The notes below the pieces were generated by a model. It was given only the letters and a program-made list of their open reading frames with translations, did not search any database and was not told the DNA's origin. From the NCBI GenBank assembly GCA_000004985.1, contig GG738991.1: a stretch of DNA of 13,674 nucleotides, one strand, 5' to 3'. Below, piece by piece: positions 1 through 13,674 of the stretch (position 1 is its first letter; each line of letters opens with the position of its first letter). A program made the translations under genes and the position numbers. Source of the DNA: Naegleria gruberi. Its lineage: Eukaryota.

Positions 1-80
1 ACCAAATTGAGTATATTTTGAAGAGGAAGATATTTTTCTAAATAAAGGACCACCACTGTCTCCACTGCAAGCATCCCTTC
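1..80 (-). CDS. Serine protease exon 2, partial; carries the active-site Ser motif DACSGDSGGP
   Basis: After splicing, the minus-strand translation is G-RDACSGDSGGPLFRKISSSSKYTQFG and continues past coordinate 1. GDSGGP is the S1 catalytic Ser signature. Asp six residues before the Ser (D189 equivalent) predicts trypsin-like Arg/Lys specificity. The exon is open to the window edge. Confidence 0.8.
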
Positions 81-126
81 CTATGAAAATTATTGAAATT
101 CACTTTCTAAAATTGTAAAAACTTAC
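81..126 (-). other. 46-nt spliceosomal intron (GTAAGT ... TTTTCATAG) of the serine protease gene
   Basis: On the minus strand the intron reads GTAAGTTTTTACAATTTTAGAAAGTGAATTTCAATAATTTTCATAG. It has a canonical donor, a pyrimidine-rich 3' end with AG, and is 46 nt long. Removing it fuses the frames as ...GAGNG|RDACSGDSGGP. Confidence 0.8.
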
Positions 127-769
127 CATTTCCAGCTCCTGCACAAATTTGTTCAATATTAACTCCACCCAAATTCAAATTATTACAATATGACATTTTA
201 ACAATTGGAACAGATGCCTTTTGTAACTTTTTAGGATAATCCAAGTTAGAATTCAAAGCTCCCCAACCAGAAATTAAAACTAATCTAGAAGAATCACTTT
301 CCTCATCATGAATTGCAATTGAATTTGCATCAATAGAAACTGTACTAACAGTTGAATCATCAATTGGCAATGCACTTTCAAGTTCAAATACAGCAATGTC
401 ATTTCTTTCTGTTCCTTTCTGATAGGAAGGATGAGCAATTTGATTTTTGACTTTGATGTATTTACAATTATCTGAACATGTATTATCATAAGTTCCGTAA
501 ACAACAACAAGTGTTGTAGATGAGTCTAAACAGTGAGCAGCTGTCAATACAAATGTACTCGATAGGATACTTCCTGTACAGAGATGTTCGAAAGCTCCGG
601 ACGAAAGTTGTTTTTGAATGGAAACAATGAAAGGAAATTCGTGTTCACCAGCAGTTTGACCATTTGCTACCTTGATGCCACGTTCATTATTTGGTGTAAC
701 TTGCAATTTTGCAGCCACAAGATGACAACTAAAAAATACAAGACAAATGACAGCTAAATATTTCAGCAT
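127..769 (-). CDS. Secreted trypsin-like (S1/chymotrypsin family) serine protease, exon 1
   Basis: ATG at 769..767, preceded on the coding strand by A7. The N-terminus MLKYLAVICLVFFSCHLVAA is hydrophobic and looks like a signal peptide. Catalytic His lies in LTAAHC and catalytic Asp in NDIAVFEL, with the Cys spacing expected for S1 proteases. The ORF-track frame (107..769) is broken at 127/126 by a GTAAGT donor: the last exon base is 127 (first base of a Gly codon). TAA/TGA usage, and a downstream exon carrying the Ser motif, support this. Confidence 0.85.
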
Positions 770-832
770 TTTTTTTGTAAGAATGTTAATTTGACGAGAG
801 TGGAAACATTTACTTCCAAGTATAACAACGGG

Positions 833-849
833 TCTCTAACGGTTAGAGA
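833..849. promoter_or_regulatory. Palindrome TCTCTAAC-G-GTTAGAGA, 64-80 bp upstream of the protease ATG
   Basis: Two perfect 8-bp inverted arms (833..840 and 842..849) flank a 1-nt spacer, as read directly from the sequence. Its position is consistent with a dimeric transcription-factor site in the protease promoter. Confidence 0.35.
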
Positions 850-862
850 AAGAAGAGAGGAG

Positions 863-887
863 TGCGTATTGAGTGATTTAATACGCA
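863..887. repeat. Inverted repeat / potential hairpin TGCGTATT-(9 nt)-AATACGCA
   Basis: Arms of 8 bp at 863..870 and 880..887 flank a 9-nt loop. It lies in the short spacer between the 3' end of the RG-rich gene and the protease promoter. Confidence 0.4.
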
Positions 888-987
888 ATTCCTTTTAGTT
901 TAATGCGTTTTAGAATAGTTTCTAATCTGAATTGTCTGTGTGAATGTCAAAATTCTCAATCAAACATTTGCAATTATTTCACTACAA

Positions 988-993
988 TTTATT
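988..993 (-). promoter_or_regulatory. Putative poly(A) signal AATAAA overlapping the stop codon of the RG-rich gene
   Basis: Plus-strand TTTATT at 988..993 reads AATAAA on the minus strand and overlaps the TAA stop at 991..989. This is consistent with a very short 3' UTR. Confidence 0.3.
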
Positions 994-2128
994 GAGTATC
1001 TTGATTTTCAGACATGATATCAGCTGCAATTCTTCTCGACGCATTTTCAATTCCATAAAGTTTGACATATTGAGTGGCGACAAGTCTGTCCAATTCACAA
1101 CCATTTCTATCATAACAAATACCTAACATGCCTTCAACTTCCTCTAAATTTGCTCCATTTCCTCTCGTTCTCAAGCATGGAGCAATTTTTTCACATCCAT
1201 AATAGTAAAATTGTTTCTTACACTTACTAAAAATGGAACGTCTATCCAAACCATTCCATCTTTTCAGGCAATCAACTCTACATGCCACACAAGATGTTTG
1301 TTTATCAGAAACGAATGGAATTGGAGGAAGTCTTTGAGTGTGAGGTCCTAAAAATCCGTCAAATTTCTTCTTGGCCTTGAACATGATATTGAGAGCTTCC
1401 ATTGTAAATGGAATATGTAAACCTTCTCCTCCTGATTTGGTTCTATTGTTTTTAGTTTCCTTGGATTCTTGTTGTTGTTGTTGTTGAGTTGTTTTAGTTT
1501 TGGAGGTTCGTCTAGCAGTAACCGAAACTCTTCCCAAATCGGTTGGTGACTTGTTGGTAGCTTTAGCTTTGGTTGCTGCAGATCTTCTTGCTCCCTTAGA
1601 AGAAGCAGATGATGATGACGAAGAAGCTTTTCCACCTCTACTCTTTCCACTGTTTCTTCCACTGTTTCTTCCAGATCTTGAGGATGATCTTGATCCACTT
1701 ATACTTCCTCTGCTTCCTCTACCTCTTCCACTTCCTCTACTTCCTCTACTTCCTCTTCCAGAAGATGATCTTGAACCACCTTTGCTTCCTCTACTTCCTT
1801 TACCACCTCTGGATCCTCTACTTCCTCTTGAACCACGTCCTCCTCTACCTCTACCTCCTCTTCCTCTACCACCTCTACCACCACCACGACCACGTCCACC
1901 TCTTCCACCACCTCTGCCACCTTTCAAAGTGACAGCACTCAAGGTATTCAAGTGGTCCATGTCATCTTCTTGAAGAAGAGATTCTTCCTCAAGAGCATGT
2001 TGCAAGGTATTTCTTCTAAATTGACTGGAATCTTTAGGTAATGGATCAGAACAATTGGGTCTTGAACTATTAACTGTTTGGAAGTTGACCAAAAGTATGG
2101 AAACAACACAACATGCAAGAATTGACAA
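989..2128 (-). CDS. RG/RGG-repeat protein with a C-terminal Cys-rich domain of unknown family; 5' end unresolved (next to N block)
   Basis: A 379-codon open frame ends at TAA 991..989. The track's start at 2128 is TTG, not ATG, and an in-frame TAA lies just upstream at 2134..2132. The first in-frame ATG is at residue 56 (MDHL...). The protein contains about 80 residues of GGRGGGRGGRGRGG/RGSRGSRG repeats, a poly-Ser stretch, Q6 and a basic linker. These are followed by about 140 residues with 10 Cys (CVACRVDC ... KCKKQFYYYGCEKIAPC ... CYDRNGCELDRL). Codon usage (AGA/CGT Arg, GGA/GGT Gly, CCA Pro) matches the neighbouring genes. Confidence 0.6.
   Translation of the reverse strand: MSILACCVVSILLVNFQTVNSSRPNCSDPLPKDSSQFRRNTLQHALEEESLLQEDDMDHLNTLSAVTLKGGRGGGRGGRGRGGGRGGRGRGGRGRGGRGSRGSRGSRGGKGSRGSKGGSRSSSGRGSRGSRGSGRGRGSRGSISGSRSSSRSGRNSGRNSGKSRGGKASSSSSSASSKGARRSAATKAKATNKSPTDLGRVSVTARRTSKTKTTQQQQQQESKETKNNRTKSGGEGLHIPFTMEALNIMFKAKKKFDGFLGPHTQRLPPIPFVSDKQTSCVACRVDCLKRWNGLDRRSIFSKCKKQFYYYGCEKIAPCLRTRGNGANLEEVEGMLGICYDRNGCELDRLVATQYVKLYGIENASRRIAADIMSENQDTQ
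1469..1486 (-). repeat. (CAA)6 trinucleotide repeat encoding Gln6 inside the RG-rich CDS
   Basis: Plus-strand (TTG)6 at 1469..1486. Confidence 0.9.
1606..1924 (-). repeat. Coding low-complexity repeat (RGG / RGS / SRG units) with strong 3-nt periodicity
   Basis: The plus strand is dominated by cctct(a/t)cc and cttcc units. All four overlapping ORFs in the track (1500..1973 +, 1609..1932 +, 1699..1920 -, 1348..1698 -) are alternative-frame readings of this repeat. Confidence 0.75.
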
Positions 2129-2154
2129 ATCTTACTGCCTAACATTTTTTTACA

Positions 2155-5100
2155 NNNNNNNNNNNNNNNNNNNNNNNNNNNNNNNNNNNNNNNNNNNNNN
2201 NNNNNNNNNNNNNNNNNNNNNNNNNNNNNNNNNNNNNNNNNNNNNNNNNNNNNNNNNNNNNNNNNNNNNNNNNNNNNNNNNNNNNNNNNNNNNNNNNNNN
2301 NNNNNNNNNNNNNNNNNNNNNNNNNNNNNNNNNNNNNNNNNNNNNNNNNNNNNNNNNNNNNNNNNNNNNNNNNNNNNNNNNNNNNNNNNNNNNNNNNNNN
2401 NNNNNNNNNNNNNNNNNNNNNNNNNNNNNNNNNNNNNNNNNNNNNNNNNNNNNNNNNNNNNNNNNNNNNNNNNNNNNNNNNNNNNNNNNNNNNNNNNNNN
2501 NNNNNNNNNNNNNNNNNNNNNNNNNNNNNNNNNNNNNNNNNNNNNNNNNNNNNNNNNNNNNNNNNNNNNNNNNNNNNNNNNNNNNNNNNNNNNNNNNNNN
2601 NNNNNNNNNNNNNNNNNNNNNNNNNNNNNNNNNNNNNNNNNNNNNNNNNNNNNNNNNNNNNNNNNNNNNNNNNNNNNNNNNNNNNNNNNNNNNNNNNNNN
2701 NNNNNNNNNNNNNNNNNNNNNNNNNNNNNNNNNNNNNNNNNNNNNNNNNNNNNNNNNNNNNNNNNNNNNNNNNNNNNNNNNNNNNNNNNNNNNNNNNNNN
2801 NNNNNNNNNNNNNNNNNNNNNNNNNNNNNNNNNNNNNNNNNNNNNNNNNNNNNNNNNNNNNNNNNNNNNNNNNNNNNNNNNNNNNNNNNNNNNNNNNNNN
2901 NNNNNNNNNNNNNNNNNNNNNNNNNNNNNNNNNNNNNNNNNNNNNNNNNNNNNNNNNNNNNNNNNNNNNNNNNNNNNNNNNNNNNNNNNNNNNNNNNNNN
3001 NNNNNNNNNNNNNNNNNNNNNNNNNNNNNNNNNNNNNNNNNNNNNNNNNNNNNNNNNNNNNNNNNNNNNNNNNNNNNNNNNNNNNNNNNNNNNNNNNNNN
3101 NNNNNNNNNNNNNNNNNNNNNNNNNNNNNNNNNNNNNNNNNNNNNNNNNNNNNNNNNNNNNNNNNNNNNNNNNNNNNNNNNNNNNNNNNNNNNNNNNNNN
3201 NNNNNNNNNNNNNNNNNNNNNNNNNNNNNNNNNNNNNNNNNNNNNNNNNNNNNNNNNNNNNNNNNNNNNNNNNNNNNNNNNNNNNNNNNNNNNNNNNNNN
3301 NNNNNNNNNNNNNNNNNNNNNNNNNNNNNNNNNNNNNNNNNNNNNNNNNNNNNNNNNNNNNNNNNNNNNNNNNNNNNNNNNNNNNNNNNNNNNNNNNNNN
3401 NNNNNNNNNNNNNNNNNNNNNNNNNNNNNNNNNNNNNNNNNNNNNNNNNNNNNNNNNNNNNNNNNNNNNNNNNNNNNNNNNNNNNNNNNNNNNNNNNNNN
3501 NNNNNNNNNNNNNNNNNNNNNNNNNNNNNNNNNNNNNNNNNNNNNNNNNNNNNNNNNNNNNNNNNNNNNNNNNNNNNNNNNNNNNNNNNNNNNNNNNNNN
3601 NNNNNNNNNNNNNNNNNNNNNNNNNNNNNNNNNNNNNNNNNNNNNNNNNNNNNNNNNNNNNNNNNNNNNNNNNNNNNNNNNNNNNNNNNNNNNNNNNNNN
3701 NNNNNNNNNNNNNNNNNNNNNNNNNNNNNNNNNNNNNNNNNNNNNNNNNNNNNNNNNNNNNNNNNNNNNNNNNNNNNNNNNNNNNNNNNNNNNNNNNNNN
3801 NNNNNNNNNNNNNNNNNNNNNNNNNNNNNNNNNNNNNNNNNNNNNNNNNNNNNNNNNNNNNNNNNNNNNNNNNNNNNNNNNNNNNNNNNNNNNNNNNNNN
3901 NNNNNNNNNNNNNNNNNNNNNNNNNNNNNNNNNNNNNNNNNNNNNNNNNNNNNNNNNNNNNNNNNNNNNNNNNNNNNNNNNNNNNNNNNNNNNNNNNNNN
4001 NNNNNNNNNNNNNNNNNNNNNNNNNNNNNNNNNNNNNNNNNNNNNNNNNNNNNNNNNNNNNNNNNNNNNNNNNNNNNNNNNNNNNNNNNNNNNNNNNNNN
4101 NNNNNNNNNNNNNNNNNNNNNNNNNNNNNNNNNNNNNNNNNNNNNNNNNNNNNNNNNNNNNNNNNNNNNNNNNNNNNNNNNNNNNNNNNNNNNNNNNNNN
4201 NNNNNNNNNNNNNNNNNNNNNNNNNNNNNNNNNNNNNNNNNNNNNNNNNNNNNNNNNNNNNNNNNNNNNNNNNNNNNNNNNNNNNNNNNNNNNNNNNNNN
4301 NNNNNNNNNNNNNNNNNNNNNNNNNNNNNNNNNNNNNNNNNNNNNNNNNNNNNNNNNNNNNNNNNNNNNNNNNNNNNNNNNNNNNNNNNNNNNNNNNNNN
4401 NNNNNNNNNNNNNNNNNNNNNNNNNNNNNNNNNNNNNNNNNNNNNNNNNNNNNNNNNNNNNNNNNNNNNNNNNNNNNNNNNNNNNNNNNNNNNNNNNNNN
4501 NNNNNNNNNNNNNNNNNNNNNNNNNNNNNNNNNNNNNNNNNNNNNNNNNNNNNNNNNNNNNNNNNNNNNNNNNNNNNNNNNNNNNNNNNNNNNNNNNNNN
4601 NNNNNNNNNNNNNNNNNNNNNNNNNNNNNNNNNNNNNNNNNNNNNNNNNNNNNNNNNNNNNNNNNNNNNNNNNNNNNNNNNNNNNNNNNNNNNNNNNNNN
4701 NNNNNNNNNNNNNNNNNNNNNNNNNNNNNNNNNNNNNNNNNNNNNNNNNNNNNNNNNNNNNNNNNNNNNNNNNNNNNNNNNNNNNNNNNNNNNNNNNNNN
4801 NNNNNNNNNNNNNNNNNNNNNNNNNNNNNNNNNNNNNNNNNNNNNNNNNNNNNNNNNNNNNNNNNNNNNNNNNNNNNNNNNNNNNNNNNNNNNNNNNNNN
4901 NNNNNNNNNNNNNNNNNNNNNNNNNNNNNNNNNNNNNNNNNNNNNNNNNNNNNNNNNNNNNNNNNNNNNNNNNNNNNNNNNNNNNNNNNNNNNNNNNNNN
5001 NNNNNNNNNNNNNNNNNNNNNNNNNNNNNNNNNNNNNNNNNNNNNNNNNNNNNNNNNNNNNNNNNNNNNNNNNNNNNNNNNNNNNNNNNNNNNNNNNNNN

Positions 5101-5992
5101 NNNNNNNNNNNNNNNNNNNNNNNNNNNNNNNNNNNNNNNNNNNNNNNNNNNNNNNNNNNNNNNNNNNNNNNNNNNNNNNNNNNNNNNNNNNNNNNNNNNN
5201 NNNNNNNNNNNNNNNNNNNNNNNNNNNNNNNNNNNNNNNNNNNNNNNNNNNNNNNNNNNNNNNNNNNNNNNNNNNNNNNNNNNNNNNNNNNNNNNNNNNN
5301 NNNNNNNNNNNNNNNNNNNNNNNNNNNNNNNNNNNNNNNNNNNNNNNNNNNNNNNNNNNNNNNNNNNNNNNNNNNNNNNNNNNNNNNNNNNNNNNNNNNN
5401 NNNNNNNNNNNNNNNNNNNNNNNNNNNNNNNNNNNNNNNNNNNNNNNNNNNNNNNNNNNNNNNNNNNNNNNNNNNNNNNNNNNNNNNNNNNNNNNNNNNN
5501 NNNNNNNNNNNNNNNNNNNNNNNNNNNNNNNNNNNNNNNNNNNNNNNNNNNNNNNNNNNNNNNNNNNNNNNNNNNNNNNNNNNNNNNNNNNNNNNNNNNN
5601 NNNNNNNNNNNNNNNNNNNNNNNNNNNNNNNNNNNNNNNNNNNNNNNNNNNNNNNNNNNNNNNNNNNNNNNNNNNNNNNNNNNNNNNNNNNNNNNNNNNN
5701 NNNNNNNNNNNNNNNNNNNNNNNNNNNNNNNNNNNNNNNNNNNNNNNNNNNNNNNNNNNNNNNNNNNNNNNNNNNNNNNNNNNNNNNNNNNNNNNNNNNN
5801 NNNNNNNNNNNNNNNNNNNNNNNNNNNNNNNNNNNNNNNNNNNNNNNNNNNNNNNNNNNNNNNNNNNNNNNNNNNNNNNNNNNNNNNNNNNNNNNNNNNN
5901 NNNNNNNNNNNNNNNNNNNNNNNNNNNNNNNNNNNNNNNNNNNNNNNNNNNNNNNNNNNNNNNNNNNNNNNNNNNNNNNNNNNNNNNNNNNN
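2155..5992. other. Unresolved sequence (3838 N): assembly gap or hard-masked region
   Basis: A continuous N run. Coding sequence runs into it from the right edge, and the RG-rich gene's 5' region leaves it at the left edge. Confidence 1.
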
Positions 5993-6393
5993 TCATTTTC
6001 TTCACTTTCTCTCATGGAAGCCCACACCTGCATATCATCAAACACTTCCACACTCGAATCTTCAAACAAATGATGATTCGAACAACAAACCTCCCTAGCA
6101 AACTCTTCGTGTCTCTGGCAACAAAATTTCTCCAACAATTTGACTTGTTCTTTCGCTTCATCTCTCACTCGGAATAACATGGGACTTTTTAATATTAACC
6201 TCCACATGATGATCAATAGGTAGTGTCCTAATTTTCTTGAACCTTCGATTGTTAAATCCAATCCGACGTGAATTGGTTGTGTGAATCTGTTTAAATCGAA
6301 TAGATCGTCACGACATTCATATTCCGAATCGGATTCATAGTGATCGGTGCATGAGCTAGCATGAGGGAAACAGTGCGTGAGGAATAGCGACAT
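5993..6393 (-). CDS. N-terminal 133 codons of a protein-coding gene running into the N block (partial)
   Basis: A true ATG at 6393..6391 sits in the context AATTTAAAAAAA-ATG. The frame is open to the N boundary. The translation MSLFLTHCFPHASSCTDHYESDSEYECRDDLFDLNRFTQPIHVGLDLTIEGSRKLGHYLLIIMWRLILKSPMLFRVRDEAKEQVKLLEKFCCQRHEEFAREVCCSNHHLFEDSSVEVFDDMQVWASMRESEEN has balanced, non-repetitive composition. I could not assign a family. Confidence 0.55.
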
Positions 6394-6496
6394 TTTTTTT
6401 AAATTGGTGTGGCAAAGTGCAATATTTACTTTAGACTATTCTATAGTCATAATGATTAAGGAAATAAATCCTCTCAAATATTGAACCTATTCAATG

Positions 6497-6843
6497 TTAA
6501 ACCTTAAAAGCAAGTGAAGAATATCTTGAGGGAATAAAGAAATCTTCACTGTAAAAAGCCTTCAAACGTTGATTCAATAATTCCTTGAAAATCTTGTAAA
6601 TTATTTTAGCATCATGATATTGATATAGTAATGAAGATTCAAACCAGCCCCAAGATTTCAAAGCTTCCATAGCTAATTCTTCATCTTCATCCTCTTCCAT
6701 CGTCATTTCTCGAATCATTTGGTAAGTAAAGCAATTTCTCCTGACAAGGTTGACTAAGAAATCCCTGTCCAACAAGACTTGTTCTGGAATAAGATCAGCC
6801 AAATGACCTCCAAAAGGAGAACCAGCACACATTAAAATCACAT
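6497..6843 (-). CDS. Terminal coding exon of a minus-strand gene (about 115 codons, stop TAA 6499..6497); product unknown
   Basis: The track's start at 6841 is GTG, not ATG, and an in-frame stop lies just upstream at 6853..6851. On the coding strand, TCTTTAG|AT sits immediately 5' (acceptor AG at 6845..6844), so the exon probably begins at 6843 in phase 1. The translation is (V)ILMCAGSPFGGHLADLIPEQVLLDRDFLVNLVRRNCFTYQMIREMTMEEDEDEELAMEALKSWGWFESSLLYQYHDAKIIYKIFKELLNQRLKAFYSEDFFIPSRYSSLAFKV. Alternatively the protein could start at the internal ATG at 6832..6830. Confidence 0.5.
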
Positions 6844-7008
6844 CTAAAGACTACCCACTCTCTCTTTTTACCAGTGAGTAGTTTTGTGTATAATTATATT
6901 TTTCTGTGCTCTTTGTTGAATTTGAGAAATGAATTTTAGGTGGTGAAAAATCAATGTTGTCAATCCAACAGTCAAATTAATCATCACGATCTGCTTGTAC
7001 CTCCTCAC

Positions 7009-7139
7009 ATAGCCTCACATAATCATCACAATTTTGGGCTAGTGCTTTCAATAGGTCTGGTTTGTGTTTGAGTAATCCTATTTGGACATCATTAGGTAAT
7101 TTTGTCAACACGTTGATGTAATGGGTGTTACTTTTACAA
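7009..7139 (-). CDS. Putative internal exon of the same gene, (S)CKSNTHYINVLTKLPNDVQIGLLKHKPDLLKALAQNCDDYVRL
   Basis: The minus-strand frame is open from 7141 down to TAA 6979..6977 (54 codons, no ATG). An acceptor-like CCTGAAG precedes 7139. A GTGAGG donor at 7008..7003 leaves one exon base (T at 7009), which matches the phase-1 acceptor at 6844. Splicing out this 165-nt intron gives ...DDYVRL-Y-VILMCAGSPFGG... This phase match is the main evidence. No upstream exon was identified. Confidence 0.25.
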
Positions 7140-7339
7140 CTTCAGGCATGTGCTCAATAATACGATAGTCAATGTTATAATTAATTAATAGTTTGATGAA
7201 TTCAGAATCAAGAAATTGTGGTAGGCTTGTCAAATTTCCTTTTTAGAGTCTATTGAAAATGCATTAAATTTGTCAACTACATTATTGTCACAATGTTGTA
7301 AATTCCAACAACAAAAAATACCACAAAACAGATCCGAAA

Positions 7340-7361
7340 TTTACTGCCTTTTTACTGCCTT
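7340..7361. repeat. Tandem direct repeat TTTACTGCCTT x2
   Basis: Two 11-mers at 7340..7350 and 7351..7361, about 90 bp upstream of the ATG at 7450. The core TTACTGCCT also occurs at 2132..2140. Confidence 0.8.
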
Positions 7362-7424
7362 CCGAATCACGTACATACATTTTCAATAATAATAATTTAA
7401 ATATCACAGGATCACTACAGTCAA

Positions 7425-7451
7425 CATCATCATCATCATCATCATCATCAT
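7425..7451 (+). repeat. (CAT)9 microsatellite directly abutting and overlapping the start codon
   Basis: Nine perfect CAT units at 7425..7451. The last unit supplies the AT of ATG at 7450. In the ATG frame it reads ATC codons upstream, closed by a TAA at 7393..7395, so it is 5' UTR rather than a His or Ile tract. Confidence 0.95.
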
Positions 7452-7968
7452 GGTCAAACACTCCGTCAAGAAACTCATTCCACTGAGTAGAGAAGAATAT
7501 TGGAAAATAATATTTACTGATGATTTTGATAAATTCACAGCTCCTCTGCTCAAATTCAACAAAATTGAAACTGAAACACTTCCAAGTGAAGATGTCAATA
7601 TTGTCAAGAGAACTGCCAAAGTATTTCCAGATTATGACATTCCCCATGCATTGTTGCACTTGTTAGGTCAGGAAGAATTTCACTATGTCGATCATCAGGA
7701 AAAGCATTTATTGAACTATACCATGAATAGTAATACTATGCCTCCACTGAGTCATCACGATATTCTAAAGATCAGTACTCATCAACATATTGAACCAATT
7801 GACGATCATAGTTGTTATCATGTTTTGGAAACAGAAATTCACTGTTCTGTGTTGTTACTTGGTCACTTGGTTGAGAAGGCAATTATTCATGGTGTTGAGA
7901 ATGGTTATGATTTATTGCCAAAAGCCGTGGAAGCTTACATTGCTCATTTGAATTCGGAAGTAAAATAA
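7450..7968 (+). CDS. 172-aa protein; tentatively SRPBCC (START / Bet v1-like, COQ10/polyketide-cyclase-like) fold
   Basis: ATG 7450 to TAA 7966..7968. In-frame TAA upstream at 7393. Composition is diverse (MVKHSVKKLIPLSREEYWKIIFTDDFDKFTAPLLKFNK ... LVEKAIIHGVENGYDLLPKAVEAYIAHLNSEVK). I recalled from memory that the N-terminal segment ...SREEYWKIIFTDDFDKFTAP resembles polyketide_cyc / COQ10-type START domains. This is a weak match. The competing minus ORFs 7288..7659 and 7404..7619 are low-complexity and include the D8 reading of the CAT repeat. Confidence 0.6.
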   Translation: MVKHSVKKLIPLSREEYWKIIFTDDFDKFTAPLLKFNKIETETLPSEDVNIVKRTAKVFPDYDIPHALLHLLGQEEFHYVDHQEKHLLNYTMNSNTMPPLSHHDILKISTHQHIEPIDDHSCYHVLETEIHCSVLLLGHLVEKAIIHGVENGYDLLPKAVEAYIAHLNSEVK

Positions 7969-8036
7969 GAAAATACTTGAATTTGAACCACTCTATTTTT
8001 AAAAAGCTATGAAAATGAATGTGCATATTTGAAATT

Positions 8037-8128
8037 GAAGAGGTTCATTTTCGTAAGTGAAGAAGAGGTTCAAATTCAAACAGAAGTCTGAATATGAAGC
8101 TGTGGTTGTGGAGGTTCAAATTGAAAGC
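8037..8128. promoter_or_regulatory. Three spaced copies of the motif GAGGTTCA(A/T)(A/T)TT in the intergenic promoter region
   Basis: Copies are GAAGAGGTTCATTTTCG at 8037..8053, GAAGAGGTTCAAATTCAAAC at 8062..8081 and GGAGGTTCAAATTGAAAGC at 8110..8128, with related TTCAAATT / GAAATTGAA words nearby. They sit 120-210 bp upstream of the ATG at 8251 and downstream of the stop of the 7450 gene. A TATTTAAATAA TATA-like element lies at 8233..8243. Confidence 0.4.
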
Positions 8129-8250
8129 AAGCAAATTTAGCTCTATTTAAACAAGCTCTCAGGTATTCTCACTCCATCAAACAAACAAAAAAAACAACAA
8201 ATTAACTAACAGCTCAATATTCAAATACAGATTATTTAAATAATTACAAT

Positions 8251-8317
8251 ATGGTCAAGTTCAGTAAAGAAATACTCGAAAGACTCTTACTCGACAGTAA
8301 CAAGATTCGTAACATAG
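8251..8317 (+). CDS. Start of a plus-strand gene (22 codons visible) entering the N block; N-terminus fits a leucine-rich-repeat pattern
   Basis: ATG at 8251 with A at -3, preceded by the TATA-like element and the motif array. MVKFSKEILERLLLDSNKIRNI contains LxxLxLxxNxIxxI. The remainder is masked. Confidence 0.35.
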
Positions 8318-11300
8318 NNNNNNNNNNNNNNNNNNNNNNNNNNNNNNNNNNNNNNNNNNNNNNNNNNNNNNNNNNNNNNNNNNNNNNNNNNNNNNNNNNN
8401 NNNNNNNNNNNNNNNNNNNNNNNNNNNNNNNNNNNNNNNNNNNNNNNNNNNNNNNNNNNNNNNNNNNNNNNNNNNNNNNNNNNNNNNNNNNNNNNNNNNN
8501 NNNNNNNNNNNNNNNNNNNNNNNNNNNNNNNNNNNNNNNNNNNNNNNNNNNNNNNNNNNNNNNNNNNNNNNNNNNNNNNNNNNNNNNNNNNNNNNNNNNN
8601 NNNNNNNNNNNNNNNNNNNNNNNNNNNNNNNNNNNNNNNNNNNNNNNNNNNNNNNNNNNNNNNNNNNNNNNNNNNNNNNNNNNNNNNNNNNNNNNNNNNN
8701 NNNNNNNNNNNNNNNNNNNNNNNNNNNNNNNNNNNNNNNNNNNNNNNNNNNNNNNNNNNNNNNNNNNNNNNNNNNNNNNNNNNNNNNNNNNNNNNNNNNN
8801 NNNNNNNNNNNNNNNNNNNNNNNNNNNNNNNNNNNNNNNNNNNNNNNNNNNNNNNNNNNNNNNNNNNNNNNNNNNNNNNNNNNNNNNNNNNNNNNNNNNN
8901 NNNNNNNNNNNNNNNNNNNNNNNNNNNNNNNNNNNNNNNNNNNNNNNNNNNNNNNNNNNNNNNNNNNNNNNNNNNNNNNNNNNNNNNNNNNNNNNNNNNN
9001 NNNNNNNNNNNNNNNNNNNNNNNNNNNNNNNNNNNNNNNNNNNNNNNNNNNNNNNNNNNNNNNNNNNNNNNNNNNNNNNNNNNNNNNNNNNNNNNNNNNN
9101 NNNNNNNNNNNNNNNNNNNNNNNNNNNNNNNNNNNNNNNNNNNNNNNNNNNNNNNNNNNNNNNNNNNNNNNNNNNNNNNNNNNNNNNNNNNNNNNNNNNN
9201 NNNNNNNNNNNNNNNNNNNNNNNNNNNNNNNNNNNNNNNNNNNNNNNNNNNNNNNNNNNNNNNNNNNNNNNNNNNNNNNNNNNNNNNNNNNNNNNNNNNN
9301 NNNNNNNNNNNNNNNNNNNNNNNNNNNNNNNNNNNNNNNNNNNNNNNNNNNNNNNNNNNNNNNNNNNNNNNNNNNNNNNNNNNNNNNNNNNNNNNNNNNN
9401 NNNNNNNNNNNNNNNNNNNNNNNNNNNNNNNNNNNNNNNNNNNNNNNNNNNNNNNNNNNNNNNNNNNNNNNNNNNNNNNNNNNNNNNNNNNNNNNNNNNN
9501 NNNNNNNNNNNNNNNNNNNNNNNNNNNNNNNNNNNNNNNNNNNNNNNNNNNNNNNNNNNNNNNNNNNNNNNNNNNNNNNNNNNNNNNNNNNNNNNNNNNN
9601 NNNNNNNNNNNNNNNNNNNNNNNNNNNNNNNNNNNNNNNNNNNNNNNNNNNNNNNNNNNNNNNNNNNNNNNNNNNNNNNNNNNNNNNNNNNNNNNNNNNN
9701 NNNNNNNNNNNNNNNNNNNNNNNNNNNNNNNNNNNNNNNNNNNNNNNNNNNNNNNNNNNNNNNNNNNNNNNNNNNNNNNNNNNNNNNNNNNNNNNNNNNN
9801 NNNNNNNNNNNNNNNNNNNNNNNNNNNNNNNNNNNNNNNNNNNNNNNNNNNNNNNNNNNNNNNNNNNNNNNNNNNNNNNNNNNNNNNNNNNNNNNNNNNN
9901 NNNNNNNNNNNNNNNNNNNNNNNNNNNNNNNNNNNNNNNNNNNNNNNNNNNNNNNNNNNNNNNNNNNNNNNNNNNNNNNNNNNNNNNNNNNNNNNNNNNN
10001 NNNNNNNNNNNNNNNNNNNNNNNNNNNNNNNNNNNNNNNNNNNNNNNNNNNNNNNNNNNNNNNNNNNNNNNNNNNNNNNNNNNNNNNNNNNNNNNNNNNN
10101 NNNNNNNNNNNNNNNNNNNNNNNNNNNNNNNNNNNNNNNNNNNNNNNNNNNNNNNNNNNNNNNNNNNNNNNNNNNNNNNNNNNNNNNNNNNNNNNNNNNN
10201 NNNNNNNNNNNNNNNNNNNNNNNNNNNNNNNNNNNNNNNNNNNNNNNNNNNNNNNNNNNNNNNNNNNNNNNNNNNNNNNNNNNNNNNNNNNNNNNNNNNN
10301 NNNNNNNNNNNNNNNNNNNNNNNNNNNNNNNNNNNNNNNNNNNNNNNNNNNNNNNNNNNNNNNNNNNNNNNNNNNNNNNNNNNNNNNNNNNNNNNNNNNN
10401 NNNNNNNNNNNNNNNNNNNNNNNNNNNNNNNNNNNNNNNNNNNNNNNNNNNNNNNNNNNNNNNNNNNNNNNNNNNNNNNNNNNNNNNNNNNNNNNNNNNN
10501 NNNNNNNNNNNNNNNNNNNNNNNNNNNNNNNNNNNNNNNNNNNNNNNNNNNNNNNNNNNNNNNNNNNNNNNNNNNNNNNNNNNNNNNNNNNNNNNNNNNN
10601 NNNNNNNNNNNNNNNNNNNNNNNNNNNNNNNNNNNNNNNNNNNNNNNNNNNNNNNNNNNNNNNNNNNNNNNNNNNNNNNNNNNNNNNNNNNNNNNNNNNN
10701 NNNNNNNNNNNNNNNNNNNNNNNNNNNNNNNNNNNNNNNNNNNNNNNNNNNNNNNNNNNNNNNNNNNNNNNNNNNNNNNNNNNNNNNNNNNNNNNNNNNN
10801 NNNNNNNNNNNNNNNNNNNNNNNNNNNNNNNNNNNNNNNNNNNNNNNNNNNNNNNNNNNNNNNNNNNNNNNNNNNNNNNNNNNNNNNNNNNNNNNNNNNN
10901 NNNNNNNNNNNNNNNNNNNNNNNNNNNNNNNNNNNNNNNNNNNNNNNNNNNNNNNNNNNNNNNNNNNNNNNNNNNNNNNNNNNNNNNNNNNNNNNNNNNN
11001 NNNNNNNNNNNNNNNNNNNNNNNNNNNNNNNNNNNNNNNNNNNNNNNNNNNNNNNNNNNNNNNNNNNNNNNNNNNNNNNNNNNNNNNNNNNNNNNNNNNN
11101 NNNNNNNNNNNNNNNNNNNNNNNNNNNNNNNNNNNNNNNNNNNNNNNNNNNNNNNNNNNNNNNNNNNNNNNNNNNNNNNNNNNNNNNNNNNNNNNNNNNN
11201 NNNNNNNNNNNNNNNNNNNNNNNNNNNNNNNNNNNNNNNNNNNNNNNNNNNNNNNNNNNNNNNNNNNNNNNNNNNNNNNNNNNNNNNNNNNNNNNNNNNN

Positions 11301-12182
11301 NNNNNNNNNNNNNNNNNNNNNNNNNNNNNNNNNNNNNNNNNNNNNNNNNNNNNNNNNNNNNNNNNNNNNNNNNNNNNNNNNNNNNNNNNNNNNNNNNNNN
11401 NNNNNNNNNNNNNNNNNNNNNNNNNNNNNNNNNNNNNNNNNNNNNNNNNNNNNNNNNNNNNNNNNNNNNNNNNNNNNNNNNNNNNNNNNNNNNNNNNNNN
11501 NNNNNNNNNNNNNNNNNNNNNNNNNNNNNNNNNNNNNNNNNNNNNNNNNNNNNNNNNNNNNNNNNNNNNNNNNNNNNNNNNNNNNNNNNNNNNNNNNNNN
11601 NNNNNNNNNNNNNNNNNNNNNNNNNNNNNNNNNNNNNNNNNNNNNNNNNNNNNNNNNNNNNNNNNNNNNNNNNNNNNNNNNNNNNNNNNNNNNNNNNNNN
11701 NNNNNNNNNNNNNNNNNNNNNNNNNNNNNNNNNNNNNNNNNNNNNNNNNNNNNNNNNNNNNNNNNNNNNNNNNNNNNNNNNNNNNNNNNNNNNNNNNNNN
11801 NNNNNNNNNNNNNNNNNNNNNNNNNNNNNNNNNNNNNNNNNNNNNNNNNNNNNNNNNNNNNNNNNNNNNNNNNNNNNNNNNNNNNNNNNNNNNNNNNNNN
11901 NNNNNNNNNNNNNNNNNNNNNNNNNNNNNNNNNNNNNNNNNNNNNNNNNNNNNNNNNNNNNNNNNNNNNNNNNNNNNNNNNNNNNNNNNNNNNNNNNNNN
12001 NNNNNNNNNNNNNNNNNNNNNNNNNNNNNNNNNNNNNNNNNNNNNNNNNNNNNNNNNNNNNNNNNNNNNNNNNNNNNNNNNNNNNNNNNNNNNNNNNNNN
12101 NNNNNNNNNNNNNNNNNNNNNNNNNNNNNNNNNNNNNNNNNNNNNNNNNNNNNNNNNNNNNNNNNNNNNNNNNNNNNNNNNN
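8318..12182. other. Unresolved sequence (3865 N): assembly gap or hard-masked region
   Basis: A continuous N run. A plus-strand gene (8251) and a minus-strand gene (12381) read into it from opposite sides. Confidence 1.
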
Positions 12183-12381
12183 AAATTATTTCAAAACAAA
12201 TATCATCTGAAAATATTTCTTGTTCGAGTTTCACATGCTTTTTTGCTTTCTCTTCCATATTATTATTATTATTATTATTGTTGGTGAATATTTCCTCCGA
12301 ACTAATTAATTGATGATTTTCAAAATCTTGTCTGTTTCGTTTGCTCATTTTTTTTAAATTCATGTTAAGGCTTTGATTCAT
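12183..12381 (-). CDS. N-terminal 66 codons of a minus-strand gene running into the N block; contains an Asn8 tract
   Basis: A true ATG at 12381..12379 (weak context). Further in-frame ATGs lie at 12363 and 12348; the last one has the same AATTTAAAAAAA-ATG context as the 6393 gene. The translation is MNQSLNMNLKKMSKRNRQDFENHQLISSEEIFTNNNNNNNNMEEKAKKHVKLEQEIFSDDICFEII. The frame is open to the N boundary. Confidence 0.5.
12259..12279 (-). repeat. (AAT)7 trinucleotide repeat (plus-strand ATT) encoding the poly-Asn tract
   Basis: Plus-strand (ATT)7 at 12259..12279. With the adjacent AAC it encodes N8. Confidence 0.95.
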
Positions 12382-12463
12382 ATGTTAGTTTGGATTCAAT
12401 CCCAGAAACAAAATTGAAATAGCACCGCGGGAGTCTTCGAAGCCTCCAACTTTTTCGCTGGAG

Positions 12464-12534
12464 CCAGTACTTGTTTTGCTATGGTTCTGAAAGTAGCTTC
12501 TCATATCCAGAGGTCTTATTGGTCCAAGTACTGG
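12464..12534. repeat. Perfect 10-bp inverted repeat CCAGTACTTG ... CAAGTACTGG around a 51-nt spacer
   Basis: Arms at 12464..12473 and 12525..12534. Each arm contains the self-complementary AGTACT. It lies about 80 bp upstream of the tRNA and 85 bp upstream of the ATG at 12381 on the other strand. Confidence 0.5.
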
Positions 12535-12613
12535 TAGATTTTGTTCTCAATGTTATATTCAAAATAATTTCCTGAAACATTTATGAATAGCGTATATTCT
12601 TTTTGAATGTAAT

Positions 12614-12686
12614 GGGGATGTAGCTCACATGGTAGAGCGCTTCTTTAGCATGGAAGAGGTACGGGGATCGATACCCCGCATCTCCA
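12614..12686 (+). tRNA. tRNA-Ala, anticodon AGC, 73 nt, no intron, CCA not encoded
   Basis: The sequence folds by hand into a cloverleaf. Acceptor GGGGATG pairs with CATCTCC, including the G3:U70 wobble pair that marks Ala identity. D stem GCTC/GAGC. Anticodon stem CTTCT/GGAAG with loop TTAGCAT, giving anticodon AGC. T stem CGGGG/CCCCG with loop ATCGATA (B-box-like GGATCGATACC). Discriminator A. An A-box-like TAGCTCACATGG is present. The overall sequence closely resembles animal cytoplasmic tRNA-Ala(AGC). Confidence 0.93.
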
Positions 12687-12693
12687 CTCAATC

Positions 12694-12698
12694 TTTTT
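12694..12698 (+). terminator. Pol III terminator (T5 run) 8 nt downstream of the tRNA 3' end
   Basis: TTTTT at 12694..12698 follows the discriminator base at 12686. Confidence 0.6.
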
Positions 12699-13122
12699 AT
12701 TCACACCAGCTTTACGATTTCATTGTTGTGTTTGGTTCAACTCAGCGATTATTGGTCACTTGAATTTTCTGGTCAAGGAGCTCCATAAAATAAACAAAAT
12801 AATTGACCCAGTTAAAAAGTATACAACAATAAATGTTGCTTTTAATAATTAACCACAAGTGTCATTTTTAAATTGATCAAAATTCAAAAGTGATAAATAG
12901 ATGGTGATCAAGCAAGATCTATTTCTTCAACAACCTGTTTCGCATTGAACAAAACAAGATTCGTCAAAAGAACTCTTGAATTCACTGTTCATACAGTCAA
13001 AGACTGTAGCGGGATTGTCGCCATATTCCTGGCAGGCTTCCCGTCCAAATTATTAATTGAAAATCTTATGAGAACAGTATCCTTCATCATGTACTAACAA
13101 AAAAACTTTGTTGTTCTTGATA

Positions 13123-13128
13123 TTTATT
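13123..13128 (-). promoter_or_regulatory. Poly(A) signal AATAAA about 37 nt downstream of the stop of the membrane-protein gene
   Basis: Plus-strand TTTATT at 13123..13128 reads AATAAA on the minus strand. The gene's stop is TAG at 13167..13165. Confidence 0.4.
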
Positions 13129-13164
13129 TAGCTGAGGGATTGAGGCAATTATAACCTTTCTAAA

Positions 13165-13674
13165 CTAGGCCAATTCAACATCAGTGGCACCAGCCATAAT
13201 TAAATCTTTTGCCAATGAAGCAGATGCTTTCTTCTTCATCATGATTACAATAGTTGTAATCAATACAGCAACACCACTTCCAATAACTGCAACAGAAACA
13301 ATTGGAACAACAACTGCTGCAACAATCACTCCTGTATTCTCACTGTGTACTGAATCAATAGCAAGAAAAGGAAGCGAAGTCAATCTTGCTGAAATCTGAG
13401 GATTGTTTTTTAGTTGAAGTGAAAGAGCTGTTTCAGTTTCAACTCTGAAGGAAATGAGCGTCGAGTTGAGGGAAAGAGCTGCTTTTGCTGTTAAGGAACC
13501 TGTTTTGGAAAGAGAGGCTGGTAGATTAAATGGAATGGAAGATGTCAGCTGTTGGTGGACAGTTGAAGAGGAATCAAATTGACCATCTAATAGGAATTCA
13601 ATAAAAATGTTAATGGATTGGTTGACATAATAATCAAGAAATGAAGAATCTGAATGAAAGAGAAATAATGGTGA
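13165..13674 (-). CDS. C-terminal region (170 or more codons, partial) of a type I single-pass membrane protein
   Basis: The minus frame is open from the window edge (13674) to TAG 13167..13165. I checked every codon by hand and found no stop. The track's start at 13383 is TTG. The translation is ...SPLFLFHSDSSFLDYYVNQSINIFIEFLLDGQFDSSSTVHQQLTSSIPFNLPASLSKTGSLTAKAALSLNSTLISFRVETETALSLQLKNNPQISARLTSLPFLAIDSVHSENTG, then a 27-residue hydrophobic helix VIVAAVVVPIVSVAVIGSGVAVLITTIVIMM, then KKK and a short tail ASASLAKDLIMAGATDVELA. N-glycosylation sequons NQS and NST lie in the ectodomain. A minus-strand AATAAA follows. Confidence 0.55.
   Translation of the reverse strand, partial: SPLFLFHSDSSFLDYYVNQSINIFIEFLLDGQFDSSSTVHQQLTSSIPFNLPASLSKTGSLTAKAALSLNSTLISFRVETETALSLQLKNNPQISARLTSLPFLAIDSVHSENTGVIVAAVVVPIVSVAVIGSGVAVLITTIVIMMKKKASASLAKDLIMAGATDVELA

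What the first reader, a model, noticed from the sequence alone, without database searches (positions are those of the whole stretch)
2155..12182. Two similar-sized N blocks (3838 and 3865 nt) hide the bodies of at least three or four genes
At every edge of the N blocks, coding sequence continues into the mask:
- Block 1, right edge: a gene with a genuine ATG at 6393 reads leftwards into it.
- Block 1, left edge: the RG-rich gene emerges without a start codon.
- Block 2: a plus-strand gene (ATG 8251, LRR-like N-terminus) and a minus-strand gene (ATG 12381, Asn8 tract) converge inside it.
The blocks are therefore not empty spacer or simple repeat filler. They contain roughly 1.9-3.8 kb of protein-coding sequence each. 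The lengths differ by only 27 nt and both are 1 mod 3. That could mean deliberate masking of comparable units, or it could be coincidence. Nothing inside can be described from this window.
Basis: partly seen in the sequence, partly recalled or inferred. Interest (0 to 1): 0.5.

Follow-up and report, generated by a model that had tools for sequence, protein, structure and literature searches.

The report
Sequence gaps in a Naegleria scaffold
The two long runs of N are missing sequence in a stretch of Naegleria gruberi nuclear DNA, not a biological structure, and they hide ordinary amoeba genes, one of which can be named from public data.

Summary
They are missing data, not biology.

The window is nuclear DNA of Naegleria gruberi or a variant about 99% identical. 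The 133 codons read from ATG 6393 into block 1 equal the start of N. gruberi NAEGRDRAFT_71992, a 673-aa F-box protein. The neighbouring 172-aa ORF is 170/172 identical to NAEGRDRAFT_71991.

A metagenome contig (L004) is 99.1% identical over 5993-7001 and runs a further 2 kb. By this proxy, block 1 hides:
- the remaining ~1.6 kb of the intronless F-box gene,
- a 5S rRNA gene,
- the start of one more gene.

The other three edges hold up unevenly:
- The 12381 gene (66 open codons) is probably real.
- The 8251 "gene" (22 codons) is unproven.
- The RG-rich gene probably does not run into the mask. Its frame has a TAA before the edge, and ATG 2145 plus a 62-nt GT-AG intron completes it.

Block 2 could not be recovered.

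The N runs are most likely scaffold gaps with estimated sizes. Deliberate masking is the second possibility. Repeat hard-masking is unlikely. Interest is low. One aside: the hidden F-box protein carries an H2A-like histone fold.

The parts
2155..5992 (.). N block 1, 3838 nt of missing sequence
   Evidence: regex over the window
8318..12182 (.). N block 2, 3865 nt of missing sequence
5993..6393 (-). First 133 codons of an F-box gene, the counterpart of N. gruberi NAEGRDRAFT_71992 / XP_002672893.1 (673 aa)
   Evidence: Identical to P0007 residues 1-133. Representative search E=1.1e-79 to paralogue P0004. Names.
4372..5992 (-). INFERRED, hidden: the remaining ~540 codons of the F-box gene (H2A-like histone fold, F-box, C-terminal domain). 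Coordinates assume an intronless gene of 673 codons.
   Evidence: P0007 length. L004 carries an intronless 667-codon copy and is 99.1% identical to window 5993-7001.
4216..4346 (+). INFERRED, hidden: 5S rRNA gene just downstream of the F-box stop, approximate position by proxy
   Evidence: Rfam RF00001, 103 bits, E=2.9e-22 at L004 2650-2768 (-). Mapped to the window.
2155..4053 (-). INFERRED, hidden: a further minus-strand gene that starts near 4041-4053 (MLTNNQELVSIILDSNFKSDSLKSI... in L004), plus the upstream region of the RG-rich gene. Extent unknown.
   Evidence: L004 2943-3019, aaaaaaaATG context. Mapping.
989..2145 (-). RG/RGG-rich gene with a Cys-rich C-terminal domain. Proposed start ATG 2145, exon 1 at 2145-2136, intron 2135-2074 (62 nt, GT-AG), exon 2 at 2073-989.
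   Evidence: Frames and the TAA at 2134-2132. Splice model gives an intact 364-aa product. A 46-nt GTAAGT...CATAG intron in the trypsin gene (126-81) restores the GDSGGP motif. The model itself is an inference.
8251..8317 (+). Possible gene start, 22 codons (MVKFSKEILERLLLDSNKIRNI) with an LRR-like pattern
   Evidence: No Pfam match. Homology to L003 stops at 8102.
12183..12381 (-). Probable gene start, 66 codons with an Asn8 run, reading into block 2
   Evidence: No relatives found.
7450..7968 (+). 172-aa gene between the blocks, homologue of N. gruberi NAEGRDRAFT_71991 and 71970. Its N. fowleri orthologue is named PRELI/MSF1 domain-containing.
6497..7233 (-). DUF4116-like ORF fragments in different frames: a disrupted or multi-exon gene between the F-box gene and the 172-aa gene
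   Evidence: The same 111-aa ORF is in L004 170-505.
12614..12687 (+). tRNA-Ala(AGC)
1..769 (-). Trypsin-family serine protease gene, cut by the left end of the window, with one 46-nt intron at 126-81
   Evidence: Pfam PF00089 E=1.7e-28. Splice.

Best explanation
The two N runs are stretches of unknown sequence in a genome assembly, not a feature of the organism.

The window is nuclear DNA of the amoeboflagellate Naegleria gruberi, or a variant about 99% identical. It corresponds to the NAEGRDRAFT_71991/71992 locus of the NEG-M reference. It reads as three short contigs (2154, 2325 and 1492 nt) joined across two unsequenced intervals. The N lengths are most likely gap-size estimates from paired reads. 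The 13.7-kb window is probably a whole small scaffold, such as an alternative haplotype or a duplicate copy of a recently duplicated region.

This genome is gene-dense, so any 3.8 kb must hold one to three genes and contig ends fall inside ORFs.

Shown:
- the identity of the gene entering block 1 from 6393 (an F-box protein of 673 aa);
- that a near-identical copy elsewhere continues with the rest of that gene, a 5S rRNA gene and another gene start.

Inferred:
- that the window's own hidden sequence matches that proxy;
- that the N lengths are estimates rather than a mask;
- the splice model that completes the RG-rich gene outside the mask.
For: Source:
- 133/133 identity to the start of XP_002672893.1.
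- 170/172 identity to NAEGRDRAFT_71991. Its first exon, MGVTFTTSG, is also present at window 7121.
- 71991/71992 and D2VSM4/D2VSM5 are consecutive identifiers on one 499,907-bp scaffold, matching the gene order in the window.
- GC is 34-37% against the 35% reported for N. gruberi (PMC9928731).

The window is not the reference locus itself:
- two substitutions in the 172-aa ORF;
- an intact ATG 7450 frame where the 71991 model needs an upstream exon;
- a His run of different length;
- none of the window's complete ORFs is an annotated protein.

The region is recently duplicated, which is where assemblers break:
- F-box paralogues 71992 and 69196 sit in one 90%-identity cluster on different scaffolds;
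- the 172-aa gene has two copies on one scaffold;
- L004 is 99.1% identical over 5993-7001.

Block edges ignore gene and domain boundaries: codon 133, codon 22 and codon 66. The window is short, and its contigs are 1.5-2.3 kb.

Hidden content by proxy.
Against: - I could not read the source record or its AGP.
- The reference locus has a complete 673-aa model with no X, so the sequence is known there. If the window were cut from a newer version of that locus, the Ns would be a mask laid over known sequence.
- Two independent gap estimates within 27 nt of each other is a mild coincidence.
- The tool descriptions say that some stretches in one collection are deliberately masked, so masking does occur in this data environment.
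- The F-box ORF is error-free right up to the edge, whereas low-coverage contig ends often carry errors.
Confidence: 0.6

Rival explanations
1. Deliberate hard mask. Whoever prepared the window replaced two stretches of known sequence with N, for example to withhold them. The lengths are then exact, and the hidden sequence is simply the N. gruberi sequence at this locus.
For: - The counterpart gene is fully sequenced in the reference, with a 673-aa model and no X.
- N. gruberi proteins are known to the listing of cluster members and the representative search. Yet search for homologous proteins missed a 131/133-identical cluster representative, and the look-up of encoding contigs reports them 'not on record'. 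This looks as if the source genome is being withheld.
- The search for related loci description states that a few stretches of one collection are masked as N.
- The two lengths are nearly equal.
Against: - The window differs from the reference 71991 locus, so it is not simply that record with a mask on it.
- The mask edges follow no gene, domain or repeat boundary.
- Nothing in the recoverable hidden content (F-box gene, 5S rRNA) suggests a reason to hide it, while comparable genes stay visible.
Confidence: 0.3
2. Repeat hard-masking. The blocks are interspersed repeats or transposons that RepeatMasker-type software replaced with N.
For: The F-box gene and the 172-aa gene belong to recently duplicated segments. 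A de novo repeat library could in principle flag these.
Against: - Simple and low-complexity repeats are left untouched: (TCA)10 at 7421-7451, (TAT)7 at 12258-12279, (TTG)6 at 1469-1486, and the 9-nt periodic RG array at 1645-1921.
- The visible 5993-7001 belongs to the same 99%-identical duplication yet is unmasked.
- The part of block 1 recovered by proxy is a host gene plus a 5S rRNA gene, not a transposon.
Confidence: 0.05
3. The two blocks hide two copies of one biological unit of about 3.85 kb, a tandem or dispersed duplication. That would explain the similar sizes.
For: The lengths differ by only 0.7%, and the region has a history of duplication.
Against: - The visible flanks of the two blocks share no similarity beyond AT-rich 20-mers.
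- The ORFs entering the two blocks are unrelated in sequence and arrangement: one minus-strand gene enters block 1, while convergent plus- and minus-strand starts enter block 2.
- If the N lengths are estimates, their equality says nothing.
Confidence: 0.05

Closest known systems
Sized scaffold gaps (runs of N whose length is estimated from read pairs) in draft eukaryotic assemblies such as the Sanger-era N. gruberi NEG-M assembly
   Same: - Pure N runs of arbitrary length between short contigs.
- Edges fall at arbitrary places inside genes.
- They lie in a recently duplicated region.
- The window is short enough to be a whole small scaffold.
   Different: Not verified against an AGP. The two lengths are unusually close to each other, and the ORF at the contig end is error-free.
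N. gruberi NEG-M locus NAEGRDRAFT_71991 / NAEGRDRAFT_71992 (D2VSM4 / D2VSM5) on a 499,907-bp scaffold
   Same: - The same two genes are adjacent.
- The F-box N-terminus is 133/133 identical.
- The 172-aa gene is 170/172 identical.
- The upstream exon sequence MGVTFTTSG is present.
   Different: - Two amino-acid substitutions.
- A 1-nt difference that keeps ATG 7450 in frame in the window.
- A longer His/(CAT) run.
So the window is an allele, another strain or a further copy, not that record.
ENA metagenome contig L004 (ERZ929261 k127_204561), an N. gruberi-like copy of the 69196-type F-box locus
   Same: 99.1% DNA identity over window 5993-7001. It has the same DUF4116-like ORF upstream, and the F-box gene continues without introns.
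   Different: It carries the two 3-nt deletions typical of paralogue 69196, so it is a proxy for block 1, not the same locus. It covers only about 2 kb of the 3.8 kb.

Membership tests
Assembly gap with estimated size | Uninterrupted run of N between otherwise normal sequence, with a length that is not a round placeholder (10, 100, 1000) | tested here: met
   3838 and 3865 N with no other ambiguity codes
Assembly gap with estimated size | Listed as a gap line in the source AGP or scaffold record | not testable with these tools
Assembly gap with estimated size | Edges unrelated to gene, domain or repeat boundaries | tested here: met
   Edges fall after codon 133, codon 22 and codon 66 of three ORFs, and 9 nt upstream of an ATG
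Repeat hard-masking (RepeatMasker/dust/TRF style) | Simple and low-complexity repeats also replaced by N | tested here: not met
   19 TRF rows of tandem repeats remain visible, including (TCA)10, (TAT)7 and the RG array
Repeat hard-masking (RepeatMasker/dust/TRF style) | Masked content is a repeat or mobile element | tested here: not met
   The proxy for the right half of block 1 is a host F-box gene plus a 5S rRNA gene. The left half and block 2 are unknown.
N. gruberi F-box family (NAEGRDRAFT_71992 / 69196 / 69753) | N-terminal region collinear with the family | tested here: met
   133/133 identity to P0007, 35% to P0006 at E=9e-11
N. gruberi F-box family (NAEGRDRAFT_71992 / 69196 / 69753) | F-box domain present in the window's own copy | not testable with these tools
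   The F-box lies at residues 314-359 of P0007, which falls inside block 1
Histone doublet (H2B-H2A fusion, as in Marseilleviridae) | H2A histone fold | tested here: met
   hhalign of the family profile against human H2A: probability 96.6%, E=6.9e-10, H2A residues 52-97. PDB profile search E=1.6e-10. Only alpha2-alpha3-alphaC are covered.
Histone doublet (H2B-H2A fusion, as in Marseilleviridae) | Complete H2B histone fold immediately upstream | tested here: inconclusive
   The H2B alpha3/alphaC-like GELAKH stretch scores E=0.0018, probability 14.6%. An alpha1-alpha2-like stretch at residues 35-73 is below threshold. About 80 residues are inserted between them.
Histone doublet (H2B-H2A fusion, as in Marseilleviridae) | Viral relatives or viral origin | tested here: not met
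   No relative in IMG/VR contigs with the family alignment

The most novel reading that the evidence does not exclude
The gene that disappears into block 1 belongs to a small Naegleria-specific family: three paralogues in NEG-M plus environmental copies.

Its members carry, in order:
- an H2B-C-terminus-like stretch,
- an H2A-like histone fold,
- an F-box,
- about 310 residues of unknown domain.

Such a protein could be an SCF ubiquitin-ligase adaptor that uses a histone-fold handshake to engage H2A-H2B dimers, their chaperones or nucleosomes. Pfam does not see the histone part. No paper in the held library describes it. This concerns the hidden gene, not the N blocks themselves.
Probability: 0.4. 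Interest if true: 0.45.

Novelty: not a real feature. Interest (0 to 1): 0.08.

Why it matters
It matters mainly as housekeeping. 56% of this window is missing data, and any 'ORF' drawn across the N runs is an artefact. No biological claim should rest on the block lengths or their phase.

The useful outcomes are these:
- The window is placed in N. gruberi.
- The gene at the block 1 edge is named.
- One of the four edge claims (the RG-rich gene) is corrected.

The only lead of wider interest is incidental. The hidden F-box protein family carries an unannotated H2A-like histone fold, which chromatin or ubiquitin researchers might want to examine in the public N. gruberi sequences.

Tried and rejected
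**Looking for the window itself**
- An exact 52-mer is absent from genome, viral and metagenome contigs.
- Exact-protein look-ups of six window ORFs and splice models found nothing.

**Protein searches**
- The search for homologous proteins with the 133-aa N-terminus and with the RG-rich C-terminal domain found nothing. The full HMMER representative search then found the N. gruberi family.
- Fetching the N. gruberi reference locus through P0004 and P0007 returned 'not on record'.

**Recovering block 2**
- JGI metagenomes with the 66-aa fragment: no relative.
- GTDB genomes with P0007, to test for a contaminated bacterial assembly: none.
- IMG/VR with the F-box family alignment: none.
- A literature search for the neighbouring locus tags found no papers.

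**Synteny in relatives**
- Only the 172-aa gene is shared with N. lovaniensis (L001) and with the ENA contigs L002 and L003.
- L003 diverges from the window on both sides of 7313-8102. These loci therefore say nothing about block 2.

**Structure of the F-box protein**
- The AlphaFold model from a 5-sequence alignment has mean pLDDT 38, so it is unusable and no fold search was run.
- Pfam at E up to 10 does not see the histone-like segment.

**Hypotheses rejected**
- Repeat hard-masking.
- Two copies of one unit.
Full report
**1. Observation**

The window holds exactly two N runs: 2155-5992 (3838 nt) and 8318-12182 (3865 nt). Both lengths are 1 mod 3. Together they make up 7703 of 13674 bases. 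The three readable segments are 2154, 2325 and 1492 nt at 34-37% GC. The 1300-1480-aa 'ORFs' that a mechanical ORF list draws across the blocks exist only because N codons translate to X.

**2. Source**

The readable sequence is eukaryotic:
- a trypsin-family gene (Pfam E=1.7e-28) interrupted by a 46-nt GTAAGT...CATAG intron whose removal restores the GDSGGP motif;
- a tRNA-Ala(AGC);
- poly-Asn, poly-His/Asp and RG tracts.

The 172-aa ORF at 7450-7968 hit a Naegleria lovaniensis protein at 63% identity and two metagenome proteins at 99% and 82%.

A full HMMER search with the 133 residues read from ATG 6393 found a 670-aa protein at 100% aligned identity. Its 90%-identity cluster holds two N. 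gruberi NEG-M proteins. One of them, NAEGRDRAFT_71992 (XP_002672893.1, D2VSM5, 673 aa, 'F-box domain-containing protein'), begins with exactly the window's 133 residues. Paralogue 69196 does not.

The cluster of the 172-aa ORF holds NAEGRDRAFT_71991 (D2VSM4) and 71970, both on the same 499,907-bp scaffold as 71992. The consecutive identifiers 71991/71992 and D2VSM4/D2VSM5 match the adjacency seen in the window. The first exon of the 71991 model (MGVTFTTSG) is present at window 7121. The reported N. gruberi GC content of 35% also agrees (PMC9928731).

The window is nevertheless not that reference locus itself:
- Its 172-aa ORF differs at I39V and D119E from 71991, 71970 and the metagenome copy (71970 differs at H86N as well).
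- Its ATG 7450 frame is intact where the 71991 model needs an upstream exon.
- The His run differs in length.
- None of six window ORFs or splice models is an annotated protein.

It is therefore an allele, another strain, or a further copy at about 99% identity.

**3. The four edges** (stop frequency 0.059 over all frames)

- *Block 1, right edge.* 133 sense codons from ATG 6393 run to the edge (chance about 3e-4 per frame) and are identical to a known protein. This edge is certain.
- *Block 2, right edge.* 66 codons run from ATG 12381 (chance about 0.02 per frame). An alternative aaaaaaaATG lies about 30 nt further in. This is probably a gene, but no relatives were found.
- *Block 2, left edge.* Only 22 codons run from ATG 8251 (chance about 0.26 per frame). 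The LxxLxLxxNxIxxI pattern is visible, but no Pfam LRR model matches. This is possible, not shown.
- *Block 1, left edge.* The RG-rich ORF has an in-frame TAA at 2134-2132, so its frame does not enter the mask. An ATG at 2145 has the same A-rich context as the trypsin and F-box starts. A 62-nt GTAAGA...AACAG intron (2135-2074) joins it to the RG frame and gives an intact 364-aa product. This is an inference. The alternative is a tiny first exon inside the mask with an acceptor at 2132-2131, which would keep the signal-peptide-like SILACCVVSILLV stretch. On balance this gene is probably complete in the visible sequence, and only its promoter is hidden.

**4. What block 1 hides, by proxy**

The metagenome contig L004 (3019 bp) aligns to window 5993-7001 at 99.1% and runs 2016 nt further. 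It carries:
- an intronless 667-codon F-box gene;
- a 5S rRNA gene on the opposite strand, 38 nt after the stop (Rfam 103 bits, E=2.9e-22);
- about 175 nt further on, a new aaaaaaaATG start on the F-box strand (MLTNNQELVSIILDSNFKSDSLKSI...).

Mapped to the window, with the 673-codon length of 71992, this gives:
- the F-box gene ending near 4372;
- the 5S rRNA gene near 4216-4346 (+);
- the next gene starting near 4041-4053 (-).

Up to about 1.9 kb is then left for that gene and the RG-rich gene's upstream region. L004 has the two 3-nt deletions of paralogue 69196, so it is a sister copy and not the same locus. The window's own hidden sequence is inferred, not read.

**5. Block 2**

Nothing could be recovered. 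The relatives that share the 172-aa gene (N. lovaniensis L001, ENA contigs L002 and L003) share nothing else with the window. L003 aligns only over 7313-8102 and then continues into an unrelated gene. Scans of JGI metagenomes, GTDB genomes and IMG/VR gave no relatives.

**6. What the N runs are**

Three readings were weighed.

*Scaffold gaps with estimated sizes (about 0.6).*
- The window differs from the annotated reference locus.
- It is short enough to be a whole small scaffold, made of 1.5-2.3-kb contigs.
- Its edges ignore gene and domain boundaries.
- It lies in recently duplicated sequence, which is where draft assemblers break. The F-box genes 71992 and 69196 share a 90%-identity cluster on two scaffolds. 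The 172-aa gene is present twice on one scaffold. L004 is 99.1% identical.

*A deliberate mask over known sequence (about 0.3).*
- The counterpart gene is fully sequenced in the reference.
- The two lengths are nearly equal.
- N. gruberi proteins are visible to two tools, yet search for homologous proteins missed them and the look-up of encoding contigs reports them 'not on record'. This suggests the source genome is being withheld.

*Repeat hard-masking (about 0.05).* This is unlikely. Tandem and low-complexity repeats are left untouched, and the visible part of the 99%-identical duplication is unmasked.

*Two hidden copies of one unit (about 0.05).* There is no support for this. The flanks share no similarity and the entering ORFs are unrelated.

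Under every reading the blocks are missing data. Their lengths and phase carry no biological meaning.

**7. Aside on the hidden gene**

- P0007 and the family profile match PDB histone chains. The best hits are engineered single-chain H2B-H2A fusions (E=2.7e-9 and 1.6e-10).
- hhalign against human H2A gives 96.6% probability and E=6.9e-10 over H2A residues 52-97.
- The preceding GELAKH stretch resembles the H2B C-terminus only weakly (E=0.0018).
- An H2B alpha1-alpha2-like stretch at residues 35-73 lies in the visible part of the window (about 6175-6291) but is below threshold.
- The motif is conserved in the 43%-identical paralogue 69753.
- Pfam sees only the F-box.
- No viral relative was found. 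An AlphaFold model from five sequences was unusable at pLDDT 38.
- Papers in the held library that mention both Naegleria and histone doublets do not describe such a protein.

**8. Verdict**

Novelty: not a real feature. Interest: low.

Noticed in passing
window 5993-6393 (-) and the hidden continuation; proteins P0007, P0004, P0006: The F-box protein family that enters block 1 contains an H2A-like histone fold (hhalign 96.6%, E=6.9e-10). An H2B-C-terminus-like GELAKH stretch precedes it. The best PDB matches are engineered H2B-H2A single-chain fusions. Pfam sees only the F-box, and no description was found in the literature searched.
   Followed up: partly
L004 2650-2768 (-), equivalent to about window 4216-4346 (+) inside block 1: A 5S rRNA gene (Rfam 103 bits) lies 38 nt downstream of the F-box gene in the near-identical metagenome copy. 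A dispersed 5S gene is therefore probably hidden in block 1.
   Followed up: partly
window 12982-13061 (+) and L002 2444-2524: A noncoding element of about 80 nt is 89% conserved between the window and an 82%-related Naegleria contig, while its flanks do not align. It folds into two hairpins (z=-4.8 and -5.0) with one compensatory A-U to U-A change. It has no Rfam match and sits at a different position relative to the 172-aa gene in the two genomes. It may be a small RNA gene.
   Followed up: partly
window 7313-8102 versus L003, L002, L001: The 172-aa gene sits on an island of about 0.8 kb that is conserved (94.7% to L003). Both flanks are unalignable even in this close relative. The NEG-M reference has two copies of the gene (71970, 71991) on one scaffold. 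This suggests local duplication and rearrangement around the gene.
   Followed up: partly
window 6497-7233 (-): DUF4116-like coding fragments lie in three different frames separated by stops, which indicates a disrupted gene or one with unresolved short introns. The last 111-aa ORF is conserved in L004.
   Followed up: no
window 989-2145 (-): This gene has a long RG/RGG and Ser-Arg-Gly low-complexity region built on a 9-nt periodic repeat, followed by a Cys-rich C-terminal domain of about 150 aa. It has no Pfam match and no homologue in the word-indexed search.
   Followed up: partly
tools, versus 34, 37, 46: N. gruberi reference proteins are returned by the representative search and by the cluster look-up. 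The search for homologous proteins missed them, and the look-up of encoding contigs reports them 'not on record'. The source genome appears to be withheld from some tools.
   Followed up: partly
window 13165-13674 (-): An ORF of at least 170 codons runs off the right end of the window. It ends in a single transmembrane helix and a short basic tail, so it looks like the C-terminus of a type I membrane protein.
   Followed up: no
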